Shown here: in pieces, positions 1 through 64,000 of the stretch
How the letters are laid out: each line of letters starts with the position of its first letter
How positions within the stretch are numbered: the first letter of the stretch is position 1
Position numbers and translations under genes: made by a program
Source of the DNA: Candidatus Aenigmatarchaeota archaeon
GTDB taxonomy: Archaea; Aenigmatarchaeota; Aenigmatarchaeia; CG10238-14; SCSR01
Length of the DNA: 64,000 nucleotides
Reading direction: 5' to 3'
NCBI GenBank assembly: GCA_038998335.1
Contig: JAVZHQ010000001.1
Span: 594,165 to 658,164, forward strand
Notes under the pieces: model-generated
Database searches by the model: none
Told to the model about the DNA's origin: nothing
What the model saw: only the letters and a program-made list of their open reading frames with translations

Positions 1-1
1 C

Positions 2-3000
2 ATTTATAGTGTTGCTGAAAACGCAAGCGTTTCACCAAGCGAAGCAGGTTGGTCAAGAGTTTTTAATTATTCGATTGAAGTTTATGATCAAGAAGGGGAT
101 ACAATAAACTGCTCTTTATTCGTTAGTAAAGATAACAAGCAAACCTGGGAGTATAAAGGAAGTTATATAATTCAAGGAACTCCTGGAATTCCTACACAAG
201 GAACTTGTTGGGTTGCTTTGCATGATTTTTCATGCGAAGATATAGATAAACCAGAAGGTCAAGAGTGGATTGTAAGTAAGGCAAAATGGTTTAAGTGGAA
301 GATTGAAAATGGAGAACCTAGCAATACTTATAATACTTCAGAGTTTCAAGGGCCAAACATAACTGAATCTCAAGTTTTAATTAGTTATATAGTTGGTGAT
401 AATAGCTATGTTAATAGAAGTTCTGGAATAAATCAAGTTGTAAGATTAGCTGTAAACGTTTTTGATTTGGAAAACTTAAGCTGTGCTTCTAACGTAAACG
501 TAAGCTTCTGGGTTACTCATGACAATTCTAATTATCAGCTCGATATAGTAAACCAAACTGATAGTTACGGAAATGCAAGCTATTACTTTAACCCAGATTG
601 TTCTTACTCAACAGGAAAACAATACTGGATAGCTGGAGTAACTGATTCTTGCTATATGAATACAAATGCTTCAAGCAATTTCACGGTTTATGTTATAGGA
701 GATTTGATTCCAATTATACTTTCACCGAAAGGAGAGAAGTACTTAAGAAGTAATTATGAAGACGGTCAGCTTGTTCCTTTCAAAACTTTTGTAAAAGATG
801 AGTGCGGCTTAGCTATAGTTAATGCTCAAGTTAATTTCAGTGGAATAAAAGATTCAGAAGTTAAGTGGTGTTCTCAAGTTACAAACCTTGGTGATGGCAA
901 TTATACTTGCGAACTTAACACGAGCAACTTTAAAGCACAAGGTTGGAATTCTAGTGTAAACGTTTCTGCAAACTTTTACAATTCAAACTCTTCTTTAGAA
1001 ATTTTTGTTATCTGGCAGAAAGGATTCTGGGTTGAAACTAAACCAATACTAACAACAGATTGGTGGTATGAAAGCAGAGATTATCTTGGGAATTTGGGAG
1101 ACGGAAGCTGGGGAGAAACCTGGTACTTTAGAGTTAATGCTAGCGATGAAGATTATGACATTTTGGAAGTTAAACTTTGGGTAAACTCAAGTCAAGTTGG
1201 AGGTGACTGGGCCCAACCATTACCAGTATACATGACAAACTCAAGCGTTCAAGGGAAAAATGTAACAGTTATTTTTATCATACCAGGATGGCCAAGCCAT
1301 TCAAACCCAGGTCTAGGCTTTCATGTATTCAAGTTTAACGTTAGCGAAGTAAAAGATATCTATAACAATGCAACAAAAGATTTTGTTAATAACACTTATG
1401 AAATAGGAAATGGAAACTTTACAATAACAAAAGATGATTTGCTTCTAATACATGTTGAAGGAAATAACACTTCTGTTCATAGACCAGGAAACAATTACCA
1501 AACTTTAAGTGTAAAAGTTTTCGATAGAGATAAAGGAAGTGATGTAACAAGTGGAATTTTAAGCACAAACGTAAGAATATGGGTAACTAACGATCTAGCT
1601 TCCAACTTTACTTCAATTCCTTCAACCTTCTCTTCAGGTTATATAAACACTTCTGCCTTACAATTCGATCCTGATTGCAGCTTTAGAGTTGGACCACAAA
1701 AGTGGAAGGCTGGTGTGCTTTATACAGATGCTTACAAGGCAACAAACTCTTCTGACTTCTTTATAAACATAACAACAGATCCTTTGAAGGTTGAACTTTT
1801 ACAACCGTTAGATGCAAAACTTTACTTGAAAGGAATAGAAGATGTTCCTGTTAAAGTTAAAGTTACAGATGAATGTGGAGGAGTAAGCGAAGCAAACGTT
1901 ACAATAATTTCTCAGCAGCTAGGAGCCTATCCTCCAAACAAGGATTGTGTTGAAGATCAAAGTCCAAAAGGTCAAATATTTTACGAAGGAAGTGGAATTT
2001 ATAACTGCACCTTCAGAGCAGACACAACTGCACAAGAAGAACCGGCATGGCTTTATGGTTATACTAATGTTTCAGTCCAAGCTTTCAAAGCTTACTATAA
2101 CTCTAGTGAAGTAAATTTCACGATAAACTCTTACTATTTAGCATCCAAACCAGAAATTACTCTGAAATCCCTCTACACAGATTATGGAACAAGTGGGTGG
2201 GGAGAAAACTGGCATTTCCCAGTTGACATAGAAGATAAAGATTATAATGCTCAGCTTGGGTCAACTATAAACGTATACTTCTGGCTAAACTTGACAGGAA
2301 GCTGGCAGCTTTTTGCAAGCAAAACTTGTGTTCCTGCAACCGGAAACTGCACAAACTTAGAGTTCTATCCTGTTAACTTTACTTGCAACAGAACTTATAG
2401 CGATATAGGAGTGAAAGGTTACAAGGTAAATGCAAGCGATAATTTTGGTTATAAAGATGAGAAAGAAGCAACCTTTACCATAACTCAAGATCAGGCTGAC
2501 ATAGCTGACGTTAAATACTCAAAATCAATTATCGCAAGAGAGTTTAGCGACTCTGCATGGTTTGCTGCCTTGTTTGTTGACACGATAAGAGGGTTAGAAA
2601 TAACTTATGAAAATGTTAGTGGAAGAATTTACATAACAACCGACAACTCAAACTATTTGTTCAATTCAAGCTTATTATCTCAACCAAACGGTTACTTGAA
2701 CTATACTTTTGATCCTAATTGTAGCTTTTCAGTTGGAATACAAAAATGGAAGATTAACTTAGAAGATTCTTGCTATTATACTGCAACTTCAGGAGATCAA
2801 GAGTTTACTGTAGTTGGACAACTAAAGAATTTCTTGGTAGAGCCTTCTTATGGCTCAATAATAGAAATAGAAGTAGGAAAAACTGCTAACATAACTTCAA
2901 GTATAAAGGGAGAATGCGGAGAAAATGTTGAAGGGGCAAGCGTAACTCACGAAGCAAGATGGCCAGACTCAACTTTTGAAAATATTGTTCCAGTGGAAGA

Positions 3001-6000
3001 ATTGGGCTCAGGCTTGTACAATTCAACATGGAACTTAACTTTCAAGAAAGGAGGTTATTATGGCTTTAGAATTAACTCAAGTAAAGAATATTACTATCCA
3101 AACTCGAGCTTGTTTGCTGATTGGGTTTACTTGAACAACACTCCACCTCTCTATTCAAACCCAAGAGTTTCTCCTGGAACAGAAGGTTGGGGTTCCTACT
3201 TTAACTTTAGTATAGAAATTAACGATGCTCAGCAAGATAATGTTACTTGTACTCTATTTACTTCAACAGATAATCAGCAAACTTGGGTTGAAAGAGGAAG
3301 TACAATAGTTTATGGTGGTATAGGCTTATGTAGCATAAACGTTACTTTTGAGTGTAGCGATATAGGAGAAGATAATTGGTTTAAGTGGCAGTTAGATGAT
3401 GGGACAAACGTTTTTAACATTTCAGCTGTTCAAGGACCAAACATCACAGCAGATGATGTAATAATCTATTATATTTATGGAAATGAAACAAAAGTAAATA
3501 GAAGCGATAGTTCTATTGGTAATATTCAACTTTTAGTAGTTGGAGTTAACGATACTGACAGAAAAGTTCCAGCTAATGCTACAGTAACATTTTACGTAAC
3601 AAAGGACGGTAACACTTTCTTGTACGAAAGTAATATAACAAATTCAAGTGGAATAGCAACTTACTACTTTAACCCAGATTGTAACTATAACCCTGGCTTA
3701 CAAAAATGGTATGCAGCAGTAACAGATTACTGCTATTCTTACCAAAGAACTCAAAACTACAGTATAGAAATTTATGCAGATTTTGTTTATTCCCCATCAG
3801 CTTACAGACAAGGCTTTACTACTGATAAAACAATTTTACGCTCAGAGCAAAACGTTACTCTTGATGCAGGAAACCCAAACATTGCTGAAGAAATGACAAT
3901 AAGAGATGATTGTGGAGGAGAAATTGATGTTGATTGGATAAGCATGCAAGCAATTCATAACTTAACCGGAGAAACTTATAGCTGCACTGAAATAATTAAT
4001 CCTGCAGTAGGAATTTACAGATGCGCAAGAAATACAAGCGATATGAAAGCAAGGTGGTACGATGTTTTGGTTAGCGTTTCAAAAGAATATTTCAACAATA
4101 AATCAGTAAGAAAAACGCAAGAATTCTTCGTAGAAACTAAGCCTGAACTAAGGAATTTAACCGTAAAATCAACTCAAGGAGGAGAAACAGGAGGATGGGG
4201 CGAGAGATTCTACTTTAACGTTACTGTTACTGATGAAGATTATGATTTTGTTAATGTTACTCTTTATGTGAGAAGGGTTGGCTCAACTTACTGGATACTA
4301 GCAAACAAAACAGACTTGGATTCACCAGTAATAAACAGAACAATAACTTTAAGCTGGGTAAGAGAAACATGCGATGCAAGCCATTCAGACCCATATCCTC
4401 ATGCTTGGGAGTTTAAGTTTAACGCAAGCGACGATCCAAACTATCCATTGCCTTACGAGGATATGTATGAAAGTACAATAGAGCCAGCAAACTTCTACTT
4501 GGAAAAAGACGATGTAAGCTTGCAGCTAATGAGTGGAAATAACGTTGAAGTTTGGAGGAACGGAACTGATTCAAAATTGCTAAGCTTAAAAGTAATAGAT
4601 ACAGACTTAAACAATTTGCCAGTAGGTTCAGGAGTTAACGGAAGCTTCTGGGTAACAACTAATGGGTTAATTTTTGCAGGACAAAAGATTTCTGAAACTG
4701 ATGAATACGGAAACTTAACTTACAACTTCCCGCAAGACTTGCCTTCTGGCCAAAACAAGTGTGATTTCAAGACAGGAATACAAAAATGGTTTGCAGGCGT
4801 TTATAACGATGCTTGCTATAAGGATAAAAACAGCACAAACTATACTATAACAATAAAATCTTTGCTTTTGCCTTTAATTTACTATCCTTCAGGGCAAGGT
4901 TTCCTTAGAGGAGATAATGTTCCAGTTCAAGGTTTCTTAACAGATGAATGCAGCTATGTGGAAAATGCGACTGTAGTCTTTACCTTTATTCCTCAAGCTG
5001 GTTCGCCTTATCAGTGCACAATAACTGATAATAATGGTTGGATAGAAGGTGAAGGTTGGTATAATTGTACTAAGAATACTGCAGGAAAACCAAAAGGTTG
5101 GTACAACCTTAGCATGAGCACTAGTAAAACTTATTATGCAAGCAATTCAACCCTCAAACCTTTTGCCTTCTTCTTAGGAGATAAGCCAGTTTTGAGCAAC
5201 CCAAGGGTTGACCATTACACTGGAGGTTGGGGTGAGCAGTATACTTTTACTGTTACTTTCACTGATGCTGACTTGAACATAAACAACGTAAGCTTGTGGA
5301 AGAGTTATGATAATGTTACTTGGTACTTAGTTGAGATGAAGCAAGTCCAAGGAATAGGAATAGACGTAAGCTTTACTCACAGGTTTACTTGCGAAGATTA
5401 TGCAAAGCAAGCGCCTTACTTCTACTTCAAGTTTAACACTACTGATCCCTTTGGCTTTACAGACGAAACAGCTTCAAGAAACATGACCTTGGAAAGAGAT
5501 AACGTTACTTTAACCTTAAGCTTAGCAAGCAACTCAAGCGTGAGAAGAATAGGAGATAACTTTGCTTACTTAGAGTTTAGGATTTATGATACAGATTATC
5601 AAAACTATCCAAGCAATGCTAACGGAACTATTTGGGTGACAAAAGATGGCCTAAACTTTTCTGTTGCTTATGAGTGCACTTCCTCTCAAGGGTACTGCTC
5701 TGCTTTGCACAATCCAGATTGCGACTCTTCTGTTGGTTTACAATACTGGAAAGGAGGAATAGTAGAGAAAGATGGTTTTAGCTGCTACCAAGTTATCAAT
5801 TCTTCAGTTTTCAACTTTACTGTTTACGGTCAGCTTAATATTTCAATAATTTCACCTGAACAAGGAAAAATATTGAACAGAGGAAAAACTCACAGCTTTA
5901 ACGCAAGCGTTAAGAATGACTGTGGAGAAGAAGTAAACGATGCAAGTATTAACTGGTACAACTCTTCCTGGCACTCCTTAGCTTCTGGTTATAATACAAG

Positions 6001-6110
6001 CTGGCTTGTTCCTATAACATACAAGCTTGGGCCTGAAACTATTTATTCAAACGTTTCAAGGCAATACTACGACGGAAACTACAACTTCAGCTCAGTCTAC
6101 ATTTATGGTT
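2..6110 (+). repeat. Six in-frame tandem supermodules of ~1.0-1.09 kb (~330-360 aa each) within the giant ORF
   Basis: A recurrent G-W-G-E/S-x-(W/F/Y)-x-F motif followed by an acidic D-E-D-Y-D-like patch occurs near nt 47, 1108, 2195, 3186, 4194 and 5228. A recurrent F-N/D-P-D/N-C-x-(F/Y)-x-x-G-x-Q-K/Y-W-x-A/G-G-V..D-x-C-Y motif occurs once per unit. Copies are divergent at the DNA level. Confidence 0.8.
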
Positions 6111-9100
6111 GGAGCGAAATAGACTCAATTTCTCCTGCCAATTCTTCAAGCTATGCTGCTGGCACACCAATAACAATAACTTGTCATGTGAGAGATTCTA
6201 ATACTTCGCAACCAATACCAAACTATACTGTCAGCTTTTTGAAGAACGGAGAATCTTTGGAAAACGCAAGTACAGATTCACAAGGATATGCAAGCATAGT
6301 TTGGTACACTAACTTGGAAGGGGCAGGATGGTACAACTTAACTTGCTTTATTGAAAGCAACTCAACTTTATACTATAATGCTACTTTAGCACAAATGGAA
6401 ACTTGGATAAGGCTCAGCAGACCTTTACAAATTGATCAAATAATTCCTCAATATCCTTGGGTTTATAGAAACGATTCTTTCACTCCTTACCAAACAAACA
6501 TAAGCGTTCATGTTAGGGATGCTCAAATAGGGCATGCTAGCAACGCAAACATTAGCTTCTACAACTCAACTCATTTCTTATTCAGTTGCTTAACAAACTC
6601 AACAGGATGGTGCGAGCTAATTGACTTTAACCCACCAGACGATTACACTCCTTCACCTTATTGGATATACATAAACGCAACAAGGCCAGGAAATGAAGAT
6701 TCTCTCACTAATTCAACTTCAATAACAGTTAAAGGAATTTTATTTGTTAACATTACTTCACCACTAAACGAAAGTCTTCATCCAAAATCAGAAGCTATAG
6801 ATTTAAGCGCAACTGTAATAAGTGAAAATGGAGAAAACTCTTCTGTTCTTAACCCGACAGTTAAATGGTACAACGAAACTGCATTGCTTGCTGTAGGCTT
6901 AGAAGTAACTCTGCCTCAGCCAATAGTTGCTCAGCAAAGAACAGGACCTCATCAGCTTATGGCAATTGCAAGCAAAAGTTATTATGAAGATGGAAAATCA
7001 AACGTTAGTATAATAATAACTGGTTTAGCAGATGTTGTTTGGATTTCGCCAATAGGAATAACTCCCTATCCAGAAGAATTCTATCCAACTTGTTTGGTAA
7101 AAGATCATGAATCTGGAGCAGGAATTTCTGATTATGAGGTCAACTTTTCTTACAAGTGGGAACCTTCCTCTGAATTTATATTTAACGGAAGTTATACAAC
7201 TAATTCTTCTGGTTATGCAAGTTATGTTTTTATTCCAACACAAAAAGGAAACATTACTTTTAATTGTTCTATAGGACCAAACGCTACTCAGTACTATTCA
7301 CCAAACATAAAAGAAGCGATAGAAACGATTTGGGTAAAAGATATAAGCTTGCCAAAAATCTTTAACTTTTCTGTAATTCCAAACTCAAGCATAGAAGCAA
7401 ACCTTAATCTTACTTACATAAACGCAACAATAATTGACAATTATGCTGTAGAATCTGTCTGGGCAAACATTACTTTGCCGAATGGAAGCATAGTAATAGT
7501 TCCTATGAGCAATATAAGTGTGCCGGAAACAGGTTTTGGATTTTTCAGAGCAACTTATTCCGCAAGCTACCTTCCACCGATCGGAGGAGAGTATAACATA
7601 AGCGTTTATGCAAGAGATTATCCACCAGAATCTAACGTTAATAGTACTTTTGTTGGTAACATAAGCGTTTGGGGGAAGATTTCTGGCTTGGTTGAGCAAC
7701 TTCCTGCCAACATAGTAGCTTATAACATAACTCAAACTCAAGGCTTTACTTTTGAAGTTTCTGTTAACTTTACTAACTTAGGACCAGCAACCGCTTATTC
7801 TGTTAACTTGACTCATGCAGAAGATCCTTTAGGTTCGCTAACTTATAATGAAAGCAGAAAAGAGTGTGGAACAGTTTATGCAGGACAAACCTGCTCTTGG
7901 GTTTTCAAAATAACTGTACCAGAAAAAACTTCTCCGCAGCTAATAAGAGCTTATACTATAGCTACATGGCAAAACCCTGATAAAACTGTTGAGCAAAAAC
8001 TGAATGAAACATCAATAACAGTTTCTTCAAATCCTGTAATAGAGATTATTCCAAAGAGCATAAACAAAACAACTCCTCACGACTTGACAACTTATATTGG
8101 TAATATAACAACTTATGCCTCTGGAAATGATGAAGTAAGAGATGTTTCAATAAGCACAGTTGGAGGAAACCTTGCTTTTGATTGTCCACTTTGTGTTTTA
8201 TCTATAATTCCAAACTCTTATGGCTTGCTTCCAGCAGGCGAAAGTTTTGTCTCAGATATAACGATAACAGTACCTGCAGGTCAAGCACCAGGAATTTACT
8301 GGACAAAAGTAAGAGCAAGCTCTAGTAATGCAGGCTATGATGAAATGCTTCTCAACTTAACAATACCAATAAATACTTCTTGGATAAGAAGCCCAGAAAG
8401 CTTCGGTTATGTTTTACTTCCCTTAAACACAAGCGGAACCATAGGGAATATAACCGTAACAAACATAGGAAATGTAAAAATACCTTTCGAGATTCTTAAG
8501 TCTGGAAATGGAAGTATTTTTGTTACTGCTTATCCTTCAGGAGCAAAAGGAACAACTGCCTTTGACTTAGAAAAACAAGTTTCAAGAAACGTTAGTGTTG
8601 ACTATTCAGTTCCTTGGAATGCTTATCAAGCAATTTACACTGTAAACATAGTTATAAGAAACGTTACTTTTGCAAACCCACCTGAAAGAATAACAACAAT
8701 AATACTTAACGTTACTGATGTCCCACCAACAATAACTGACATAATAGTTGAGCCAAGAGTTTTTGAAATAGGTTTTGAAAACGTTACTATACAAGCAAAG
8801 ATTACTGATAATTTTGCAGTGGATAAAGCATGGGTTAACATTACTTTACCAAACGGCTCAAGCTTTGTTCAGTTTATGGATTCCTTTGCTGGTTCAATCT
8901 ACAACACAACTTATTCAAGCTTACAAGAAGGAATTCATTTAATTAGAATATGTGCAAACGACACTCGCTCTTTAGAAGGATGCACTTCGCCAATAGAAGT
9001 TGAGGGTTCGGCAACTACAAGACTAGAAATAATTCCAAACATTACTCACATTTTAGCAAACGATATAACAATAGAGTATGGACAAAGCTTTGCCGTTAAC

Positions 9101-12100
9101 ATAACTTTGAATAATACTGGCGGCTCAAGAGCTTTTGATTCTAATTTAACCATAGATTCTGGTTTTATTTCAAGCGAACCAAGCTTCTTTGATTTTGGAA
9201 CTATCTTGAAATGGAAATCAAAGTCAAACATAACTTTAATAAGCATACCGAACGGGACTGAAACAGGAATCTATTACATAAACTTGACAGCAAAATGGAA
9301 GAACTTGAACGAAACTTATAACTCAAGCTTTGCTCAAATTCTTGTAAACGTTACTCCAAACCCAAAGCTTAAAGTTATAGAAGAAAACATAACAAAAATA
9401 ATTCCTCCAGGAGCAAAGGATAGTGTAAACATTACTCTCAAATCAATAGGAAATAAAAACGTTACAAATGTTGAAATAAACTGCACAAGAGGAATAGTTT
9501 GTCAAGACTTTAACGTTTCCTTTGAACCCAAAAACTTCACTTCAATACCGATTGGTGAAACAAGGCAAGTTAATGTAAGCTTTGAAGTTCCTCCAAACTA
9601 CTTAGCAGGAACTCATAACGGAACAATAGAAATAAGATGGGATTCTGAGTTTTACTTAGAGCTTCCTGTTTTCATAACAGTTCCTGTAAACATAACTTGG
9701 GAGCATAACCCGAAAGTTTTAAGCTCTTATGTTTTGCAAGATGATAAAGGATACTTTGGAAGCATAGATATAATAAACACAGGAAACTCAGAAATAGAGC
9801 TTGAGCTTATAAAAACAGGTGAAATAGCTCCTTATCTTAACTTGAGTGAAACAAGAATAGTTTTGCCTTACAACGGAATAAAAACAATTCATATAACCTA
9901 TTCTTCACCTGACATTCAATTTGACAAAAACTACACAGGAAAGATAATAAGCAACATAACAGGAAGTTTGAGAGAAAACGCAACAGAAAAGACAAGAGAG
10001 ACTTTTGTAAGCATGTTTGTTTCTGTTTACAAGGTTAAGATAATAAGTCCAACAAGCTCTAATCCTATAATTGGAGTTGTTAATGGAAACGAAATTCTAG
10101 CAAAAGTTAACGTTACTGCAAACTCAAGCTTTGTTACTCAAAACGTAAGCTTTAACGTTTCTATCTTTGATTATGAAAGAAAGGCAGAAGCTTTTGTTAG
10201 CTCTGCTTATTACAACTCAACTGAAAAGCTATGGTTTGTTAGGTTTATAGCTCCTGATTTAGAGGAAGCAAGAGTTTATAACTTAAACATAACCGCAAGC
10301 TACAATGGAACAAGGTATTTAGTGAGAAGTGATGTAGAAAATGATTCAATAGTTTATCGCGACACTCAAGCTCCTTTAATAGAGCTAATTACTCCTGTAA
10401 GAATACCTGCAAACTCTACAGTTAGAGTTTTGGTTAACGTTACAGAAAGCGGAGGAATCAAGAATGTAAGCGGAGAAATAACTTATCCTGACAACACAAC
10501 CCAAAACATAAGCTTTACTTTAATCTCAAGAATCAAGGATAATTACTTGTTTGAGTATAACTTGACAAACACTTCAAGCCTAGGAAATTACACAATATCA
10601 GCTTTTGTTTGTGACTTAAGCGAAAATTGCAACTCTGCTTCAAAATCTTTTGAAATCTATCCTGTTGCTATATTTTCAGGCTATGCTAAGGACTTGGAAC
10701 AAATTTCTGAACCTGCCTTAAGAGTTAACTTCAAGTTTTACGATCAAGGAAGTGAAACAATAAGGTTTGACTTTAACTCAAACGCAACCGATGGCTATTA
10801 CAACGAAACTATAGATATGAAAACTTATGATTTGAAAATAAGCTTGCTTGAACCTACTTTTAGCCATCAAATTCTTTTGTACAACTTGACCATAGCTACA
10901 GATTATTTCAACCCAATAGTTTTTGGTAATGTTCCTAACGTGAGAACAACGAGCTCAGCAGTAAAAGGAGTTTATCTTAACACTGTCTTAAGACCAGCTT
11001 ACTTTATACTTAAAATCAACTTTTCTGATTGTGTTTTAGGTTTATGTAACGTTCCTATTCATGACCCAAACAAGCTTGGAATTTATAAGTATGGTGGAAA
11101 CTGGACACCAAAAGTTTCTACTGCCCAAAACACTAATTGGGTGAGAATTACTAACAGAGAAATGGACAACTCAGATAAGTCAGTAAACTTAACTGATTAC
11201 ACTGTTACAGTAAACTTAAGTGATATAAGAGGAGTTTATATTCTTGCAGAATTTATTTGTGGGAATGGAGAATGCGAATCTGAAGCAGGAGAAAGCACTA
11301 GTAATTGCCCAATAGATTGCCCAGCAATACCTCCTGCTCCTCAAGTTCCGATTTACATTCCACCTACAATTCCACCAATAGTAGGAGGACCTGGTGGACC
11401 AGGAGGACCTGGAGCAGGTCCTGCTGCTCCTCCTGTAGCCTTAGTTCCCTTGGAAGTAAAAACTACTTTGATAGAAACAACTCTTACTCCTGGTGAAGAA
11501 AAAGTATTTTCTATTGACGTGACTAACAACTTAGACACAGCTACAAACGTAAGAATTACTGTAGAAGGTCCTGTCTTTCAACTTTTAACAGTTCAGAAGC
11601 CTACGTTTACTGTCGCTCCTAAATCTACTGAAGTTACTGCTGTAAGAGCTTATGCTCCTCCAAGAATTGCACCAGGAATTTACACTGGCGATCTAGTGGT
11701 TACTGCAGGGAATATTGTTCATAGGACTCCTGTAACCATAGTTGTGCAACAAGTTCCTGAACCTTTGCTTGACGTGAGCGTAAAAATACTTTCAAAAGCA
11801 ATCAACCCAGGAACAAACCTTACTTTTGAGGTTAAGCTTATAAACATGGGCCCAACTGCTAAGGTTGAAGATATAACAGTAACTTACACTGTTAAGCCAC
11901 TAAACGAAGATAGAATAATAGCAACTTCAAAAGAAACTCTTGCAGTAGAGACAGAAAAAACTTATGTGAGAAGTTTGGAAATTCCTTCTGACACACCAGA
12001 AGGAAGGTATGTCTTAGAAGTTAACGCAAGCTATTGGTATGGTATAAAGTATGCTATTTCAACAGATAGCTTTGAAGTAACAGTTCTTCCTCTACCAATC

Positions 12101-13303
12101 TTTATACTCAGAAGTGTATTCATGCATTGGCTAACTTATGTTATTCTTTTTGTTGTGGTTCCTCTGTTGATAATAGGAATTAAATGGTACGGTGCTTACA
12201 GAGCAGCGAAAGCAGCAAAAGCAAGGTATATTGCACCAGTAGAATTTAAGAAACTGCCTCAGGCAAGTCCTAACTCCATAGAAGTTGGAAAAATTGCCGA
12301 AACTGATGTCAAAGCTTACCTAGATATTTCTCAGTTGTTAATGCATTCTATAGCAGCTGGTGGCACCGGCTCAGGCAAAAGTGTCTCTGCAATGGTTTGT
12401 GCTGAAGAATTACTGAAAAGAAAAGTTCCTGTAATAGTCTTTGATCCTACTGCTCAATGGACAGGATTTATGAAACCTTGCAGGTTCAAAGAAATGCTTG
12501 ACCTCTATCCAAAGTTCGGTCTTAAGCCAACAGATGCAAGAAGCTTCAAAACTAACATAATAGTTGTAGAAGACCCAGAAATGCCCATAGACATAAAGAA
12601 GTACATGAACCCGGGAGAGATTACTGTTTTTGTTATGAATAGGCTGCCTCCTGAGCAGTTAGACAAGTTTGTTAGAAGAAGCATTCAGGCAATATTTGAC
12701 ATGAGACCTCCAGAATCAAAGCAAATTAAATTGTTACTTGTTTATGACGAGGTTCATAGATTATTACCAAAGTATGGAGGAAAGGGAGGTTATGTAGCAA
12801 TAGAAAGAGCTTGCAGAGAGTTTAGAAAGTGGGGAATTGGAGTTTTCTTAATCTCGCAAGTATTACAAGATTTCAAGGGAGCCATAAGAGCTAACATAGC
12901 AAACGAGATTCAGCTAAGAACAAAGTACGAAGGAGATATAGGAAGAGTAAGGTCAAAGTATGGCATAGATTATGCTTCTAGAGTAACGAAGCTAACAGTT
13001 GGTACAGGAATGGTACAGAATCCTGAGTACAATTATGGTAAGCCATGGTTCGTTAGCTTTAGGCCTTTGTTGCATTCGCCTTTTGCTTTGACCGATGAGG
13101 AGCTTAACCTTTACATGAAGCTTACGAAGAAGATTGAAGAGTTGGAGAAGAGAATTGAGAAGCTAAAGGCGAAGAAGGTTGACACTTACGATGTTGAAAT
13201 TGAGCTGAACATAGCTAAGGATAAAGTTAAGACTGCAGCTTTCAAGATGGCCGAAACTTATCTTGAGTCTGTTGAAAAGAGAATAGAAAAAATGGGTGGA
13301 TAA
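2..13303 (+). CDS. Giant cell-surface protein (>=4,433 aa, 5' end outside window) with one C-terminal TM helix and a cytoplasmic HerA/FtsK-superfamily (DUF87-like) P-loop ATPase domain
   Basis: The frame of track ORF 218..13303 stays open back to nt 2; the track start is an internal TTG. The upstream residues (..EAGWSRVFNYSIEVYDQEGDTINCSLF..) continue the repeat unit. The ectodomain is built of repeated beta-rich modules with dense N-x-S/T. It is followed by a Cys-rich knot, a Pro/Gly linker, TM FMHWLTYVILFVVVPLLIIGI, Walker A AAGGTGSGKS, Walker B LLLVYDEVH and REFRKWGIGVFLISQ. Confidence 0.9.
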   Translation: MYSVAENASVSPSEAGWSRVFNYSIEVYDQEGDTINCSLFVSKDNKQTWEYKGSYIIQGTPGIPTQGTCWVALHDFSCEDIDKPEGQEWIVSKAKWFKWKIENGEPSNTYNTSEFQGPNITESQVLISYIVGDNSYVNRSSGINQVVRLAVNVFDLENLSCASNVNVSFWVTHDNSNYQLDIVNQTDSYGNASYYFNPDCSYSTGKQYWIAGVTDSCYMNTNASSNFTVYVIGDLIPIILSPKGEKYLRSNYEDGQLVPFKTFVKDECGLAIVNAQVNFSGIKDSEVKWCSQVTNLGDGNYTCELNTSNFKAQGWNSSVNVSANFYNSNSSLEIFVIWQKGFWVETKPILTTDWWYESRDYLGNLGDGSWGETWYFRVNASDEDYDILEVKLWVNSSQVGGDWAQPLPVYMTNSSVQGKNVTVIFIIPGWPSHSNPGLGFHVFKFNVSEVKDIYNNATKDFVNNTYEIGNGNFTITKDDLLLIHVEGNNTSVHRPGNNYQTLSVKVFDRDKGSDVTSGILSTNVRIWVTNDLASNFTSIPSTFSSGYINTSALQFDPDCSFRVGPQKWKAGVLYTDAYKATNSSDFFINITTDPLKVELLQPLDAKLYLKGIEDVPVKVKVTDECGGVSEANVTIISQQLGAYPPNKDCVEDQSPKGQIFYEGSGIYNCTFRADTTAQEEPAWLYGYTNVSVQAFKAYYNSSEVNFTINSYYLASKPEITLKSLYTDYGTSGWGENWHFPVDIEDKDYNAQLGSTINVYFWLNLTGSWQLFASKTCVPATGNCTNLEFYPVNFTCNRTYSDIGVKGYKVNASDNFGYKDEKEATFTITQDQADIADVKYSKSIIAREFSDSAWFAALFVDTIRGLEITYENVSGRIYITTDNSNYLFNSSLLSQPNGYLNYTFDPNCSFSVGIQKWKINLEDSCYYTATSGDQEFTVVGQLKNFLVEPSYGSIIEIEVGKTANITSSIKGECGENVEGASVTHEARWPDSTFENIVPVEELGSGLYNSTWNLTFKKGGYYGFRINSSKEYYYPNSSLFADWVYLNNTPPLYSNPRVSPGTEGWGSYFNFSIEINDAQQDNVTCTLFTSTDNQQTWVERGSTIVYGGIGLCSINVTFECSDIGEDNWFKWQLDDGTNVFNISAVQGPNITADDVIIYYIYGNETKVNRSDSSIGNIQLLVVGVNDTDRKVPANATVTFYVTKDGNTFLYESNITNSSGIATYYFNPDCNYNPGLQKWYAAVTDYCYSYQRTQNYSIEIYADFVYSPSAYRQGFTTDKTILRSEQNVTLDAGNPNIAEEMTIRDDCGGEIDVDWISMQAIHNLTGETYSCTEIINPAVGIYRCARNTSDMKARWYDVLVSVSKEYFNNKSVRKTQEFFVETKPELRNLTVKSTQGGETGGWGERFYFNVTVTDEDYDFVNVTLYVRRVGSTYWILANKTDLDSPVINRTITLSWVRETCDASHSDPYPHAWEFKFNASDDPNYPLPYEDMYESTIEPANFYLEKDDVSLQLMSGNNVEVWRNGTDSKLLSLKVIDTDLNNLPVGSGVNGSFWVTTNGLIFAGQKISETDEYGNLTYNFPQDLPSGQNKCDFKTGIQKWFAGVYNDACYKDKNSTNYTITIKSLLLPLIYYPSGQGFLRGDNVPVQGFLTDECSYVENATVVFTFIPQAGSPYQCTITDNNGWIEGEGWYNCTKNTAGKPKGWYNLSMSTSKTYYASNSTLKPFAFFLGDKPVLSNPRVDHYTGGWGEQYTFTVTFTDADLNINNVSLWKSYDNVTWYLVEMKQVQGIGIDVSFTHRFTCEDYAKQAPYFYFKFNTTDPFGFTDETASRNMTLERDNVTLTLSLASNSSVRRIGDNFAYLEFRIYDTDYQNYPSNANGTIWVTKDGLNFSVAYECTSSQGYCSALHNPDCDSSVGLQYWKGGIVEKDGFSCYQVINSSVFNFTVYGQLNISIISPEQGKILNRGKTHSFNASVKNDCGEEVNDASINWYNSSWHSLASGYNTSWLVPITYKLGPETIYSNVSRQYYDGNYNFSSVYIYGWSEIDSISPANSSSYAAGTPITITCHVRDSNTSQPIPNYTVSFLKNGESLENASTDSQGYASIVWYTNLEGAGWYNLTCFIESNSTLYYNATLAQMETWIRLSRPLQIDQIIPQYPWVYRNDSFTPYQTNISVHVRDAQIGHASNANISFYNSTHFLFSCLTNSTGWCELIDFNPPDDYTPSPYWIYINATRPGNEDSLTNSTSITVKGILFVNITSPLNESLHPKSEAIDLSATVISENGENSSVLNPTVKWYNETALLAVGLEVTLPQPIVAQQRTGPHQLMAIASKSYYEDGKSNVSIIITGLADVVWISPIGITPYPEEFYPTCLVKDHESGAGISDYEVNFSYKWEPSSEFIFNGSYTTNSSGYASYVFIPTQKGNITFNCSIGPNATQYYSPNIKEAIETIWVKDISLPKIFNFSVIPNSSIEANLNLTYINATIIDNYAVESVWANITLPNGSIVIVPMSNISVPETGFGFFRATYSASYLPPIGGEYNISVYARDYPPESNVNSTFVGNISVWGKISGLVEQLPANIVAYNITQTQGFTFEVSVNFTNLGPATAYSVNLTHAEDPLGSLTYNESRKECGTVYAGQTCSWVFKITVPEKTSPQLIRAYTIATWQNPDKTVEQKLNETSITVSSNPVIEIIPKSINKTTPHDLTTYIGNITTYASGNDEVRDVSISTVGGNLAFDCPLCVLSIIPNSYGLLPAGESFVSDITITVPAGQAPGIYWTKVRASSSNAGYDEMLLNLTIPINTSWIRSPESFGYVLLPLNTSGTIGNITVTNIGNVKIPFEILKSGNGSIFVTAYPSGAKGTTAFDLEKQVSRNVSVDYSVPWNAYQAIYTVNIVIRNVTFANPPERITTIILNVTDVPPTITDIIVEPRVFEIGFENVTIQAKITDNFAVDKAWVNITLPNGSSFVQFMDSFAGSIYNTTYSSLQEGIHLIRICANDTRSLEGCTSPIEVEGSATTRLEIIPNITHILANDITIEYGQSFAVNITLNNTGGSRAFDSNLTIDSGFISSEPSFFDFGTILKWKSKSNITLISIPNGTETGIYYINLTAKWKNLNETYNSSFAQILVNVTPNPKLKVIEENITKIIPPGAKDSVNITLKSIGNKNVTNVEINCTRGIVCQDFNVSFEPKNFTSIPIGETRQVNVSFEVPPNYLAGTHNGTIEIRWDSEFYLELPVFITVPVNITWEHNPKVLSSYVLQDDKGYFGSIDIINTGNSEIELELIKTGEIAPYLNLSETRIVLPYNGIKTIHITYSSPDIQFDKNYTGKIISNITGSLRENATEKTRETFVSMFVSVYKVKIISPTSSNPIIGVVNGNEILAKVNVTANSSFVTQNVSFNVSIFDYERKAEAFVSSAYYNSTEKLWFVRFIAPDLEEARVYNLNITASYNGTRYLVRSDVENDSIVYRDTQAPLIELITPVRIPANSTVRVLVNVTESGGIKNVSGEITYPDNTTQNISFTLISRIKDNYLFEYNLTNTSSLGNYTISAFVCDLSENCNSASKSFEIYPVAIFSGYAKDLEQISEPALRVNFKFYDQGSETIRFDFNSNATDGYYNETIDMKTYDLKISLLEPTFSHQILLYNLTIATDYFNPIVFGNVPNVRTTSSAVKGVYLNTVLRPAYFILKINFSDCVLGLCNVPIHDPNKLGIYKYGGNWTPKVSTAQNTNWVRITNREMDNSDKSVNLTDYTVTVNLSDIRGVYILAEFICGNGECESEAGESTSNCPIDCPAIPPAPQVPIYIPPTIPPIVGGPGGPGGPGAGPAAPPVALVPLEVKTTLIETTLTPGEEKVFSIDVTNNLDTATNVRITVEGPVFQLLTVQKPTFTVAPKSTEVTAVRAYAPPRIAPGIYTGDLVVTAGNIVHRTPVTIVVQQVPEPLLDVSVKILSKAINPGTNLTFEVKLINMGPTAKVEDITVTYTVKPLNEDRIIATSKETLAVETEKTYVRSLEIPSDTPEGRYVLEVNASYWYGIKYAISTDSFEVTVLPLPIFILRSVFMHWLTYVILFVVVPLLIIGIKWYGAYRAAKAAKARYIAPVEFKKLPQASPNSIEVGKIAETDVKAYLDISQLLMHSIAAGGTGSGKSVSAMVCAEELLKRKVPVIVFDPTAQWTGFMKPCRFKEMLDLYPKFGLKPTDARSFKTNIIVVEDPEMPIDIKKYMNPGEITVFVMNRLPPEQLDKFVRRSIQAIFDMRPPESKQIKLLLVYDEVHRLLPKYGGKGGYVAIERACREFRKWGIGVFLISQVLQDFKGAIRANIANEIQLRTKYEGDIGRVRSKYGIDYASRVTKLTVGTGMVQNPEYNYGKPWFVSFRPLLHSPFALTDEELNLYMKLTKKIEELEKRIEKLKAKKVDTYDVEIELNIAKDKVKTAAFKMAETYLESVEKRIEKMGG
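11258..11449 (+). other. Cys-rich knot (CGNGECESEAGESTSNCPIDC) followed by a Pro/Gly-rich linker (PAIPPAPQVPIYIPPTIPPIVGGPGGPGGPGAGPAAPPVA)
   Basis: Read directly from the translation of the giant ORF. The linker separates the repeat-rich ectodomain from two membrane-proximal beta-sandwich-like domains. Confidence 0.7.
12119..12193 (+). other. Single predicted transmembrane helix of the giant protein
   Basis: Hydrophobic stretch FMHWLTYVILFVVVPLLIIGI is followed by the basic KWYGAYRAAKAAKARY (positive-inside). N-x-S/T sequons are abundant before it and absent after it. Confidence 0.75.
12200..13303 (+). other. Cytoplasmic HerA/FtsK-type (DUF87-like) ATPase domain plus C-terminal coiled coil
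   Basis: VGKIAETDVKAYLDISQLLMHSIAAGGTGSGKSVSAMVCAEELL contains Walker A at 12353-12382. KLLLVYDEVHRLLP contains Walker B at 12731-12757. REFRKWGIGVFLISQ resembles the conserved HerA/VirB4-type EGRK-G-hhhhh-SQ motif. The tail LTKKIEELEKRIEKLKAKK is coiled-coil-like. Confidence 0.75.
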
Positions 13304-15004
13304 ATGGCAAAGAAAAAAACCAAGAAAGTAAAAAGAGAGAAAGGTAAGAAGTTGGAGAAAACTGAAAAGAAAGTTGAGAGAAAAGAAAAATTTGAAAGAG
13401 AAAAAATTGAGAAGATTCAGGAAGAAAAAGCTGAGCTTGAAAGTATGCTGGGCTTTTTGGAAGATCAGTACAGAAAGGCAGAAATAAGCGAGAAAAGTTA
13501 CTTGGAAACAAAGCTAAAATACCTTGAAAAACTTGAGAAGATAAACAAATTTTTAGAGAGGATGGGAGTTAGAGCTGAAGTTAAGCCAAGGGAAGAAAAG
13601 GTTGAGGTTAAAACTGAAGAAGTTGAAAAAGAAGTTGAAGTTCCGAAAGAGGAAAAGAAAGAGGAGAAAACTGAAGTTAAAACTTTTGAAACAATAGAAC
13701 CTAAGGCAAGGCTTGGGTTTTTGAGTAAAATTTTTGGGAGAAAGAAAGAACAAAAAGTAGCTAAAAGTGAAGAAGAAACGAAAGCTGAAGAAGCTAAGCT
13801 TGAAGTAGCGATGTCTCCTCCAGTTTCTCCTCCTGCAGAAGAACCTAAAGCTATGGAAACTCCAATAAAGGAAGTTAGGGAAGAAACAAGTGAAAAAATC
13901 TTAAAGAAAATTGAAGCAGAGCAGTTTATGGTTGAAATAGAGAAGTTGAAAGTTATGATAGAAACTATGAGAGAAAGTTTGAGAGTTACTGATGAAAGTA
14001 TAAGAACGATATCTGAAAGTATAGGCGAGCTGAGAAGCATGATTTTAACTGCTGACACAAGCATAAGAGAGACTGCAATAAAACTTGAGAAAATAGAGGA
14101 TGAAGTTTCTGAGGTTAAGCCACAAGAAATTTCTAAGAAGTTTAGGGAAGTTTTAGGTGTAATAGATAAACACCAGCTTGCTCTGGAGAAACTTGAGAGA
14201 AAAACAGAAGATTTAGGAACAAAGATAAACGCGGTTTATGAAATGCTGAAAGGAATTGGAAGTTTGGAAAACATAGGAAGAATTAACAAGGAAATTCAGA
14301 AAAAAGTTGAAGATATAAACGAAGCAGTGAAGTATATAGAAAGAATTGGAGTAAAGACTGAGAAAATATTTGTTGATTTGGGTAAAGGCTTGGAAGATTT
14401 AACTCTTTATAAGGTTAAGCAAGAAGATGTTGAGGAAAGCTTGAAGGAAATAATCAAATCTTTAGATGCTTTGAACGTTAAGTTTGAAGGTTATGTTAGC
14501 AAAAGGGATTTGGAGGAAATTAAGGAAGACATTCTTGTTATGAAAAAGCAGATAGAAGAAATAAACAAAGTCTTGCCAATAGTTCAGGTTAAGCTTCCCG
14601 AAAGTATAATTGAACTGAGAAGAAATAGAGAAGATATTCTTTTGCTTTTGAGCTCTTTGGAAGAAAAGATGAGAGAAGGGAAGATAAGTAAAGAGGAATA
14701 TGAAAGCGTGAAGAGAATAAATGAAAAAAAGTTGAAAGAAATAGAAGAGCTTTTGAAAAAAGAGTGGAAAAGAGTGGAAAAAATCATTAGGGTTGCTGAA
14801 AAAGAAAAACCAGAAGTAAAGTCTGAAGAGAAAAGAAGCGAAGAAGCTGGAGAAGAAACTCCTAAGGAAACTCCAAAAGAAGAAGTTGAGAAAGAAAGCA
14901 AAGTTGAGGGAAAAACTGAAACAAAAGTTGAGGGAAAGGAAGTTAAAGCGAAGGAAGAGGCAACCAAAAAGTTAAGAAAGGAAAAAGTTAAGGAAAAAAC
15001 CTAG
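13304..15004 (+). CDS. KE-rich coiled-coil protein (566 aa), start codon directly abutting the giant gene stop
   Basis: The stop and start abut (..GGA TAA ATG GCA..) and GGGTGGA lies just upstream (SD-like). Heptad-like K/E/L/I composition runs throughout. A short Pro-rich segment (MSPPVSPPAEEP) is present. SHOCT-like motifs: AEISEKSYLETKLKYL and EGKISKEEYESVKRINEKKL. Confidence 0.75.
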   Translation: MAKKKTKKVKREKGKKLEKTEKKVERKEKFEREKIEKIQEEKAELESMLGFLEDQYRKAEISEKSYLETKLKYLEKLEKINKFLERMGVRAEVKPREEKVEVKTEEVEKEVEVPKEEKKEEKTEVKTFETIEPKARLGFLSKIFGRKKEQKVAKSEEETKAEEAKLEVAMSPPVSPPAEEPKAMETPIKEVREETSEKILKKIEAEQFMVEIEKLKVMIETMRESLRVTDESIRTISESIGELRSMILTADTSIRETAIKLEKIEDEVSEVKPQEISKKFREVLGVIDKHQLALEKLERKTEDLGTKINAVYEMLKGIGSLENIGRINKEIQKKVEDINEAVKYIERIGVKTEKIFVDLGKGLEDLTLYKVKQEDVEESLKEIIKSLDALNVKFEGYVSKRDLEEIKEDILVMKKQIEEINKVLPIVQVKLPESIIELRRNREDILLLLSSLEEKMREGKISKEEYESVKRINEKKLKEIEELLKKEWKRVEKIIRVAEKEKPEVKSEEKRSEEAGEETPKETPKEEVEKESKVEGKTETKVEGKEVKAKEEATKKLRKEKVKEKT

Positions 15005-15633
15005 GCAACTTCTAGCTTTATTTTCTCGCTAATCAAATCCAAAATTTTTCTTATATCATCGCTTTTGAAAAGCAAAACAATTTTTTGTTTAATTCTTTCT
15101 TCTGGAATTTCAAACTCTGATAAAAAAACTAGAGTATAGATTTCTTCTTTATAAACTTGACCAAGCTCGAATTCCTCTATTGCTCTAAAAGGGTTAACAG
15201 AAAGAAAAGGTTCTGACAAAACATACTTTGTGTTGAACAATTTTTGGAGAATGTTTATGAAATATCCTGAAAGGATGTTTGCAAGCTCTTTTAAAACAGG
15301 CAAGTTTTCGTCGCTCAAATCCTTAAAATAACCTTTCTCTTTTTTAAGGAAAATGTCGGCCATTCTTAATATATCCTTAAGGGAAGAAGAAAGCAAAATC
15401 ACCCCATTTACAGTGTTCTTAAGCTTGATGAAGAATATCGTAGTTGAAATTTTTTCTGGGTTTAAAAGTTTTGGAACTTCGTTCAAAAGTAAAACCTTTA
15501 AAAAGGAGGAAGAAACTTTAACTTCCTTGTTTATCATTTCCTTTAAAGCTTTTGCCGTAACTTCTGAACAGGATAGCCACATCTTTTTCAAAAGTTTTGA
15601 TTCGATTTTTGGGAGAGATATTTTCTTTGTCAT
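15001..15633 (-). CDS. CheC/CheX-family (CheY-P phosphatase-like) protein
   Basis: Two E-x2-N segments are present (KEMIN; KELANILSGYF...SEP). The second fits E-x2-N-x22-P by hand count. The gene sits directly downstream of a receiver-domain gene on the same strand. Confidence 0.5.
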   Translation of the reverse strand: MTKKISLPKIESKLLKKMWLSCSEVTAKALKEMINKEVKVSSSFLKVLLLNEVPKLLNPEKISTTIFFIKLKNTVNGVILLSSSLKDILRMADIFLKKEKGYFKDLSDENLPVLKELANILSGYFINILQKLFNTKYVLSEPFLSVNPFRAIEEFELGQVYKEEIYTLVFLSEFEIPEERIKQKIVLLFKSDDIRKILDLISEKIKLEVA

Positions 15634-15643
15634 CTTACCATTT

Positions 15644-16015
15644 CTAATCTCCCAAAATTTTTTTTACCCTTCTCACCAAATCCTCGTTGTCAAAAGGTTT
15701 TGTTATAAAATCCAAAACATTCAATTTTTCCATTTCTTCCATCCCAACTTCCGAAAGTCTAACAACTGTAAGAAAAGCTATTTTTAAGTTTTTTGTTTTC
15801 GGGTTTTCCCTTATTTTTTTTGTCGTTTCTTTCCCGGTCATTCCCGGCATCATCATATCCATAAGAATCAAGTCTGGCTTAACCTTTTCCAGTTTTTCTA
15901 GGCATTCTTTTCCACTATAAGCAGGAATTACCTCATATCCTTCTCTTTCAAAAATCGCTTTCACAAGCTCGACCAAATTTTCCTCGTCATCAACTATCAT
16001 TATCTTCTTCTTCAC
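15644..16015 (-). CDS. Single-domain response regulator (CheY-like receiver)
   Basis: MKKKIMIVDDEENLVELV...PDLILMDMMMPGMTGKETTKKIR...KIAFLTV shows the acidic pocket DD, the phospho-acceptor D in LILMD, and the conserved T and K. Confidence 0.9.
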   Translation of the reverse strand: MKKKIMIVDDEENLVELVKAIFEREGYEVIPAYSGKECLEKLEKVKPDLILMDMMMPGMTGKETTKKIRENPKTKNLKIAFLTVVRLSEVGMEEMEKLNVLDFITKPFDNEDLVRRVKKILGD

Positions 16016-16065
16016 TTCAAACCTCCTTAAATATTTATTTTTTTCTCTGATTAATATTTATTTGA

Positions 16066-16749
16066 ATGGTGAGCGAAAAAGTTAATTTGGGTTTTTGCCC
16101 TGTAGAAGTTGGTATAGGAAGTCATATGGTTATGCTCTACGAAGAAGAAGGAGAACTTTTAGACGCTTTATCAAAATTTTTCGTCACAGGATTAAAAAAT
16201 AATGAATTCTGTATTTTTCTCTATCCTAGAGAGGAATTAGCTAAAAAGATAGAAGAAAAAATTGGCTTAGAAAAATCTTTAAAAGAGAAAAGAATGCATT
16301 TCATTTACTACAAAAATTTCTACTTTAAAGGTAATCGTTTTAGCAAAAAAAATGCATACATTTTGATTAAAAATGCATTGGATGAAATTATTGTTAAAGG
16401 TCTAAAGCTCCTGAGAGGAGCTTCTGAGATGTCATGGGTGATTAATACTAACCTTTTTAAAAAAGTTGTGAATTTTGAAAACGAAATAACAGAAAAATTT
16501 TCAGATTCTAAGGTTTTGTTCGTATGTGCGTATCCAGTAAGAAGCCTTTCGACTCCTGACCTGATAGATATAATTCAATCTCATATGATGTTAATCTATA
16601 AGAAGGGAAGAAAGTGGTGTGTTTCTGAAACTGTAGAAAGAAAAATCTTAAAAGGCAAGATAGAAGACTTAGAAAAGTTTTATAAAATTGCAATAAAGAG
16701 AGAGTTAGAGCTAAAGAAACTTAAAGAAAAAATTAAAAAAGCTGGTTGA
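16066..16749 (+). CDS. MEDS-domain-like sensory protein
   Basis: GSHMVMLYEEEGELLDALSKFFVTGLKNNEFCIFLYPRE matches my recollection of the MEDS (DcmR-like) N-terminal signature. The C-terminus is coiled-coil. Confidence 0.5.
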   Translation: MVSEKVNLGFCPVEVGIGSHMVMLYEEEGELLDALSKFFVTGLKNNEFCIFLYPREELAKKIEEKIGLEKSLKEKRMHFIYYKNFYFKGNRFSKKNAYILIKNALDEIIVKGLKLLRGASEMSWVINTNLFKKVVNFENEITEKFSDSKVLFVCAYPVRSLSTPDLIDIIQSHMMLIYKKGRKWCVSETVERKILKGKIEDLEKFYKIAIKRELELKKLKEKIKKAG

Positions 16750-16785
16750 TGCTTGGTATTTATTTAAGGAAGTTAAACTTAAATT

Positions 16786-17166
16786 ATGAGCTTGTACGAA
16801 GATGCTAAGAGAATAATTCTTGACCTTTTTGGTCCAAAGTTTCTAAATGTTCTAGATAGCTTTGAGGATCCAAAAAAGTATCCGATGGAATTCTTGGAAG
16901 AGCTTAAGTATTTTTTAGAAAAAGCCATAGGCAAAGAAGCTGCAGAAGAATATGTCAAACCCCTTTACGAAAAGTATGGAAAAACTAGAAAGATTAAGAA
17001 AATTGCAAAAGAATCTACTTCTTCAAAAGGTCTTTCATTATTTTTCTGTGGTGGAAAAATCCCACTGCTAATAGAATGTAGCTCAAATCCCACCACAAAT
17101 CTATTAAATTACTGCTTGCATAAGTTTCTAGAAACTTCATGTAGTAGATATCCGCTATGCTCATAG
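16786..17166 (+). CDS. Small hypothetical protein (questionable 3' part)
   Basis: The first ~76 aa look protein-like (KE-rich, helical). The last ~50 aa overlap convergently with the membrane-protein gene on the other strand and look like antisense junk. Confidence 0.3.
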   Translation: MSLYEDAKRIILDLFGPKFLNVLDSFEDPKKYPMEFLEELKYFLEKAIGKEAAEEYVKPLYEKYGKTRKIKKIAKESTSSKGLSLFFCGGKIPLLIECSSNPTTNLLNYCLHKFLETSCSRYPLCS

Positions 17167-17773
17167 AAATTATTCCCAAAATTATTAAGAAATATGCTCT
17201 AAAAATTTTTGTTTCGAAGAGATTTACCACTGCAAATGTTGAAGAAATTATCAGTACTATATCACAAACAACATAGCCAACACTGAAAATTTTCTCTGAT
17301 AGTAGAACCTCTGGGTTAAAAACATCTTCTTTGATCAAATAAAAAGTAAAAACAAGTACAAGAATCGAAAAGAAAAGCAGAAAAAGTAGCTTAGGTTTTC
17401 TAATTTTTGTTGAAGAAATTTTTCGAACATACCATAAACCTAATAAGAAAAGGGGATAACCAACTAGCCAAAAAACATCAGCTATTGTACCAACAGGCGA
17501 CTTGATTCCAAAAATTATTTCATAAATTCCCCAAGTAGTTTCACCTAAAAACCAAAAGAATGTCCCAAGGGTTAAAAACAAGAATGCCTTGCCTTGAAGG
17601 CTAGCACTACCGTAAAACTTGTAAGAATAGAGTCCAAAAACAAAAGCTAAAAACGAGAGAAAAATTGGTATAATATCAGAAATTATAAAGAAGTTTTCTC
17701 CTAAAGGCTGATAAACATAGAGAAAGAGAATGAACAAGAATAACAAACCAAAAACTAAGTAAACTTTTCCCAT
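17015..17773 (-). CDS. Polytopic membrane protein (about 8 TM), last gene of the PAS-SBP-HK operon
   Basis: Hydrophobic segments run along the whole 252 aa. Its start lies 2 nt after the histidine kinase stop. Confidence 0.7.
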   Translation of the reverse strand: MGKVYLVFGLLFLFILFLYVYQPLGENFFIISDIIPIFLSFLAFVFGLYSYKFYGSASLQGKAFLFLTLGTFFWFLGETTWGIYEIIFGIKSPVGTIADVFWLVGYPLFLLGLWYVRKISSTKIRKPKLLFLLFFSILVLVFTFYLIKEDVFNPEVLLSEKIFSVGYVVCDIVLIISSTFAVVNLFETKIFRAYFLIILGIISMSIADIYYMKFLETYASSNLIDLWWDLSYILLAVGFFHHRKIMKDLLKK

Positions 17774-17774
17774 A

Positions 17775-19463
17775 CTATTTATTTGTCTTCTTTTCCTTAT
17801 ATTTTAAAGGTAGCGTAAAGTAAAAAGTAGTTCCTTTTCCTACCTCACTATCAAACCATATTCTACCTCCTAAAAGCTCTACAAGCTCTTTACATATAGA
17901 AAGACCTAAGCCACTTCCTTTAGCTTTTCTTGTGTAAGGTGAAGAAACCTGAAAGAATCTTGTGAAAATTTTATTGAAATGTTCTTTTGGTATACCTATA
18001 CCAGTATCCGAAACACTAAACTTTATTTCATCGCCTTCTTTCTCAGCTTTAATCGTTATTCCACCTTTTTCTGTGTATTTTATTGAATTACTAACTAGGT
18101 TCAACAATATTCTTTTCAGCTTTTCCCTGTCAGTCAGTACATTTGATATTCCTTTTTCAACTTCAACATTTAGGTATAGGCTCTTTTCTTTAGCAAGTTC
18201 AATCATTTCATTTTTCACGTCATTCAAAATCTCATTTATGTTTACTTCTTCAACAAAAACTTTTATCGTTCCTAAATCTATTCTTGATAAATCTAAAATA
18301 TCTGTAATAAGAGCGCTTAACCTTTTAATTTCATCTTCAATGATTTTAAGGTATCTTAAACGCTTCTCTTTGTCTTTGATTATCTCTTCATCCTTCAAGA
18401 GCTGAGCAAACCCTGAAATTGCAGTCATGGGAGTTTTGAGCTCGTGAGCAGCTATTGAAATAAACCTGTCTTTTTCCACATCTAGCTTCTTGAGTTCCAT
18501 ATAACTTTTTTTCAATTTTTTCTGAGCTTCGAGAAGCTTTTTGTTCGTTTCGTTCAAATCTTCCATCATATTCATTAGAGCAATCTTAGTTTCTGTCAAT
18601 TCTTTTACCTTCTCGTTCAGTTCTTTCGTTCTTTCTCTTACAGTCTTTTCTAATTCTTTTTGGTGAGACTCGATCTTTCTTTTAAACTCTAGAAGTTTCT
18701 TTGACATCTCGTTAAAATGTAAAGCTAACTTTCCAAGTTCATCCTTACTTTTTACTTCTATCGTTAACCCAAACTCACCTTCAGCTATTCTGGTTGTAGC
18801 TTCCTCAAACTTACTTATTGGGTCTAAAATGCTTTTAGCCACCAAGAAAGAATAAACCAAACTTGAAGTTGTTAAAAGAGCGATTACCATAATTGATATC
18901 AAAATATTTAGAAAGTGAAAGTTTTCTAATTCTTCTGACGCTTCTAGAGTTTTCTTTTCTACTTCTTTCGAGAGCAAATCCAGTTTTGATAAGATTGCAT
19001 TTTCTAGTAAAGAATCTATTCTATTCTTCTTAATGTTTAGAGTTTCTGTATCTTCTGGGTTGCTTTTGTAGTAATTTATTAGATTGTCTGTCAGCAGAAA
19101 ATAAGAGCTGAAAGAACTTTTCAGCTCTTCTAGCATTTCATTTTTTTCCATAAACTTACTTTCGAGAAGAAAAATCTGGTTTTCAGTTTTATTCATTAAA
19201 TTTTTCATAGATTGAAGATAAACTTCACTGTTTGTGAAAAGATACTCGTCCAAATTTAACCTGTAAGTTAGGGATAAAATTTTCAAGTAATCTATCGAAC
19301 TTAAAAGAAACTCATATTCATGAATTACTAGGTTTGTAGTTTGATGAGCTTTTTGAACTAAAAAATTATTTACAGAAGTTAAAACTAAAACCGACAGGAT
19401 AAAAATTAGTGAGAATAAAATTAACTTCCTTCTTATGGTTAAGTATGGTTTTATTCTAACCAT
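17775..19463 (-). CDS. Membrane sensor histidine kinase (2 TM, helical periplasm-like sensor, HAMP, HisKA, HATPase_c)
   Basis: H-box SIAAHELKTPMTAISGFAQLL. HAMP-like ISKFEEATTRIAEGEFGLTIEVKSKDELGKLALHFNEMSKKL. N-box LVSNSIKYT. G-boxes VSDTGIGIP and GSGLGLSICKELVELLGGRIW. Confidence 0.92.
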   Translation of the reverse strand: MVRIKPYLTIRRKLILFSLIFILSVLVLTSVNNFLVQKAHQTTNLVIHEYEFLLSSIDYLKILSLTYRLNLDEYLFTNSEVYLQSMKNLMNKTENQIFLLESKFMEKNEMLEELKSSFSSYFLLTDNLINYYKSNPEDTETLNIKKNRIDSLLENAILSKLDLLSKEVEKKTLEASEELENFHFLNILISIMVIALLTTSSLVYSFLVAKSILDPISKFEEATTRIAEGEFGLTIEVKSKDELGKLALHFNEMSKKLLEFKRKIESHQKELEKTVRERTKELNEKVKELTETKIALMNMMEDLNETNKKLLEAQKKLKKSYMELKKLDVEKDRFISIAAHELKTPMTAISGFAQLLKDEEIIKDKEKRLRYLKIIEDEIKRLSALITDILDLSRIDLGTIKVFVEEVNINEILNDVKNEMIELAKEKSLYLNVEVEKGISNVLTDREKLKRILLNLVSNSIKYTEKGGITIKAEKEGDEIKFSVSDTGIGIPKEHFNKIFTRFFQVSSPYTRKAKGSGLGLSICKELVELLGGRIWFDSEVGKGTTFYFTLPLKYKEKKTNK

Positions 19464-21031
19464 ACTCCATAGAACTCCTCGTCAGAACCCTGAACAGGGC
19501 AATAATTAAACCCTTTAACTTTTTTGCTCATAACATGAAAGTCTAGGGGAGAAACTCCAAAGATGTTTGGAGCATCTTCAACTATTATTTCCTGTGCTTT
19601 AAAGTATAATTCTCTTCTTTTTTCTTTGTCCAAAGTTCCTAAAGCTTCTTCCAGTATTTTATCTACTTCAGAATTTTTATAATGCCCTGGGTTTGTCCAC
19701 TCGCCAGCAGTTGAAGAGTGATAAGCTGACCACAAATAGTTGTTTGGGTCTGGATAAGCTGAACTAGAATAAAGTGGAAACATATCTGGCGAGGTTTTTG
19801 GGTCTTTAAATGAATTCACAGCATCGGCCCAACTCATAGGAATTATGTTTACAGTTATGTTTAACTCAGCAAGTTGTTTTTTTAGCAGCAAACCAACTGC
19901 TTTTTCTTCTTCCAAACCAGCAACATAAACATAATCCAAAGAAAAACCGCCATTTGGCCAAGGAGATTTTGCTAATTCTTCCCTTGCCTTAGTCATGTTT
20001 AACCTGTAAACGTTTAGATTTTCGTTTACCCACTCGCTTGGTGGCAAAGGCCCTTTAAGTAATTTTGCTCTTCCAACCCACAATTTTTCCAGAGCATCGT
20101 AATCAAAAGCATAAGATATTGCTTTTCTTACATGCTTGTTAGAAGTTGGTCCATACTGATTGTTCATTTTTATTTCAAAAGTATGGATTGCTGGTTCTTC
20201 CACTAATAAGAATCCATAAGCATCTCTCAAAAGAACTTGATCTTCAGGAGAAACCCAATCAATTATGTGGACCTCTTCCTTAACCAAAGCGTTAATTCTT
20301 TCAGAAGACTCTTTTATAACTTTTCTTGTAAATCCTTTTAGTCTTTTTTCAGACCATCCTTTCCAGTAGTTTTCAAAAGCCTCAAACTCATAGACTTGAC
20401 CAGGAATGAAATTTTTAATGGTAAACGGGCCAGAACCTGCTTCATGGGAAGCAAGCCAACTCTGACCAAAATCTTCGCCCTTATGCTCCTCAACAATTTT
20501 TGGATTAACTATAAACAACCAAGGTATAATATCAAGAAAAGGTGCAAAAGGCTTAAGAAGCTTAATCCTAACTGTGTAGTTGTCAGGAGTTTCTATACCA
20601 CTTTCGTTCACTATTCCTTTAAACATGTAAGCAGGACCTTTACCTATTTTTAAAAGTCTTTCCAAAGAATACTTTACAGCGTAAGAGGTTACTGGCGAGC
20701 CGTCATGAAAATAGGCATCTTTTCTTAAGTGAAAAATCCAAGTTGTCCCGTTGTCTAAAACTTCATGACTTTCTGCAAGCCAAGGAATAACTCTTGGTGG
20801 GTTGTCAACATGCCTGTATAGATTATCGTAAAGATTTTTTAATGTACTACTTATTGCTTCATCAAACCCAACAGCAGGGTCTATGGTGTACAAGTCAACA
20901 GCAGAACCTATGAAAAGAATTTTCTCTTCTGTTCTTTTTTCCTCAACTCTTTCCTCGTGCCTAAAAGTAAAAAATGCAAGTAAAACGATTGTTACAACTA
21001 TTAAAACTAACACTAATGCTAACTTCTTCAT
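19451..21031 (-). CDS. Family-5 solute-binding protein (DppA/OppA-like SBP) with N-terminal anchor
   Basis: IGSAVDLYTIDPAVGFDEAISSTLKNLYDNLYR...PWLAESHEVLDNGTTWIFHLRKDAYFHDGSPVTSYAVKYSLERLL is a typical SBP_bac_5 signature. Overlaps the HK start by 13 nt and the PAS gene stop by 4 nt. Confidence 0.85.
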   Translation of the reverse strand: MKKLALVLVLIVVTIVLLAFFTFRHEERVEEKRTEEKILFIGSAVDLYTIDPAVGFDEAISSTLKNLYDNLYRHVDNPPRVIPWLAESHEVLDNGTTWIFHLRKDAYFHDGSPVTSYAVKYSLERLLKIGKGPAYMFKGIVNESGIETPDNYTVRIKLLKPFAPFLDIIPWLFIVNPKIVEEHKGEDFGQSWLASHEAGSGPFTIKNFIPGQVYEFEAFENYWKGWSEKRLKGFTRKVIKESSERINALVKEEVHIIDWVSPEDQVLLRDAYGFLLVEEPAIHTFEIKMNNQYGPTSNKHVRKAISYAFDYDALEKLWVGRAKLLKGPLPPSEWVNENLNVYRLNMTKAREELAKSPWPNGGFSLDYVYVAGLEEEKAVGLLLKKQLAELNITVNIIPMSWADAVNSFKDPKTSPDMFPLYSSSAYPDPNNYLWSAYHSSTAGEWTNPGHYKNSEVDKILEEALGTLDKEKRRELYFKAQEIIVEDAPNIFGVSPLDFHVMSKKVKGFNYCPVQGSDEEFYGVWLE

Positions 21032-22317
21032 TCTTTCACTCTAAGTTTTTCCTCCAGCTCTTTTATTCTTTTTTTCAGTTCAACCATTTTCAACTCTCTC
21101 CCAACTGCAAACTTTTTGAATTTCTCAAGCTCTTTTATTTTTTCCTGAAGATTTTTGTTCAGCTCTTCCAGCTTTTCCTCATAACTTTTTCTTTCTGTTA
21201 TATCTCTTACAACACTTACCCATCCGATTCTATTTCCCTTTTCATCTTTTAACGGGAAAACTGAATGCTCGGTCGGAAAAATTTCTCCATTTTTCCTTTT
21301 CATCCTAAACTCGAAGTTTGTTAAACTTCCTTTCTTTTCTATTGTCTGGTACAAAACTTTTTGGAATTCTAGCAAGGTTTCTTTGCTTACATGTAAAAAC
21401 TCTGTTGTCTTACCTATCATCTCTTCCTTTTTATAACCAAAGATTTTACTAGCAGCTGGATTGCAATCAATAATAGTTGGTGGTTTTTTACTGCCAAGAA
21501 TGAATACGGCACAATCCAAGCTTAAGAAAATTTTTTCTAAGAGTTCTTTAGATTTCCTAATTTCTTCTTCTACTTTCTTTCTAAAAGTTATGTCTCGAAT
21601 TATTACCATATCGCCTACTATTTTTCCTTTCTCTTTTATGGGAACTGCGTTAATTTCACCTATGAGTATTTCTCCGTTTTTCTTTATCACTTCAACATCG
21701 TAAGGTTTAATCTCAAACCCAGCCATTCTCTTGAGAAAGTTCTTGTAAGTTATCAAGATACTTTTTTTGGTTAAAACTCCTGCTTCAGTAAACTTTTTTC
21801 CTATCAAGTCCTCTTTTTTATAACCCAAAAGCTCTTCAACTTTTTTATTTATTTCTATAAACCTTCCTTTTCTGTCAAGAATAACAATAGGGTCAACAGC
21901 AAGTTCAAAAAGATCTCTGTACTTTTCCTCAGATTTCTTAATTTCTTCTTCCATCTCTTTTTTCTCAGTCAAATCACTTATCACAACTAATTTTCCGATG
22001 AGCTTTCCTTCAGAAAAATAAGGCACAGAATAACCTTCAAAAAACCTTCCGTCCTTGGTTTCTATTGAACCTTCCACCCTTTCTTTTGAAATTAAAACCT
22101 TTTTAATTAAATCTTCAAACTTGTCAGGATTTTTTACTTTTTTAGAAGCAACCTTGAGAAAATCTTTAAGATTTCCAGATTTAAGCACTTCTTCCTCAAT
22201 CCTAAACATCTCTAAAAACTTTTTGTTGTGGTGAATTATTTTTCCTTCTGAATCAACAAAGACTACAGCCTCGTTAAGCAGATTACACATTTCATTTAAA
22301 AACTCTTTTTCAACCAT
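21028..22317 (-). CDS. Cytoplasmic triple-PAS domain protein with C-terminal coiled coil (no kinase domain)
   Basis: Three PAS-like repeats each end in D(I/L)T(E/F)(K/R)K: SDLTEKKEMEEE, RDITFRKKVEEE, RDITERKSYEEK. First gene of a tightly overlapped 4-gene operon. Confidence 0.8.
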   Translation of the reverse strand: MVEKEFLNEMCNLLNEAVVFVDSEGKIIHHNKKFLEMFRIEEEVLKSGNLKDFLKVASKKVKNPDKFEDLIKKVLISKERVEGSIETKDGRFFEGYSVPYFSEGKLIGKLVVISDLTEKKEMEEEIKKSEEKYRDLFELAVDPIVILDRKGRFIEINKKVEELLGYKKEDLIGKKFTEAGVLTKKSILITYKNFLKRMAGFEIKPYDVEVIKKNGEILIGEINAVPIKEKGKIVGDMVIIRDITFRKKVEEEIRKSKELLEKIFLSLDCAVFILGSKKPPTIIDCNPAASKIFGYKKEEMIGKTTEFLHVSKETLLEFQKVLYQTIEKKGSLTNFEFRMKRKNGEIFPTEHSVFPLKDEKGNRIGWVSVVRDITERKSYEEKLEELNKNLQEKIKELEKFKKFAVGRELKMVELKKRIKELEEKLRVKE

Positions 22318-22398
22318 CCTCTCTAATATAAGTTTAAGAATTTTCTGTGTTTATTTTTAATCCTTAACTAAAAATAATTCGTTTTCCAATAATTAATT

Positions 22399-25300
22399 AT
22401 GGAAAAAAGGATTTTTTACGCTCTTCTATTAGCTTTACCCTTAATTTTTTCTATCCTTTATTTTTCTGGTTTTCTTAAATTGACAGGCTTTTTTGTTGGT
22501 TTTGGCCAGCCTGCAAGTGAATTCAAATGGTGGAACATTTCCTGGCATTATAGGGTAAGACTAGAAGTTAACACTTCTTCTTTTGAAAGAAAAAACTGGC
22601 CGGTAGAGTATAAAATAAACTTTACTGACTTGCTTCCCTATGGAAGTTTTGACGAGAACTCCACAAGAGTAATCGAATACAGCCAGGAAGGAGAGCTTTT
22701 AGGCGAGGTTCCAAGCCAGTTTGAAAAAGATGATGATTTTAACTCAGAAAATAACGCTTTAGGTACTTTAGTCTTTTTCTTGAACGGTAGCAATCCAGCA
22801 AACACAAAAAGAATATTCTTTGTCTATTATGATATTTTGGAAAACGGACCAAAAGAAAAAAGAGAATACCCTTCAAGCATAAGCTATTTTTGGGATGGTG
22901 AAGAGCTTAACGTTAACGCTTCTGGTCTTTCCTACTGGATAGACACTTTAAGAGGAGAAAACACTTCTGGTTTATATAGAGTAAGGGGAATCGCTTCTCA
23001 GCAGGATATTTGGTCTATTCCAGACGAAACAAAAAGAACAATAGAGTATTCTCAATACTCAAATGGGAGCAATAACCTTAGCTTTGATTTCAAACACAAC
23101 ATGAGCCTAAAATTTTCAGGTCCAGTTAGGCTAGTTTTTGAGCAGAAAGGTTATGAAACCCTTTGGAATTCTGAAGAAAGAACAAACGAGGGTTTTATGA
23201 TAAAAAGGTATTACTTTTACGATTTTGGTCTAGATGAAGAAAAATGGATAAAGATTGAAACTATTTTCAAAAATTTAGCATCTTACGAAATAGAAAGAAA
23301 CTCAACTTTTGCAGGAGCCTTAGGCTTAGATGCATCAAGGGCTTTTGGCTCAAGCTGGCAGTCTGCTTTTGGGAATACAAGCTATCCTGGATGGTGGTAT
23401 GCTTCTGATTTTTATAGTAGCTTCCACACAGGAATAATTCATTTTAACAGAAGCGTAGAGAATTTCTTTATTCAAAACAGTAGTTCAAAGGATAGAATTG
23501 GAATAGAGCTTAATTTAACTTCCATTCCTCCAGGAAGCTCTATTTCAACAATAGCAATTCTTCACTTTAACGATACTTCAGGAGACTATACTCAAGTTAG
23601 AGAATTGAGAAACAAAATAGAAAATCCAGAGATAATTATCCAATTCCTTCCAGAAGCTTGGTATGTTGAAATTATTCCTTCAACCAACTTTTCAATCTAC
23701 AACAGGAATGAAAGCATTTTAATAAAAGCAAACATTTCTTTAGGCGACCCTTACAACTTAACAAAATTTATTAACGCTACTCTTGACATGGGAACTTCTT
23801 CTGAAGCTGACGACCAAACTATAATTTTATACGATGATGGAAGCCATGAAGATGAAGTAGCTAACGATAAAGTTTTTACTAACTCTTTTGTTTTACCAAA
23901 CAACGCACAAGTAGGAATATGGACGATTAACTTTACTGCTTACTCAGAAGATCTTAAGTTCCTCAACTCAACTCTTTTAAGCTTTAACGTTACTGATGTT
24001 TTAAACGTAAGTGTAGTAGTCTTGAACAAAAAACCTATGGTAAATTCTTTGGTAGTAGCAAACGTTTACGTGAAAAATTACAGACAAGATTCTTGGATTG
24101 CGGGAGCAGAAATAAACTGCACCTATGACTCTTCTGAAGTTTTAAACAAAACAGATTACAATAACGGAACTTATTCAGTTAACTTTACTGCTCCTTCAGA
24201 AGAAGGAGTTTATTATTTATTTTGCAACGCAACAAAAAACGGAAACTTTGGTAATAATTCAGATAGCTTTACAACAGAACCAGGAAAAACAAACTTGACA
24301 ATAACAGCTGAACCTTCAAACCCAATTGTTTATAACATAACTTTATACCGAAACCAAAGCTTTGCTATTCTCGCAAACGCAACAAACTACGGAAATGGAA
24401 CTGCTTATTCTACAAACATAAGCTTAGAGCTTCTTAATGGCTGGACTGCAAACTCAACTCTTGAAGAATGCGGAGATATAGAAAAGCAAACTTTTTGTTT
24501 AAAATCTTTTAACATTACTGTTCCTAATGCTACGCCTCCTGGAGATTATTATATAAACGTTAGCGTTGCATGGAGAAACCCTGACACTACAATTTCTATC
24601 AACAAAACTGAAGTAAAGGTTACTGTTGCTTCAAATCCTTTGATTAATATTAGCGAAGAAAAAGTTTCTGGTGAAGCAGGAGATGGAATTTGGAACTTGA
24701 TTGGCAACTTTACTATTCTTTCAATAGGAAATGATAAACTAGAAAACATAAGTTTTAGTTGTTATTTTGGTAGAGTGTGTAGTGATTTTGAAGTTGAGTT
24801 TATTCCAAGTAATGTTTCTGTTATTCCTGCTGGTTCTAATTATAGTGTAGCTATTAATGTTTCAGTACCCCTAGGATATCCTAATGGAACCTATACTGGA
24901 ATTGTAAATGTTTCTTCTGAGAATGATGGGTTTGATAGTTTTGAAATAGAAATAAATATTCCGCCTAAAACTACTGTTAACGTTTCAACAAGCATAGCAA
25001 ACTACACAGCAAAAAATATAACTCAAAAAGATAATGAAACGTTTTCTTTTGAAACTAGTGCAACAAACATAGGAAAAACAAGCGCAAGAAGCTTAAACTT
25101 AAGCTTGGAACTGCCAACAAGCTGGAAAGCAAACTTAACTTTTGAAAGCTGCAACAATTTAACAAAAGACGAATCCTGCTTAAAATCTTTTAGCATTACT
25201 GTTCCTAATGCTACGCCTCCTGGAGATTATTATATAAACGTTACTGCAAACTGGACTAACTTGGACAATTCTATAGGAACAAACAAAACATCGTTAAGAG

Positions 25301-28263
25301 TTACTGTTGCTTCCCATCCTTTGATTAATGTAAGTGAAGAAATAATTTATGGAATTGTGCCAGACGCTACTGAGCAAACCGTTGGTAACTTTACTATCCT
25401 TTCGATAGGAAATGATAAGTTGGAAAATGTAAGTTTTAGTTGTTATTCTGGAATAGTATGCAGTGATTTTTTTGTTGAGTTCATTCCAAGCAATGTTTCT
25501 AGTATTCCAGCTGGTTCTAATTATAGTGTGGCTATAAATGTTTCTGTACCTTTAGGATATGCTACTGGAACTTATACTGGAATTGTAAATGCTTCTTCTG
25601 GAAATGATGGGTTCGATAGTTTTGAAGTAGAAATTTTCGTTCCGATAAACAGAACTTGGACTATATTCCCAGAGTATTGTCAAAGAGCAGAAACTCCTGA
25701 GTATGGAGTAGCTTGCGAAGTAAACGTTTCGAACCTTGGAAACACTTACATAAACTTTAGTGTTTATCCTGAAGAAGGAAATTACACAAAAGTAAATGAA
25801 ACTTATTTCTCTATAGAAAGACAAAGCTGGCATGTTTTCTCTATAACTTATAATGTTACTGGAGTTCCCATGGGAATTTACAACTCTACTTTTATAATAG
25901 ACGCTATAGAAGAAGCAAACCCTGATAATAAAACTTTAACTGTTACGCTACTTCCTTACGTTGAGCCAATAATAAACATAAGCATAATTCCAAACACTAC
26001 TGAGCAATTCTCTCCCATAGAAATTTTTGCAAACATTACTGATAAATCAAACACAGGAATTGCCTGGGCAAGAGTTAACATTACTCAGCCTAATGCTACT
26101 CTACAAACTTTTGAAATGGAAAAAATTTATGAAAGCGGAAACCTTTCAACTTGGTATTTAAAGTATGAGGCTGAAAATACGAGCTTGCAAGGAAGGTATA
26201 ATATTACTGTTTTTGCAAGGGATAATGTTGGCAATACAGGAGAGAAAAACTCTTCTTTCATAATATTTGCAAAGTTAAGCATTTCAGTTTCAACGCTTTC
26301 AGAAAAGTATTACCAAGGTGATACTGGTTCAATATATTATTCTGTGAGAGATGCTAGCAATCAACCTTTAGCAAAAGTTAACGTAACTTTCAGGATAGAA
26401 GATTCAAACAAAAATCTAACGTTTAAAGCAAGCTATTTAACTAACGAAGACGGAATGATTTATCCTTTGCCAAGCTTTACTCTTCCTTCTGATTCTCCTT
26501 TAGGAGTTTATACTCTAATTTCAGACTCAGAATATGTTGATGAAGAATCAGGAACTGTTTCCAGAGTTCAAAGGAATAGTAGCTTCCAAGTTCTTTCAAG
26601 AACAGTCACTGTTACTGGTTTGTTTGCTGATGTAGAAACTGCTGTTGTTTGGTATCCTGAAAACATAATGAAGTTCGGGATTCTTGTTTATAATGGCGAA
26701 GGCAAACCTGTTGACCCTACTTCGATGAATTTAACAGTTTATGATCCTGCAGGCAACTTATACTTTTCTTCTTCTCTTTCACAAATGTCTAGACAAGCTA
26801 CAGGCTTTTACACTTACAGCTATGCCATGCCTGCTAATACTCCTAGCGGAATGTACTTAGCAGTCTTGAACGCAACTCAAAACGAGTTTCAAACAATGAA
26901 GCTTAAGGCTTTTAGAGTAGCAAGAGGTGGACCTTATGACTTGTGGCTAGAGCTTTTTGAACATGAAGTGATGCAAGGCGATTACTTAGATTTTGCAGTA
27001 ACTATTGAAAATAAAGGCGAAGTTTCACAAGATGTTTATCTTGAATGGTGGGTTTCTTCTGAGAATAAAACTTACTATTCAAGCTCTGGTTGGGTTTATA
27101 CCCCTGCTCATTCAAACCAAACAGTAACTCAGCAAGCTTATATTTTCACTTCACAGCCAGTTGGAACTTACGAGCTAAACGTAAAGATGACTTACGATAC
27201 TGTTCAACCTCCTTTAATAGTAAGCGAAACTTTTATCGTTACAGTTAAAGAGCTAATCCTGCCAAACATAACTTATCCTAACATAACTTATCCTATATAC
27301 ATTCCATCTTATCCTGTAGTAACTCCTGCTCCTGTAGCAATACCAACACCCACAGCAGTTTTGCCCGCAAGTATTTCTATAATAAACTATAATAGCAACA
27401 TAAGCCTAGTAAGGGGAACTAAAAAGACTGAAAGCGTTACTGTAAAAAACACAGGAATAGCTGATTTAGCAAACGTAACTGTTTTTCTTGTAGGAATTCC
27501 AACAACTTGGTTTACTGTTGTCCCAGACTTTGTTAGTGTTTTACCACCAGAAAACTCTTCAGTATTCTTAATCAACTTTGACGTTCCGAAAAATGCTTTG
27601 CCAGGAGAGTACAGAGTAATATTAACTGCAGTTTCTGGAGTGGTAAGCGATCAAAAAACAATAACCATAACAGTTTACGAATCCTTAGAAGAGCTGCTTA
27701 AGGCTGAGATAGAAAAGCTGAAGGAAGATGTAAAAGCTCTAGAAAGAGAAATAAGTATAGCAGAAAAAGAAGGAAAAAATGTTAGTAGCGTTTTGGTTTA
27801 TCTTGAAGAAATAAAAACACAAATAGATCAAGCAGAAATAAACCTTGCGAACAACAGAACAGAAGAAGCAATTGAAAATATAGCAACAGCAAAAGGTTTG
27901 ATAGAAAAAGCTAGAGAAATACTCCTTAGGTTAAAACCTCCTGTTGTTGAAGTTTTTGTCTTGCCTTACTGGCTCATCTTGCTAATAGCTGTAATAATAG
28001 CTTGCCTAATAATAGCGATAATCTTGATAAGAAAGAAAGGGATGCCGAGCATAAGGATTAAACCTGCTTTGCCTGCCTTGCCCAAAAAAGTTGAAAAAGT
28101 TGAGGCTAAGGAAGAACTTGTAAGAGAAAAAGAAAAGCTCTTGAGAACTCTAGAAATTCTTGAAAAGGAAAGAAAAGAAGGGATAATAAGCCTTGCTTCC
28201 TATACTGAAATGAAAAAGAGTATAGAGGAAAGACTACAAAAAATAGAGAAAAAGCTCAAGTAG
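22399..28263 (+). CDS. Second giant surface protein (1,954 aa): N-terminal anchor, DUF2341-like domain, repeated beta-sandwich modules, Pro-rich linker, coiled coil, C-terminal TM and cytoplasmic SHOCT-like tail
   Basis: N-terminal hydrophobic segment. WWNISWHYRVRLEVNTSSFERKNWPVEYKINF...IFFVYYD resembles DUF2341 (from memory). N-x-S/T is dense. Linker NITYPNITYPIYIPSYPVVTPAPVAIPTPTA. TM VFVLPYWLILLIAVIIACLIIAIILI then RKKG. Tail EGIISLASYTEMKKSIEERLQKIEKKL. Confidence 0.9.
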   Translation: MEKRIFYALLLALPLIFSILYFSGFLKLTGFFVGFGQPASEFKWWNISWHYRVRLEVNTSSFERKNWPVEYKINFTDLLPYGSFDENSTRVIEYSQEGELLGEVPSQFEKDDDFNSENNALGTLVFFLNGSNPANTKRIFFVYYDILENGPKEKREYPSSISYFWDGEELNVNASGLSYWIDTLRGENTSGLYRVRGIASQQDIWSIPDETKRTIEYSQYSNGSNNLSFDFKHNMSLKFSGPVRLVFEQKGYETLWNSEERTNEGFMIKRYYFYDFGLDEEKWIKIETIFKNLASYEIERNSTFAGALGLDASRAFGSSWQSAFGNTSYPGWWYASDFYSSFHTGIIHFNRSVENFFIQNSSSKDRIGIELNLTSIPPGSSISTIAILHFNDTSGDYTQVRELRNKIENPEIIIQFLPEAWYVEIIPSTNFSIYNRNESILIKANISLGDPYNLTKFINATLDMGTSSEADDQTIILYDDGSHEDEVANDKVFTNSFVLPNNAQVGIWTINFTAYSEDLKFLNSTLLSFNVTDVLNVSVVVLNKKPMVNSLVVANVYVKNYRQDSWIAGAEINCTYDSSEVLNKTDYNNGTYSVNFTAPSEEGVYYLFCNATKNGNFGNNSDSFTTEPGKTNLTITAEPSNPIVYNITLYRNQSFAILANATNYGNGTAYSTNISLELLNGWTANSTLEECGDIEKQTFCLKSFNITVPNATPPGDYYINVSVAWRNPDTTISINKTEVKVTVASNPLINISEEKVSGEAGDGIWNLIGNFTILSIGNDKLENISFSCYFGRVCSDFEVEFIPSNVSVIPAGSNYSVAINVSVPLGYPNGTYTGIVNVSSENDGFDSFEIEINIPPKTTVNVSTSIANYTAKNITQKDNETFSFETSATNIGKTSARSLNLSLELPTSWKANLTFESCNNLTKDESCLKSFSITVPNATPPGDYYINVTANWTNLDNSIGTNKTSLRVTVASHPLINVSEEIIYGIVPDATEQTVGNFTILSIGNDKLENVSFSCYSGIVCSDFFVEFIPSNVSSIPAGSNYSVAINVSVPLGYATGTYTGIVNASSGNDGFDSFEVEIFVPINRTWTIFPEYCQRAETPEYGVACEVNVSNLGNTYINFSVYPEEGNYTKVNETYFSIERQSWHVFSITYNVTGVPMGIYNSTFIIDAIEEANPDNKTLTVTLLPYVEPIINISIIPNTTEQFSPIEIFANITDKSNTGIAWARVNITQPNATLQTFEMEKIYESGNLSTWYLKYEAENTSLQGRYNITVFARDNVGNTGEKNSSFIIFAKLSISVSTLSEKYYQGDTGSIYYSVRDASNQPLAKVNVTFRIEDSNKNLTFKASYLTNEDGMIYPLPSFTLPSDSPLGVYTLISDSEYVDEESGTVSRVQRNSSFQVLSRTVTVTGLFADVETAVVWYPENIMKFGILVYNGEGKPVDPTSMNLTVYDPAGNLYFSSSLSQMSRQATGFYTYSYAMPANTPSGMYLAVLNATQNEFQTMKLKAFRVARGGPYDLWLELFEHEVMQGDYLDFAVTIENKGEVSQDVYLEWWVSSENKTYYSSSGWVYTPAHSNQTVTQQAYIFTSQPVGTYELNVKMTYDTVQPPLIVSETFIVTVKELILPNITYPNITYPIYIPSYPVVTPAPVAIPTPTAVLPASISIINYNSNISLVRGTKKTESVTVKNTGIADLANVTVFLVGIPTTWFTVVPDFVSVLPPENSSVFLINFDVPKNALPGEYRVILTAVSGVVSDQKTITITVYESLEELLKAEIEKLKEDVKALEREISIAEKEGKNVSSVLVYLEEIKTQIDQAEINLANNRTEEAIENIATAKGLIEKAREILLRLKPPVVEVFVLPYWLILLIAVIIACLIIAIILIRKKGMPSIRIKPALPALPKKVEKVEAKEELVREKEKLLRTLEILEKERKEGIISLASYTEMKKSIEERLQKIEKKLK
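24289..25650 (+). repeat. In-frame tandem duplication, 2 x 681 bp (227 aa) inside giant protein 2
   Basis: AAAATCTTTT..CATTACTGTTCCTAATGCTACGCCTCCTGGAGATTATTATATAAACGTTA occurs at 24501 and 25182 (offset 681). There are further long identical blocks (GGAAATGATAA., CCAGCTGGTTCTAATTATAGTGT., GGAATTGTAAATG.) separated by diverged stretches. Confidence 0.9.
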
Positions 28264-30550
28264 GTTCCTTTTCAACTCTTTCTATCAAATCATTAAAAGC
28301 TTGAATAGGGCTTTCTTTTCTCCTTCTTATTTCCATCTTTATGTCCGAAAGCAAGTTTTTAATCCTTTCTCTTTCTTTAACTCTTTTCTTTGTTTTTTTA
28401 AGTACAAAAGCAAGAGAAACACAAAAAACAGCAAAAATCGAAAGGTAGATTAAATCAGATTTTGTTAAAGGTAGCTCAGGTAAGCTGAAAGCAGCAGAAG
28501 GCATGCTTATGCTTTGAGTTGCATTTTCGCTTACGATCGTTAAACCAAAAACTTCTTCCTTAGAAAAATCTTCTGAAAAGATTTTGAAAGTTAGGCTTAA
28601 AGTTTCTTCTTTTGCATCGCTTGGAATAGTAAAAATAACTGGTAAGTCAAGCTTTTCTCCTACTTCAATTTTATCTACTCTTTCCTGAACCTTAAAGTAG
28701 CTTTCTGGTAAACCTGTTATGCTTATAGATAAGTTTAGAATTTGTGTTTGACCTGTGTTTATTAAAGAGAAAATTATTGTTCTGTTTTCTCCTTTTAAAA
28801 TTCTTATAGTGTCTGGAACTACCAAAGAAACTTCTCTTTTTTTAACAACTTGGAAAGCTAAGGATTTGTTTGAGCTTATGTAGGAACCTTTCTCAGCACT
28901 TATTAGAACTTTATAAGTTCCTTCACTTTCTGGAGCAAAAAACTCAAAGTAAAATATTCCAGAAGAATCAGAATAAGTTGAAACGTTAAGCCCAAAATCT
29001 GAGCTAGCTTTTATTAAAGCGTTTGGAACTAAGCTATTAGTTTCATCTTTAACCAAACCCCTAACCTTAACGATTTCTTTTAGTGTGTAAGAGCTTTTTT
29101 CAAAGGAAAAGTCTAAAACTAAGGATTTTCTTGTTCCTATCGCATAAGCTGATAAGCTTTTTGTTTCTATCGTAACTAAATTACTCACTGCATCTATAGT
29201 TGCAACTTCTTTTTTCCATTCTGAGTTGCAAAACTTGTTCGAAGGGTTAAAATCACTACACTTATAAACAACTAAATCTTTCTCGTTAGAAACTTTTCTT
29301 TCGTCATATCTCATTGAAATTTTAGCACTTGAATAAGGAAGCTTAAACTCAAAGACAAAAAGTCCTGCAACTCTTATTCCCTCAACATCACTATCAAAGA
29401 AATAATACTTTATAGGATCTTCAAAACTGCTGATAGTTACGTTATAAAGATAAAGAGTTGCCTGAGGAAAGCTTATTTGCAAATTATAATTCCCAGGAAC
29501 TAAAAAACCAGAATAAGAGCCTGAAGAATCGGTAACAAACTTTCTTTCTTGTCCATCTTTAAAAAACTTTATTTCAGTAGAGATTCCTTGATTGTTAAGG
29601 TCAGCAATTTTTCCAGAAGCTTGGAAAACATAAGCTATTGTTTTTTTCTGTGCTACAGAATAATTTTTATAGTTCATAGTAACTAATAAATCATACTCTC
29701 CCGGACTTAGCTCAGGAGCTTGAAATTCTAGTTTAAAAGCACTTCCTGAAGAGTATAAGTTTATCTTATCTTTTTCTATTTCTTCTGAACCTACTTTAAT
29801 CGATAAATAATCTTTCGTTAATAAAACTGGCTCACCTCTTTCTAAAGCAGAAATTGTTAGGCTGATCGTATCTCCTGCTTTAACTTCTTTCTTATCTAAG
29901 GATAAACTTAGCTCTAAGGGTTGTTTAACTTCAAAAGTTTTTCCAAGCTTTATTTGTTTGATTTCATAGCCTTGAACAGAAACATTAGCTAAAACTTCAA
30001 GGTTGTAGGTTCCTAAAGCTTTAGGAACCTCTAAAAGCAAGGTGTAGAAAGGAGAAGAATAGTACCAACCTTTCAAGTTTATTGGCTTGGTAGAAAAGCT
30101 AACTTGATTCTCGCTTAAAGGCGAACCATCTTTTTTAACCGAAAGAACAAGGGTTGCTATTTCATCTCCCAAATAACCCTGGCTTAAAGACTCTATTTTT
30201 GCCTCAAGATTAGAGACATAAAAATTGTAAAGGCTTGAGAATTCTCCAGAAGAATTTTTGCAAGTTAGGTTAAGAGTGTAGAGAGAGGGTTTCGGAGCTA
30301 TTTCAAAAAAATAACTTGGAATTTCTGCTTTGAAAAGATTTTCCTTTGTGAAAGTAAAATCCATTTTTACAGGTTCTTCTATTCTTCCTGAAACCTGCGA
30401 AGCATCACTACAGTTAACTAAAATTTCAATTTTTTCACATTCGTTATATAAACAAAAAACATTCTCTGGATTGAGCTTTACTTCAAAGGCATAAGCTTTG
30501 CTTAGAATAAAGAAGAAAGCTAAAGCTGAAATTAGGAAGAGCTTTTTCAT
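28256..30550 (-). CDS. Secreted surface protein with carboxypeptidase-regulatory-like beta-sandwich domains and C-terminal TM anchor
   Basis: The likely start MKKLFLISALAFFFILSKAYA (signal peptide) forms an ATGA overlap with the upstream MinD-like gene. CarboxypepD_reg-like segments include GKIADLNNQGISTEIKFFKDGQERKFVTDSSGSYSGFLVPGNYNL. C-terminal TM LIYLSIFAVFCVSLAFVL plus KKTKKR. Confidence 0.8.
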   Translation of the reverse strand: MKKLFLISALAFFFILSKAYAFEVKLNPENVFCLYNECEKIEILVNCSDASQVSGRIEEPVKMDFTFTKENLFKAEIPSYFFEIAPKPSLYTLNLTCKNSSGEFSSLYNFYVSNLEAKIESLSQGYLGDEIATLVLSVKKDGSPLSENQVSFSTKPINLKGWYYSSPFYTLLLEVPKALGTYNLEVLANVSVQGYEIKQIKLGKTFEVKQPLELSLSLDKKEVKAGDTISLTISALERGEPVLLTKDYLSIKVGSEEIEKDKINLYSSGSAFKLEFQAPELSPGEYDLLVTMNYKNYSVAQKKTIAYVFQASGKIADLNNQGISTEIKFFKDGQERKFVTDSSGSYSGFLVPGNYNLQISFPQATLYLYNVTISSFEDPIKYYFFDSDVEGIRVAGLFVFEFKLPYSSAKISMRYDERKVSNEKDLVVYKCSDFNPSNKFCNSEWKKEVATIDAVSNLVTIETKSLSAYAIGTRKSLVLDFSFEKSSYTLKEIVKVRGLVKDETNSLVPNALIKASSDFGLNVSTYSDSSGIFYFEFFAPESEGTYKVLISAEKGSYISSNKSLAFQVVKKREVSLVVPDTIRILKGENRTIIFSLINTGQTQILNLSISITGLPESYFKVQERVDKIEVGEKLDLPVIFTIPSDAKEETLSLTFKIFSEDFSKEEVFGLTIVSENATQSISMPSAAFSLPELPLTKSDLIYLSIFAVFCVSLAFVLKKTKKRVKERERIKNLLSDIKMEIRRRKESPIQAFNDLIERVEKEPT

Positions 30551-31494
30551 CTTCTTAACCCCCAAAAAATGCTTTTAACTCTTTCTGAAAACGAGGAAGA
30601 ATACCTAAAACCTAGAAGCTTTGCAGCTATTTTCTTGAATTCTAGTGAAGATTTAGAGTAAGGGTTAAGGAAAAAAGCTGGAAACTGCTTGTGAATGCTT
30701 TTCCTTATCGTTTTATCCTCTGGTACAACTCCAAGAACAGGCAATTCACAAGCGCTTTCGATTTCCTTATAGTTTAGCTGCTCCTTCTCTTTTCTATACC
30801 GATTGACTATTATTCCTAAAGGTTTAGCACCAACTTCCTTACAAATCTCTATTGTTTTTATGGCATCTATAACAGAAGGAAGCTCGGGCAAAGTTACTAC
30901 TATCACTTCCTTACAAGCTTTTATTACTTCAACGCTATTCGAATCCAAACCAGGAGGAGAATCCACTAATACAATAGAATTTTCAAAAAAGTTTGAGCTC
31001 AAGACTTTTGAAAGATTGGAAATTTTTGTCTCTTCAAGGGAAAGAGAGGCAGGAATTATTCTTAAACCTGAAGGATGGATGTAAACTGCGCTGAGTATAT
31101 CTGCATTATCGTTTAAAACATCGTTAAGCGTTGTAGAGAAATAGTACATGCCAAGTTGCAAACCTAAGCCAGACATTTTTACGTCAGAGTCCAAAGCTAT
31201 AACATCTTTTCCAAAACTCATTAGGGCGCAAGCCAAGTTTATTGTAACTACAGTTTTGCCTACTCCTCCTTTTCCAGAAATTATCCCTATTGCTTTTGAG
31301 CTTTTTTCTTGCTTTAGAGTGTAAACGTTTGATTTCCCAACAACAAAAAGGTTGAGCTTACCTTGCTGCCTTAAGCTTTCTAGGTAGCCTGAAGCTTTGT
31401 CTTTGCTTATTCCTAGAGAATTTGCTACTTGCGTTACTGACATCAAACTTGAACTTAATAAAGATAGAATTCTTCTTTCGATATTCTCTTCCAC
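30547..31494 (-). CDS. Winged-HTH fused to MinD/ParA-type P-loop ATPase
   Basis: N-terminal LSLLSSSLMSVTQVANSLGISKDKASGYLESLRQQGKL (wHTH-like). Then the deviant Walker A GIISGKGGVGKTVVTINLA and Walker B-like IVLVDSPPG. Confidence 0.85.
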   Translation of the reverse strand: MEENIERRILSLLSSSLMSVTQVANSLGISKDKASGYLESLRQQGKLNLFVVGKSNVYTLKQEKSSKAIGIISGKGGVGKTVVTINLACALMSFGKDVIALDSDVKMSGLGLQLGMYYFSTTLNDVLNDNADILSAVYIHPSGLRIIPASLSLEETKISNLSKVLSSNFFENSIVLVDSPPGLDSNSVEVIKACKEVIVVTLPELPSVIDAIKTIEICKEVGAKPLGIIVNRYRKEKEQLNYKEIESACELPVLGVVPEDKTIRKSIHKQFPAFFLNPYSKSSLEFKKIAAKLLGFRYSSSFSERVKSIFWGLRR

Positions 31495-31568
31495 AATTAT
31501 AATTTGTTTTTTTGCAATATTATTTCTTTCACATGTCAGCCATATAGCAAGAAAAAATCTTCATATAG

Positions 31569-32306
31569 CTAAAGGTTAAGGACAACGCTAAGCTTGTCTG
31601 TTAAGAGGTGAAGATACTTAAGCAAACCTTCCTCCTTTTCTAAATAAAATGAGTTTGAGTAATAGTAGTTTCCATCCTCGCTAACTATTTCCAATTTAAT
31701 CTCATGTGGGAACCAAACTTGGTAGCTAAAGGGAATAACAACTTCTGTGTTCTTGTTTTCCTTGATTTCAAGCTTCTTTTGCTCAAAAACCCATCCTGGT
31801 AAGAAGTTGCTAGGAATAACGAAAACTTTTAGCGATTTGTTAGCTTTAACTTCAAACCTTATGTAATTATCGTAAACCCTGAAGTTCTTTACTTGAAAAA
31901 TGTTTTCAGGTTTTTTCTGGTTTTCCAAGGTTATGTTTAAATATTTTTCAAGCATTTCGTTCGCGTAGTAGACCCTTAACCTTAAAGTTAGATTTTCTGT
32001 TTTTGGAGAATAGTAAAATAGTTCAAAATTTTTCGCTTCACCTGGCATTAAGGTTTCCTCTTTGCTCCAGCCAGTAAAAAGAATTTCACTAGAGTTTAAA
32101 ACGTCAAGCCTGGCTCTTGCTTTGTAGGCAACGCTTCCTGTGTTAAAAAATTCTAGGTTGAGCTTTAAAATTCCGTCCTTAGCTTCAGAAAAAATTGCGG
32201 TAAAATTTCCTTTGAGTTCAGGCTTAATCCCAACTTTTAAAATAGATGCTGAGCTTAGGAAGAAAAATAAAAGAAAAACGACTAAGAGTAAAATAAGCGA
32301 TTTCAT
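31569..32306 (-). CDS. Secreted beta-sandwich protein with FxNTGSV (CARDB-like) domain
   Basis: Signal peptide MKSLILLLVVFLLFFFLSSAS. LNLEFFNTGSVAYKARARLDV...PGEAKNFELFYY is paralogous to domains in ORFs 32800..33768 and 34803..36062. Confidence 0.7.
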   Translation of the reverse strand: MKSLILLLVVFLLFFFLSSASILKVGIKPELKGNFTAIFSEAKDGILKLNLEFFNTGSVAYKARARLDVLNSSEILFTGWSKEETLMPGEAKNFELFYYSPKTENLTLRLRVYYANEMLEKYLNITLENQKKPENIFQVKNFRVYDNYIRFEVKANKSLKVFVIPSNFLPGWVFEQKKLEIKENKNTEVVIPFSYQVWFPHEIKLEIVSEDGNYYYSNSFYLEKEEGLLKYLHLLTDKLSVVLNL

Positions 32307-32309
32307 TTT

Positions 32310-32810
32310 TCACACCAAGCTTTCAAGAAAACTTAAGTTTGGCTTCCTAACTATAACATCTATCTGCCCTGAATAATTCCCTATTCTTGAAACTTTTGAA
32401 GTGTTAAGAAAAACTACTATCGTTTCAGACTGGTTTGAGTAGAGAATAAAATTGTCTTTGCTAAAGCTAACAAAAGGTTTGATCTCGCCGTAAACTTTAA
32501 AATAAACTCTTACTCTACTTTTTTCAAAGTTTGAGATAACAACTTGCCTTCTTCCGTAACCTGATAAAGGAATTATCCCAAAGTTAAGGTTCCATGGATC
32601 TGCAACTAAACCTACTGTTATGTTTTTTTCCTCAAAAGGAATTATCTCTACTCTTAAAGGATAGCTTGTTACTTCAAAAGTGAAGAAAAAGTTTGAAGAT
32701 TTTTGAAAGCTCATGTTTTCTACTAAGCTTTTTGGTTCAGAGTACCCTGGAAATAAAGCCATAAGCACTGCTAGAAAAATTAAAAACAAGATAAAAATTT
32801 TACTCTTCAT
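32310..32810 (-). CDS. Small secreted Ig/PapD-like beta-sandwich protein
   Basis: Signal peptide MKSKIFILFLIFLAVLMALF. NLNFGIIPLSGYGRRQVVISNFEKSRVRVYFKVYG...FILYSNQSETIVVFLNTSKVSRIGNYSGQIDVIV follows the alternating pattern typical of ASH/MSP/PapD-like sandwiches (fold guess only). Confidence 0.6.
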   Translation of the reverse strand: MKSKIFILFLIFLAVLMALFPGYSEPKSLVENMSFQKSSNFFFTFEVTSYPLRVEIIPFEEKNITVGLVADPWNLNFGIIPLSGYGRRQVVISNFEKSRVRVYFKVYGEIKPFVSFSKDNFILYSNQSETIVVFLNTSKVSRIGNYSGQIDVIVRKPNLSFLESLV

Positions 32811-33768
32811 GCCAAAACCTGTAAGCAATTATTATGATAATAATTATTGCTGCAATAAGTATTAAAAGCCAGAATGGAAACTCGAAAGGTTTTTCAGGTT
32901 TAACTAAAGCTAAGGTAGGAAGAATTTTTATCGTTGAGTTTTTCTCCACGCTACCTGAAAGATAATTAACTCTTGCGTAAATTTTGTATTCTCCTTCTTT
33001 TATTCCATCTAAAGGTAAAAAAGCAGCCAAAACCTTTTTCTCCTTAGGCTTAACCTTTTCTTGGGAAGAAGATAAAGTTTTAACTAAGTTTCCTTGAGAA
33101 TCAAAAATTTTTATTTCTTCTGCTCTTGCTGAAATCGTTACTGTTCCTGTGTTGAGAAAATGTATTAATAGCTGCAAGCTATTTCCTGAGTAGCTTCCTG
33201 TTGTTATGTCTAAAATTTTGCCTTCTCTTATAGCAGTGCCAGGAATTTTAAAAAGGATAATAACAGGAGTTATGGTTGCTATTCCTATTCCTACTTGACC
33301 AAAAGAAGATTGTGGCAAGCTAGGTTTAGGAGCTATTTCAACCAGATGATAGCCAGGTTCTGCGTTTTCTGGAACGTTTAGCAAAAAGTTTATTTCTCTC
33401 CAACCTTTTATTGCTCCGCCAAAAGTTGGTAGTTCGCCGGAAGGCTTAAGCTCAACAGGATTTGAAAAAGTTTGAACCCATGAAGAAGTTTGTTCTTCAG
33501 AATAGTTAAAAATATAGCTTTGATAACTTGGTGTGTTAAAAAAATCTATTAAAGGTTGGGAAGGTTGAAGGTAAACTACTATGGTTTCGTCTGAGGGAGA
33601 AACTATAAAAAAACTTACTGGTTTTGATGAGCCTTTTTGAAGCTCTCCTAAATCGATAAAAGAAGGTGAAACTCCTACTGAAAAATCTTTTGCGTAAGCT
33701 GAAGATAAAAGGATTAGGCAAAAGATTGAAACCATAAGTTTTTTCATATTATTAATTTGAAGTTTCAA
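32800..33768 (-). CDS. Secreted two-domain beta-sandwich protein with C-terminal TM anchor
   Basis: Signal peptide MKKLMVSIFCLILLSSAYA. Second domain LLIHFLNTGTVTISARAEEIKIFD...KEGEYKIYARVNY. C-terminus PFEFPFWLLILIAAIIIIIIIAYRFWHEE. Confidence 0.75.
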   Translation of the reverse strand: MKLQINNMKKLMVSIFCLILLSSAYAKDFSVGVSPSFIDLGELQKGSSKPVSFFIVSPSDETIVVYLQPSQPLIDFFNTPSYQSYIFNYSEEQTSSWVQTFSNPVELKPSGELPTFGGAIKGWREINFLLNVPENAEPGYHLVEIAPKPSLPQSSFGQVGIGIATITPVIILFKIPGTAIREGKILDITTGSYSGNSLQLLIHFLNTGTVTISARAEEIKIFDSQGNLVKTLSSSQEKVKPKEKKVLAAFLPLDGIKEGEYKIYARVNYLSGSVEKNSTIKILPTLALVKPEKPFEFPFWLLILIAAIIIIIIIAYRFWHEE

Positions 33769-33842
33769 AATTTTATTCTTAAAAAATTATCTTTAATATT
33801 TAACAATAATGTTTAAATATCAAGGTAAACAAAATTTTATAT

Positions 33843-34718
33843 ATGAAGTTTGGAAAAATAGCTTTTTTGATTGGTTTAATAAGCATGCTAGGAGCAGCTT
33901 TTTTAGTAAGCTTAACAAAACCAGCTTTTTCAGCAACCTCAAACCAAACAAACGTTACTGTAGAAGTAAAAGGAGTTTGCCAGATAACAGTTGCACCAAC
34001 AAACCATACCTGGTTTAGCGTTACTCCAGGCTCAGAAGGAGGAGTAAAAACATTAAACATAAGAAATAGTGGTTCAAAAAACCTTACAAATATTTATGGC
34101 TATGTTGACACACTCACAGTAGAAACCACTAACCCAATTCCTACAGGTGACCCTTCAAGATATGCTTCCGGTGGAGTTCTTGTTTTAAACGCAGGAAGTG
34201 GCTTTTATTATGTAGGAAGGTTGGAGTGGAATGTGAGTAAACCAGCAGGAGCAGGTAATACTAATTGTGATGCAACATGGTCAACTTGGGGTTGGTACAG
34301 AAACGCTACTGTAGGAAATTATCTTTGGTGCATGGTTAACGGAAGCGACGGAACTTGTAATGCAAGTAATGCAAAAATCTATATAGAATCTGATGTTGAC
34401 ACAGGTGACCCAAGTACAAGAGACCCAGATAAAGGTGGCAACGTTGAAAGCCAAGCTCCAGATTGGGCAATATTTGGTTTTAGTGATGGACCTTTGGCTG
34501 GGCACTGTGTAGCCTTATACAAAGACTGCACAAAAATATACATATATAAATATGATCCAACCTTTGGCGACTGCGATATGGAAAGTTTCATAAGAACAGA
34601 AGCCTTGACACCAAGCTCAGAGTTTTCAGTTAGCTTAGACGTTTGGGTACCAAAGGGAATTCCAGCAGGATGGTTAGCTTCTAATTGGCTAACTATTGAA
34701 GGAAGCTGCCCACCATAA
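33843..34718 (+). CDS. Secreted Gly/Trp/Cys/Asp-rich 291-aa protein, compositionally distinct from its neighbours
   Basis: Signal peptide MKFGKIAFLIGLISMLGAAFLVSLTKPAFSA. The mature part has 8 Cys and many W/G/D with few K/E. Transcribed divergently from the 33768 operon. Confidence 0.75.
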   Translation: MKFGKIAFLIGLISMLGAAFLVSLTKPAFSATSNQTNVTVEVKGVCQITVAPTNHTWFSVTPGSEGGVKTLNIRNSGSKNLTNIYGYVDTLTVETTNPIPTGDPSRYASGGVLVLNAGSGFYYVGRLEWNVSKPAGAGNTNCDATWSTWGWYRNATVGNYLWCMVNGSDGTCNASNAKIYIESDVDTGDPSTRDPDKGGNVESQAPDWAIFGFSDGPLAGHCVALYKDCTKIYIYKYDPTFGDCDMESFIRTEALTPSSEFSVSLDVWVPKGIPAGWLASNWLTIEGSCPP

Positions 34719-34802
34719 ACCTAAGTAAAAACCCAGAAAAACTTGGCTTCTTTTTAGGTTTCATTCTTTTGAAATTTATTGTTAAAATTACAATTTGATA
34801 TT

Positions 34803-36062
34803 ATGAAAAAGTTTCTTTACCTCTTTATCATCTCAATTGTAGCAATTCTTATTTTTAACTTCATTTCTAACTTTTTTTCTTTAAGAATTACAGGCTTTGT
34901 TGGAGCTAACTTTTCCGTTAACATTTCAGAAGTTTTGAAAGGAGAGCTTTTGATTAGCTATAAAGAGGAGTTAAACTGGGGTGAGTTTCAAAACATAACA
35001 GTAGATTTTTTAAACACAGGAAGCGTTCCTTTTCAAGAAAAAATTGAAGTTAGAATATATTACAACTACGGAGGAAAGCTTCAACCTTTAGCCTATTATT
35101 ATGATTCCATAGTAACTTTAAAGCCAGGTGAAAGAAGAAGTTATAGAGTTAACTATCTTCCGCCTACCATAGGAACCTATTATATAAAAGTAAGGGTTCC
35201 TTATGACGGAAAAACTGTAGAAACATGGAAAGCTTTTATAGTAATTTATATTCCTCCTCCACCTCCTGTTCAAATAATCACCCTGCCTCCTGAAGTTCCT
35301 GCTCCACCTGTTGAAGTAGTTGAAACTGGAAAGCCTGGAATGGAAATAGATTACCCAGAAAAAATAACTATAGCTCAAGGAGAGTCGAAACTTTTTAGTG
35401 TTATAGTTAAAAATACAGGACAAGTTTCTTTAAGGAACATGAGGCTAGCTATTTCCCTTCCTAGCTCTTTTAGCATAGAGGTGAACCCGAAAGAAATCTT
35501 TAAAGTTATACCGAACGAAACAGCAGTTTTTCTTGTCTATTTAACAATTCCGAACCAAACTTTACCTGGAATCTATCCTTTGGATTTTGAAGTGATAACC
35601 GACAAGATAAAAGAAGGGAGAAGAATAAGCGTAGAAGTTGTTTCTGGTTTACCAGATATAGAAAAAGAAGTAAAGGAAACGATCCAATACTACGAGTACT
35701 TAATCTCAGAAATCCAGAATCAAATAGATGCTGCTTTTTTGAAAGGAATTGACGTAAGCAAAGCCCAAGAAAGCTTGGATAAAGCAAAAATAGCCTTAGA
35801 AGAAGCAAAAACCTATTATAACCTAGGAAAATACTTAGACGCTAAGAAAAAGCTAGATGAAGTAAAAGATCACTTACAGGAAACAGTTTTCCAGCTTTCC
35901 TTAGCTTTAATTCCTGTTTATTATCCTGCTTTTCCTTTCTTACCTCTTATTCTTCTTCTGATAATAATCCTAGCAATAATTCTAGCACTGATTCTTTCTA
36001 GAAGAAGAAAGAAAAAGGAAGAGCTTAAGAGACCAAAGCTTTTGAGAGGAATAGAAACTTAA
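34803..36062 (+). CDS. Membrane-anchored surface protein: FxNTGSV domain, poly-Pro linker, CARDB-like domain, coiled coil, C-terminal TM
   Basis: ATG at 34803 (the track start 34779 is TTG). ITVDFLNTGSVPFQEKIEVRIYY. IYIPPPPPVQIITLPPEVPAPPVE. SVIVKNTGQVSLRNMRLAISLP...LPGIYPLDFEVITD. YYPAFPFLPLILLLIIILAIILALILSRRRKKK. Confidence 0.8.
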   Translation: MKKFLYLFIISIVAILIFNFISNFFSLRITGFVGANFSVNISEVLKGELLISYKEELNWGEFQNITVDFLNTGSVPFQEKIEVRIYYNYGGKLQPLAYYYDSIVTLKPGERRSYRVNYLPPTIGTYYIKVRVPYDGKTVETWKAFIVIYIPPPPPVQIITLPPEVPAPPVEVVETGKPGMEIDYPEKITIAQGESKLFSVIVKNTGQVSLRNMRLAISLPSSFSIEVNPKEIFKVIPNETAVFLVYLTIPNQTLPGIYPLDFEVITDKIKEGRRISVEVVSGLPDIEKEVKETIQYYEYLISEIQNQIDAAFLKGIDVSKAQESLDKAKIALEEAKTYYNLGKYLDAKKKLDEVKDHLQETVFQLSLALIPVYYPAFPFLPLILLLIIILAIILALILSRRRKKKEELKRPKLLRGIET

Positions 36063-36085
36063 GTTAAAAAATCAATAAAAAAATT

Positions 36086-36340
36086 ATGGGACTTTTTTCA
36101 CCTTTTGTCTACACAAACAAGCAAGGAAAAAAGTTTTGGCTTCATGTTAGAGAAAAAGGGAAACAAAAAATCTATTATTTTTCAAAAGACCCTACAGGAG
36201 CTTTAAGGGATTTACCAAAAGGTTATGAAGTTGTAGAAAACGAAATAACAGGAATGCCTTTTCTAAAGAAAAAGGAAGCAAAGGGCTTTCTCTCAGTTTT
36301 TAAACCAAAAAAAGAAGAAAAACAAGAGCAACAAGCTTAA
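36086..36340 (+). CDS. Small basic hypothetical protein (84 aa)
   Basis: ORF with a plausible globular N-terminus (GKKFWLHVREKGKQKIYYFSKDPTGALRDLPKGYEVVENEITGMPFLKKK) and a KE-rich tail. No family recognised. Confidence 0.5.
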   Translation: MGLFSPFVYTNKQGKKFWLHVREKGKQKIYYFSKDPTGALRDLPKGYEVVENEITGMPFLKKKEAKGFLSVFKPKKEEKQEQQA

Positions 36341-36365
36341 ATAGTTTACTGTTCATCAGTATTTC

Positions 36366-36842
36366 ATGAAATTTAGCAACCATTCAGTAGTAACACTTCA
36401 AATACTCTTAAAAATAATTATAGTTAACATAATAGTCTTGCTATCACTTGTTTCTGTGCATGAGTTTGGCCATTTAGTTATGGGCTTACTCACAGGCTGC
36501 TCAAGCGCAAGAATTGTTCTTTTTGACACAAGTAGAGAAGGCCCTTACACTGAGCTTTTTTGCAATTCTTCTAACCCTATAACTTATTCAGGAGGAATTT
36601 TATTTAGCTTAGCTTTTTCTTCGCTTTTCCTTTTTTTAAAAGAAGCTGAAGACAAAAAGCTTTTTTTTGTAGCTGTTGGTTTATCCTTAATGCTTTCTGG
36701 CCTTGACATAATAGCTTTAACTTCTACCTACTTTTCCTTTTATATTACGACAATTTTTGGTTTTTGTCTTACAATCTTTGGAGAGTACAACATAACTTTA
36801 AGCTACGCGAAAAAAGAAGAGCTTTTAAAGTACTACCTTTGA
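36366..36842 (+). CDS. Small polytopic membrane protein with HExxH motif (M50/site-2-protease-like)
   Basis: VSVHEFGHLVMGLLTGC lies within or next to the first TM segment. About 4 further hydrophobic segments follow. Confidence 0.5.
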   Translation: MKFSNHSVVTLQILLKIIIVNIIVLLSLVSVHEFGHLVMGLLTGCSSARIVLFDTSREGPYTELFCNSSNPITYSGGILFSLAFSSLFLFLKEAEDKKLFFVAVGLSLMLSGLDIIALTSTYFSFYITTIFGFCLTIFGEYNITLSYAKKEELLKYYL

Positions 36843-36887
36843 AACTTAAGATTATTAATTTAGAATACAATTTTATATTGTGAGAAA

Positions 36888-37649
36888 TTGGCAAGGGTAA
36901 TAGGGATAATTTCTGGAAAAGGAGGAGTTGGAAAAACAACTTTAACCGCAAACTTAGGAGCTTCTTTAGCACATTTTTTCAAAAAAAACGTTACTGTTAT
37001 AGATTGCAACATAACAACTTCCCACTTAAGCCTTTACTTGGGAATTCACTTTTGTCCAACTAGCTTGAACAAAGTTTTAAGGAATGAAATCTCCATAGAA
37101 GAAGCGCTTTACAAGCATTACAGCGGAGCTAACATTGTTCCTGCCTCTTTATCCTGGAAAGATTTGGAGGGCGTGGATGTAATTCAGATTAAAGATAGTA
37201 TAAAAAAGCTTTTTGACAAAACTGATATAATATTGCTCGATGCTGCTCCTGGCCTAGGAAGGGAAGCTTTGGCTGCTATAAAAGCTTGTGATGAAGTTAT
37301 TTTTGTTACCATGCCTTACGTTCCTTGCGTTATGGACATTATAAGATGCTTAGAAGTTGTAAACGAAATTGGAGTTAAGCCCTTAGGAATTGTTTTGAAC
37401 ATGGTTGGGAATGAAAGGTATGAGATGAAGAAAAAGGAAATAGAGCAGCTTACTGGTTTGCCAGTGATTGCTTCAATTCCTTCAGACAAAAATGTTTTGA
37501 AAAGCTTAGCTTTAAGGACTCCTGTTGTTCTTTTTAACAAAAAATCAAAAGCAAGTAGAGAAATAATAAAACTTGCTGGCAATTTGATAGGAGAAAATTA
37601 TAGAGAAGAAGGATTTTTCTCAAGAATTTTCAAAAAGCTTAGGTTATAA
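36888..37649 (+). CDS. MinD/ParA-family P-loop ATPase (archaeal MinD-like)
   Basis: TTG start. IGIISGKGGVGKTTLTANLGASLA (deviant Walker A). IILLDAAPGLG (Walker B). Similar along its length to the ATPase part of ORF 30547..31494. Confidence 0.9.
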   Translation: MARVIGIISGKGGVGKTTLTANLGASLAHFFKKNVTVIDCNITTSHLSLYLGIHFCPTSLNKVLRNEISIEEALYKHYSGANIVPASLSWKDLEGVDVIQIKDSIKKLFDKTDIILLDAAPGLGREALAAIKACDEVIFVTMPYVPCVMDIIRCLEVVNEIGVKPLGIVLNMVGNERYEMKKKEIEQLTGLPVIASIPSDKNVLKSLALRTPVVLFNKKSKASREIIKLAGNLIGENYREEGFFSRIFKKLRL

Positions 37650-38273
37650 GAATTTGTAAATTAGGAAAGAGATTAATAAAATTAAAGCTATTGCTGAAGC
37701 TAAAATTGTAAATCTTAAGTCAAAGCTTGGTAAAGAGATTCTTGAACTTATTTTTTCTTCTTCACTTACTTGCTTGCTCTTTTCTTTTTGTTCAACTTCC
37801 CTTTTTTCTTGCTCTGAAGAAAAATGTTCAAGAATTTTTATCTTGAAAACAAAAGTTTTTTCTTGAGCAACTTTAATTCCTGAATCTAAGCTTTCTGCTC
37901 TTGTTTTTATTCTTATTTCATTCTCTCCTTTTGCAGAATCTAAGGCTTTGATCAAAACTTTTACAGGAAATGCTTTAACATCACCTACCGAAAGCTTAAC
38001 GTATTCTCCTTCCTCATAAGGAGGACCAATTTTAGAAGCGTTTAACAAAAATTCTTTTGGCTCAACTATTACAACAAAACTTTCTTGTGAAAAAGGTTCA
38101 AGAGTAACTAAACAAGGAGAGTTTTCAAGATTCCAGAAAAGAAGAGTAAATTCTTTCGTTTCTCCTTTTACCATTTCTGCATAATTGCCTTTTTGCAAGC
38201 TTCCAAAGCTTAAAGCTTTAGCAGAAGGGATAAACAATAAAAAAATTATTGCAATCAAAATTTTCTCTTTCAT
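37644..38273 (-). CDS. Secreted beta-sandwich protein with KE-rich linker and C-terminal TM anchor
   Basis: Signal peptide MKEKILIAIIFLLFIPSAKA. GETKEFTLLFWNLENSPCLVTLEP...VKAFPVKVLIKAL. SLPSFDLRFTILASAIALILLISFLIYKFL. Confidence 0.7.
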   Translation of the reverse strand: MKEKILIAIIFLLFIPSAKALSFGSLQKGNYAEMVKGETKEFTLLFWNLENSPCLVTLEPFSQESFVVIVEPKEFLLNASKIGPPYEEGEYVKLSVGDVKAFPVKVLIKALDSAKGENEIRIKTRAESLDSGIKVAQEKTFVFKIKILEHFSSEQEKREVEQKEKSKQVSEEEKISSRISLPSFDLRFTILASAIALILLISFLIYKFL

Positions 38274-38274
38274 T

Positions 38275-41034
38275 TCAATCACACAACGAAGAGCAATTTC
38301 CGCATATTGTTATGGTTCCTTTATAAATTCCTGCATAAACGCTTGGTACAGAAAGCCAATAATAAAGTGTTAAGTTTGAGTTTGGTGGAAGAGCAGAATA
38401 AGCAAGTTTGTAATAATAGTCAAGAGGATAAACTGTGCTTGGGTTGTAAATATTGCTTGAATTGCTCCAGGTTAAATTGCCAACAGCTATAACAGAATTG
38501 TAAGTTGAATTTGTAAGGTCTGTTCCTTTAATCCAAATGTTCGGACTGCATGCTCCTATGACTGTTATGTTGTATAAATTGTTTTCATTTCCAGGGGCAG
38601 GGTTGTTTTCTGCTGGAGTGTTTGGAATTAAAAAGCCAAAGTCTATAAAGTCCCAAGACAGAATCAAGCTTTCTATTTCTATTCCAGAAACAATAGTTAT
38701 TGTTGAATTTTGGGTGTGGTTTTGCTGAACTTCTGTTAAAGAAGAATTAAAAAGTACGCCAATTTTCCAGACCGAACTAACATCACCGCTTGCATTAACA
38801 ACCCAAGTTAGATTGCAGAATTCATTCTCATCTAAGGGATTTGTTGGACAAGCTTTCGTTGCTAAAGCAGAAGCTTCTTGAATAAAAAATGGTTTATCTC
38901 CTTGAGTTGTGCTTATTGGTGTATCTGGAAAAGGAGAAGAAGCGTTATATCTTACGGTTCCGTAAACGTTGCCACAACTTCCAGCTTTACAGTAAACTGT
39001 TGCGTTTATAATAAAGGTAGAATTCTGAGGAACGTTGTAGCTTAAAGGCGGTGATGAAAGCCAAGCTTCCAGATAAGGTGGTGAAGGAAATGGACATACT
39101 GTTAGGTTATTATAAATTATGCTGTAGGGTGAAGAAGTTCCTTTTCTATAGATAAACTCTACACAATCTTTTGACTGATACTTTGAATTTGGATAAACAT
39201 TATCTCCTGTAACGTCTGTAGTAATCCAGACAGGATTTCCCCAACTTCCAGAATTATTCCTGTAAATTATGTTCCATCCTCTATTATTAGTTGTATCGTT
39301 TTGCTGCCATAAAACAAGAGGATAACCTAAGGAATTGGTTGTTATGCTTGAATATTGAGCTTTGCTTGTATCTGTTATAGTATCAATTCTTTCTCCGGTC
39401 CAGGTTGAACCATAATCAGAGCTTGAGTTAAAGTATATTCTATTATCTGAAGAATAATAGGAAACGTAAACTTTGCTTCCGTTATAAGTTATGCTTGGTG
39501 TATAGAAAATCATAGCATCTGAAGAGATTAAATCTTTATAAGAAGACCAGCTAACTCCAGAATCAGAGGAATTTTTATAAGTGATATAATAATAAAAGTT
39601 ACCTGTATCATAATACTTTTCCCTGACGACAACATGCATTCTATCGTTTGAGCTTCCGTTTCCGTCAACAGCAATAGAAGGCTCGTAATAATAAGAACCA
39701 TACTGAAGTATTCTTCCTACATATGTTTCATAACCATCAAATACAACTTTTATTGGACCCCATGTATTCCCAGCATCGCTCGAATTAAAAAACTCTATAT
39801 CAGTTGCATCTTCATTATCCTGATAAACAACATAAATTCTTTGCCCTTTTCTTTCAACGCTAACATATTCTCCTATTCCACTTGAATAAGGAACTTTTTC
39901 TTCAAAGCTTGCTCCGTTGTTTTCTGAGATATAAATTACAACTCCCGAAGTTCCATTTCTATAACCTATTGTTATATTATTGCCATCACAAGAAATTGAA
40001 GGCAAGCCTTTTGAGCCAGTTGAATTAACTATTGTTCTATTAACTATCCAAGTTTTACCGTTATCTATGCTTCTAGCATAACTTATAGTATTAGCATCGT
40101 ATTTCCAAACAACATGTATATAATTTTTTCCATCCCTACAAATTGCTCTTTGGTTCGGAGAAAAAGGAGTTGTAGTTGTTTGAAGATAGGATGTAGTTGT
40201 ATAGCTGAAAGGATTTAAACAAGAACTTCCATTCCAGTTATTATTAGTGTCGTTGGCATAAACGCACCACCTTATAGTGCACCCAACAGTTGAGTTTATT
40301 AGTACACTAAAGTTACTCCATGCTTCAGTTCCAGACAAGCTCATACCCGAAATATTTTGTAAGCTCCCTGTACAATTATCAAAGCTGAAAATGGCATAGC
40401 TTAACCCAACATCATCAGTCCATTTCAAAGAATGTTGTACTACAGTTCCTGCTATAGTTGAGTTTGTTGAATTAAGAGAATAAATTGGCGGTGAAATTTT
40501 AACAGTTATTGTTCTTATAGTAGAAGCATTCACTTCATTTGCAGAATCATTAGCATACTGTCTCCAACCTATAACTTTCCCTTCACAAACTGCTGGAATA
40601 ATTTGAGTTTCGTTGTGCCAAGTAGAGTTAACGTTGTTTCTTGCTGTAAAGGAAATGTTTACCCAAGTATCGCAATTAGCTCCAGAAGCATTCCAAGAAA
40701 ACCAAGTATAGTTTATTCCTAAGCCCATTCCTGCTGCACCAACAACATCAGTCCAGTTAACACTAAACTTTACTGTCTCTCCAACCTTTGGGTTTGTACT
40801 ATTTTCAGAAGGGGTAAACCATTGTGGAGCTTGATTCTCGCAGCCATTAGTTACTATTCCATCATCGTTGAACCAGCCAGGATTGCAAGTATAAGTGCAA
40901 CTTCCTGTAGAAGAGCAAGTACAACTTCCTCCACTTCCTAAACAGCAATAATAAGCCAAAACACTTTTTATACTTAAAAAGAAAAGGCCTAAAAAAATAA
41001 ACACGATGAAATACTTTTTTCTCATATCTATCAC
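38275..41034 (-). CDS. Secreted 919-aa protein: Cys-rich N-terminal cap, two Ig-like domains, BNR/Asp-box beta-propeller, C-terminal beta-sandwich domains
   Basis: Signal peptide. AYYCCLGSGGSCTCSSTGSCTYTCNPGWFNDDGIVTNGCE. Asp-box (S-x-D-x-G-x-T-W) copies: SIDNGKTW, SENNGASF, SSDAGNTW, SSDSGVSW, SSDYGSTW. C-terminal ITICGNCSSLCD. Confidence 0.8.
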   Translation of the reverse strand: MIDMRKKYFIVFIFLGLFFLSIKSVLAYYCCLGSGGSCTCSSTGSCTYTCNPGWFNDDGIVTNGCENQAPQWFTPSENSTNPKVGETVKFSVNWTDVVGAAGMGLGINYTWFSWNASGANCDTWVNISFTARNNVNSTWHNETQIIPAVCEGKVIGWRQYANDSANEVNASTIRTITVKISPPIYSLNSTNSTIAGTVVQHSLKWTDDVGLSYAIFSFDNCTGSLQNISGMSLSGTEAWSNFSVLINSTVGCTIRWCVYANDTNNNWNGSSCLNPFSYTTTSYLQTTTTPFSPNQRAICRDGKNYIHVVWKYDANTISYARSIDNGKTWIVNRTIVNSTGSKGLPSISCDGNNITIGYRNGTSGVVIYISENNGASFEEKVPYSSGIGEYVSVERKGQRIYVVYQDNEDATDIEFFNSSDAGNTWGPIKVVFDGYETYVGRILQYGSYYYEPSIAVDGNGSSNDRMHVVVREKYYDTGNFYYYITYKNSSDSGVSWSSYKDLISSDAMIFYTPSITYNGSKVYVSYYSSDNRIYFNSSSDYGSTWTGERIDTITDTSKAQYSSITTNSLGYPLVLWQQNDTTNNRGWNIIYRNNSGSWGNPVWITTDVTGDNVYPNSKYQSKDCVEFIYRKGTSSPYSIIYNNLTVCPFPSPPYLEAWLSSPPLSYNVPQNSTFIINATVYCKAGSCGNVYGTVRYNASSPFPDTPISTTQGDKPFFIQEASALATKACPTNPLDENEFCNLTWVVNASGDVSSVWKIGVLFNSSLTEVQQNHTQNSTITIVSGIEIESLILSWDFIDFGFLIPNTPAENNPAPGNENNLYNITVIGACSPNIWIKGTDLTNSTYNSVIAVGNLTWSNSSNIYNPSTVYPLDYYYKLAYSALPPNSNLTLYYWLSVPSVYAGIYKGTITICGNCSSLCD

Positions 41035-41038
41035 TTCT

Positions 41039-42115
41039 TTAAGTCGGACATGGTGTAGCAGAATAATAACAACAACTAGTTGAAGAGGCAGGAGCTGGCC
41101 GGCAAGTGTTTGAGCTTAAGTAAGAGTTTGGATAAGGAGAAGGACAGCTTACTGTACAAGATGTTAAAATGTAGCAATTTTCTGTTGTACAAAGGAGCCC
41201 CCAATTACTATAGTCGCAAGAGCAAGTCCCTCCAACATTGCAAGCTAAAGTATAACCAGAGGCATCTTCCCAGTAAAATTCTGAATTTTTCTCTTCACCA
41301 GGAGCAACGCTTCCTATGTGCTGCTTTAAAGTTATTGCTGAATTGTACTGCCCTTCGTCACTAACGTTCAACTCATAATCATAATCGCTTAGCCAATCAA
41401 GCCTTATCCTCCATAAAAGCAAATCCTTATAATTTCTTTTGTGAACTTCATACTTCTTTTCTTTTAAATAAGTTGAGTTGAAAATAGCGTTCAAACCATG
41501 CAAATCATAAACTTCAACTTCATTCAAAGTTGAATTTATAACGAAAGCATTATCTTCATAAGAATTGTTTATTTTTATCTCAGTAGTTTTCCACCAAAAC
41601 CAAAGGTCATCGATAGCTTTTGAACCAGTATTATAGCCATAAAAGCTTACGCTAAGCTTTCTATCGTTATCTTTAAGGAAATACCTAACCTTAAAGTAAA
41701 ACTTATAACCTCCTGGCGCATTATACTCCTTTGAAGTACCGTTAAGTTCAACCCATGTTGCCTCTTCGTTTGTTGCGTTAGTCCATGTTAATTCAAAAGA
41801 ATCTGTGCAAATTCCTTCGAATTTAAAATTCCCTACAGTTGCGTTTATGCAAATCCAATTTCTGCTCCACCAGTTTGGCAAGTCTTGAGTTATCTGAAGG
41901 CCTGAAGTTTTATTTACCCAGTAAACCTCTTGATCGTTCCAAATTTTAAAGGTTTGTGTTGTTGAATTGTACTCAAGAAAAGTAGAATTTCTTGGTTTAC
42001 ATTGAGCTTTAACCAAGGTAAAATTGCTTTCAACTAATTTATCTTGTTTTATTTGGATTAAACTCAAAGCTAAAATAAAAACTAGTGCAAGTATTATTAT
42101 TTTTAAAATTTTCAT
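41039..42115 (-). CDS. Secreted 358-aa protein with Cys-rich C-terminal module
   Basis: Signal/anchor MKILKIIILALVFILALSLIQI. C-terminus ACNVGGTCSCDYSNWGLLCTTENCYILTSCTVSCPSPYPNSYLSSNTCRPAPASSTSCCYYSATPCPT. Its stop lies 4 nt upstream of the 919-aa gene start. Confidence 0.75.
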   Translation of the reverse strand: MKILKIIILALVFILALSLIQIKQDKLVESNFTLVKAQCKPRNSTFLEYNSTTQTFKIWNDQEVYWVNKTSGLQITQDLPNWWSRNWICINATVGNFKFEGICTDSFELTWTNATNEEATWVELNGTSKEYNAPGGYKFYFKVRYFLKDNDRKLSVSFYGYNTGSKAIDDLWFWWKTTEIKINNSYEDNAFVINSTLNEVEVYDLHGLNAIFNSTYLKEKKYEVHKRNYKDLLLWRIRLDWLSDYDYELNVSDEGQYNSAITLKQHIGSVAPGEEKNSEFYWEDASGYTLACNVGGTCSCDYSNWGLLCTTENCYILTSCTVSCPSPYPNSYLSSNTCRPAPASSTSCCYYSATPCPT

Positions 42116-42178
42116 CTACTATTATTTCTTGGTTTAAACTATAAATTTAATTCAAAAGAAAGAAAAAAAGCAAAAAAC

Positions 42179-42460
42179 CTACTTCTCAAAGAGAACTTCA
42201 TAGGCAACAAAAAGTGTTCCTATCAAAGCTAGAATCCATCCTATTGCTGCGAATATTGTATCTAAACCAATAGTTCCAAAAGTTAAGTAGTTAAGAACTA
42301 CTTGGGGGAAAACTCCTGCAAACAGGAAGAAAACTCCTGCAGTTGCCAGGAAACCAAAACCCTTTTCTGATTTTTTCGTAAACTTTGCGTACTCAGCTAA
42401 GGCTATTCCTAGAAGTAAAGCTATACCCCATTCAATAAAGGTTGCTTCAAACAAAGCCAT
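42179..42460 (-). CDS. Small 3-TM membrane protein
   Basis: 93 aa, almost entirely hydrophobic segments (LLGIALAEY, FLATAGVFFLFAGVF, ILALIGTLFVAY). Confidence 0.6.
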   Translation of the reverse strand: MALFEATFIEWGIALLLGIALAEYAKFTKKSEKGFGFLATAGVFFLFAGVFPQVVLNYLTFGTIGLDTIFAAIGWILALIGTLFVAYEVLFEK

Positions 42461-42578
42461 TTTTCCACCTATTTTTCATTTCAAAGAAAAGAAATATAAA
42501 TTCTTCTCTTACCTATTTAAACATTACTTTCAAAAAGTGGTAACATACTTTTATGCTTAAGGAAAAGAAAAATTAATT

Positions 42579-43130
42579 ATGAAATATCCGTTAGATAAGT
42601 CTTATCGCTTGCTTTCGCCAAGGCTTGTAATCTTGGTAACAACTAATAATTCGAAAGGTGGAGTTAACGCTGCACCGGTAAGCTTTTGCTCGCCCGTAAG
42701 TTTTACTCCTCCTATAGTTATGATTTCTTTAACTCCAGAGATAAGAACTCATAAAAACATTCAGGAAACAAGAGAGTTTGTGATAAACATTCTGTCAAAA
42801 CAATACGTTGACCAAGTTTTAAGATGTGCTGCTCGTTATCCTAACGGAATAAACAAGCTTGAGGTTGTTGGCTTAAGAAAATTTTCCTCTGTTTTGGTTA
42901 AGCCAGCAAGAGTGAAAGAAGCCTTTGCTTGGCTTGAATGCAGGCTAATAGAAGAAAAAAAGCTTGGCGACCACTTTGCAATTTTTGGCGAAGTTTTAAC
43001 TGCAGAGATAAAAGATGAGATAGTAAAAGAAGGTGAAATAGATTTTTCTAAGGTAAGTCCAATATTGCATTTGTTCAAAGAATACTTTGCTTTTGATTTT
43101 AAAATCGCAAAGCAAAAGAGGTATGATTGA
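42579..43130 (+). CDS. Flavin reductase-like (FMN-binding split-barrel) protein
   Basis: LSPRLVILVTTNNSKGGVNAAPVSFCSPVSFTPPIVMISL...AWLECRLIEEKKLGDHFAIFGEVL is a typical Flavin_Reduct pattern. Confidence 0.8.
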   Translation: MKYPLDKSYRLLSPRLVILVTTNNSKGGVNAAPVSFCSPVSFTPPIVMISLTPEIRTHKNIQETREFVINILSKQYVDQVLRCAARYPNGINKLEVVGLRKFSSVLVKPARVKEAFAWLECRLIEEKKLGDHFAIFGEVLTAEIKDEIVKEGEIDFSKVSPILHLFKEYFAFDFKIAKQKRYD

Positions 43131-43303
43131 TGCTCTGCCCAACATGCTCAAATGAAACAAGAGAACTTGTTGCATGCGACAGATGTAAGAAAATAGGTTG
43201 CGTAAGATGTGTAGTTAAAAAAGGGAAAGAATGGCTTTGCGAGAAATGTAGAAAAGAAGAAAAGCAAGGACCAGAAAGCGCTTTAGCCTCTCTTTTTGGT
43301 TAA
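43130..43303 (+). CDS. 57-aa zinc-ribbon protein, absent from the ORF track
   Basis: MLCPTCSNETRELVACDRCKKIGCVRCVVKKGKEWLCEKCRKEEKQGPESALASLFG. Four CxxC pairs. Its ATG overlaps the TGA of the upstream gene (TGATG). Confidence 0.55.
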   Translation: MLCPTCSNETRELVACDRCKKIGCVRCVVKKGKEWLCEKCRKEEKQGPESALASLFG

Positions 43304-43890
43304 AAAACTTTTACGACTTCACCTTCAGGCTCTTTTTCCTTGAAAGCTTCAACTCTAAACCTAAAAATTTTTGTTTTTTTATTCTTCCAGGTTTCTGGTG
43401 ATAAACCAGCCTTTAAACAAAGCGATTCCAAAAATTTTTCTTTTTCTTGAATTATCTCCCAAACTTGAGGTAAGTAAAGAGCGCTAAAGCCTTCATACTC
43501 TATTATTAAACCATCCTTTCCTTCTTCTATTACCTTAAGGTATTCTTGCGAATCTTTTACTTTTATTAGCTCAGGTTTTGTTAGAACAGAAACTTCAAAA
43601 GTCACTTTTTTAAGCTCTTCTTTTTTCAAAGGTTCGAACCTAAAATCCTCAAAAGCAGCAGAAATTGAAGCTTTTTGAACTGCTTCATAAAGAGGAAAGT
43701 AAGGTAAAGGAAAACCTATACAACCTCGCAGCTCATTTTCAGGATAAGTTTCTATGGTTACAAAAACTCCTCTTTTTTCCTTAAACTCTTTTTCTTTACT
43801 TTCTTCTATTTCTAACTTATTTTTCTCGAAGAACTTTTCCACACTTTTTCTTGCAAGCTTTACCAAAATCTTTCCTTTTTCAAGCTCCAT
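43300..43890 (-). CDS. AMMECR1-domain protein
   Basis: RGVFVTIETYPENELRGCIGFPLPYFPLYEAVQKASISAAFEDFRFEPL is the hallmark AMMECR1 motif. Confidence 0.88.
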   Translation of the reverse strand: MELEKGKILVKLARKSVEKFFEKNKLEIEESKEKEFKEKRGVFVTIETYPENELRGCIGFPLPYFPLYEAVQKASISAAFEDFRFEPLKKEELKKVTFEVSVLTKPELIKVKDSQEYLKVIEEGKDGLIIEYEGFSALYLPQVWEIIQEKEKFLESLCLKAGLSPETWKNKKTKIFRFRVEAFKEKEPEGEVVKVF

Positions 43891-43947
43891 AAGTTAAATA
43901 AAGAATTAAAAAAATAAAAAAGAAAAGAGTGAAAGAAGCGTTACTAG

Positions 43948-44037
43948 CTACCACTCTTCTTCTGGAATTTCCTCTTCCTCTTCTTCTTCCTCTTCTCCTT
44001 CTTCCTCTTCTTCTTCAGCCCATTCTTCTTCTGCCAT
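43948..44037 (-). CDS. Possible 29-aa hyper-acidic micro-ORF (MAEEEWAEEEEEEGEEEEEEEEEIPEEEW)
   Basis: The ATG is preceded by AGGTGA 7 nt upstream (SD-like), and AT-rich TATA-like boxes lie further upstream. Otherwise it is a GAA/GAG-rich low-complexity stretch. Confidence 0.25.
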   Translation of the reverse strand: MAEEEWAEEEEEEGEEEEEEEEEIPEEEW

Positions 44038-44133
44038 TCACTTTTCACCTACTCACTATAAAAGAATTTAACAAATATTTATAGTTTTCTGTTTAGCTTA
44101 CAAATAATTTTTATTCAAAATAAATTATAATTT

Positions 44134-46074
44134 ATGGGGTTTGTTATAAAAAAAGAGAATTTATTCTTTCCTTCTAAAGAAATGAAAAAGATTGCTTGGA
44201 TTAAGGACAAAAAAATTTATAAGCGAGCTGAAAAGAATCCTGTAAAATTTTGGGAAAGCTTAGCAAAAGAACTTTTTTGGTTTGAAAAATGGAAAAAAAC
44301 TTTTCAGCATAAAGCACCTTACTTCAAGTGGTTCTTAGGTGGGAAAATCAACATAACTTCTAACATTTTTGAAAAAAACTTGCTTGGTTGGGAAAAAATT
44401 AAAGACAAAGTTGCGTTGATTTGGGAACCAGAAACTTTGGAAGAGAGACCAAGAATTTTAACCTATAAAGAACTTTTTAAAGAAGTTTGTAAGTTTGCTA
44501 ATGCTTTAAAAAAACTGGGGGTAAAAAAAGGAGATATAGTTGGAATTTATTTGCCAATGGTTCCAGAAACAATAATTTCTATGCTTGCTTGTGCAAGAAT
44601 TGGTGCAGTTCATACAGTAATATTTTCTGCTTTTTCTCCCGAAGCCTTAAGAATAAGATTGCAAATAACCGAAGCAAAAATTTTGATTACTGCTGACGGT
44701 TACTACAGAAGAGGAAAAATAATAAACCTAAAGCAAAGTGCTGACGAAGGAATAAAAGAAACTAAGGTTGAAAAGGTTATTGTTGTTAAAAGAGCAAAAA
44801 ATGAAATTCCTTGGAATCCTGAAAAAGATGTTTGGCTTGAGGATTTGATTAAAGAAGCAAGCGATGAATGTGAACCAGAAAAAATGGACTCAGAAGATTT
44901 ACTTTTTATCTTGTTTACTTCAGGAACCACTGGTATCCCAAAAGGAATAATTCATACTTGTGGAGGCTATACAGTACAAGCTTATTGGACTGGAAAATGG
45001 ATTTTTGACTTTCATGAAAAAGATATTTTATGGTGCACTTCAGACTTTGGTTGGATTACAGGTCATACTTATACTTGCTATTCTCCCTTGCTTAACGGGA
45101 TAACAACTTTGATTTTCGAAGGAGCTCCGGATTATCCTACTCCTGACAGATGGGCACAAATAATAGAAAAGTATAAAGTAACGATTTTTTACACAGCGCC
45201 AACTGCTATAAGAATGTTTGAGAAAATGGACGGAAGCGTTGCTCAAAAATATAAGTTTAAAACTCTTCGTTTATTAGGCTCAGTAGGCGAAACGATAGAC
45301 GAATCAACATGGCTTTGGTACTTTAAAAATGTTGGAAAAGAAAAATGCCCGATAGTTGATACTTGGTGGCAAACAGAAACTGGAGGAATATTAATTTCTT
45401 CTTTACCAGGAATTGGTCCTTTTAAGCCTGGTTTTGTTGGTTTGCCTTTTCCGGGAGTAAAAGTTGAAATTCTTGACGAAAAAGGTAAAGTTTGTAAAAA
45501 AGGGAAGGAAGGAAATTTAGTAATTCTTTCGCCTTTTCCTCCTGGTATGTTAAGAGGAATTTATAAGGACGAAAAAAAGTATCTGGAAACTTACTGGAGC
45601 AAGTATGGAAGTAAAATTTATTTTACAAGCGATGGAGCTTTTAAAGATGAAAATGGTTTAATAAGAATTGTTGGAAGGGTTGACGATGTAATAAAAGTTG
45701 CTGGTCATAGGATTACAACAGGAGAAATAGAAAATGCCTTGAATTCTCATCCTAGTGTAGTTGAGTCTGCTGTTGTTGGATTACCTGATGAAATTAAAGG
45801 TGAAGTTCCTTTTGCTTTTGTTGTTCTTAAGCAAGGTCTCAAAGGTTCAAAAGAATTAGAAGAAGAACTAATAAAGCAAGTTGATAAAAAAATTGGACCA
45901 ATAGCAAAACCTGCAAGAATTGCTTTTGTTGAAGACTTACCAAAAACAAGAAGTGGAAAAATTGTAAGAAGAATTTTGAGAAGTATTTTGAGAAACGAAG
46001 CCTTAGGAGACTTGTCAACTGTTGCAAACCCTGAAGCCATAGAAAAAATAAAAAAAGAATTGAAAGGAAGCTAA
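44134..46074 (+). CDS. acs: Acetyl-CoA synthetase (AMP-forming acetate--CoA ligase)
   Basis: 646 aa. FTSGTTGIPKGIIHT (AMP-binding motif), WWQTETGG, DGYYRRGK, and C-terminal PKTRSGKIVRRILR. Confidence 0.93.
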   Translation: MGFVIKKENLFFPSKEMKKIAWIKDKKIYKRAEKNPVKFWESLAKELFWFEKWKKTFQHKAPYFKWFLGGKINITSNIFEKNLLGWEKIKDKVALIWEPETLEERPRILTYKELFKEVCKFANALKKLGVKKGDIVGIYLPMVPETIISMLACARIGAVHTVIFSAFSPEALRIRLQITEAKILITADGYYRRGKIINLKQSADEGIKETKVEKVIVVKRAKNEIPWNPEKDVWLEDLIKEASDECEPEKMDSEDLLFILFTSGTTGIPKGIIHTCGGYTVQAYWTGKWIFDFHEKDILWCTSDFGWITGHTYTCYSPLLNGITTLIFEGAPDYPTPDRWAQIIEKYKVTIFYTAPTAIRMFEKMDGSVAQKYKFKTLRLLGSVGETIDESTWLWYFKNVGKEKCPIVDTWWQTETGGILISSLPGIGPFKPGFVGLPFPGVKVEILDEKGKVCKKGKEGNLVILSPFPPGMLRGIYKDEKKYLETYWSKYGSKIYFTSDGAFKDENGLIRIVGRVDDVIKVAGHRITTGEIENALNSHPSVVESAVVGLPDEIKGEVPFAFVVLKQGLKGSKELEEELIKQVDKKIGPIAKPARIAFVEDLPKTRSGKIVRRILRSILRNEALGDLSTVANPEAIEKIKKELKGS

Positions 46075-46075
46075 G

Positions 46076-46516
46076 CTATTTTTCTTTAAGCGTTAGAAAA
46101 GCGATTGCTGCAAGCAAGTAGCCAATTGGTGTAATAATTATTGAAAGAATGCTTGCTGCTTTTAGCAAACCAGAGTTAAACTTTGTTCCTGCTTTCCATA
46201 AACCTATTAACTGAAGAATTGCATAAACTAGGAATAATAGTAAGACTGGTGCAAGAACTAAAAAGTTCGAAAGTACTGCTGAAACATCCAAAATTCCAGC
46301 TGCCATTGCAAATATACTTCCCATTAGTGTTGCAAAAGCTAGAATCGAAGCTATTATAGCTAATATTGCAGAATAACCAACCCATTTCCAAAGGTTTTCG
46401 TTGTACTTATTCCCTAGTTTTATCCATCCTAGTATCAAAAGAATTAAACCCACTATGTTTAGCACTGGTATTATTGAAAGAATGTAAGCTATCCCAAGAA
46501 GTTTCTTTTCTTCCAT
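46076..46516 (-). CDS. 4-TM membrane protein (possibly DUF996-like)
   Basis: 146 aa, hydrophobic. LLGIAYILSIIPVLNIVGLILLILGWIKLGNKY. The family assignment is from memory only. Confidence 0.55.
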   Translation of the reverse strand: MEEKKLLGIAYILSIIPVLNIVGLILLILGWIKLGNKYNENLWKWVGYSAILAIIASILAFATLMGSIFAMAAGILDVSAVLSNFLVLAPVLLLFLVYAILQLIGLWKAGTKFNSGLLKAASILSIIITPIGYLLAAIAFLTLKEK

Positions 46517-46554
46517 AATTTATTTTTTTTGTTTTTATTTAAAAATTGCTAACC

Positions 46555-46562
46555 TTTAAATA
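46555..46562 (+). promoter_or_regulatory. TATA-box-like element upstream of SRP RNA
   Basis: TTTAAATA is centred about 27 nt upstream of the first base of the terminal helix of the SRP RNA. Confidence 0.4.
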
Positions 46563-46585
46563 TTCCTTCAGAAAAATCAATTAAT

Positions 46586-46871
46586 GCAGGAGGCTAGGTC
46601 GCGGAGCTAGGCCTTCCGTGCTGCTGAAAAAGCAGTGGCAAATGGTCTACATGGCCGACCGAAGCCTGAGGGCGGTATAAGCTTACAAAAAGGTCCAAGC
46701 TTCCGACTGAGAAGCCTCGCCTTTCAGGGTGGGTAGCTTAACGAAACCGAGGAGGTCCGGAAGGAAGCACTCGTAAGTTAAGCTGTCTCATGCTTGAAAG
46801 ATACGGGGTGGAGAAGGAAGTTTGGAGCAACCTTTTTGTAAGCTTATATCCACCAAGGGCGTGCCTCCTGC
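46586..46871 (+). ncRNA. Archaeal signal recognition particle RNA (7S/SRP RNA)
   Basis: A GC-rich ~286-nt island in an AT-rich intergenic region. The 5' GCAGGAGGC and 3' GCCUCCUGC ends are complementary. It contains the conserved helix-8 motif GGUCCGGAAGGAAGCA. Confidence 0.85.
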
Positions 46872-46914
46872 AATTTCTTTAAAATTTAAATCTTAAAGTG
46901 GAGAATTAAGTGAT

Positions 46915-47664
46915 ATGGAAGACAGCATTAAGATTATTTTGATTGCCATAGTTTTACTCTTAGTTTTTTCTGTAGCGTCAAACCTTACTTTAAAAAGTAT
47001 AATTCTTCCCAATGTAACTATTGGTGAAACAAAAAAAATTATTTTAAGTAATGAAACGATTCTAAGAACTTCTATGAACATCCCTGCTGTAGACTCTGAA
47101 GGAAATGGTGTTGTTACAAAGCTTATAGTTGAAGCAAAACCTGGAACAGGAAGAGTTCTAGTTGACATAAATCAATTACTTTTCTGGGTTGATACTCAAA
47201 ACTCTATAAGAGTTGCTCAAAAAGTCGCTCAAAATTATACTAAAACAGATTTGTCCAACATAGATTTAATATATGCTATAGAAACAAACGCTTCTGTAAT
47301 AGGTGGGCCATCGGCAGGAGCTGCTATGACAATAGCAACAATAGCTTTGCTTGAAAATAAAACTTTAAATCAGAGTGTGATGATAACAGGGACTATAAAC
47401 TCTGACGGAAGTATCGGACCAGTAGGAGAAATAGTTGCAAAAGCTAAGGCTGCAAAAGACATAGGAGCCAAACTTTTTTTGGTTCCCTCAGGCCAAGCAA
47501 TTCAAACATATTACAAGCCAATAGAGCATTGCGAAAGGTTTGGGCCAGTGACTTACTGTTCTACTGAATACAGACCAGAAAAAATAGACGTAAGCAAAGA
47601 AGTTGGAATTACTGTTAAAGAAGTCAGTAATATTCAAGAAGCTTTACAATACTTTTTAATCTAG
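46915..47664 (+). CDS. Membrane-anchored Lon-type (S16) serine protease domain protein
   Basis: N-terminal TM. VIGGPSAGAAMTIATIALLENKTLNQSVMITGTINSDGSIGPVGEIVAKAKAAKDIGAKLFLVP shows the Ser-Lys dyad context of the Lon C-terminal domain. Confidence 0.8.
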   Translation: MEDSIKIILIAIVLLLVFSVASNLTLKSIILPNVTIGETKKIILSNETILRTSMNIPAVDSEGNGVVTKLIVEAKPGTGRVLVDINQLLFWVDTQNSIRVAQKVAQNYTKTDLSNIDLIYAIETNASVIGGPSAGAAMTIATIALLENKTLNQSVMITGTINSDGSIGPVGEIVAKAKAAKDIGAKLFLVPSGQAIQTYYKPIEHCERFGPVTYCSTEYRPEKIDVSKEVGITVKEVSNIQEALQYFLI

Positions 47665-47672
47665 GCGATGTT

Positions 47673-48272
47673 ATGCAATACTTTTCAAAGGAAGAGGTAA
47701 AGGATATAATAATATCTGTCCTAGTTGTTTCGCTAATTTTCTCTTATAATGCTTCTAACCCAAGAAGAACTTTTGAGCTTTTTCCCTTTTATTTGATAAT
47801 AGTTGTTCTTACTTTCCTCCTTCATGAACTTGCTCATAAAAGTGTTGCAAGGAAGTTTGGCTGTTTATCCTTTTATAAAATGTGGACGACAGGGCTTTTA
47901 TTAAGTTTAGTCTTCATGCTTTTAGGTTTTAAATTCATAGTTCCTGGTGCTGTCGTAATCTATCCTTTCACTTTTGGAAGATGGGGGTTTAGAAGAATAA
48001 GATTAACTGCTCAGGAAATTGGTTTAATATCGGTTAGTGGAATCTTGGTAAACATTTTTATCGCTTTAATTTCTAGGCCTCTGGTTGGTTTGTTTTTTGT
48101 ACAAAATTTTGATTTTTTCTTCGCTCTATCTTCTATCAACTCTTTCCTTGCTTTCTTCAACCTTTTACCAATTCCTCCCCTGGACGGAAGTAAAGTTATA
48201 GTATGGAAACTTTGGCTTTGGTTCTTCCTGTTTGTTATTTCTATAGGTTTATTTTTATCCTTCGCTTTCTAA
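47673..48272 (+). CDS. Site-2 protease family (peptidase M50) membrane metalloprotease
   Basis: HELAHKSVARKFG (HExxH) and FNLLPIPPLDGSKV (NxxPxxxLDG). Polytopic. Confidence 0.85.
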   Translation: MQYFSKEEVKDIIISVLVVSLIFSYNASNPRRTFELFPFYLIIVVLTFLLHELAHKSVARKFGCLSFYKMWTTGLLLSLVFMLLGFKFIVPGAVVIYPFTFGRWGFRRIRLTAQEIGLISVSGILVNIFIALISRPLVGLFFVQNFDFFFALSSINSFLAFFNLLPIPPLDGSKVIVWKLWLWFFLFVISIGLFLSFAF

Positions 48273-48285
48273 AGGTTATTATGTA

Positions 48286-49572
48286 GTGATGAAAGAATCA
48301 AGTGAGACAATGATTGTTATAGCAGACTTTCACCTTCATTCTCTTTATAGCAGAGCAACCAGCAAGCAAATGAACTTGGAAGGAATAAGTAATGGTGCAA
48401 AAATAAAAGGTTTAAATCTTGTTGGAACCGGAGATTTTACTTTTAAAAAATGGCTTGATGAATTAAAGAAAAAGTTAAAACCAGTAGAAGACTCTGGACT
48501 GTTCGAGTATAACAAAACTCTTTTTATGTTAACAAGTGAAGTTGCGACATATTTTGAATTTGAAAAAATGATAAAGAGAGTACATCATGTAATTCATGCA
48601 CCCACTTTTGATGTTGTTGAACAAATAAATGAAGCTCTTTCAAAATTTGGCAGTTTAGCTTCTGATGGTAGACCTATTTTAAACTTGACTGCAGCAGAGC
48701 TTGTTGAAATTTTAATGCAAATTAGTAAGGATATTTTGATTTATCCTGCCCATGCTTGGACTCCTTGGATGTCTTGCTTAGGAAGTAAGTCTGGGTTTGA
48801 TTCAATAGAAGAATGTTATCAGGATCAAACAAAAAATATCTTTGCTTTAGAAACAGGGTTAAGCAGCGATCCTGCTATGAACTGGAGGTTAAGCTCTTTA
48901 GATAAGTTTACTTTACTTAGCAACTCAGATTCGCATAGTCCGCATCCTTGGCGTTTAGGAAGAGAAGCGAATGTTTTTGATTTAGAAAAAGTAACTTATT
49001 GGGAAATTCTTGACGCGATAAAGAAAAAAGATAAGAAAAGGTTTTTATATACTGTAGAGGTTGACCCAAACTATGGAAAATACCATTTCGACGGACATCG
49101 TAATTGCAGCATAAGTTTGCATCCTAAGGATGCTATAAAGTTAAATAACATTTGCCCAAAATGCAAAAGAAAATTAACTGTAGGAGTATTGCATAGAGTT
49201 GAGGAATTGGCAGATAGACCAGAAGGTTTTATCCCAAAAGATGCCATTCCTTTTAAAACTTTGTTGCCTTTGTATGAAATAATTTCTTTTGCTTGGGGCT
49301 CTGGAGAGCTTTATTCAAAAAAGGTTTTGGAAGAACATGATAAACTAATAGAAAAATTTGGAAACGAGCTAAACGTTTTGCTTAATGTTCCAAAGGAAGA
49401 ATTGTTAAAAGTTACGAACGAAAAGATTGCTGAAGCAATAATAAAAGTGAGAGAAGGAAAAATCAAGTACATTCCTGGATATGATGGAAATTATGGTAAA
49501 CCTGTGTTTGATGAAAATTTTGAGATAAAAAAGCAAAAGTTTCATGTCCAAAAAAACTTAAAGCAATTTTAA
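48286..49572 (+). CDS. Endonuclease Q-like (PHP-domain nuclease with C-terminal zinc finger)
   Basis: IADFHLHSLYSRATSKQM...KGLNLVGTGDF...YPAHAWTPWMS...NSDSHSPHPWRLGREANVF...CPKCKRKLTVGVLHRVEELA. Collinear with my recollection of Pyrococcus EndoQ. Confidence 0.75.
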   Translation: MMKESSETMIVIADFHLHSLYSRATSKQMNLEGISNGAKIKGLNLVGTGDFTFKKWLDELKKKLKPVEDSGLFEYNKTLFMLTSEVATYFEFEKMIKRVHHVIHAPTFDVVEQINEALSKFGSLASDGRPILNLTAAELVEILMQISKDILIYPAHAWTPWMSCLGSKSGFDSIEECYQDQTKNIFALETGLSSDPAMNWRLSSLDKFTLLSNSDSHSPHPWRLGREANVFDLEKVTYWEILDAIKKKDKKRFLYTVEVDPNYGKYHFDGHRNCSISLHPKDAIKLNNICPKCKRKLTVGVLHRVEELADRPEGFIPKDAIPFKTLLPLYEIISFAWGSGELYSKKVLEEHDKLIEKFGNELNVLLNVPKEELLKVTNEKIAEAIIKVREGKIKYIPGYDGNYGKPVFDENFEIKKQKFHVQKNLKQF

Positions 49573-49585
49573 TTTATTTAAAAGT

Positions 49586-50236
49586 ATGAGTAAACAATGG
49601 GATAAGATTTTTAAAGAAGAGGGAAAAGTTTTTATTAAACCACATGAAGAAATGCCAAAAATAGTTAAAATTTTCAAGGAAAATAAAGTTAAAAAAGTTC
49701 TTGATTTGGGCTGTGGTTCGGGAAGGCACTTGGTTTATTTAGCAAAGTATGGTTTTGAAGTTTATGGTATAGATATAGCTAAGCATGGAATTAAAATTGC
49801 AAGGAACTGGCTTAAAGAGGAAAATCTTAAAGCAGAGTTGAAAGTTGGTGATATTTATAAAAAACTTCCTTATCCTGATAATTTTTTTGACGGAATAGTA
49901 AGCATTGCTACCTTACATCACAATAGAATAGAGAAAATTAGGAAATTAATAAAAGAAATTGAAAGAGTTTTAAAGCCAGGTGGTTTAATTTTTATTACTG
50001 TAAGCAAGAAAAGAAGTAAAGAAGAACTTAAGAAAATGTCAAAAAATGAAATCTGGAAAATAAAAATGATTGCTCCAAGAACTTACATTCCTTTAAACGG
50101 AAGAGAAAAAGGTTTAATTCATTTTTGGTTTAATAAAACTCTTTTGAGAAAGGAGTTTAAAAATTTTAAAATTTATAAAATTTGGGTAGAGCTAAACAAA
50201 AAGCATTACTGTGTTCTTGCAAGTTTAAAGACTTAA
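49586..50236 (+). CDS. Class I SAM-dependent methyltransferase
   Basis: Motif I VLDLGCGSGRHLVYLA, then YGIDIA and LKPGGLIFI. Confidence 0.85.
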   Translation: MSKQWDKIFKEEGKVFIKPHEEMPKIVKIFKENKVKKVLDLGCGSGRHLVYLAKYGFEVYGIDIAKHGIKIARNWLKEENLKAELKVGDIYKKLPYPDNFFDGIVSIATLHHNRIEKIRKLIKEIERVLKPGGLIFITVSKKRSKEELKKMSKNEIWKIKMIAPRTYIPLNGREKGLIHFWFNKTLLRKEFKNFKIYKIWVELNKKHYCVLASLKT

Positions 50237-50240
50237 GTTT

Positions 50241-50249
50241 TTTATTTAT
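50241..50249 (+). promoter_or_regulatory. TATA-box-like element upstream of tRNA-Val
   Basis: TTTATTTAT is centred about 26 nt upstream of the tRNA 5' end. Confidence 0.35.
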
Positions 50250-50270
50250 TTGTTTTAATCTAATTTTAAA

Positions 50271-50341
50271 GGGCCTGTAGTCTAACGGTAGGACGCCACC
50301 CTCACACGGTGGAGAAAGGAGTTCGACTCTCCTCAGGCCCA
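50271..50341 (+). tRNA. tRNA-Val (anticodon CAC), no intron, CCA not encoded
   Basis: Hand-folded cloverleaf: GGGCCUG UA GUCU AACGGUA GGAC G CCACC CUCACAC GGUGG AGAA AGGAG UUCGACU CUCCU CAGGCCC A. Confidence 0.85.
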
Positions 50342-50410
50342 CTTTTCTTCCATTTAAACCGGAGAATATAGAATAGACTTCTAACAATAATCACATAAGA
50401 TTAAGAAAAA

Positions 50411-50710
50411 TTATTTCTTAGGCCTAAATTCTCTTATCAAACAATACAACAAAAATAAGAACAAAGCTATGGAAGAAAAGAAAAAAGGAAGTATAGGAAC
50501 TAGAATAGATGGGTAAAAAATTAAGTAAAATAAATCTGAGCCTGCCAAATAAATTGCATACTCAAATAAACCCCAAGCTGAAAAGCCAAACAAAATGGAA
50601 AATGCTAGAAAAACTTTTTTATAAACTTTTGACAGAAAAGTGAGCAAGAGAAAAGAACCTGAAAATATAGTAGAGCACAAAGCCATTATCCCTATCACTA
50701 TGCTTAACAT
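50411..50710 (-). CDS. Small 3-TM membrane protein
   Basis: 99 aa, hydrophobic, with a basic C-terminus (REFRPKK). Confidence 0.55.
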   Translation of the reverse strand: MLSIVIGIMALCSTIFSGSFLLLTFLSKVYKKVFLAFSILFGFSAWGLFEYAIYLAGSDLFYLIFYPSILVPILPFFFSSIALFLFLLYCLIREFRPKK

Positions 50711-50718
50711 CTATTTCA

Positions 50719-51573
50719 CTATAAAAGTCTTGAAACACTAATAGAAGCTGTAGCTTCAACATAATAATAATAACTTAGCTTTACTTCTAGAGGAAGGGTT
50801 GTATAATCCGTAACCTCAGGAACATAAAATTGACAGGTAATAGAGTAACCTGAAGTTGGGTCTATTCTAACTTCCTTAGGAAAGTTATGGTTAATACATT
50901 CATTACCATCAATAGTTATTTTTTCTATAACTACTTTTTTATCATCCATTTTATTAATATAGGGAGAACCTTGGCCGACATTTTTAAAGGTAAGGGGTAT
51001 TGTTCCTATTTGACCAGGTTTTATGTACGTGAAAGGTTGAACTGTTTCCACGCTAATTTGAATTGGTGCTTGTGAAGCAATAAAACCTTCTATTCCTTTT
51101 GTTTCTTGAGGATGTGTTCTTTTGTACTCTTGACTCATAACTTTAATTCTTCCGTTAGCAGTTGAGGCATACTTATAGAAAACTTTTACAGTAGCTGGGC
51201 AATTTGGAATATCTTTATCTTCTGGGGAAGTTACTTCCCATTCTAAGTAACTTAAACCACCAGGAGAGTTAGGCAATCTTTTGGGTAAGAAACCTATTTC
51301 TTTTTGGTAATTTACCTCACCACCCCAATCAGTACCTAAACCTGTAAGTACAGCCTTTACTTCTTCTGCATCTTCTTCCCCAACATTCTCTACAGTAAGA
51401 TAAAAAGTTACGCTTTGGCCAGCATAAATCTTTGATTCTCCTGGCTTAAAGCTTTTTATTATTACACCTATGGCTTGTTTTTGCTGATCTGTAGGCTGTT
51501 GTTGGCCTAGAAGAGTGCAGCCAGAGAGAAATACAAACACAAGTAAAAATAAAAGTATGGCATAACTTTTCAT
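50719..51573 (-). CDS. Lipobox-bearing secreted protein (paralog A)
   Basis: MKSYAILLFLLVFVFLSGC has an L-S-G-C lipobox-like cleavage site. CARDB-like segment QSVTFYLTVENVGEEDAEEV. GGAG lies 7 nt upstream of the ATG. Confidence 0.8.
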   Translation of the reverse strand: MKSYAILLFLLVFVFLSGCTLLGQQQPTDQQKQAIGVIIKSFKPGESKIYAGQSVTFYLTVENVGEEDAEEVKAVLTGLGTDWGGEVNYQKEIGFLPKRLPNSPGGLSYLEWEVTSPEDKDIPNCPATVKVFYKYASTANGRIKVMSQEYKRTHPQETKGIEGFIASQAPIQISVETVQPFTYIKPGQIGTIPLTFKNVGQGSPYINKMDDKKVVIEKITIDGNECINHNFPKEVRIDPTSGYSITCQFYVPEVTDYTTLPLEVKLSYYYYVEATASISVSRLL

Positions 51574-51587
51574 TCTATCTCCTAATA
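51485..51587 (-). repeat. 103-nt exact direct repeat, copy 1 (5' UTR plus signal peptide of paralog A)
   Basis: Identical base for base to 52435..52537 by direct comparison (TGATCTGTAGGCTGTTGTTGGCCTAGAAGAGTGCAGCC...CATTCTATCTCCTAATA). Confidence 0.95.
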
Positions 51588-51614
51588 TTAAATTAATTTG
51601 AATCGATTTAAACT

Positions 51615-52523
51615 TTATCTTAAGATTTCTTTGACAGTAAAAACTTCCTTTCTTCTAAACTTAAATGTATAAGAAAATTCTGCAGAAATTGGTGCTATAC
51701 TTTCAAATTCTGAGATAACAAGAGGCCTTAAGTTGCAAATTAACTCAGCGGGAACTTTCAAATCTTCTTTTGGATAAAGGTTATTACCAACTTCTTCAAA
51801 TTCGCAGTAAAGATTTGGCTCTTTTTCAAAATTATTATTAAGGTTGATAGCAAAATCGGACTTTGATATCATTATAGGTTCATAATTTGTAATAGTTCCT
51901 ACATATCTTACTTTTATTTTCAGTTCAAAGGGTTCGTCACTTATCACCCAATACTCCTTAATTATCTGTTTATCTATAGTTGTAGTTCTTTGGGCAGGAA
52001 ATTCAAACTCAAGTAGAACTGGCCCTAAAGAAGGAGGAGTTTGAGAAAACTTGGCTTTGGGGGTTACAGAGATATCGTTAACTATTGGTATTCTTGCTTC
52101 TCTATATCCTTTCCAAGGATAGCTTATCTCATACTCTACAAAAGGATTTTTTATTGTATGCTCAGGAACTTTAAGCGTAAGCTTTATGATTCTTGTCTCT
52201 AAACTTCCAAAACCATTAAAAACACAACCGCTATCTTCTCTAATACCTTCTTCGCACCGAAGCTCTTTTAATTCTAAACCTACTATATTATCAAATTCTA
52301 TTCTAAGATTATCCACGCTTTTATCTCCGTTGTTTTTTAAGAGAATTTGCAAAGATGTTGTACTTCCTGGATATGGGTTTGAATTTGAAATGGTTGTATG
52401 CTCTACTGTTATTATATCATTTTTATACTTAGTTTGATCTGTAGGCTGTTGTTGGCCTAGAAGAGTGCAGCCAGAGAGAAATACAAACACAAGTAAAAAT
52501 AAAAGTATGGCATAACTTTTCAT
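51615..52523 (-). CDS. Lipobox-bearing secreted protein (paralog B)
   Basis: The first 30 aa and the 5' UTR are identical to paralog A. The mature part is diverged (SLQILLKNNGDKSVDNLRIEF). Confidence 0.8.
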   Translation of the reverse strand: MKSYAILLFLLVFVFLSGCTLLGQQQPTDQTKYKNDIITVEHTTISNSNPYPGSTTSLQILLKNNGDKSVDNLRIEFDNIVGLELKELRCEEGIREDSGCVFNGFGSLETRIIKLTLKVPEHTIKNPFVEYEISYPWKGYREARIPIVNDISVTPKAKFSQTPPSLGPVLLEFEFPAQRTTTIDKQIIKEYWVISDEPFELKIKVRYVGTITNYEPIMISKSDFAINLNNNFEKEPNLYCEFEEVGNNLYPKEDLKVPAELICNLRPLVISEFESIAPISAEFSYTFKFRRKEVFTVKEILR

Positions 52524-52537
52524 TCTATCTCCTAATA
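52435..52537 (-). repeat. 103-nt exact direct repeat, copy 2 (5' UTR plus signal peptide of paralog B)
   Basis: Identical to 51485..51587. The offset is 950 nt. Confidence 0.95.
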
Positions 52538-52563
52538 AATAATTTAACTAAGTAAATTATTAT

Positions 52564-53343
52564 ATGGCTAACTTTTACGATTACCTTGACTTTCTTCTTA
52601 AGCCAGCAATAGAAACAGGCTATACTTGGGATAAAACTTTGCTCTATGGTATAATTCTGATTGTAGCAGTCTTACTGATTTTTAAGATGCTTAAAAAACT
52701 TAAGGTTAAAGTTGATGGAAAATTTTCTTTAGCAGTATTTCCTTTTGTAATTTTTGGCGGAGTTTTAAGAGTTTTGAGAGATTTAGGAATTCTAACTTCC
52801 TTTCTCTTTGCTACTCCTTACATTTACTTTTTAGTTGCCTTCATTACCATTTTAACTCTTCTCATTTCTTTACTTATAGAGAAAAAGTTCGGAATTTCTT
52901 ACAGTAAAATTGTTTTTTTAACTGGTTTTATTCTTTTTTCCTTAACAATAGCGAAAATTCCCCAACTGGACTTAACTAGGGTATTTTATGTCCTAACTTT
53001 CTCTTTTCCATTTCTTGCTCTCATTCTTCTTGTAAAATGGAAAAGAGAAAATAAGGTAGTAACTTTAATCCAAACTTTTGACGGAATCGTAACTTTTGTT
53101 TCTATAAACTTTTTTGGCTACTCTGAACAACATGTTCTCCCAACTCTTTTGATTCAAACTTTTGGAAGTTTTACTTTTCCACTAATTAAAATAATAGCAA
53201 TAGTTATTGCTTTGGTTTTAATTGACAAGTTTTTTGAAGATAATGAGTTAAAAAATTTTGTCAAGCTTTGCATAGCAATTTTAGCAGGAGGAACAAGCAC
53301 AAGAGATTTTACTTGCCTACTTTCTTCCTGTTCACCTTCTTAA
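52564..53343 (+). CDS. Polytopic membrane protein (possibly DUF63-like)
   Basis: 259 aa with about 7 hydrophobic segments. The family guess is from memory only. Confidence 0.55.
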   Translation: MANFYDYLDFLLKPAIETGYTWDKTLLYGIILIVAVLLIFKMLKKLKVKVDGKFSLAVFPFVIFGGVLRVLRDLGILTSFLFATPYIYFLVAFITILTLLISLLIEKKFGISYSKIVFLTGFILFSLTIAKIPQLDLTRVFYVLTFSFPFLALILLVKWKRENKVVTLIQTFDGIVTFVSINFFGYSEQHVLPTLLIQTFGSFTFPLIKIIAIVIALVLIDKFFEDNELKNFVKLCIAILAGGTSTRDFTCLLSSCSPS

Positions 53344-54452
53344 CCCATATAACTGATAATTAGAGTAACATCAGCCAAATTATAGAAACCGTCAGGAGGT
53401 TCTGTAGAAAAGGATATAAGATTCATTCCTTTTCTTAAATTTATTTCACCAGGATAAAGTGTTTTGCTTATAATTTCACCAGCTTTTTTATTAACCTTAT
53501 AAGCTTCTTTTTCGTTTATTTTTACTATCAAATCTTTTGTTGGGTTAGAGTCTTTAACTCTTGCACTAAGTAAAGCGTACTTAAAATTGTTAACCTCTTT
53601 ATCACCAAGCTCAAAATTAAAACTTTTCTCACTAACTCCATAGTAAAATATTCCAAACTTTGCACTAGAGATTTTGTAAACAGTGCTCATCCAGAACTTC
53701 CATCCAGGCAAACCTGCTTTTATTGTAACATAGTTTGATTTCTCTATTTTAGAAGCATTTAGTGGGATAACTACTTCTCCAGGTTTTACGTTTTGGTTGT
53801 AAACTTCTTCGCCGTTAAACTCAACTATCAAATTTCCTGCGTTGTTTGTATCTTCTACCAAAATACTGATAAAACCACCGTTGATCATTCGAAACATTTC
53901 CTCGCTTATTGATTCATGTGTTAGAGTTGAGGAATACTCTGAAAAATAACCTTTAGAAACCTCAAAACTATACTTTGAAGCTAAAACTTCTGAACCAACT
54001 GAATGACTTACAGAAAAGTCTCCAAAGTAAAAGTTTCTCTGGAGTTGCTGAACTAGAACTTTTGTTACGTTTATGGTTACAGGAATCGAGACATTTCCAC
54101 CAGTAAAAGCTATTTGAATCTTTCCTCTGTATACTTTTTCGACTGTCATTTCTGGCACAAATATAGTAACAGTAACAACTTCTGAACCAGAAACGTCAAA
54201 ATTTTCTTTATCAAAACTTAAGAAAGACCTTACTTCTCCTGTTACTATAAAAGTAACGTTTGTTGCAGTACCGTTTAAATTTAACTCTAAAGTTTGATAA
54301 TTTCCTGGTTCAATTTTTACTGAAATGGAAGAAGGAGTAACGTTCAAAAATTCTGGTGGTGCTGAAGTCCAAGCCACCATCATGACTATTATTAGAACAA
54401 GCCCTGCGAGTAAAACAAAGGCAAACTCGTCTATTCTTGCCTGTGCTTTCAA
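53340..54452 (-). CDS. N-terminally anchored extracellular beta-rich protein
   Basis: MKAQARIDEFAFVLLAGLVLIIVMMVAW is followed by beta-strand-like sequence with N-x-S/T sites. No family recognised. Confidence 0.65.
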   Translation of the reverse strand: MKAQARIDEFAFVLLAGLVLIIVMMVAWTSAPPEFLNVTPSSISVKIEPGNYQTLELNLNGTATNVTFIVTGEVRSFLSFDKENFDVSGSEVVTVTIFVPEMTVEKVYRGKIQIAFTGGNVSIPVTINVTKVLVQQLQRNFYFGDFSVSHSVGSEVLASKYSFEVSKGYFSEYSSTLTHESISEEMFRMINGGFISILVEDTNNAGNLIVEFNGEEVYNQNVKPGEVVIPLNASKIEKSNYVTIKAGLPGWKFWMSTVYKISSAKFGIFYYGVSEKSFNFELGDKEVNNFKYALLSARVKDSNPTKDLIVKINEKEAYKVNKKAGEIISKTLYPGEINLRKGMNLISFSTEPPDGFYNLADVTLIISYMG

Positions 54453-54505
54453 AAAAACACCTAATTTAACTTTGTTTTTTTAACAATTAATTTTTATTTA
54501 TTATT

Positions 54506-55165
54506 ATGAAAACTATTGAAAAAAACTTTGAAAAGGGTTTTGTAAGGCTTATTCCTGAGAATTTTTTAGACTTATGGCATCTTTCTAAAATAATTGAAGT
54601 TAAAGATAGAATAACAGCTAGAACTACAAGAAACATTTTTGTTGAAAGAGAAGGAAAAAAGGAAAAATCAAGAAAAGTTGCTTTAGTTCTTTCTCTCGAA
54701 GTAGAAAAAGTTGAGCTAGAAAAAAATAAGTTAAGAATAAAGGGAAAGATAGTAGAAGCTCCGGAAGAAGTTCAAAAAGGAAGTTATCACACGATTGAAA
54801 TTCTTATAGGAAATAGTTTTACTTTAGAGAAAAAAGAGTGGAAAAAAGAACAAGTAGAAAAAATAGAAAAACTAACAAAAAGAATTAAAAAAGCTACTTC
54901 GCTGAAAGAGTTTTTTGTTCATATAAACAAGCTTGACGGCTTAGCAATTTATGGTTTGGAAGAAGTTAGAAACGCTGCTTTAATTGGAGCGATAAAAATT
55001 CTTTTTGTTCCTTTTGAAAATTTGAGTGAAAAAATTGAGGAAGTAATAGAAGAGGTGGAGAAAAAAGGCGGAGAAATAGAGTTCGTTAGCGAGAAGGAAG
55101 AGCTTGGTAAAAAATTTTTGAAAGAACATGGAATTGGAGCAATTCTCAGGTTTAAAATTAGCTAG
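54506..55165 (+). CDS. Pelota/Dom34-like protein, short form (219 aa) apparently lacking the central domain
   Basis: The N-terminus GFVRLIPENFLDLWHLSKIIEVKDRITARTTR...LRIKGKIVEAPEEVQKGSYHTIEI is the Pelota domain-1 pattern. The C-terminus LAIYGLEEVRNAALIGAIKILFV...GGEIEFVS...HGIGAILRFKI is the eRF1_3-like domain. Only about 25 aa link the two. Confidence 0.7.
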   Translation: MKTIEKNFEKGFVRLIPENFLDLWHLSKIIEVKDRITARTTRNIFVEREGKKEKSRKVALVLSLEVEKVELEKNKLRIKGKIVEAPEEVQKGSYHTIEILIGNSFTLEKKEWKKEQVEKIEKLTKRIKKATSLKEFFVHINKLDGLAIYGLEEVRNAALIGAIKILFVPFENLSEKIEEVIEEVEKKGGEIEFVSEKEELGKKFLKEHGIGAILRFKIS

Positions 55166-55346
55166 CTCTTTTCTTCAAAGAAGTTATGTAGCCTGCTATC
55201 ATGTTCCTTAACTTCTTTGATTTTATTTCTATAAGTTGTTTAACAACTTCTTTATTCTTGGAAAAATCACTTGAAAACTTGTCTGGATATTTTTCTACAA
55301 GCTCTAAAGCGATGCTTTTGACAAAAGAAGTTTTAATTCTTCCCAT
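55158..55346 (-). CDS. rps17e: 30S ribosomal protein S17e
   Basis: MGRIKTSFVKSIALELVEKYPDKFSSDFSKNKEVVKQLIEIKSKKLRNMIAGYITSLKK. The start is taken at the MGR methionine. Confidence 0.9.
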   Translation of the reverse strand: MGRIKTSFVKSIALELVEKYPDKFSSDFSKNKEVVKQLIEIKSKKLRNMIAGYITSLKKRAS

Positions 55347-55382
55347 GCAAATCACTCGCTTTTCTGAAATACATAGAGACCA

Positions 55383-55949
55383 CTAAGGTGTGACTCTTGA
55401 TAAAGAATAATAAGTTACATCTCCTTCCTTATCTACAACAGCCCACCACATAGTAGCTCTTATGTTGTGTGCAAGCCTAACTGCACGAGACATTTCTGGT
55501 AATGAAAAAGCAGCTTCCTCAGCAACTGCATGAACTATTGCTTTTGTATGCTCATGAGGTGCTTTTGGTCCTCTCTTCAGTTTAACTCCTCTTTCATAAA
55601 GTCTAAAGTGAGCACCAAACTTGAAACCAGTTTTAACAAGATAACCTCTATTCCTTAAGTCCCGATAAACTATAAATTGTGGATGAAATTGGTTAACATT
55701 TTTTGTTCCTATTTCTATTAATTCAGAAAGTTCGATTTTTCTTTTTTTATCATTTTCTTTAACAAAAACTCTAATCTTTCCCTTTTCAAGTAAGTAAGCA
55801 GCCTCTACCAAATCCAACTCAAGTCTGTTTGGGTTTTCTTCTGGTAACGGTTTACCATAACCAGAATCATCGTAAAGAATTACTGCTTCAGGATCCCAAA
55901 TTATTACTCTATTTTCTAATAGTTCACCTTCCCAAACTTTTTCGCTCAT
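55383..55949 (-). CDS. endA: tRNA-splicing endonuclease subunit (EndA family, 188 aa)
   Basis: VYRDLRNRGYLVKTGFKFGAHFRLYERG...HEHTKAIVHAV...RLAHNIRATMWWAVVDKEGDVTYYSL is collinear with the Methanocaldococcus EndA C-terminal domain. Confidence 0.88.
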   Translation of the reverse strand: MSEKVWEGELLENRVIIWDPEAVILYDDSGYGKPLPEENPNRLELDLVEAAYLLEKGKIRVFVKENDKKRKIELSELIEIGTKNVNQFHPQFIVYRDLRNRGYLVKTGFKFGAHFRLYERGVKLKRGPKAPHEHTKAIVHAVAEEAAFSLPEMSRAVRLAHNIRATMWWAVVDKEGDVTYYSLSRVTP

Positions 55950-55983
55950 GAAATCACTTATTCTTTATAATTTAGCTTATACC

Positions 55984-56496
55984 TTAAATTTTTAATTGTT
56001 TCCTGCATTTTTCGCAAACATTTTTTGTTTTTCTGTCAACATCGAAAACAGTGTTTGAAAAACACATTACGCATTCTGGATTTTCACAGTGTTTTAAGCC
56101 TAAAACATGACCCATTTCATGTATAGCTTCTTTTACTGCTCTTTTTATTAAAATTTCTTCGTTGTAAGCCTGTTTGTAAAAAGTGGGGTTAAGTCTTGCG
56201 ATGGAAACTACAGCGACTCTTCCATTTAGCTGGGCTTGACCAAAAACAAAGTTTAGTTCTTCTGCGTACAAATCTTGGTCTGTTATACCCAAAATTCTTC
56301 CCTTAAAGTTTCTTGAAAGAAAGTCTAAGATTTGAGGGGCTATGTACTGATGTCTGTAAGGATTGTAATATTCTTTTGGTAAACCTTTTTCTGGAAGAAT
56401 TTCTGAAATTAAACCAAATTCGTTTCTTAGCTCGTCTTTTACACTGTTTAAAACTCTTTCAGGAATTTTTCCAAAGGGAATTATTGTCAATTTCAT
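55984..56496 (-). CDS. amzA: Archaemetzincin (peptidase M54)
   Basis: HEMGHVLGLKHCENPECVMCFSNTVFDVDRKTKNVCEKCRKQL is the extended HExxHxxGxxH motif plus the Cys4 zinc site. Confidence 0.9.
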   Translation of the reverse strand: MKLTIIPFGKIPERVLNSVKDELRNEFGLISEILPEKGLPKEYYNPYRHQYIAPQILDFLSRNFKGRILGITDQDLYAEELNFVFGQAQLNGRVAVVSIARLNPTFYKQAYNEEILIKRAVKEAIHEMGHVLGLKHCENPECVMCFSNTVFDVDRKTKNVCEKCRKQLKI

Positions 56497-56663
56497 AATT
56501 AAATAATGGTTAAAAGAATAAAAAGAATTAACTAGTTAAAATTTTTTAGTAGTTTTAAAACAATAAAAAATTATGCATTCAAAAATTGAAACTTGTTATG
56601 AAAAAATTTGTAAAATGGCAAGAGTTGCCTCAAGCGTTAATAGAGAATATGTATAAAAACTTA

Positions 56664-56766
56664 TGGGACAGGAGGGATTTGAACCCTCGACACACCGGTA
56701 ACCGCTTAGTTCTTCAGCCGGTTGCTCTCCCGGGCTGAGCTTACAGCACATTAGTGATACTGTCCC
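56664..56766 (-). tRNA. tRNA-Phe (anticodon GAA) with two introns: 17 nt at 9/10 (56741-56757) and 12 nt at 37/38 (56699-56710)
   Basis: Minus-strand read: GGGACAG UA [UCACUAAUGUGCUGUAA] GCUC AGCCCGGGA GAGC A ACCGG CUGAAG[AACUAAGCGGUU]A CCGGU GUGUC GAGGG UUCAAAU CCCUC CUGUCCC A. The mature form would be 74 nt. Confidence 0.8.
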
Positions 56767-57538
56767 TACGACTGTCCCATTTCCTACATAATAAAATGGT
56801 TTCTAATTTATTTTGCTTGTTTAGATTTTGAAATCCTATCTCCTCTTTAAAATTAATTAATGAATTTAACCTTTTAATACGTAACCTTATTCCACAAGTT
56901 ATTACCCCATCCTTTCGTACATTGAGTGTGTTTGATATAAATATTGTTGATTTTATATTAAAGAATTTTTCAAGACCTTCTTTAATCTCATTTAAGAATT
57001 GGAAACCATTATCAAGTAAATTTTGGGATTTCCACATTTCCAAACCTATAAATGGGTTGTGTTTGCTGATGTCGACCGTGCCTTCACAATTGAAAACCAT
57101 CCTAACAAAACTTCTGAAACACTCTTTTTCGTTTTTAATCCAAGTTGGTACAGAAAACTCTTGCATTACCTTACAACCTTTTGGAACCCCTACTAAATGA
57201 AGTACTCTACTCAACAATTTACAATTCACGCCAAAATTGAAAGTTTTTCCAAATTTGTTTCCCTTACAAGGCCTCACTCTTCCTTTGATACCGAACAAAT
57301 TAAAAATTTCATTTCCAAATATTTCTAACTCTTGGAGATCTTTTGAAGTAAAATCAAATCTCCATTTAGGTTCACCTTGGAGATGCCCATCACACATCAA
57401 GGCTGCAACTATAGATGCTAGTTGTGGAGAAGAACGAACAGGAAACCAATTGCTATGTAAATTAATTGAATTTATTGCATGATCTCTCGATTTGAATAAC
57501 TTTATTACATCTTCTTCAGTTACTAAAATCTCACTCAT
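56741..57538 (-). CDS. Double-motif LAGLIDADG homing-endonuclease-like protein
   Basis: Motif 1 LASIVAALMCDGHL and motif 2 FVRMVFNCEGTV are about 100 aa apart. ATG at 57538 (the track start 57547 is GTG). The stop codon (56741-56743) is the last 3 nt of tRNA-Phe intron 1. Confidence 0.7.
   Translation of the reverse strand: MSEILVTEEDVIKLFKSRDHAINSINLHSNWFPVRSSPQLASIVAALMCDGHLQGEPKWRFDFTSKDLQELEIFGNEIFNLFGIKGRVRPCKGNKFGKTFNFGVNCKLLSRVLHLVGVPKGCKVMQEFSVPTWIKNEKECFRSFVRMVFNCEGTVDISKHNPFIGLEMWKSQNLLDNGFQFLNEIKEGLEKFFNIKSTIFISNTLNVRKDGVITCGIRLRIKRLNSLINFKEEIGFQNLNKQNKLETILLCRKWDSRRDSITNVL
56788..56797 (-). promoter_or_regulatory. TATA-box-like element for tRNA-Phe, embedded in the 3' end of the LAGLIDADG ORF
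   Basis: Minus-strand ATTTTATTAT spans -31 to -22 relative to the tRNA 5' end (56766). Confidence 0.35.
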
Positions 57539-57638
57539 TTTTAACACAAAATAAATAAGAGATAGCCATTTATTTATCTTTCGAAAGTTTAGTTCCGGTA
57601 AGTTCTTCTTTTAAGAACTTAGAATCTCTACAAACTAT

Positions 57639-58319
57639 TTATTTCTTACCAAGCCTAAACTTTATTCCCTCTTTTATAATAAAAATTAATACCCCCAAAA
57701 CAACTCTTACTCCTCTTATTATTCCACTTTTCTTCTTGTAAAGAACTTTTACAGGAACTTGTTTTATTTTAAGCCTATTTTTTAAGGCTTGAATAAACAA
57801 AGCATTTTCTATTATGTAGCCTCCATAAACAGCCTTGCTTAAAGTTTTAATTTTGTTTCCAGCTATAGCTATTAAACCACAATTTGTATCTTTAAAGCTA
57901 GTTCCAAAAAGTAGATTAAAAGAGTTCTTCCATACAAAATTTCCAAGTTTATGTCTAAAAGGAATTTTTTTAAAATCTCTATAGCCTGTAACAAACTCAG
58001 CTTCTTTTGCTTCTATCGGAGCTAAAAGTTTTAAGGCTTCTTCTGGGAAGTATTGTAAATCAGCATCAAGAAGAACAACGGCCTTGACATCTTTCCTTCT
58101 TTTCAGGAATTCAAAGCCTGTTTTTAAAGCTTCGCCTTTTCCTTTGTTTACTTCATGTTTTAACACTATGGCTCCAGCTTTTTTTGCTAGCTCGTAAGTT
58201 TTATCATGAGAGCAATCGTCGATAACTATTGGAACCATATCAAGTTTTTTAACTCTTTTTACAACTTCATAAATCGTTTTTTCCTCGTTATAAGCTGGTA
58301 TTAGACTAAAAACTTTCAT
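57639..58319 (-). CDS. Family-2 glycosyltransferase (dolichyl-phosphate hexose synthase-like)
   Basis: SLIPAYNEEKTIYEVVKRV...VIDDCSHDKTYELAKKAGA...NKGKGEALKTGF...LLDADLQY shows the GT-A fold DxD. Confidence 0.85.
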   Translation of the reverse strand: MKVFSLIPAYNEEKTIYEVVKRVKKLDMVPIVIDDCSHDKTYELAKKAGAIVLKHEVNKGKGEALKTGFEFLKRRKDVKAVVLLDADLQYFPEEALKLLAPIEAKEAEFVTGYRDFKKIPFRHKLGNFVWKNSFNLLFGTSFKDTNCGLIAIAGNKIKTLSKAVYGGYIIENALFIQALKNRLKIKQVPVKVLYKKKSGIIRGVRVVLGVLIFIIKEGIKFRLGKK

Positions 58320-58565
58320 AAATAGGTTAAGAAAAAATAAACTTTTAAAGGTAAACTTTTTTGATTTCAGCCCACCAATTTTTTCGATTGTACAGATTAA
58401 GAGTATCTATAAGCTTATCAAAACTTTCCTTTGATTCAAAAATTGAAGGACGAGAATCTGGCAGGTAAATATGAAAAAATTTTTTTCTACTTTTTGGGTT
58501 TTTAGCTCTACTAAAATTTCATAAACAGGTTCTGTTGCTTTTCCTTTTAAAAATGGTTAAAGTAG

Positions 58566-59108
58566 CTAAAGATTTATTTTTAAACTTCTCAAAGTATCTT
58601 CAAAAATTTTGTAAGTTTTTGAATCGTAAAGGAAAAACACAACTCTTTCTATGTTCGTTTTTTCCTTCAAGTAGTTTATAATAGCTTCTAACATTATTCT
58701 TGCACATCTTTCTTTTGGAAAACCAAAAGCTCCTGTTGAGATAGCAGGAAAAGCTATGCTTCTCAAATTATACTTTTCAGCAAGCTTTAGGCTATTCAAA
58801 GTTGCGTTTCTTAACTTTTCGTCTTCATTTCCTTCCCCATAAACAGGACCAACCGCATGGATAACATATTTTACTTTTAGGTTTCCTCCTGAAGTTATTC
58901 TTGCTTCCCCAACAGGACAAAAACCTATTTTATCGCACTCTTCCTGAATTTTTGGTCCGCCTTTTTTTCTTATCGCTCCTGCTACTCCTCCGCCAAGCTT
59001 AAGTTTAGAGTTAGCAGCGTTAACTATTGTATCGCCTTCGAAATCTGTTATATCACCTTGAATAAGTTCTAAAATGCTTTTGTTAATTTTTACTTTCATA
59101 ACGCTCAA
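58566..59108 (-). CDS. Macro-domain protein (ADP-ribose / O-acetyl-ADP-ribose processing)
   Basis: LIQGDITDFEGDTIVNAANSKLKLGGGVAGAIRKKGG...VIHAVGPVY...SIAFPAISTGAFGFP. Confidence 0.9.
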   Translation of the reverse strand: MSVMKVKINKSILELIQGDITDFEGDTIVNAANSKLKLGGGVAGAIRKKGGPKIQEECDKIGFCPVGEARITSGGNLKVKYVIHAVGPVYGEGNEDEKLRNATLNSLKLAEKYNLRSIAFPAISTGAFGFPKERCARIMLEAIINYLKEKTNIERVVFFLYDSKTYKIFEDTLRSLKINL

Positions 59109-59159
59109 AAATTTAGAGAAAAATACTGTTTAAATAATTTTCGGTAAAAATTACTTTAC

Positions 59160-59669
59160 ATGAAAAAACTAACTACCAAACAATACGTTTCAATATTTTT
59201 TTTAATACTCCTTGCGTTTTTCTTTTTAAGTTTTGCAGAAATAGCAGTAGAAGGTCCTTATGGAGGAGCGACTAAGAGTTATGGTTGGAAGATTCAGATT
59301 TATGATTCTGTCTATCTAAGAGAGTATCACTTTTTTCTATTTTATTTAACAATACCAACACTACTTTCAATTTCTATAATCTTAGTTGGGTTTGATTTAA
59401 GATTAATCAGTATTTTAATTTTAGGGTATTCAATTGGTAGTATTTTAGAAGACTTTTGTTGGTTTGCTTTTAACCCTTACTACGGAATCCACAAATTTTC
59501 GCCAGAATTTTATACCTGGACCATTTGGATAAATGTTTTAGGTTTAAAAATCCCTATACTGTACTTCATTTACTCACTAATAATTCTTGCTGATGTTTTC
59601 TTTATTTTAAAAATAATCCCAATTATCGAAAAACATAAACAAAATAAACCAGAAATGTTCGGATTTTAA
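59160..59669 (+). CDS. Polytopic membrane protein, unknown function
   Basis: 169 aa with about 5 hydrophobic segments. Confidence 0.6.
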   Translation: MKKLTTKQYVSIFFLILLAFFFLSFAEIAVEGPYGGATKSYGWKIQIYDSVYLREYHFFLFYLTIPTLLSISIILVGFDLRLISILILGYSIGSILEDFCWFAFNPYYGIHKFSPEFYTWTIWINVLGLKIPILYFIYSLIILADVFFILKIIPIIEKHKQNKPEMFGF

Positions 59670-59674
59670 TTTAG

Positions 59675-59761
59675 CGCCCTCGCTGGGATTTGAACCCAGG
59701 ACCTACCGGTTAACAGCCGGGTGCTCTACCACTGAGCTTTCCTCGTAATTACTACGAGGGC
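59675..59761 (-). tRNA. tRNA-Asn (anticodon GUU) with a 15-nt non-canonical intron at 8/9-9/10 (about 59738-59752)
   Basis: Minus-strand read: GCCCUCG UA [GUAAUUACGAGGAAA] GCUC AGUGGUA GAGC A CCCGG CUGUUAA CCGGU AGGUC CUGGG UUCAAAU CCCAG CGAGGGC G. The mature form would be 72 nt. Confidence 0.75.
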
Positions 59762-60512
59762 TGCGAGGGCTTAATATATTTTTTAACAACTTGTTTTCAT
59801 CAATTAAATATTCTTCTATACTTTTATAGAATTTCCTTAAATTATTAGGCGTTATAACAAAAACTTTATAACCTCTTTGTTGTAAATCCTTTATCTTCTT
59901 TTTTAATTTCATAGCTTTATCAAAACCTTTCCACATGCTACATTCTACAATAAGGTTACCAACCTTGAAATCTGGGAAATAATATTTTTTATTGACATTT
60001 ATACAAGGTTCGTATTGATAATTTATTCCAAATTGAAATAATGTATCAGCAATTTTCTTTTCTAAAGTATTTCTGACGAGTTCACCACGTTTGGTTTTAA
60101 ATTTGTAGCTTCCAATCTTCTTAAACCGTTCATATTGCTCTAAGAAATATTTTTCACCTAATTCTTTTCTAAGTTTTTTATGTAACCTGCTAGAAGCTTT
60201 TTTCATCTTAATTAGATTTTTTCTGAATGTTTTGCTTCTAACCTTCTTTAAGTAGCTGGCTTTACCACCAATCCTTTGTTTCCAGTTTTTATCTAACCGT
60301 TTTTGAATAATTTGCACGATATCAACTTCTTCTAAACCTAAAAATTTCATGAGTTTGTTAAGAACATATCGAGAAATAGGTCTACCTTTATGTTTATAAT
60401 AATATATTGCAGATTTCACTACATTTAAGGTTTTTGCCAACTTTCTTTCACTACCAGCCTTTTTTATGGCCATGTTAATTATGTTTTTCTGATCTTTTAA
60501 TTTAAAATACAT
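59703..60512 (-). CDS. HTH plus putative restriction-endonuclease-like (PD-(D/E)xK?) protein immediately upstream of, and reading into, tRNA-Asn
   Basis: N-terminal ERKLAKTLNVVKSAIYYYKHKG is HTH-like. C-terminal GELVRNTLEKKIADTLFQFGINYQYEP...YYFPDFKVGNLIVECSMWKG is nuclease-like by eye. The last ~60 nt of the ORF are tRNA-Asn sequence (..SPRSPRSNYEESSVVEHPAVNR), so the true C-terminus is uncertain. Confidence 0.55.
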   Translation of the reverse strand: MYFKLKDQKNIINMAIKKAGSERKLAKTLNVVKSAIYYYKHKGRPISRYVLNKLMKFLGLEEVDIVQIIQKRLDKNWKQRIGGKASYLKKVRSKTFRKNLIKMKKASSRLHKKLRKELGEKYFLEQYERFKKIGSYKFKTKRGELVRNTLEKKIADTLFQFGINYQYEPCINVNKKYYFPDFKVGNLIVECSMWKGFDKAMKLKKKIKDLQQRGYKVFVITPNNLRKFYKSIEEYLIDENKLLKNILSPRSPRSNYEESSVVEHPAVNR

Positions 60513-60548
60513 AATAAAAACTTTGTTTATTACTATTTAAAGTTACTT

Positions 60549-60567
60549 CCAACTGAGCTACGAGGGC
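60549..60567 (-). repeat. Orphan copy of tRNA-Asn positions 1-19 (GCCCTCGTAGCTCAGTTGG) upstream of the nuclease ORF
   Basis: Reverse complement of CCAACTGAGCTACGAGGGC. It is a perfect acceptor 5' strand plus U8A9, the D-stem 5' strand and the start of the D-loop, with no matching 3' half nearby. It lies 806 nt upstream of the 5' end of the complete gene. Confidence 0.85.
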
Positions 60568-60617
60568 TTTTAAACTACTAATATATTATTAGAAAAAATT
60601 TTAAAAGTAAGTTTAAT

Positions 60618-61697
60618 CTAAGGTAAGAAATCCTTTTTCTCTATTTTTTCTGGCAAATAGTTTTCTGTTATAAATTTCAGGCCTTTTCCTGACAAAGCTT
60701 CCAACTCAGCTTTTATTTTCCTTTCAATCATAAGCTTAAGCTCTTTTTGCCAGACTGGATGTTTGAACCATTCATAATTCAACATTTCTTTTGCTCTTTT
60801 TATGTCAACCTCTTCTGCTTTTATAGTAAAATCTTTTAAACCAAACTTATCTATGTCGCTTATCGTTAAACCTAAAAATTTTGCGTTTGGTGTACCAAGT
60901 CTGTCAGAAACATGAGCTAAGCTCATCGAGCCATATTTTATAACCGAATAAATGTACCAACCGTAACTGTCTGCATCAGTAAAAACATAAACTGGAAGGT
61001 TAAACTCTGTAGCCAATCTTTGAATTAATCTTCTTGTCCCTCTTGCAGCCTGACCTTGAGTTGTGACTAAAATACACTTGTGTTTTTTCCAAAACTTATC
61101 CTCATGCAACCTTTCAAAAGCTGCGTTCTTTTCTATAACAAGAATAAAATTAGCGTTAACTTTTTTAAATTCTAAATCTTCTACGTTGCTTGGGATAGCC
61201 CAACCCCCTGAACCAAGCTTTGACCAATCAATAGTGTCTCCTCTATCTCTAATTATCACATCACCTACAACCCTTCCTCTTACGTCAGCGTTTAAATGTA
61301 GCTGTTCTCTTAAAACATCTAGCATAACTTCTAAATCAACAACTATAGGATCACTTTCATTTTGTTCGTTGAACGTGTTTTCCTGAGAGTTTGGTAAAGT
61401 TCTTTTCAAGGCATAAAACAAATCCCTTAGGCTTGTATGAAGGTTTTGCTCTAGTAATTCCTTACAAAAAGCAGCAACTAACATAGTTTGCATAAATTTC
61501 TTTGCATGTCCAGTGTGAAACAAAAATCTTTTTGCAGTTTTTTCTCCTAAGGTTAGCATTCCTGTTTTTTTATCGTAAATAATATTAGAAAGTGAACGAA
61601 TAGGAACTTCTATGTTTGGGTTCTCTTTTTTCTCTATATCACTTAGAACTTTTTTCCCTAAATCTTCAAGTTTTTTCTTCGTTTCTTTCATTTCCAA
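60618..61697 (-). CDS. top6A: DNA topoisomerase VI subunit A (Spo11-like)
   Basis: LRDLFYALKRTLP (catalytic Tyr region). Toprim VIEKNAAFERL ... VFTDADSYGWYIYSVIKYGS. Overlaps the top6B stop by 32 nt. Confidence 0.92.
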   Translation of the reverse strand: MEMKETKKKLEDLGKKVLSDIEKKENPNIEVPIRSLSNIIYDKKTGMLTLGEKTAKRFLFHTGHAKKFMQTMLVAAFCKELLEQNLHTSLRDLFYALKRTLPNSQENTFNEQNESDPIVVDLEVMLDVLREQLHLNADVRGRVVGDVIIRDRGDTIDWSKLGSGGWAIPSNVEDLEFKKVNANFILVIEKNAAFERLHEDKFWKKHKCILVTTQGQAARGTRRLIQRLATEFNLPVYVFTDADSYGWYIYSVIKYGSMSLAHVSDRLGTPNAKFLGLTISDIDKFGLKDFTIKAEEVDIKRAKEMLNYEWFKHPVWQKELKLMIERKIKAELEALSGKGLKFITENYLPEKIEKKDFLP

Positions 61698-63333
61698 CTA
61701 CCTCTTTTAAAGTTGTCTGCTTTACCTTTTTAATTTTTTCCTCTTGCTTTTCTTTTTCAATTTCTTCTTCAGCTTTACTTTCCATTTCCTCTATTGTTAA
61801 GTCAACTTTTTTCTTTATCATTTCTTCCAATTTCTTCAAAATAGTTTTGTAATCTTTATTTGTAAGTTTTGCCACCGCTCTTGCAACTTCTGGCACATAC
61901 CTTTCAAATATTTGTCTTCTTAAAAGCCTTTCTCTTGCTTTTCTCTTTTGTCTTATATAGCTTGCAAGCTTCCTTCCTGCATCTTGTAAAGCAAGTTTTA
62001 TTTCTTTAACAATTTCTGGATAGTTAGCTATTGCCTGCTTTCCTTCAGAAGTAAAAGGAACCCAAACAGAAGCAAAATGAACAAGAATTGCTAAAGGTCC
62101 TACAGGTAAAGAGCCTGCTGATTGTTGTAAGCCATATCTTCTCCAATCAACTTCTGCTATTGCTTCTGTTATTGCACAATCTCCTTGATGGTAAAGTAAA
62201 GGAACCTTATTCGCAAACCTTAAAATTTTTGCAGTTTCATTTTCTTGTAACTTTCCTCCATAGGCTAAACCACATTCAACTAAAAATGGATAACCTCTAT
62301 AAACTGTTGGTGGTCTAGAAACAGCAACATAATACTCAGCCTCTATTTCTTTTTTCAAACCCTCCTCTATTAACTTTTCTGTTAGCGGAGATAGACAATT
62401 TGTTGGTGGAGACATAAGCTTAACCATTTGCATAGCTTTATGTAACTTTTCAGATTCTTCTGGAGTAAGGTCTTGTGGTTTTCTGTTGAGTTCAATTTTT
62501 GCTAGCTTACAAATTTGTTCTGCAGAATTTTTTCCAACTCTGCAGAACTCTGTTGTCAAAAAGCTAAGCATATTCTTTGCTTTTGTATCCTTAAGCATTC
62601 TTCTCAAAATCCCAAGCTCAACGCCATAAGGATGAGGTTTAATTTCTTTTGGTTGGGCAGGAATTTCGTTAATTGTTCTTTCAAACTCTATTTTTCCGTT
62701 TGGACCATCAAAAATGATACGAGCATAAGGATTGACTATTGCTGTTTGTTTTATGTATTCTAAAACGGAAGGTGGTTTTTCTGTGTACCTTCCTTCTATT
62801 TCCATCTCTATTCTTACACCATGCCATTTTTTTGAATTTTTTTCTTTCTTGAAAGAAATTATGTGAGGCTCATTTTTTGCAACGTCTATCATAAGTTCAA
62901 AAATTGTAATATCTTTGCCTGTGCTTGTAATAATTTTTGTTGGTTTGCCTGTAGTTAATTGAGAATATAGAATTGCACCATGGATGCCTAAACCTTGAAC
63001 TCCTCGACTTTGTCTAAGCCTATGGAACTTACTTCCGTACAAAAACTTACCAAAAGCATAAGGTACTTTTGATTCAACTACTCCTGGGCCGTTATCTTCA
63101 ACTATAACTTTAAACCTATCGATGCCAACTTGCTTAACTGAAACATAAATTTCTGGTAAAATGTTTGCTTCATTGGTGGCATCTAACGCGTTATCTAAAG
63201 CCTCTTTTACTACTGTAATCAAACTTTTTGTTGGATTTTCATAACCTAACAAATGCCTATTTTTCTCGAAAAATTCTGCTACACTAACTTCTCTCATTTC
63301 CTTTGCCATTTTTTCAGCAATACTCTCTTCCAT
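61666..63333 (-). CDS. top6B: DNA topoisomerase VI subunit B (GHKL ATPase) with KE-rich C-terminal extension
   Basis: VSVAEFFEKNRHLLGYENPTKSLITVVKEALDNALDA (Bergerat fold N-box). DNGPGV. SRGVQGLGIHGAILYSQLTTG. Confidence 0.92.
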   Translation of the reverse strand: MEESIAEKMAKEMREVSVAEFFEKNRHLLGYENPTKSLITVVKEALDNALDATNEANILPEIYVSVKQVGIDRFKVIVEDNGPGVVESKVPYAFGKFLYGSKFHRLRQSRGVQGLGIHGAILYSQLTTGKPTKIITSTGKDITIFELMIDVAKNEPHIISFKKEKNSKKWHGVRIEMEIEGRYTEKPPSVLEYIKQTAIVNPYARIIFDGPNGKIEFERTINEIPAQPKEIKPHPYGVELGILRRMLKDTKAKNMLSFLTTEFCRVGKNSAEQICKLAKIELNRKPQDLTPEESEKLHKAMQMVKLMSPPTNCLSPLTEKLIEEGLKKEIEAEYYVAVSRPPTVYRGYPFLVECGLAYGGKLQENETAKILRFANKVPLLYHQGDCAITEAIAEVDWRRYGLQQSAGSLPVGPLAILVHFASVWVPFTSEGKQAIANYPEIVKEIKLALQDAGRKLASYIRQKRKARERLLRRQIFERYVPEVARAVAKLTNKDYKTILKKLEEMIKKKVDLTIEEMESKAEEEIEKEKQEEKIKKVKQTTLKEVVGNERNEEKT

Positions 63334-63337
63334 TTTA

Positions 63338-63832
63338 TCATGCCCTTTGTTTTTCTAGAAACCTATAAACTGAGGAATGTAAGCTTCCTGACAAAAGCAT
63401 TTCTATTGCTTTTTTTGCAATCATTATTTTGTCCCACTTTCCTATTATACTTATTGTTTTTCCATAGATTGAAATTTTAACGTCAGCATACTTTTCAATT
63501 AACTTTTTGGTTTTTCCTTCTGTTCCTATAACCCTTCCTCTTAAGGTTATCATTCTATTTCTAGACTTTTTTGAATAATCTTTTATGTCAATTATCTCAA
63601 GGTAATAGTCTTCGTCTAAAAGGTTAAGAGCAACGTTAAAATCAAAACCTCTTCCAAAAGCTTTCAAAACTTCCTTTATTCTCATAAGCCTTAGAGGATC
63701 TTCGCACTCTATCGAAATTTCTTCGTTTATTTCAATTTTTGAATCAGTAAATTTTTCAAGTTGTTCTATAAGCTTCTTGTTTTTTCTCAAAATTTTTAAC
63801 CTTTCTTCTGGAATTGCTATGTAATCTATCAT
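63338..63832 (-). CDS. Two-KH-domain RNA-binding protein (archaeal Dim2/Pno1-like)
   Basis: LKAFGRGFDFNVALNLL and RGRVIGTEGKTKKLIEKYADVKISIYGKTISIIG (GxxG KH motif). ATGA overlap with the upstream RIO kinase gene, a pairing I recall as common in archaea. Confidence 0.8.
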   Translation of the reverse strand: MIDYIAIPEERLKILRKNKKLIEQLEKFTDSKIEINEEISIECEDPLRLMRIKEVLKAFGRGFDFNVALNLLDEDYYLEIIDIKDYSKKSRNRMITLRGRVIGTEGKTKKLIEKYADVKISIYGKTISIIGKWDKIMIAKKAIEMLLSGSLHSSVYRFLEKQRA

Positions 63833-64000
63833 TTTTTCATCAACTCCAAAAGCTCTCCAAAAATTTTTTGCTCATCTTTCACTTTAACTCCAACCTTTTT
63901 GAAGTATGAATTAATATTTTTTATATCTCTAAGTAAAAATTCTTTTGCTAAAGGGTGAGAATGAGGCACAGCCTGACTAAAATCTATTAGGTAAGGCTTT
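63829..64000 (-). CDS. RIO-type serine/threonine protein kinase, 3' end only (gene continues beyond window)
   Basis: The minus-strand translation KPYLIDFSQAVPHSHPLAKEFLLRDIKNINSYFKKVGVKVKDEQKIFGELLELMKK shows the RIO C-lobe motif IDFSQAV...RD..N...F. Confidence 0.75.
   Translation of the reverse strand, partial: KPYLIDFSQAVPHSHPLAKEFLLRDIKNINSYFKKVGVKVKDEQKIFGELLELMKK

What the first reader, a model, noticed from the sequence alone, without database searches (positions are those of the whole stretch)
56664..57547. tRNA-Phe with a textbook BHB mini-intron at position 9/10 that contains the stop codon of an upstream LAGLIDADG homing-endonuclease gene
Removing 17 nt (56741-56757) and 12 nt (56699-56710) from the minus-strand sequence yields a perfect 74-nt tRNA-Phe(GAA) with G37.

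The 17-nt insert with its flanks folds as GGG-ACAG-[UAU]-CAC-UAAU-GUG-CUGU-[AAG]-CUC:
- a 3-bp outer helix (one G-U pair)
- a 4-bp central helix
- two 3-nt bulges on opposite strands
- a 3-bp inner helix with a tetraloop

Cutting after the second bulge nucleotide on each side joins ..ACAG-UA to GCUC.., which gives exactly U8-A9-G10. For the anticodon-loop intron only a relaxed BHB can be drawn, with 3 of 4 central pairs.

A 266-aa double-LAGLIDADG ORF on the same strand ends with ..AUC ACU AAU GUG CUG UAA. Its last 26 nt are tRNA exon 1 plus the mini-intron. The exon-1 octamer GGGACAGU occurs twice in tandem (56759-56766 and 56771-56778).

LAGLIDADG genes are known inside archaeal rRNA BHB introns. 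A homing-endonuclease gene physically merged with a tRNA BHB intron is, as far as I know, undescribed. It may be a decayed ORF-bearing tRNA intron in which exon 1 was re-created next to the 3' splice site, or a free-standing endonuclease gene parasitising the tRNA promoter region.
Basis: partly seen in the sequence, partly recalled or inferred. Interest (0 to 1): 0.75.

Follow-up and report, generated by a model that had tools for sequence, protein, structure and literature searches.

The report
Endonuclease gene beside intron-split tRNA-Phe
A real archaeal tRNA-Phe gene carrying two tiny protein-spliced introns lies directly behind a gene for a selfish DNA-cutting enzyme. About 100 related loci suggest that the extra intron near the start of the tRNA travels with that enzyme gene and may shield the tRNA gene from it, a pairing I could not find described for archaeal tRNA introns.

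Summary
Window 56664-56766 (-) is a tRNA-Phe(GAA) gene. It has a 17-nt strict bulge-helix-bulge (BHB) intron at 9/10 and a 12-nt relaxed intron at 37/38. The upstream ORF (56741-57538) is a two-motif LAGLIDADG enzyme whose stop codon lies in the mini-intron, and the acceptor strand is duplicated in tandem.

The "merged / decayed ORF-bearing intron" reading is not supported. In relatives the ORF stops at different places inside or before the tRNA. In some lineages the gene is divergent from the tRNA.

The ORF belongs to a DPANN-wide family (about 80 loci) that sits next to tRNA-Phe in essentially every locus with enough flank, usually on its 5' side. Syntenic close relatives show three states:
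- endonuclease plus intron;
- intron only;
- neither.

About 38 of about 49 endonuclease-linked tRNA-Phe genes are interrupted within their first 14 nt (at 3/4, 4/5, 9/10 or 13/14). All those scored show canonical BHB geometry and compensatory changes.

A second, unrelated nuclease-like family shows the same arrangement with tRNA-Asn, 3 kb away in the window.

Best reading: a free-standing, tRNA-gene-specific homing endonuclease, with a BHB mini-intron that interrupts its presumed target. This would be an archaeal analogue of phage "collaborative homing". Cleavage specificity is untested.

The parts
56664..56766 (-). tRNA-Phe(GAA) gene, three exons and two introns
   Evidence: ARAGORN on the spliced sequence gives a 74-nt tRNA-Phe. 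Rfam tRNA scores 30.9 bits on the unspliced DNA. Orthologous genes are found in about 60 related loci.
56758..56766 (-). Exon 1, GGGACAGUA (tRNA positions 1-9; 'copy B')
   Evidence: Pairs 7/7 with the 3' strand CUGUCCC. Its ACAG forms the BHB central helix.
56741..56757 (-). 17-nt BHB mini-intron at position 9/10, UCACUAAUGUGCUGUAA. It contains the ORF's UAA stop (56743-56741).
   Evidence: Strict hBHBh' geometry, 4/3/3. In relatives the exon/intron pairs change together, ACAG/CUGU to ACGG/CCGU and AAGG/CCUU. The intron is absent from three endonuclease-less syntenic alleles.
56711..56740 (-). Exon 2 (positions 10-37: D arm, anticodon stem 5' strand, anticodon GAA, G37)
56699..56710 (-). 12-nt intron at the canonical 37/38 position (the boundary can slide by 1 nt because of flanking A residues); relaxed BHB
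   Evidence: ARAGORN calls it as an anticodon-loop intron. It has 3 of 4 central pairs and no inner helix (read). The related allele L095 has an 11-nt intron at the same place.
56664..56698 (-). Exon 3 (positions 38-73)
56771..56778 (-). 'Copy A': tandem duplicate of acceptor 5' strand plus U8 (GGGACAGU), 4 nt upstream of exon 1
   Evidence: Present in 7 of 10 non-redundant 9/10-intron alleles. Found in 0 of 80 control windows and in 0 of 7 uninterrupted alleles. It covaries with the 3' strand in L033. It is kept in the endonuclease-less, intron-bearing allele L096. With it as a leader, the RNAfold minimum-free-energy structure frees exon 1 to pair with the intron.
56741..57538 (-). Free-standing two-motif LAGLIDADG endonuclease gene (265 aa from ATG 57538; GTG 57547 is an alternative start). 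The conserved domain ends at about residue 250 and the tail is read-through into the tRNA.
   Evidence: Pfam LAGLIDADG_3. Alignment A1 has invariant D53 and E155. AF2 pLDDT is 93.4. Foldseek best matches are PI-PfuI, I-Tsp061I, I-DmoI and I-SceI. The Asp and Glu are kept in all 67 ORFs of at least 180 aa.
56767..57636 (-). Approximate extent of the DNA that is present here but absent from empty-site alleles (ORF, its upstream region, copy A, spacer), in addition to the 17-nt intron
   Evidence: blastn of L099 against the window: the glycosyltransferase (GT2) gene aligns up to 57637 and the tRNA aligns from 56741. That is 33 bp in L099 against 896 bp here.
55383..55949 (-). tRNA-splicing endonuclease EndA (188 aa, N- and C-terminal domains), the enzyme expected to excise both introns
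   Evidence: Pfam tRNA_int_endo 94 bits and tRNA_int_endo_N 63 bits. It is syntenic in relatives.
59675..59770 (-). Second instance: tRNA-Asn(GUU) with a 15-nt strict BHB intron at 8/9 (59739-59753) and a tandem copy of the acceptor strand (59762-59770)
   Evidence: Rfam tRNA 48.9 bits, model positions 9-63 only. Sequence. BHB score 4/3/2.
59703..60512 (-). Second nuclease-like ORF (HTH plus PD-(D/E)XK-like domain), reading into tRNA-Asn
   Evidence: 81 homologues in DPANN. Alignment A3 has invariant E168, D181 and E190. AF2 pLDDT is 91.9. Foldseek matches the I-Bth0305I homing endonuclease catalytic domain, AF1548 and T7 endonuclease I. The ORF abuts tRNA-Asn in 5 of 5 contexts examined.

Best explanation
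**What is shown**
- The 265-aa ORF is a free-standing (not intron-encoded) LAGLIDADG homing-endonuclease gene.
- Its family is dedicated to the tRNA-Phe(GAA) locus of DPANN archaea. It is inserted next to the tRNA gene, usually on its 5' side.
- It is present or absent between close, syntenic relatives, as a selfish mobile gene would be.
- The tRNA gene beside it is functional in form but split by small BHB introns.

**What is inferred**
- The intron in the first 10 nt (here 9/10) interrupts the enzyme's recognition or cleavage site in the tRNA gene, so the carrier chromosome is immune.
- The enzyme cuts uninterrupted tRNA-Phe alleles. Break repair then copies both the endonuclease gene and the intron. 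This would be an archaeal, BHB-intron version of phage "collaborative homing".
- After transcription, EndA (encoded 0.7 kb downstream) and the tRNA ligase remove the intron, so the tRNA is unharmed.
- The BHB needs the acceptor 5' strand (ACAG) to pair with the intron (CUGU) instead of with the 3' acceptor strand. The tandem upstream copy of the acceptor strand (copy A) may act as a stand-in partner for the 3' strand in a leader-containing precursor, which would free exon 1 for the BHB.

**What is incidental**
- The overlap of the ORF with the tRNA, and the stop codon inside the intron, are consequences of tight packing.
For: **(1) Enzyme**
- LAGLIDADG fold with both motifs.
- The putative catalytic Asp and Glu are kept in all 67 ORFs of at least 180 aa; only one ORF (L070) is clearly broken.

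**(2) Specific linkage**
- 82 related loci come from Aenigmat-, Woese-, Nano-, Iain- and Micrarchaeota.
- Essentially every locus with enough flank has tRNA-Phe(GAA) within about 300 nt: tandem, divergent (13 or more loci) or, rarely, convergent.
- The wider gene context differs between lineages: GT2/EndA here, 23S rRNA and RNase P RNA in others, tRNA-Lys pairs in others.

**(3) Presence/absence at one syntenic site**
- GT2-[ORF]-tRNA-Phe-(M54)-EndA occurs with the ORF in the window and in L001, L003 and L005.
- It occurs without the ORF in L094, L095, L096-98 and L099-101, whose EndA is 79-81% identical.
- The difference is a clean indel of about 860 bp.

**(4) Co-occurrence with the 5' intron**
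- In this syntenic clade, all 11 alleles with an intact endonuclease are interrupted in positions 4-10.
- Of 4 endonuclease-less alleles, 3 are uninterrupted.
- The one allele with a broken endonuclease ORF (L070) is uninterrupted.
- Family-wide, about 38 of about 49 non-redundant linked tRNA-Phe genes are interrupted within the first 14 nt: 9/10 (9 loci), 3/4 (about 6), 4/5 (about 22), 13/14 (1).
- Neighbouring tRNA-Lys, -Thr and -Val genes are not interrupted there.

**(5) The inserts are real BHB introns**
- 90% of the 10 geometry-defined pairs are canonical over 30 non-redundant introns. This falls to 31-42% when the 3' side is slid by 1-3 nt.
- Compensatory changes occur in central and inner helices.

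**(6) The intron goes with the endonuclease in either orientation**
- Divergent loci also carry 3/4 or 4/5 introns. This argues for a DNA-level rather than a co-transcription role.

**(7) The expected "homing-cycle" intermediate exists**
- L096-98 have no endonuclease gene but keep an intron homologous to that of L005, plus copy A.

**(8) Independent replication**
- An unrelated HTH + PD-(D/E)XK-like family abuts tRNA-Asn in 5 of 5 contexts examined.
- Those tRNA-Asn genes have 8/9 or D-loop introns. Copy A is present in the window and in L088.

**(9) Copy A**
- Leaders of 3/4 and 4/5 alleles (for example CTGAGCTCAAT) are complementary to the D-arm 5' half and form the BHB outer helix.
Against: - No cleavage data exist. 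The target site is inferred only from where the introns sit.
- Eleven endonuclease-linked tRNA-Phe genes are uninterrupted (L017/59, L046, L055, L056, L058, L064, L070, L071, L075, L081, L087). Eight of these have a non-G at position 3, which could be resistance by substitution, but that is an after-the-fact reading.
- These genomes also carry many other non-canonical introns in the same tRNA (30/31, about 43/44, T loop) that are unrelated to the endonuclease. A generally high intron load could inflate the association.
- Intron position is largely clade-specific in the endonuclease tree, so the counts are not independent events.
- Only four endonuclease-less alleles were sampled.
- LAGLIDADG proteins can be maturases or DNA-binding factors (bI3 maturase and WhiA are among the structural matches).
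- Whether copy A is transcribed is unknown. A TATA-like TTTTATTA at 56789-56796 would put the start near exon 1, downstream of copy A (read).
Confidence: 0.55

Rival explanations
1. Hitch-hiking without collaboration. The endonuclease homes to the flank of tRNA-Phe, using the conserved tRNA as target or homology arm. The 5' introns are merely part of the generally heavy, endonuclease-independent intron load of DPANN tRNA genes. Immunity would come from the insertion itself or from point changes.
For: - Other introns in the same tRNA occur with and without the endonuclease.
- Eleven linked tRNA genes are uninterrupted.
- One endonuclease-less allele has the intron.
- DPANN alpha4-type EndA lineages are already known for strongly disrupted tRNA genes (PMC5829648).
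Against: - In the syntenic clade, interruption of positions 4-10 tracks the intact endonuclease: 11 of 11 against 1 of 4.
- Introns cluster in the first 10-14 nt at three different positions in different endonuclease clades.
- The same pattern recurs with an unrelated nuclease family at tRNA-Asn.
- Flanking tRNA-Lys, -Thr and -Val genes lack such introns.
Confidence: 0.2
2. Intron creation by the endonuclease. The 5' introns and the duplicated acceptor strand are scars of imprecise repair of endonuclease-made breaks (duplication or fold-back synthesis). They are tolerated because they happen to form a BHB. Protection is a by-product, not the reason they persist.
For: - Copy A and exon 1 form a short direct repeat right at the presumed break region.
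- The intron's 3' half is an inverted copy of exon 1 (ACAG...CUGU).
- Intron positions differ between endonuclease clades.
- A mobile-element-driven intron gain has been proposed for Caldiarchaeum tRNA-Thr (PMC3293823).
Against: - Strict BHB geometry with compensatory changes and conserved leaders shows long-term selection on the RNA structure.
- Introns of L096 and L005 are homologous, so they are inherited rather than repeatedly created.
- This explains origin, not maintenance, and is compatible with the main explanation.
Confidence: 0.12
3. Domesticated LAGLIDADG protein. It is a maturase- or chaperone-like or DNA-binding factor. It helps the awkward pre-tRNA-Phe adopt its BHB fold or regulates the tRNA gene, rather than acting as a selfish nuclease.
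For: - The family is intact and well conserved across phyla.
- Structural neighbours include the bI3 maturase and WhiA.
- The BHB competes with the acceptor stem, so help with folding is conceivable.
Against: - Both catalytic acidic residues are invariant, unlike typical pure maturases and WhiA (my own knowledge).
- The gene is absent from close relatives with the same synteny, including one that keeps the intron.
- Some carriers have no 5' intron.
- Sporadic distribution: about 27 protein clusters, against more than 960 EndA clusters at E below 1e-30 in the same database.
Confidence: 0.08
4. One reading: a decayed ORF-bearing tRNA intron in which exon 1 was re-created next to the 3' splice site.
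For: - The ORF overlaps exon 1 and the intron.
- Exon 1 is duplicated.
- LAGLIDADG genes do live inside archaeal rRNA BHB introns (PMC6125680; I-Tsp061I and I-DmoI).
Against: - There is no exon-1-like sequence or BHB half upstream of the ORF.
- Divergent and convergent arrangements in other lineages cannot derive from an intronic ORF.
- Copy A persists without the ORF.
- The ORF end point varies freely between relatives.
Confidence: 0.04

Closest known systems
Collaborative homing of a free-standing homing endonuclease and an ORF-less intron (cyanophage S-PM2 F-CphI with the psbA group I intron; Zeng, Bonocora & Shub 2009, as summarised in PMC6083498)
   Same: - The endonuclease gene lies outside but next to an intron-containing target gene.
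- The intron is proposed to prevent self-cleavage.
- Both would be co-inherited by break repair.
- There is presence/absence polymorphism.
   Different: - The intron here is a 12-45-nt protein-spliced BHB intron, not a self-splicing group I intron.
- The target is a tRNA gene of a cellular archaeal chromosome, not a phage protein gene.
- The enzyme is LAGLIDADG, not Endo VII-like.
- Protection and cleavage are untested here.
Phage T4 SegB, a free-standing GIY-YIG homing endonuclease in the tRNA gene cluster (PMC2330249)
   Same: A free-standing homing endonuclease gene embedded among tRNA genes and cutting a tRNA gene region of relatives that lack it.
   Different: - The setting is a phage, and the nuclease family differs.
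- No intron is involved.
- There is no one-enzyme-one-tRNA relation conserved across phyla.
Intron-encoded archaeal LAGLIDADG endonucleases of rRNA BHB introns (I-DmoI, I-Tsp061I, I-PorI and others)
   Same: - The fold is the same; these are among the structural matches.
- They share the archaeal host and an association with BHB introns spliced by EndA.
   Different: - Those ORFs lie inside large rRNA introns.
- Here the ORF lies outside a mini-intron of a tRNA gene, and can even be on the other strand.
Disrupted tRNA genes of DPANN, Thermoproteales and ARMAN (multiple non-canonical BHB introns; PMC5829648, PMC4390854)
   Same: - There are multiple small introns at non-canonical positions, including the acceptor stem.
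- EndA with an alpha-type subunit is present.
- Such tRNAs are missed by standard tRNA finders.
   Different: - Those descriptions do not link particular introns to an adjacent nuclease gene.
- None was found in the held literature.
Mobile-element models of tRNA gene disruption: Randau & Soll's protection hypothesis, and Sugahara et al. 2012 on Caldiarchaeum tRNA-Thr with a recombinase element (PMC4390854, PMC3293823)
   Same: - The idea that introns protect tRNA genes against mobile DNA.
- A mobile element on the 5' side, together with intron gain and a duplicated 5' tRNA fragment.
   Different: - The element there is an integrase/recombinase element of 1.8 kb, with the 5' fragment on its far side.
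- Here it is a single homing-endonuclease gene, and the duplicate sits between the ORF and the tRNA.

Membership tests
tRNA (Phe, GAA) | Cloverleaf with 7-bp acceptor stem, D, anticodon and T arms, and conserved U8, GG in the D loop and TTCAAAT in the T loop, after intron removal | tested here: met
   ARAGORN on the spliced sequence gives tRNA-Phe(gaa), 74 nt. Rfam RF00005 scores 30.9 bits on unspliced DNA.
tRNA (Phe, GAA) | Expressed, spliced and aminoacylated; the only or a needed tRNA-Phe of the genome | not testable with these tools
   No RNA data are available, and only a 64-kb window of a 76.7-kb contig is held.
Archaeal BHB intron | Two 3-nt bulges on opposite strands separated by a 4-bp helix and flanked by helices (hBHBh'), with cuts that give the correct mature sequence | tested here: met
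   The 9/10 intron scores 4/3/3 and splicing gives U8-A9-G10. Over 30 non-redundant relatives, 90% of pairs are canonical in register against 31-42% when slid, with compensatory changes. The 37/38 intron meets only the relaxed form (3 of 4 central pairs, no inner helix).
Archaeal BHB intron | Splicing endonuclease EndA encoded by the organism | tested here: met
   Window 55383-55949, Pfam tRNA_int_endo_N plus tRNA_int_endo.
Archaeal BHB intron | Excision and ligation observed (circular intron, mature junction) | not testable with these tools
   This needs RNA sequencing or RT-PCR.
LAGLIDADG homing endonuclease | Two LAGLIDADG helices, each ending in a catalytic acidic residue, in a pseudo-dimeric alpha-beta-beta-alpha-beta-beta-alpha fold | tested here: met
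   The motifs are ..LASIVAALMCDGHL.. and ..FVRMVFNCEGTV.., with D53 and E155 invariant. AF2 pLDDT is 93.4. The top 26 Foldseek matches are LAGLIDADG proteins. Pfam is marginal.
LAGLIDADG homing endonuclease | Site-specific double-strand cleavage of a long target that is lacking in the carrier allele | not testable with these tools
   This needs recombinant protein and substrates.
LAGLIDADG homing endonuclease | Sporadic presence/absence at a fixed genomic site | tested here: met
   Syntenic alleles occur with and without the ORF.
Intron-encoded homing endonuclease (ORF inside the intron) | ORF located between the two splice sites | tested here: not met
   Only the last 17 nt of the ORF lie in the intron; the other 781 nt lie upstream of exon 1. 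Relatives have the ORF ending elsewhere or on the other strand.
Collaborative homing (free-standing endonuclease plus protective intron) | Endonuclease gene adjacent to, not within, an intron-containing gene | tested here: met
Collaborative homing (free-standing endonuclease plus protective intron) | Endonuclease and intron co-occur; alleles lacking both exist | tested here: met
   In the syntenic clade, 11 of 11 alleles with an intact endonuclease are interrupted, and 3 of 4 endonuclease-less alleles are uninterrupted. Exceptions exist family-wide.
Collaborative homing (free-standing endonuclease plus protective intron) | The enzyme cuts the intron-less allele at or near the intron insertion site, and the intron blocks cutting | not testable with these tools
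   This is the decisive missing test.

The most novel reading that the evidence does not exclude
Non-canonical BHB introns in the 5' part of archaeal tRNA genes are gained and kept as immunity against tRNA-gene-specific free-standing homing endonucleases. At least two unrelated nuclease families would be involved (LAGLIDADG at tRNA-Phe, HTH-PD-(D/E)XK at tRNA-Asn), each locked to one tRNA across DPANN phyla. 5' leaders would have been reshaped (duplicated acceptor strand, anti-D-arm sequence) so that a strict BHB can still form. This would be direct genomic evidence for the long-standing idea that tRNA gene disruption protects against mobile DNA. It would also be the first case of "collaborative homing" between a protein-spliced intron and a nuclease gene.
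Probability: 0.45. Interest if true: 0.85.

Novelty: new variant of a known kind. Interest (0 to 1): 0.78.

Why it matters
Why archaeal tRNA genes are so often interrupted, and at such odd positions, has been debated for two decades. Protection against mobile elements is one proposal (Randau & Soll, cited in PMC4390854), but no concrete attacker-defence pairs have been described.

This locus and its roughly 100 relatives provide such a pair in testable form:
- a defined enzyme family;
- a defined tRNA target;
- natural alleles with endonuclease plus intron, with the intron only, and with neither.

It would also extend "collaborative homing" from self-splicing phage introns to protein-spliced archaeal introns. 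It suggests a route by which BHB introns spread without carrying their own ORF.

There are practical consequences too:
- It explains why tRNA-Phe and tRNA-Asn are missed in DPANN genome annotations.
- It offers new compact LAGLIDADG enzymes with a predictable target.

Tried and rejected

- Standard detection fails. ARAGORN, with or without -i, finds neither tRNA-Phe nor tRNA-Asn in the window. Rfam gives only marginal or partial matches.
- Sequence-only identification of the ORF is weak: Pfam 22.8 bits; PDB profile search E = 0.009 to an intein endonuclease domain. Structure prediction was needed.

**Readings considered and rejected**
- A large intron with exon 1 upstream of the ORF: no GGGACAG or BHB half lies upstream of 57538.
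- Copy A as the true exon 1. It can form a BHB (4/3/2), but that gives C9 and a poor inner helix, and in tRNA-Asn copy A has C8. Copy B is better in every relative.
- The stop codon in the intron as a functional feature: its position is not conserved.
- The promoter-parasitism reading: divergent loci exist.

**Technical dead ends**
- MAFFT alignment of filled against empty sites misplaced the GT2 end. blastn was used instead.
- My first T-arm/acceptor heuristic missed most relatives. It was replaced by a spliced alignment plus BHB scoring, and several loci still remained "unresolved" by script.
- The bacterial-type promoter/terminator scan was not used, because this is an archaeon. TATA-box positions were read by eye and are ambiguous in 34% G+C DNA.

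**Literature**
- Searches found no description of nuclease genes tied to tRNA BHB introns.
Full report
**1. Observation**

The window is 33.9% G+C. It matches at 99% a contig of a Candidatus Aenigmatarchaeota metagenome-assembled genome, JAWBTW010000004.1 (locus L006).

On the minus strand, 56766-56664 reads:

GGGACAGUA / UCACUAAUGUGCUGUAA / GCUCAGCCCGGGAGAGCAACCGGCUGAAGA / ACUAAGCGGUUA / CCGGUGUGUCGAGGGUUCAAAUCCCUCCUGUCCCA.

- With both inserts removed, ARAGORN returns a 74-nt tRNA-Phe(gaa) with perfect stems.
- With only the first insert removed, ARAGORN itself calls the 12-nt insert as an anticodon-loop intron.
- On the raw DNA, ARAGORN finds nothing here. Rfam tRNA reaches 30.9 bits against a threshold of 29.
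- The 17-nt insert has the full hBHBh' geometry: outer GGG/CUC, central ACAG/CUGU, bulges UA|U and AA|G, inner CAC/GUG.
- Such a strict motif occurs at a given position and length with a frequency of about 8e-5 in this window. Its occurrence exactly where it restores the cloverleaf is therefore not chance.
- The 37/38 intron has 3 of 4 central pairs and no inner helix, so it is a relaxed BHB.
- The ORF 56741-57538/57547 ends in UAA inside the mini-intron.
- GGGACAGU is present twice, 4 nt apart.

**2. The ORF is a LAGLIDADG enzyme**

- Pfam LAGLIDADG_3 is marginal: 22.8 against 22.5 bits.
- A PDB profile search gives only E = 0.009, to an intein endonuclease domain.
- Sixteen family members align with two LAGLIDADG-type motifs and invariant D53 and E155.
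- The AF2 model has pLDDT 93.4.
- Its 26 best PDB matches are all LAGLIDADG proteins: PI-PfuI, Tli VMA intein endonuclease, I-Tsp061I, I-DmoI, I-SceI, and also the bI3 maturase and WhiA.
- The Asp and Glu are kept in all 67 family ORFs of at least 180 aa. Only L070 is clearly broken.
- The conserved domain ends near residue 250. The tail beyond it is variable read-through.

**3. The ORF-tRNA pair in relatives**

- The protein has 27 clusters of homologues in the 5.8-billion-protein set.
- Pattern scans returned 24 loci from species genomes and 58 from metagenomes, labelled Aenigmat-, Woese-, Nano-, Iain- and Micrarchaeota.

*Position of tRNA-Phe*
- A spliced alignment against the mature tRNA shows tRNA-Phe(GAA) directly downstream in most loci.
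- Where it is not downstream, it lies 120-270 nt upstream and divergent (13 or more loci), or rarely convergent.
- In most loci the gene is therefore on the 5' flank of tRNA-Phe.
- The wider context differs between lineages: GT2 and EndA in the Aenigmatarchaeota-like clade, 23S rRNA plus RNase P RNA, or two tRNA-Lys genes, elsewhere.

*Where the ORF ends*
- The end point is not conserved: the mini-intron here, a 30/31 intron in L030, the anticodon stem in L033, U8-A9-A in L034 and L008, and before the tRNA in Woesearchaeota-type loci.
- The stop-in-intron is therefore incidental.
- In the Aenigmatarchaeota-like clade, however, the ORF never stops before the tRNA. I cannot explain this.

**4. 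The 5' introns**

Each tRNA-Phe was scored for an exon-1/exon-2 split that restores a 7/7 acceptor stem and has BHB geometry. Some loci were resolved by hand. The non-redundant counts are approximately:

| Position of interruption | Loci |
|---|---|
| 9/10 | 9 |
| 3/4 | about 6 |
| 4/5 | about 22 |
| 13/14 | 1 |
| Uninterrupted | 11 |

- Nearly all interrupted genes have 4/4 central pairs.
- Pooled over 30 non-redundant introns, 90% of the ten geometry-defined pairs are canonical. The figure is 31-42% when the 3' side is slid by 1-3 nt.
- Compensatory changes occur in the central helix (ACAG/CUGU, ACGG/CCGU, AAGG/CCUU) and in the inner helix.
- For 3/4 and 4/5 introns, the BHB is built partly from the 5' leader. 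For example...CTGAGCTCAAT|GGGA is complementary to the D-arm 5' half. A leader must therefore be transcribed in those lineages.

**5. Empty sites**

- EndA homologues at 74-96% identity are very numerous: more than 120 clusters listed and 966 at E below 1e-30. This is far more than the endonuclease clusters.
- Five EndA look-ups were made; four gave informative syntenic relatives, all lacking the endonuclease gene.
- L094, L095 and L099-101 have GT2-tRNA-Phe-(M54)-EndA with an uninterrupted 5' half and no duplicated acceptor strand (GGGACGGTAGCTCAACC..., GGGATGATAGCTCAGCC...).
- L096-98 lack the ORF but keep GGGACAGacggctGGGACAGTA[ataactgaggttactgtat]GCTC.
- blastn places the filled/empty difference between the end of GT2 (window 57637) and the tRNA body (56741). 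That is 896 bp here against 33 bp in L099.
- The L096 intron is homologous to that of the endonuclease-bearing L005.
- Three states therefore coexist among close relatives: endonuclease plus intron, intron only, and neither.
- Within this syntenic clade, all 11 alleles with an intact endonuclease are interrupted in positions 4-10. One of 4 endonuclease-less alleles is interrupted.
- My hand calculation of a one-sided exact test gives about 0.009. It is not corrected for relatedness.
- The one allele with a broken endonuclease ORF (L070) is uninterrupted.

**6. The duplicated acceptor strand (copy A)**

- A 7-mer able to pair 7/7 with the 3' acceptor strand lies within 45 nt upstream in 7 of 10 non-redundant 9/10-intron alleles.
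- It is found in 0 of 80 control windows and in 0 of 7 uninterrupted alleles.
- In L033, copy A (GGGGCGA) differs from exon 1 (GGGACGG), yet both pair fully with UCGUCCC.
- Copy A persists without the ORF in L096, so it belongs with the intron, not with the coding sequence.
- RNAfold of the precursor without a leader pairs exon 1 with the 3' strand, which leaves no BHB central helix. With copy A as a leader, copy A takes the 3' strand and exon 1 pairs with the intron.
- Two 9/10 alleles without copy A (L007, L022) instead have a leader, CTCCCGAT, complementary to the D-loop CGGGAG.
- I infer that leaders have been shaped to let the strict BHB form. Whether copy A is transcribed is unknown.

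**7. A second case in the same window**

- tRNA-Asn(GUU) at 59675-59761 (-) has a 15-nt strict BHB intron at 8/9 and a tandem copy of its acceptor strand. An upstream ORF reads into it.
- That ORF family has 81 homologues across DPANN.
- It has an N-terminal HTH domain. Its C-terminal domain has invariant E168, D181 (FPDF) and E190.
- The AF2 model (pLDDT 91.9) matches the I-Bth0305I homing-endonuclease catalytic domain, AF1548 and T7 endonuclease I. These matches are weak (E about 8e-3, probability 1.0).
- In four unrelated genomic contexts the ORF again abuts tRNA-Asn. Those genes carry an 8/9 intron plus copy A (L088) or a D-loop intron (L089-91).
- The only other tRNA in the window, tRNA-Val, has neither an intron nor a nuclease neighbour.

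**8. Interpretation**

*Shown*
- A real split tRNA-Phe.
- A real LAGLIDADG gene that is free-standing, specific to the tRNA-Phe locus, and polymorphic in presence.
- A 5' BHB intron that largely travels with it.

*Inferred*
- The intron interrupts the enzyme's target and gives self-immunity.
- Both move together by break repair, as in "collaborative homing" as defined for F-CphI and psbA (PMC6083498).
- A free-standing endonuclease in a tRNA gene region is also known from T4 SegB (PMC2330249).

*Against the inference*
- Cleavage is untested.
- Eleven carriers are uninterrupted. Eight of these have a non-G at position 3, which may or may not be resistance by substitution.
- These lineages have a generally high intron load (PMC5829648).
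- Intron positions are clade-specific, so the counts are not independent.

The rival explanations are listed separately: hitch-hiking, repair scars, domesticated maturase, and decayed intronic ORF.

**9. Novelty**

- Multiple non-canonical BHB introns in DPANN tRNAs are known (PMC5829648). So are LAGLIDADG genes inside archaeal rRNA introns (PMC6125680).
- Protection against mobile DNA has been proposed for disrupted tRNA genes (PMC4390854). A recombinase element has been linked to intron gain in Caldiarchaeum (PMC3293823).
- I found no description of nuclease genes tied to specific tRNA genes and their 5' BHB introns.
- I rate this as a new variant of a known kind.

Noticed in passing
window 59675-60512 (-): tRNA-Asn(GUU) has a 15-nt strict BHB intron at 8/9 (59739-59753) and a tandem copy of the acceptor strand (59762-59770). 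An upstream HTH + PD-(D/E)XK-like ORF reads into it. The ORF family (81 homologues) abuts tRNA-Asn in every context examined.
   Followed up: yes
L003 1256-2125 (same contig as L033, Ga0315280_10000008): tRNA-Asn without a 5' intron is followed by a free-standing LAGLIDADG_3 ORF (1451-2107). After that comes an orphan TCGCGTCGAGGGCG, the 3' end of a different tRNA-Asn allele. A TnpB-like fragment lies upstream. It looks like a cassette that replaced most of an older tRNA-Asn.
   Followed up: partly
window 55383-55949 (-) and syntenic loci: The tRNA-splicing endonuclease gene EndA lies 0.2-1.7 kb downstream of the multi-intron tRNA-Phe throughout this Aenigmatarchaeota clade. It is a 188-aa single alpha-type subunit.
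   Followed up: partly
L001, L003, L005, L094, L099 (tRNA-Phe): Other introns of the same tRNA differ by lineage and are independent of the endonuclease. Examples are 17 nt at about 30/31, about 18 nt at about 43/44, and about 25 nt in the T loop (about 59/60). Micrarchaeota-type alleles (L025, L074) have four introns.
   Followed up: partly
window 56741-56800 and L007, L008, L030-L034: In the Aenigmatarchaeota-like clade the endonuclease ORF never has its own stop before the tRNA. In 8 of 8 lineages it terminates inside the tRNA gene, at different positions. No explanation was found.
   Followed up: partly
L013, L016, L019, L038, L050, L051: In Woese- and Nanoarchaeota-type loci the endonuclease gene is preceded by the 3' end of the 23S rRNA gene and by the RNase P RNA gene. 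L038 has a group I intron (RF00028, 82 bits) in its 23S rRNA.
   Followed up: no
L020 3260-3360: There is a 41-nt tandem duplication of the leader, GGG and the start of the 3/4 intron upstream of tRNA-Phe. It is absent from the near-identical L066, L067 and L069.
   Followed up: no
L002 1-433: The Top6B gene of a close relative carries an intein with a LAGLIDADG_3 domain. These lineages are rich in homing endonucleases.
   Followed up: no
L017/59, L046, L055, L058, L071, L075, L081, L087: Endonuclease-linked tRNA-Phe genes without a 5' intron mostly start GGA or GGC instead of the GGG(A/G) seen in all interrupted alleles. The change is at position 3, where sister lineages carry the 3/4 or 4/5 intron.
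   Followed up: partly
window 46587-46870 (+) and 50271-50342 (+): Archaeal SRP RNA (130.9 bits) is present here. So is an uninterrupted tRNA-Val(CAC) whose upstream neighbour is a methyltransferase, which served as an in-window control.
   Followed up: yes

What the first reader, a model, noticed from the sequence alone, without database searches (positions are those of the whole stretch)
59675..60567. tRNA-Asn with a position-8/9 mini-intron, an upstream nuclease-like ORF reading into it, and an orphan copy of tRNA positions 1-19 on the far side of the ORF
The minus strand reads GCCCUCG-UA-[GUAAUUACGAGGAAA]-GCUCAGUGGUAGAGC.. . Deleting the 15 nt gives a perfect 72-nt tRNA-Asn(GUU).

A BHB-like fold can be drawn:
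- outer pairs (A)GC/GC(U)
- central helix CCUC/GAGG
- bulges GUA and AAA

Cleavage of this fold again yields U8-A9-G10. A competing 7-bp hairpin (CCUCGUA/UACGAGG) makes it less clean than the Phe case.

The layout parallels the tRNA-Phe locus. A same-strand ORF (269 aa, with an HTH and a possible PD-(D/E)xK nuclease motif YYFPDF..LIVEC..K) runs into the tRNA. The exon-1 string AGCCCUCG is tandemly duplicated (59755-59762 and 59764-59771).

In addition, 806 nt upstream, on the other side of the ORF, lies GCCCUCGUAGCUCAGUUGG (60549-60567). This is an uninterrupted copy of tRNA positions 1-19, with a D-loop slightly different from the complete gene.

Two readings are possible:
(i) an ~0.8-kb ORF-bearing BHB intron whose 5' exon is the distal copy, with alternative use of proximal or distal exon 1
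(ii) a mobile cassette (nuclease gene plus its own tRNA-Asn with mini-intron) that inserted into, and replaced, a resident intron-less tRNA-Asn gene, leaving its first 19 nt

Two independent tRNA loci with the same unusual organisation within 3 kb argue for a common mobile mechanism rather than chance.
Basis: partly seen in the sequence, partly recalled or inferred. Interest (0 to 1): 0.8.

Follow-up and report, generated by a model that had tools for sequence, protein, structure and literature searches.

The report
Nuclease cassette that rebuilt a tRNA-Asn gene
A small mobile gene for a DNA-cutting enzyme has inserted into the tRNA-Asn gene of a tiny (DPANN) archaeon, bringing its own replacement front end of the tRNA with a 15-base mini-intron and leaving the first 19 bases of the old gene stranded; this shows one way archaeal tRNA genes acquire odd introns.

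Summary

**What it is.** The window comes from a Candidatus Aenigmatarchaeota MAG. The 269-aa ORF is an HTH plus PD-(D/E)xK nuclease, by both profile and fold. It belongs to a DPANN-wide family. In 41 of 44 analysable GTDB loci this ORF reads into a same-strand tRNA: 39 tRNA-Asn and 2 tRNA-Thr.

**Recurring features in the family:**
- 34 of 41 of those tRNAs carry an insert in the D-arm.
- 23 of 32 loci keep an orphan copy of tRNA positions 1-15 about 35-95 nt upstream of the ORF start.

**Empty sites.** A syntenic relative (L126) has TopoVI-A followed by an intron-less, ORF-less tRNA-Asn, and likewise an intron-less, ORF-less tRNA-Phe. A second filled/empty pair exists: L006 (filled) and L077 (empty).

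**Verdict on the two readings.** Reading (ii), an inserted cassette that replaced the resident gene's 5' part, is supported. Reading (i), a 0.8-kb intron spliced from the distal exon, is not. In relatives the distal copies do not fit the 3' acceptor strand.

**Mechanism.** The mechanism is inferred, not shown. Homing-type double-strand-break repair is the favoured model, and site-specific integration is the rival.

**Precedent.** The closest precedent is one Caldiarchaeum tRNA-Thr case (Sugahara 2012). I rate this a new variant of a known kind, of fairly high interest.

The parts
60549..60567 (-). Orphan copy of tRNA-Asn positions 1-19 (GCCCTCGTAGCTCAGTTGG). It is the relic of the resident gene's 5' end and sits 51 nt after the TopoVI-A stop codon.
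   Evidence: Exact 19-mer, expected 0.01 by chance. It lies where the whole intron-less tRNA-Asn lies in the syntenic relative L126. Orphans at the same relative place occur in 23 of 32 related loci.
60534..60541 (-). TTTAAATA, a TATA-like box 21 nt before the ORF's ATG. It is the inferred promoter of a nearly leaderless nuclease mRNA and marks the left end of the inserted DNA.
   Evidence: Sequence. A TTTAAATA or TTTATATA box follows the orphan in most related loci. Promoter function is inferred.
59703..60512 (-). 269-aa ORF made of an N-terminal XRE/Cro-type HTH, a helical linker and a C-terminal PD-(D/E)xK nuclease domain. The last 19 residues are read from the tRNA and are predicted to be disordered.
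   Evidence: ORF. Family of 81 homologues; 60 clusters at E<1e-30. AF2 model has pLDDT 88.6, with residues 251-269 below 50.
60309..60491 (-). HTH DNA-binding domain (residues about 8-68).
   Evidence: Weak Pfam YdaS/Cro hits. PDB profile hits to CylR2 and C.BclI. Foldseek hits to C.Esp1396I and HipB with probability 1.00.
59808..60083 (-). PD-(D/E)xK nuclease domain (residues about 144-235). Invariant residues are R147, N148, E151, Y178-F-P-D181-F, E190, W194 and K206.
   Evidence: The profile matches T7 endonuclease I (2pfj) at E=1.4e-4, aligning E151, D181 and E190 with the catalytic E20, D55 and E65. The Foldseek top hit is the homing endonuclease I-Bth0305I catalytic domain. PHROG 29037 'endonuclease' scores 2.6e-7.
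59821..59829 (-). CTATAAAAG inside the conserved protein motif (R/K)KFYK. It is a TATA-like box about 50 nt upstream of the tRNA copies and a possible internal tRNA promoter.
   Evidence: TTTTATAAA is conserved at this place in the related loci shown. Promoter function is inferred only.
59764..59771 (-). Upstream tandem copy of the acceptor 5' strand (AGCCCTCG), lying in the ORF tail and pre-tRNA leader.
   Evidence: Located. Conserved in L006, L022, L025 and L051. In the MFE fold it pairs with the 3' acceptor strand while the proximal copy pairs with the mini-intron. If used as exon 1 it would give C8.
59753..59761 (-). tRNA-Asn exon 1 (G1-A9, GCCCTCGTA).
   Evidence: Complementary to the 3' strand CGAGGGC. 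ARAGORN calls a tRNA-Asn after excision.
59738..59752 (-). 15-nt mini-intron (GTAATTACGAGGAAA) between A9 and G10. It is BHB-like: strict geometry can be drawn, but a 7-bp hairpin is more stable.
   Evidence: Absent from the syntenic ORF-less genes in L126, L017 and L077. Present in the filled relatives L006 and L022.
59675..59737 (-). tRNA-Asn exon 2 (G10 to discriminator G73), anticodon GUU, with no encoded CCA.
   Evidence: Rfam tRNA 48.9 bits over 59738-59683. The spliced product is 72 nt.
56664..57547 (-). Parallel locus: a 268-aa LAGLIDADG ORF (56741-57547) reading into tRNA-Phe(GAA). Exon 1 is 56758-56766, a 17-nt strict BHB mini-intron is 56741-56757, and a tandem GGGACAGT copy is 56771-56778. 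There is also a 37/38 intron.
   Evidence: Pfam LAGLIDADG_3. Rfam 30.9 bits. BHB excision gives tRNA-Phe. The syntenic L126 has an intron-less, ORF-less tRNA-Phe.
55383..55949 (-). tRNA-splicing endonuclease EndA (188 aa), the enzyme expected to remove the mini-introns.
   Evidence: Pfam tRNA_int_endo 5e-27 and tRNA_int_endo_N 2e-17.

Best explanation
The region 59738-60548 is an inserted selfish cassette of about 0.8 kb.

**Contents of the cassette**
- Its own promoter.
- A gene for a sequence-specific nuclease: an HTH domain plus a PD-(D/E)xK domain of the T7 endonuclease I / Vsr / I-Bth0305I type.
- At its right end, a replacement copy of the 5' part of tRNA-Asn, interrupted after A9 by a 15-nt BHB-type mini-intron.

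**What the insertion did.** The cassette entered the resident, intron-less tRNA-Asn gene in the D-loop, after about position 19. The old positions 1-19 are now a dead orphan upstream. The working tRNA is made from the cassette-borne 5' segment joined to the downstream body.

**How the tRNA is made (inferred).**
- The pre-tRNA is transcribed either from within the ORF's 3' end or by read-through from the ORF.
- EndA and the RNA ligase remove the 15 nt.
- RNase P removes the leader, which contains the ORF tail and a tandem copy of the acceptor strand.

**How the cassette spreads (inferred).** The nuclease cuts intron-less tRNA-Asn genes in or near the D-arm. The break is repaired from a cassette-bearing copy, using the orphan and the tRNA body as homology arms. 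This is intron homing in which the element complements the gene with a spare 5' segment rather than being spliced out whole.

**Role of the mini-intron (inferred, weakest step).** The mini-intron and the truncation of the orphan keep both copies of the target interrupted. That would protect the carrier from its own nuclease.

**Shown versus inferred.** Shown here: the insertion, the replacement of the 5' segment, the nuclease fold, the recurrence across DPANN, and the co-occurrence with D-arm inserts. Inferred: nuclease activity and target, the repair pathway, the promoters, the splicing, and the immunity role.
For: **Empty against filled sites**
- L126 has TopoVI-A, about 60 nt of spacer, an intron-less tRNA-Asn (70.8 bits), then the GT2 gene. 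It has no ORF and no mini-intron. Its 5' half is identical to the window's spliced tRNA.
- L077 has AsnRS, 13 nt, then a tRNA-Asn without ORF or D-arm insert. L006 has AsnRS, orphan, ORF, then a tRNA-Asn with a 16-nt 9/10 intron.

**Recurrence**
- ORF homologues read into tRNA-Asn (39 loci) or tRNA-Thr (2 loci) in 41 of 44 analysable GTDB loci. These span Aenigmat-, Micr-, Iain-, Woese-, Pace- and Nanoarchaeota, with unrelated upstream genes.

**Orphans**
- The best match to tRNA nt 1-15 within 200 nt upstream of the ORF start is at least 11/15 in 23 of 32 loci, and perfect in 5. It always lies at -17 to -95. The 96 controls never exceed 10/15.
- By my own count from the listing, mismatches are concentrated at acceptor-stem positions 1-7 and at positions 13 and 15, and are rare at the universal positions 8-12.
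- The orphans of L006 and L022 (GCCTTCG) match the allele carried by relative L017. The orphans therefore look like the 5' ends of other real tRNA-Asn alleles.

**D-arm inserts**
- 34 of 41 ORF-linked tRNAs have a D-arm insert, against 0 of 4 ORF-less DPANN tRNA-Asn genes. Fisher p=0.003 on the earlier count of 28/34 against 0/4. These loci are not phylogenetically independent.

**Splicing geometry**
- Strict BHB excision restores ARAGORN-recognisable tRNAs in the window (Asn and Phe) and in L006, L011, L012 and L016.

**Nuclease assignment**
- The tail read from the tRNA is disordered, and it is read in different frames in different members.

**Other nuclease families do the same thing**
- A LAGLIDADG ORF precedes tRNA-Phe in the window.
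- In L017 a LAGLIDADG ORF lies behind tRNA-Asn, with an orphan 3' piece of the resident gene still next to GT2.
Against: - No activity, target site or transcript data exist.
- The Lys of the classical (D/E)xK triad is T or S in this family. K206 may substitute, but this is untested.
- The Pfam Phage_endo_I model is not matched by the window ORF.
- Foldseek E-values are weak, 3e-3 at best.
- Seven family members (L029, L030, L032-L035, L039) have no D-arm insert, and five of the six of these checked keep intact nuclease motifs (L032 showed no motif; L039 was not checked). The mini-intron is therefore not an obligatory immunity device.
- The family sits beside tRNA-Asn in almost every genome that carries it. 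That could also reflect old vertical inheritance of a linked pair, with the orphan kept matched by gene conversion.
- No within-population presence/absence polymorphism was found: all seven assemblies of this species are filled.
- The tandem acceptor copy is not explained by the homing model.
Confidence: 0.6

Rival explanations
1. Site-specific integration. The cassette is the remnant, or the whole, of an integrative element that recombined an attP carrying the tRNA 5' part plus intron with the tRNA gene (attB). This is the model proposed for the Caldiarchaeum tRNA-Thr locus. The ORF would be the recombinase or an accessory DNA-binding protein.
For: - Direct repeats of the tRNA 5' part flank the insert, as at integration borders.
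- The ORF lies next to the reconstituted tRNA on the same strand, and an intron is present only in the reconstituted copy. This matches the layout in Sugahara 2012 (PMC3293823). That insert also carries an 813-bp ORF, similar in size to the 810-bp ORF here.
- T7 endonuclease I-like enzymes act on branched recombination intermediates (established knowledge).
Against: - The insert is only about 0.8 kb, with one ORF, in every lineage examined.
- There is no tyrosine or serine recombinase domain.
- Orphans often differ from the functional copy inside the presumed core.
- No larger element or circular form was seen.
Confidence: 0.17
2. Reading (i). The whole 0.8 kb is one ORF-bearing BHB intron, and the distal 19-mer supplies exon 1. 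The 5' half of the BHB (AGC|CCUC|GUA) occurs three times, so EndA could use any of the three copies.
For: - In the window the distal copy is intact and is preceded by A, so it can draw the same outer and central helices with GAGG-AAA-GCU.
- ORF-bearing BHB introns are known in archaeal rRNA genes (established knowledge; PMC4496867 listed).
Against: - In relatives the distal copies would mispair with the local 3' acceptor strand or are decayed. Examples are L045 GCCCCTA against the required GCCCTTG, L009, and L012.
- The proximal copy is always a perfect partner, and local pairing is far more favourable.
- A complete second exon 1 inside an intron would be superfluous.
Confidence: 0.04
3. A host gene, not a mobile element. 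The ORF is a conserved DPANN DNA-binding or nuclease protein co-transcribed with tRNA-Asn, for example in regulation or repair. The upstream tRNA-like piece is a regulatory or promoter feature maintained by selection.
For: - The ORF is linked to tRNA-Asn almost universally across DPANN phyla.
- Nuclease motifs are conserved and the ORFs are intact.
- The orphan's position relative to the ORF start is conserved.
Against: - Close relatives lack the ORF at the syntenic site (L126, L077, L017).
- Upstream neighbours are unrelated between lineages.
- Orphans range from 15/15 to undetectable.
- Many fragments and pseudogenes exist in the family (L043, L066).
- A different nuclease family (LAGLIDADG) shows the same layout at tRNA-Phe.
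Confidence: 0.08
4. Chance repeat or assembly artefact.
For: Short repeats can be created by mis-assembly in metagenomes.
Against: - Seven independent assemblies give the same sequence.
- The 19-mer is expected 0.01 times by chance.
- The layout recurs in about 40 genomes.
Confidence: 0.01

Closest known systems
Insertion at the tRNA-Thr(GGU) locus of Caldiarchaeum subterraneum (Sugahara et al. 2012, PLoS One, PMC3293823)
   Same: - A 5' fragment of the tRNA lies upstream of an insert.
- The insert ends with a replacement 5' part of the tRNA that carries a new non-canonical intron (24/25 there, 9/10 here).
- An ORF of about 270 codons sits next to the reconstituted tRNA on the same strand.
- An allele without the insert and without the extra intron exists.
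- The authors also proposed that a mobile element delivers the intron and that the intron may block further invasion.
   Different: - That report concerns one locus in one population, with a 1.87-kb insert that includes a repeated 545-bp region.
- Its ORF was classed only as a 'putative recombinase' by SVMProt, and the event was interpreted as pNOB8-like attP/attB integration.
- Here the insert is 0.8 kb, the ORF is a PD-(D/E)xK nuclease, the target is tRNA-Asn or tRNA-Thr(UGU), and the family spans six DPANN lineages.
- Homology between the two ORFs could not be tested.
Free-standing homing endonucleases and 'collaborative homing' in T4-like phages and cyanophages (mobE/I-TevIII, F-CphI; PMC2790892, PMC6083498)
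   Same: - The nuclease gene lies beside, not inside, the interrupted target.
- An intron splits the recognition site in the carrier genome.
- Spread is by break repair that co-converts flanking DNA.
   Different: - Those cases involve group I introns in phage protein-coding genes.
- Here the intron is a protein-spliced BHB mini-intron in a cellular archaeal tRNA gene.
- Here the element also carries a duplicate of the target gene's 5' end.
- Cleavage has not been shown here.
EDxHD/Vsr-like homing endonuclease I-Bth0305I (PDB 3r3p) and T7 endonuclease I (PDB 2pfj, 1m0d)
   Same: - These are the best structural and sequence-profile matches of the C-terminal domain.
- The catalytic E...PD...E positions are shared.
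- The architecture is an N-terminal DNA-binding region plus a C-terminal nuclease.
   Different: - Similarity is remote: E=1.4e-4 by profile, and 3e-3 with TM 0.59 by fold.
- The triad Lys is replaced by T or S.
- The Pfam Phage_endo_I threshold is not reached.
- The host is archaeal and the context is a tRNA gene.
Non-canonical and multiple BHB introns of archaeal tRNAs, including DPANN (PMC5829648; Marck & Grosjean 2003 and Fujishima 2010, both from my own knowledge)
   Same: - A short intron outside position 37/38, bounded by a (relaxed) BHB.
- Several introns per gene in relatives.
- A 188-aa, single-gene EndA (alpha4-like size) in the genome, in a superphylum where EndA variants with the L3 loop go with many disrupted tRNAs.
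   Different: Known cases are described as introns only, without a linked nuclease gene, an orphan exon copy or a tandem acceptor copy.
LAGLIDADG ORFs inside BHB introns of archaeal rRNA genes (PMC4496867)
   Same: A homing-endonuclease family is associated with a BHB-spliced interruption of a stable-RNA gene in Archaea.
   Different: - There the ORF lies inside the intron and is spliced out with it.
- Here the ORF lies upstream of a complete exon 1, and only 15-17 nt are spliced.

Membership tests
Archaeal BHB (EndA-spliced) tRNA intron | Two 3-nt bulges separated by a 4-bp helix (hBHBh'), or an accepted relaxed form, with cleavage sites at the exon-intron borders. | tested here: met
   The strict geometry AGC|CCUC|GUA...GAGG|AAA|GCU predicts exactly the 15-nt excision. 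Caveat: a 7-bp hairpin is 7 kcal/mol more stable than the strict form, leaving one bulge only, i.e. a relaxed hBH or bulge-helix-loop motif.
Archaeal BHB (EndA-spliced) tRNA intron | Excision restores a canonical cloverleaf tRNA. | tested here: met
   ARAGORN calls tRNA-Asn(gtt) after excision and nothing before it. The 72-nt product has its first 40 nt (G1 through the anticodon stem, GCCCTCG...CTGTTAACCGG) identical to the intron-less gene of L126.
Archaeal BHB (EndA-spliced) tRNA intron | The splicing endonuclease is encoded by the genome. | tested here: met
   EndA at 55383-55949, with Pfam PF01974 at 5e-27 and PF02778 at 2e-17.
Archaeal BHB (EndA-spliced) tRNA intron | Splicing is observed, as a mature tRNA lacking the insert. 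| not testable with these tools
   No RNA data are available.
Homing endonuclease gene (free-standing) | The protein belongs to a nuclease family used by homing endonucleases and has a DNA-binding module. | tested here: met
   PD-(D/E)xK domain: T7 endonuclease I profile E=1.4e-4. The Foldseek top hit is I-Bth0305I. An XRE-type HTH is present. The classical Lys is not conserved.
Homing endonuclease gene (free-standing) | Patchy distribution, with occupied and empty alleles of the same site in related genomes. | tested here: met
   Filled: window, L006, L022, L028. Empty: L126, L077. Differently filled: L017. All are Aenigmatarchaeota-like relatives. No polymorphism was seen within one species.
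Homing endonuclease gene (free-standing) | Site-specific cleavage of the empty allele, and resistance of the occupied allele. | not testable with these tools
   This needs protein and DNA substrates. The only indirect hint is that D-arm inserts occur in 34 of 41 occupied and 0 of 4 empty genes.
Integrase-type integrative element (SSV / pNOB8 type) | Encodes a tyrosine (or serine) recombinase. | tested here: not met
   No integrase domain was found by Pfam, PDB profile or fold search.
Integrase-type integrative element (SSV / pNOB8 type) | A direct repeat of part of the tRNA at both borders of the insert. | tested here: met
   Orphan positions 1-19 at 60549-60567 and the proximal copy at 59753-59761 plus 59737 onward.
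ORF-bearing archaeal intron (rRNA-intron type) | The ORF lies between the two splice sites, and exon sequence is not duplicated. | tested here: not met
   A full exon 1 lies downstream of the ORF. The distal copies in relatives are not usable exons.
Pfam PF05367 Phage_endo_I | Score above the Pfam gathering threshold. | tested here: not met
   Not reported for the window ORF. Only sub-threshold scores (18-21 bits against a 29.1 cut-off) appear in distant relatives.

The most novel reading that the evidence does not exclude
DPANN archaea harbour a previously undescribed class of 'self-complementing' homing cassettes.
- Each cassette is a nuclease gene (PD-(D/E)xK at tRNA-Asn and tRNA-Thr; LAGLIDADG at tRNA-Phe and tRNA-Asn) fused to a spare segment of its target tRNA.
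- It invades the tRNA gene at the DNA level like an intron, but repairs it by substitution rather than by being spliced out.
- The short BHB mini-intron in the spare segment splits the nuclease's own recognition site.
- Such cassettes would be a main source of non-canonical tRNA introns and of orphan tRNA fragments in these lineages.
Probability: 0.4. Interest if true: 0.85.

Novelty: new variant of a known kind. Interest (0 to 1): 0.7.

Why it matters
How archaeal tRNA genes acquire introns at non-canonical positions, and why they become fragmented, is a long-standing question. Evidence so far is mostly inferential, with one population-level case in Caldiarchaeum.

This locus and its roughly 40 relatives provide a natural series:
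- empty sites;
- freshly filled sites with perfect orphans;
- old sites with decayed orphans;
- sites hit by a different nuclease family.

In this series the arrival of a D-arm intron is tied to a defined nuclease gene. That makes the question directly testable: express the 250-aa protein and ask whether it cuts intron-less tRNA-Asn DNA while sparing the intron-bearing copy.

There are two practical consequences:
- It explains why standard tRNA finders miss tRNA-Asn and tRNA-Phe in these genomes.
- Gene callers extend the nuclease ORFs into tRNAs.

If the nucleases are specific for about 20 bp of a universally conserved gene, they would be new compact site-specific enzymes.

Tried and rejected
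- **ARAGORN with default settings.** It found only tRNA-Val in the window. The Asn and Phe genes needed Rfam and manual excision.
- **Pfam on the ORF.** It gave only weak HTH hits. The nuclease assignment needed a family profile and a structure model.
- **A 5' orphan of tRNA-Phe upstream of the LAGLIDADG ORF.** The best local match, GAAGAACTTACCGG against GAAGAACTAAGCGG, is not above shuffles (15 of 300 reach it). No orphan is claimed there. By the same local-alignment test the Asn orphan is also unremarkable (12 of 300), because the mini-intron splits the match; the exact 19-mer test is the valid one.
- **A genome-contig scan for the intact 5' half of the tRNA.** It was useful only because it included L077, L088 and L126.
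- **The mini-intron as an obligatory immunity device.** This is weakened by seven family members without a D-arm insert, five of the six checked having intact nuclease motifs.
- **The upstream tandem acceptor copy as the real exon 1.** Rejected because it would give C8 or A8 in tRNA-Asn and C9 in tRNA-Phe instead of U8-A9.
- **L017 as an empty site.** It lacks the PD-(D/E)xK ORF and the D-arm intron, but it carries a different (LAGLIDADG) cassette.
- **Not testable here.** These are whether the MAG has a second intact tRNA-Asn, whether the Caldiarchaeum 'b' ORF is homologous, and whether there is within-population polymorphism.
Full report
**1. The observation**

On the minus strand the window reads ...AAGCCCTCGCAGCCCTCGTA[GTAATTACGAGGAAA]GCTCAGTGGTAGAGCACCCGGCTGTTAACCGGTAGGTCCTGGGTTCAAATCCCAGCGAGGGCG.

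- Coordinates: G1 = 59761, U8-A9 = 59754-59753, insert = 59752-59738, G10 = 59737, discriminator G = 59675.
- ARAGORN does not see the gene. Rfam matches only model positions 9-63 at 48.9 bits.
- The octamer AGCCCTCG occurs three times in 64 kb: 59755-62, 59764-71 and 60561-68. No shuffle out of 100 reaches three copies.
- The 19-mer GCCCTCGTAGCTCAGTTGG lies at 60549-60567, with 0.01 expected by chance. That is 806 nt upstream of the proximal G1.
- The 269-aa ORF 59703-60512 runs through exon 1, the insert and the tRNA body to a TAG at tRNA positions 44-46.
- The same sequence is present in GTDB contig JAWBTW010000004.1, a Candidatus Aenigmatarchaeota MAG (JZ-1_201709_bins_53). It is also in GCA_044343365.1, with one SNP plus one end gap over about 1470 nt, and in five Logan assemblies. 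It is not an assembly artefact.

**2. The mini-intron**

A script enumerated strict hBHBh' geometries: a 4-bp central helix, two 3-nt bulges and an outer helix of at least 2 bp. It spliced each candidate and ran ARAGORN on the product.

- In the window only two excisions gave a tRNA, and both gave tRNA-Asn(gtt). One is the 15-nt excision from the proximal copy. The other is a 24-nt excision from the upstream tandem copy.
- The spliced product is 72 nt. Its 5' half is identical to an intron-less gene in a relative.
The hairpin CCUCGUA/UACGAGG with the outer helix scores -10.3 kcal/mol, against -3.3 for the strict BHB. The motif is strict only if three pairs open; otherwise it is a one-bulge relaxed form.
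- The window encodes EndA at 55383-55949. In DPANN, alpha4-type EndAs with an extra loop are associated with heavily disrupted tRNA genes (PMC5829648).

**3. The ORF**

- Pfam gives only weak Cro/YdaS HTH hits.
- The ORF has 81 homologues, all 'hypothetical' and all from DPANN lineages. A full HMMER search finds 60 clusters at E<1e-30 and 145 at E<1e-10, many of them fragments.
- A 25-sequence alignment has invariant R147, N148, E151, Y167, F179-P-D181-F182, E190, W194 and K206.
- Its profile matches T7 endonuclease I (2pfj at E=1.4e-4; 1m0d at 3e-4). The alignment places E151, D181 and E190 on the catalytic E20, D55 and E65. The position of K67 is T or S in this family.
- The AlphaFold model is confident, with pLDDT 88.6. 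Residues 251-269, which are read from the tRNA, are the exception at pLDDT below 50.
- The best Foldseek hit is the catalytic domain of the homing endonuclease I-Bth0305I (3r3p; E=3e-3, target TM 0.59), followed by T7 endonuclease I. The N-terminus matches XRE/Cro-type HTH proteins.
- PHROG 29037 'endonuclease' scores 2.6e-7. Distant relatives combine several HTH domains with a sub-threshold Phage_endo_I domain, and one carries a homing-endonuclease-associated repeat.
- The 'nuclease-like' reading is therefore supported at the level of fold. Activity is untested.

**4. The same layout elsewhere**

I fetched contexts for seven homologues and 51 GTDB loci.

- A script located T-arm plus acceptor pairs. 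Rfam and direct inspection filled the gaps.
- Of 44 analysable loci, the ORF reads into a tRNA-Asn(GTT), or ends within one base of it, in 39. It does the same with a tRNA-Thr(TGT) in 2.
- The lineages are Aenigmat-, Micr-, Iain-, Woese-, Pace- and Nanoarchaeota.
- The upstream neighbours are unrelated between lineages: TopoVI-A, AsnRS, ribosomal protein S3Ae, NMD3 and others.
- The C-terminal residues differ by reading frame across the tRNA (...ASIA*...TPL*...MPS*...SSVTS*). The overlap is therefore positional, not a conserved peptide.
- 34 of the 41 tRNAs have an insert in the D-arm. It lies after A9 in the window clade and in the D-loop after GCTYAG elsewhere. Many have further introns.
- Strict BHB excisions restore ARAGORN tRNAs in L006, L011, L012 and L016.

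**5. The orphan is systematic**

- For 32 loci I searched the 200 nt upstream of the ORF start for the first 15 nt of the local tRNA.
- The best match was at least 11/15 in 23 loci and perfect in 5. It always lay 17-95 nt before the start codon. The 96 control searches never exceeded 10/15.
- The orphan is followed by a conserved TWDGGAAG... or TAATGYTT stretch and then a TTTAAATA or TTTATATA box about 20-25 nt before the ATG. I read this as the cassette's left end and the ORF promoter. This is inference.
- By my count from the listing, mismatches between orphan and functional copy fall mostly at acceptor-stem positions 1-7 and at positions 13 and 15. These positions vary among real tRNA-Asn genes. 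Mismatches are rare at the universal positions 8-12.
- The orphans of L006 and L022 (GCCTTCG...) match the allele that relative L017 uses (GCCTTCG/CGAAGGC).
- Several orphans would mispair with the local 3' strand, for example L045, L009 and L012. The orphans are therefore relics of resident alleles, not working exons. This is the main argument against reading (i).

**6. Empty sites**

- L126 (archaeon SMAG_U8349) is collinear with the window. Its order is TopoVI-A, about 60 nt, tRNA-Asn (70.8 bits, no intron), GT2, tRNA-Phe (67.7 bits, no intron), peptidase M54 ... EndA.
- The window differs from L126 in several ways. It has the orphan plus PD-(D/E)xK ORF plus 9/10 mini-intron at tRNA-Asn. 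It has a LAGLIDADG ORF plus 9/10 mini-intron (and a 37/38 intron) at tRNA-Phe. It also has two extra genes.
- A second pair is L077 and L006. L077 has AsnRS, 13 nt, then tRNA-Asn with no ORF and no D-arm insert. L006 has AsnRS, orphan, ORF, then tRNA-Asn with a 16-nt 9/10 intron.
- D-arm inserts occur in 34 of 41 ORF-linked genes and in 0 of 4 ORF-less DPANN tRNA-Asn genes. Fisher p=0.003 on an earlier count. The loci are not independent.

**7. A mirror case**

In L017 the tRNA-Asn has an intact 5' half. It is followed by a 218-aa LAGLIDADG ORF and then by TTCACTAATCGCGTCGAGGGCG. That stretch aligns with the T-loop-to-3'-end of the L126 tRNA-Asn, and the alignment continues into the GT2 gene. 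A different nuclease family has thus replaced the 5' two-thirds of the same gene and left a 3' orphan.

**8. Mechanism**

- Shown here: an insertion of about 0.8 kb into the D-loop region of a resident tRNA-Asn gene, carrying a nuclease gene and a replacement 5' segment with a mini-intron.
- Inferred, and favoured at about 0.6: homing. The nuclease cuts intron-less tRNA-Asn DNA, and repair copies the cassette using the orphan and the tRNA body as homology arms. This would explain how the cassette reaches the same gene in unrelated neighbourhoods. It would also explain why orphans resemble foreign alleles.
- The mini-intron may protect the carrier's functional copy. However, seven members lack any D-arm insert, and five of the six checked keep intact nuclease motifs. 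I hold this step at about one in three.
- The main rival is site-specific integration as modelled for Caldiarchaeum. It fits the flanking repeats but not the absence of a recombinase or the minimal size.

**9. The tandem acceptor copy**

- It is conserved in the 9/10-intron loci of both nuclease families: window Asn and Phe, L006, L022, L018, and in degenerate form in L017. It also occurs at L028 tRNA-Phe, where no LAGLIDADG ORF lies directly upstream.
- In 7 of 7 MFE folds the upstream copy pairs with the 3' acceptor strand while the proximal copy pairs with the mini-intron.
- As exon 1 it would give C8 or A8 in tRNA-Asn and C9 in tRNA-Phe, so the proximal copy is the real exon.
- A role as a folding decoy would let the splice motif and an acceptor-like stem form together. 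This is a hypothesis only.

**10. Comparison and novelty**

- Literature searches found no description of this family or layout in DPANN.
- The nearest precedent is the single Caldiarchaeum tRNA-Thr locus (PMC3293823).
- Free-standing homing endonucleases with intron-split targets are known in phages (PMC2790892, PMC6083498).
- ORF-bearing BHB introns are known in rRNA genes (PMC4496867).
- I therefore rate this a new variant of a known kind, with interest 0.7.

Noticed in passing
window 56664-57547 (-): A 268-aa LAGLIDADG ORF reads into tRNA-Phe(GAA). The tRNA has a clean strict BHB 17-nt intron after A9 (56741-56757), a tandem GGGACAGT copy (56771-56778) and a 37/38 intron. The syntenic relative L126 has an intron-less, ORF-less tRNA-Phe. 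No 5' orphan was detectable upstream of the ORF.
   Followed up: partly
L017 951-1715: A 218-aa LAGLIDADG ORF lies downstream of tRNA-Asn. It is followed by an orphan 3' piece (T-loop to discriminator) of a resident L126-like tRNA-Asn, still adjacent to the GT2 gene. This is the mirror image of the window's arrangement.
   Followed up: partly
window 59764-59771; also L006, L022, L025, L051, L018, L017, L028: A tandem copy of the acceptor 5' strand sits just upstream of exon 1 in loci whose mini-intron pairs with the acceptor strand. In MFE folds it takes over pairing with the 3' strand. Its function is unexplained; a folding decoy is one possibility.
   Followed up: partly
window 59821-59829 and the equivalent place in related loci: The conserved protein motif (R/K)KFYK is encoded by ...TTTTATAAA..., a consensus-like archaeal TATA box about 50 nt upstream of the tRNA. 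The ORF's 3' end may double as the tRNA promoter.
   Followed up: no
L017 503-750: Between TopoVI-A and tRNA-Asn lies a stretch that reads by eye like the C-terminal zinc-finger end of an IS200/IS605 TnpB (..C.NCG..DRD.NAA.NI..). No search was run on it.
   Followed up: no
L006 2538-2615: A second tRNA-like gene with anticodon GTT, an encoded CCA and an atypical D-arm (Rfam 48 bits) lies 1.4 kb upstream of the cassette-borne tRNA-Asn, on the far side of AsnRS.
   Followed up: no
L002 vs L001/window 59160-59669: One assembly of the same species (SRR21619498) lacks the 169-aa membrane-protein gene that follows tRNA-Asn in the window, so the Macro-domain gene comes directly after the tRNA. This is a strain-level indel next to the cassette.
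   Followed up: no
L028 about 2230-2560: In another Aenigmatarchaeota MAG the ORF reads into a tRNA-Asn with three inserts (D-loop, anticodon stem, T-loop). It is followed by a tRNA-Phe with a 15-nt 9/10 mini-intron and a degenerate tandem acceptor copy, but no LAGLIDADG ORF directly upstream.
   Followed up: no
L040 / L041: An identical cassette-bearing sequence is filed under a Woesearchaeota MAG and, as a 2.4-kb contig, under a 'Chthoniobacterales bacterium' MAG. The latter is probably a binning error.
   Followed up: no
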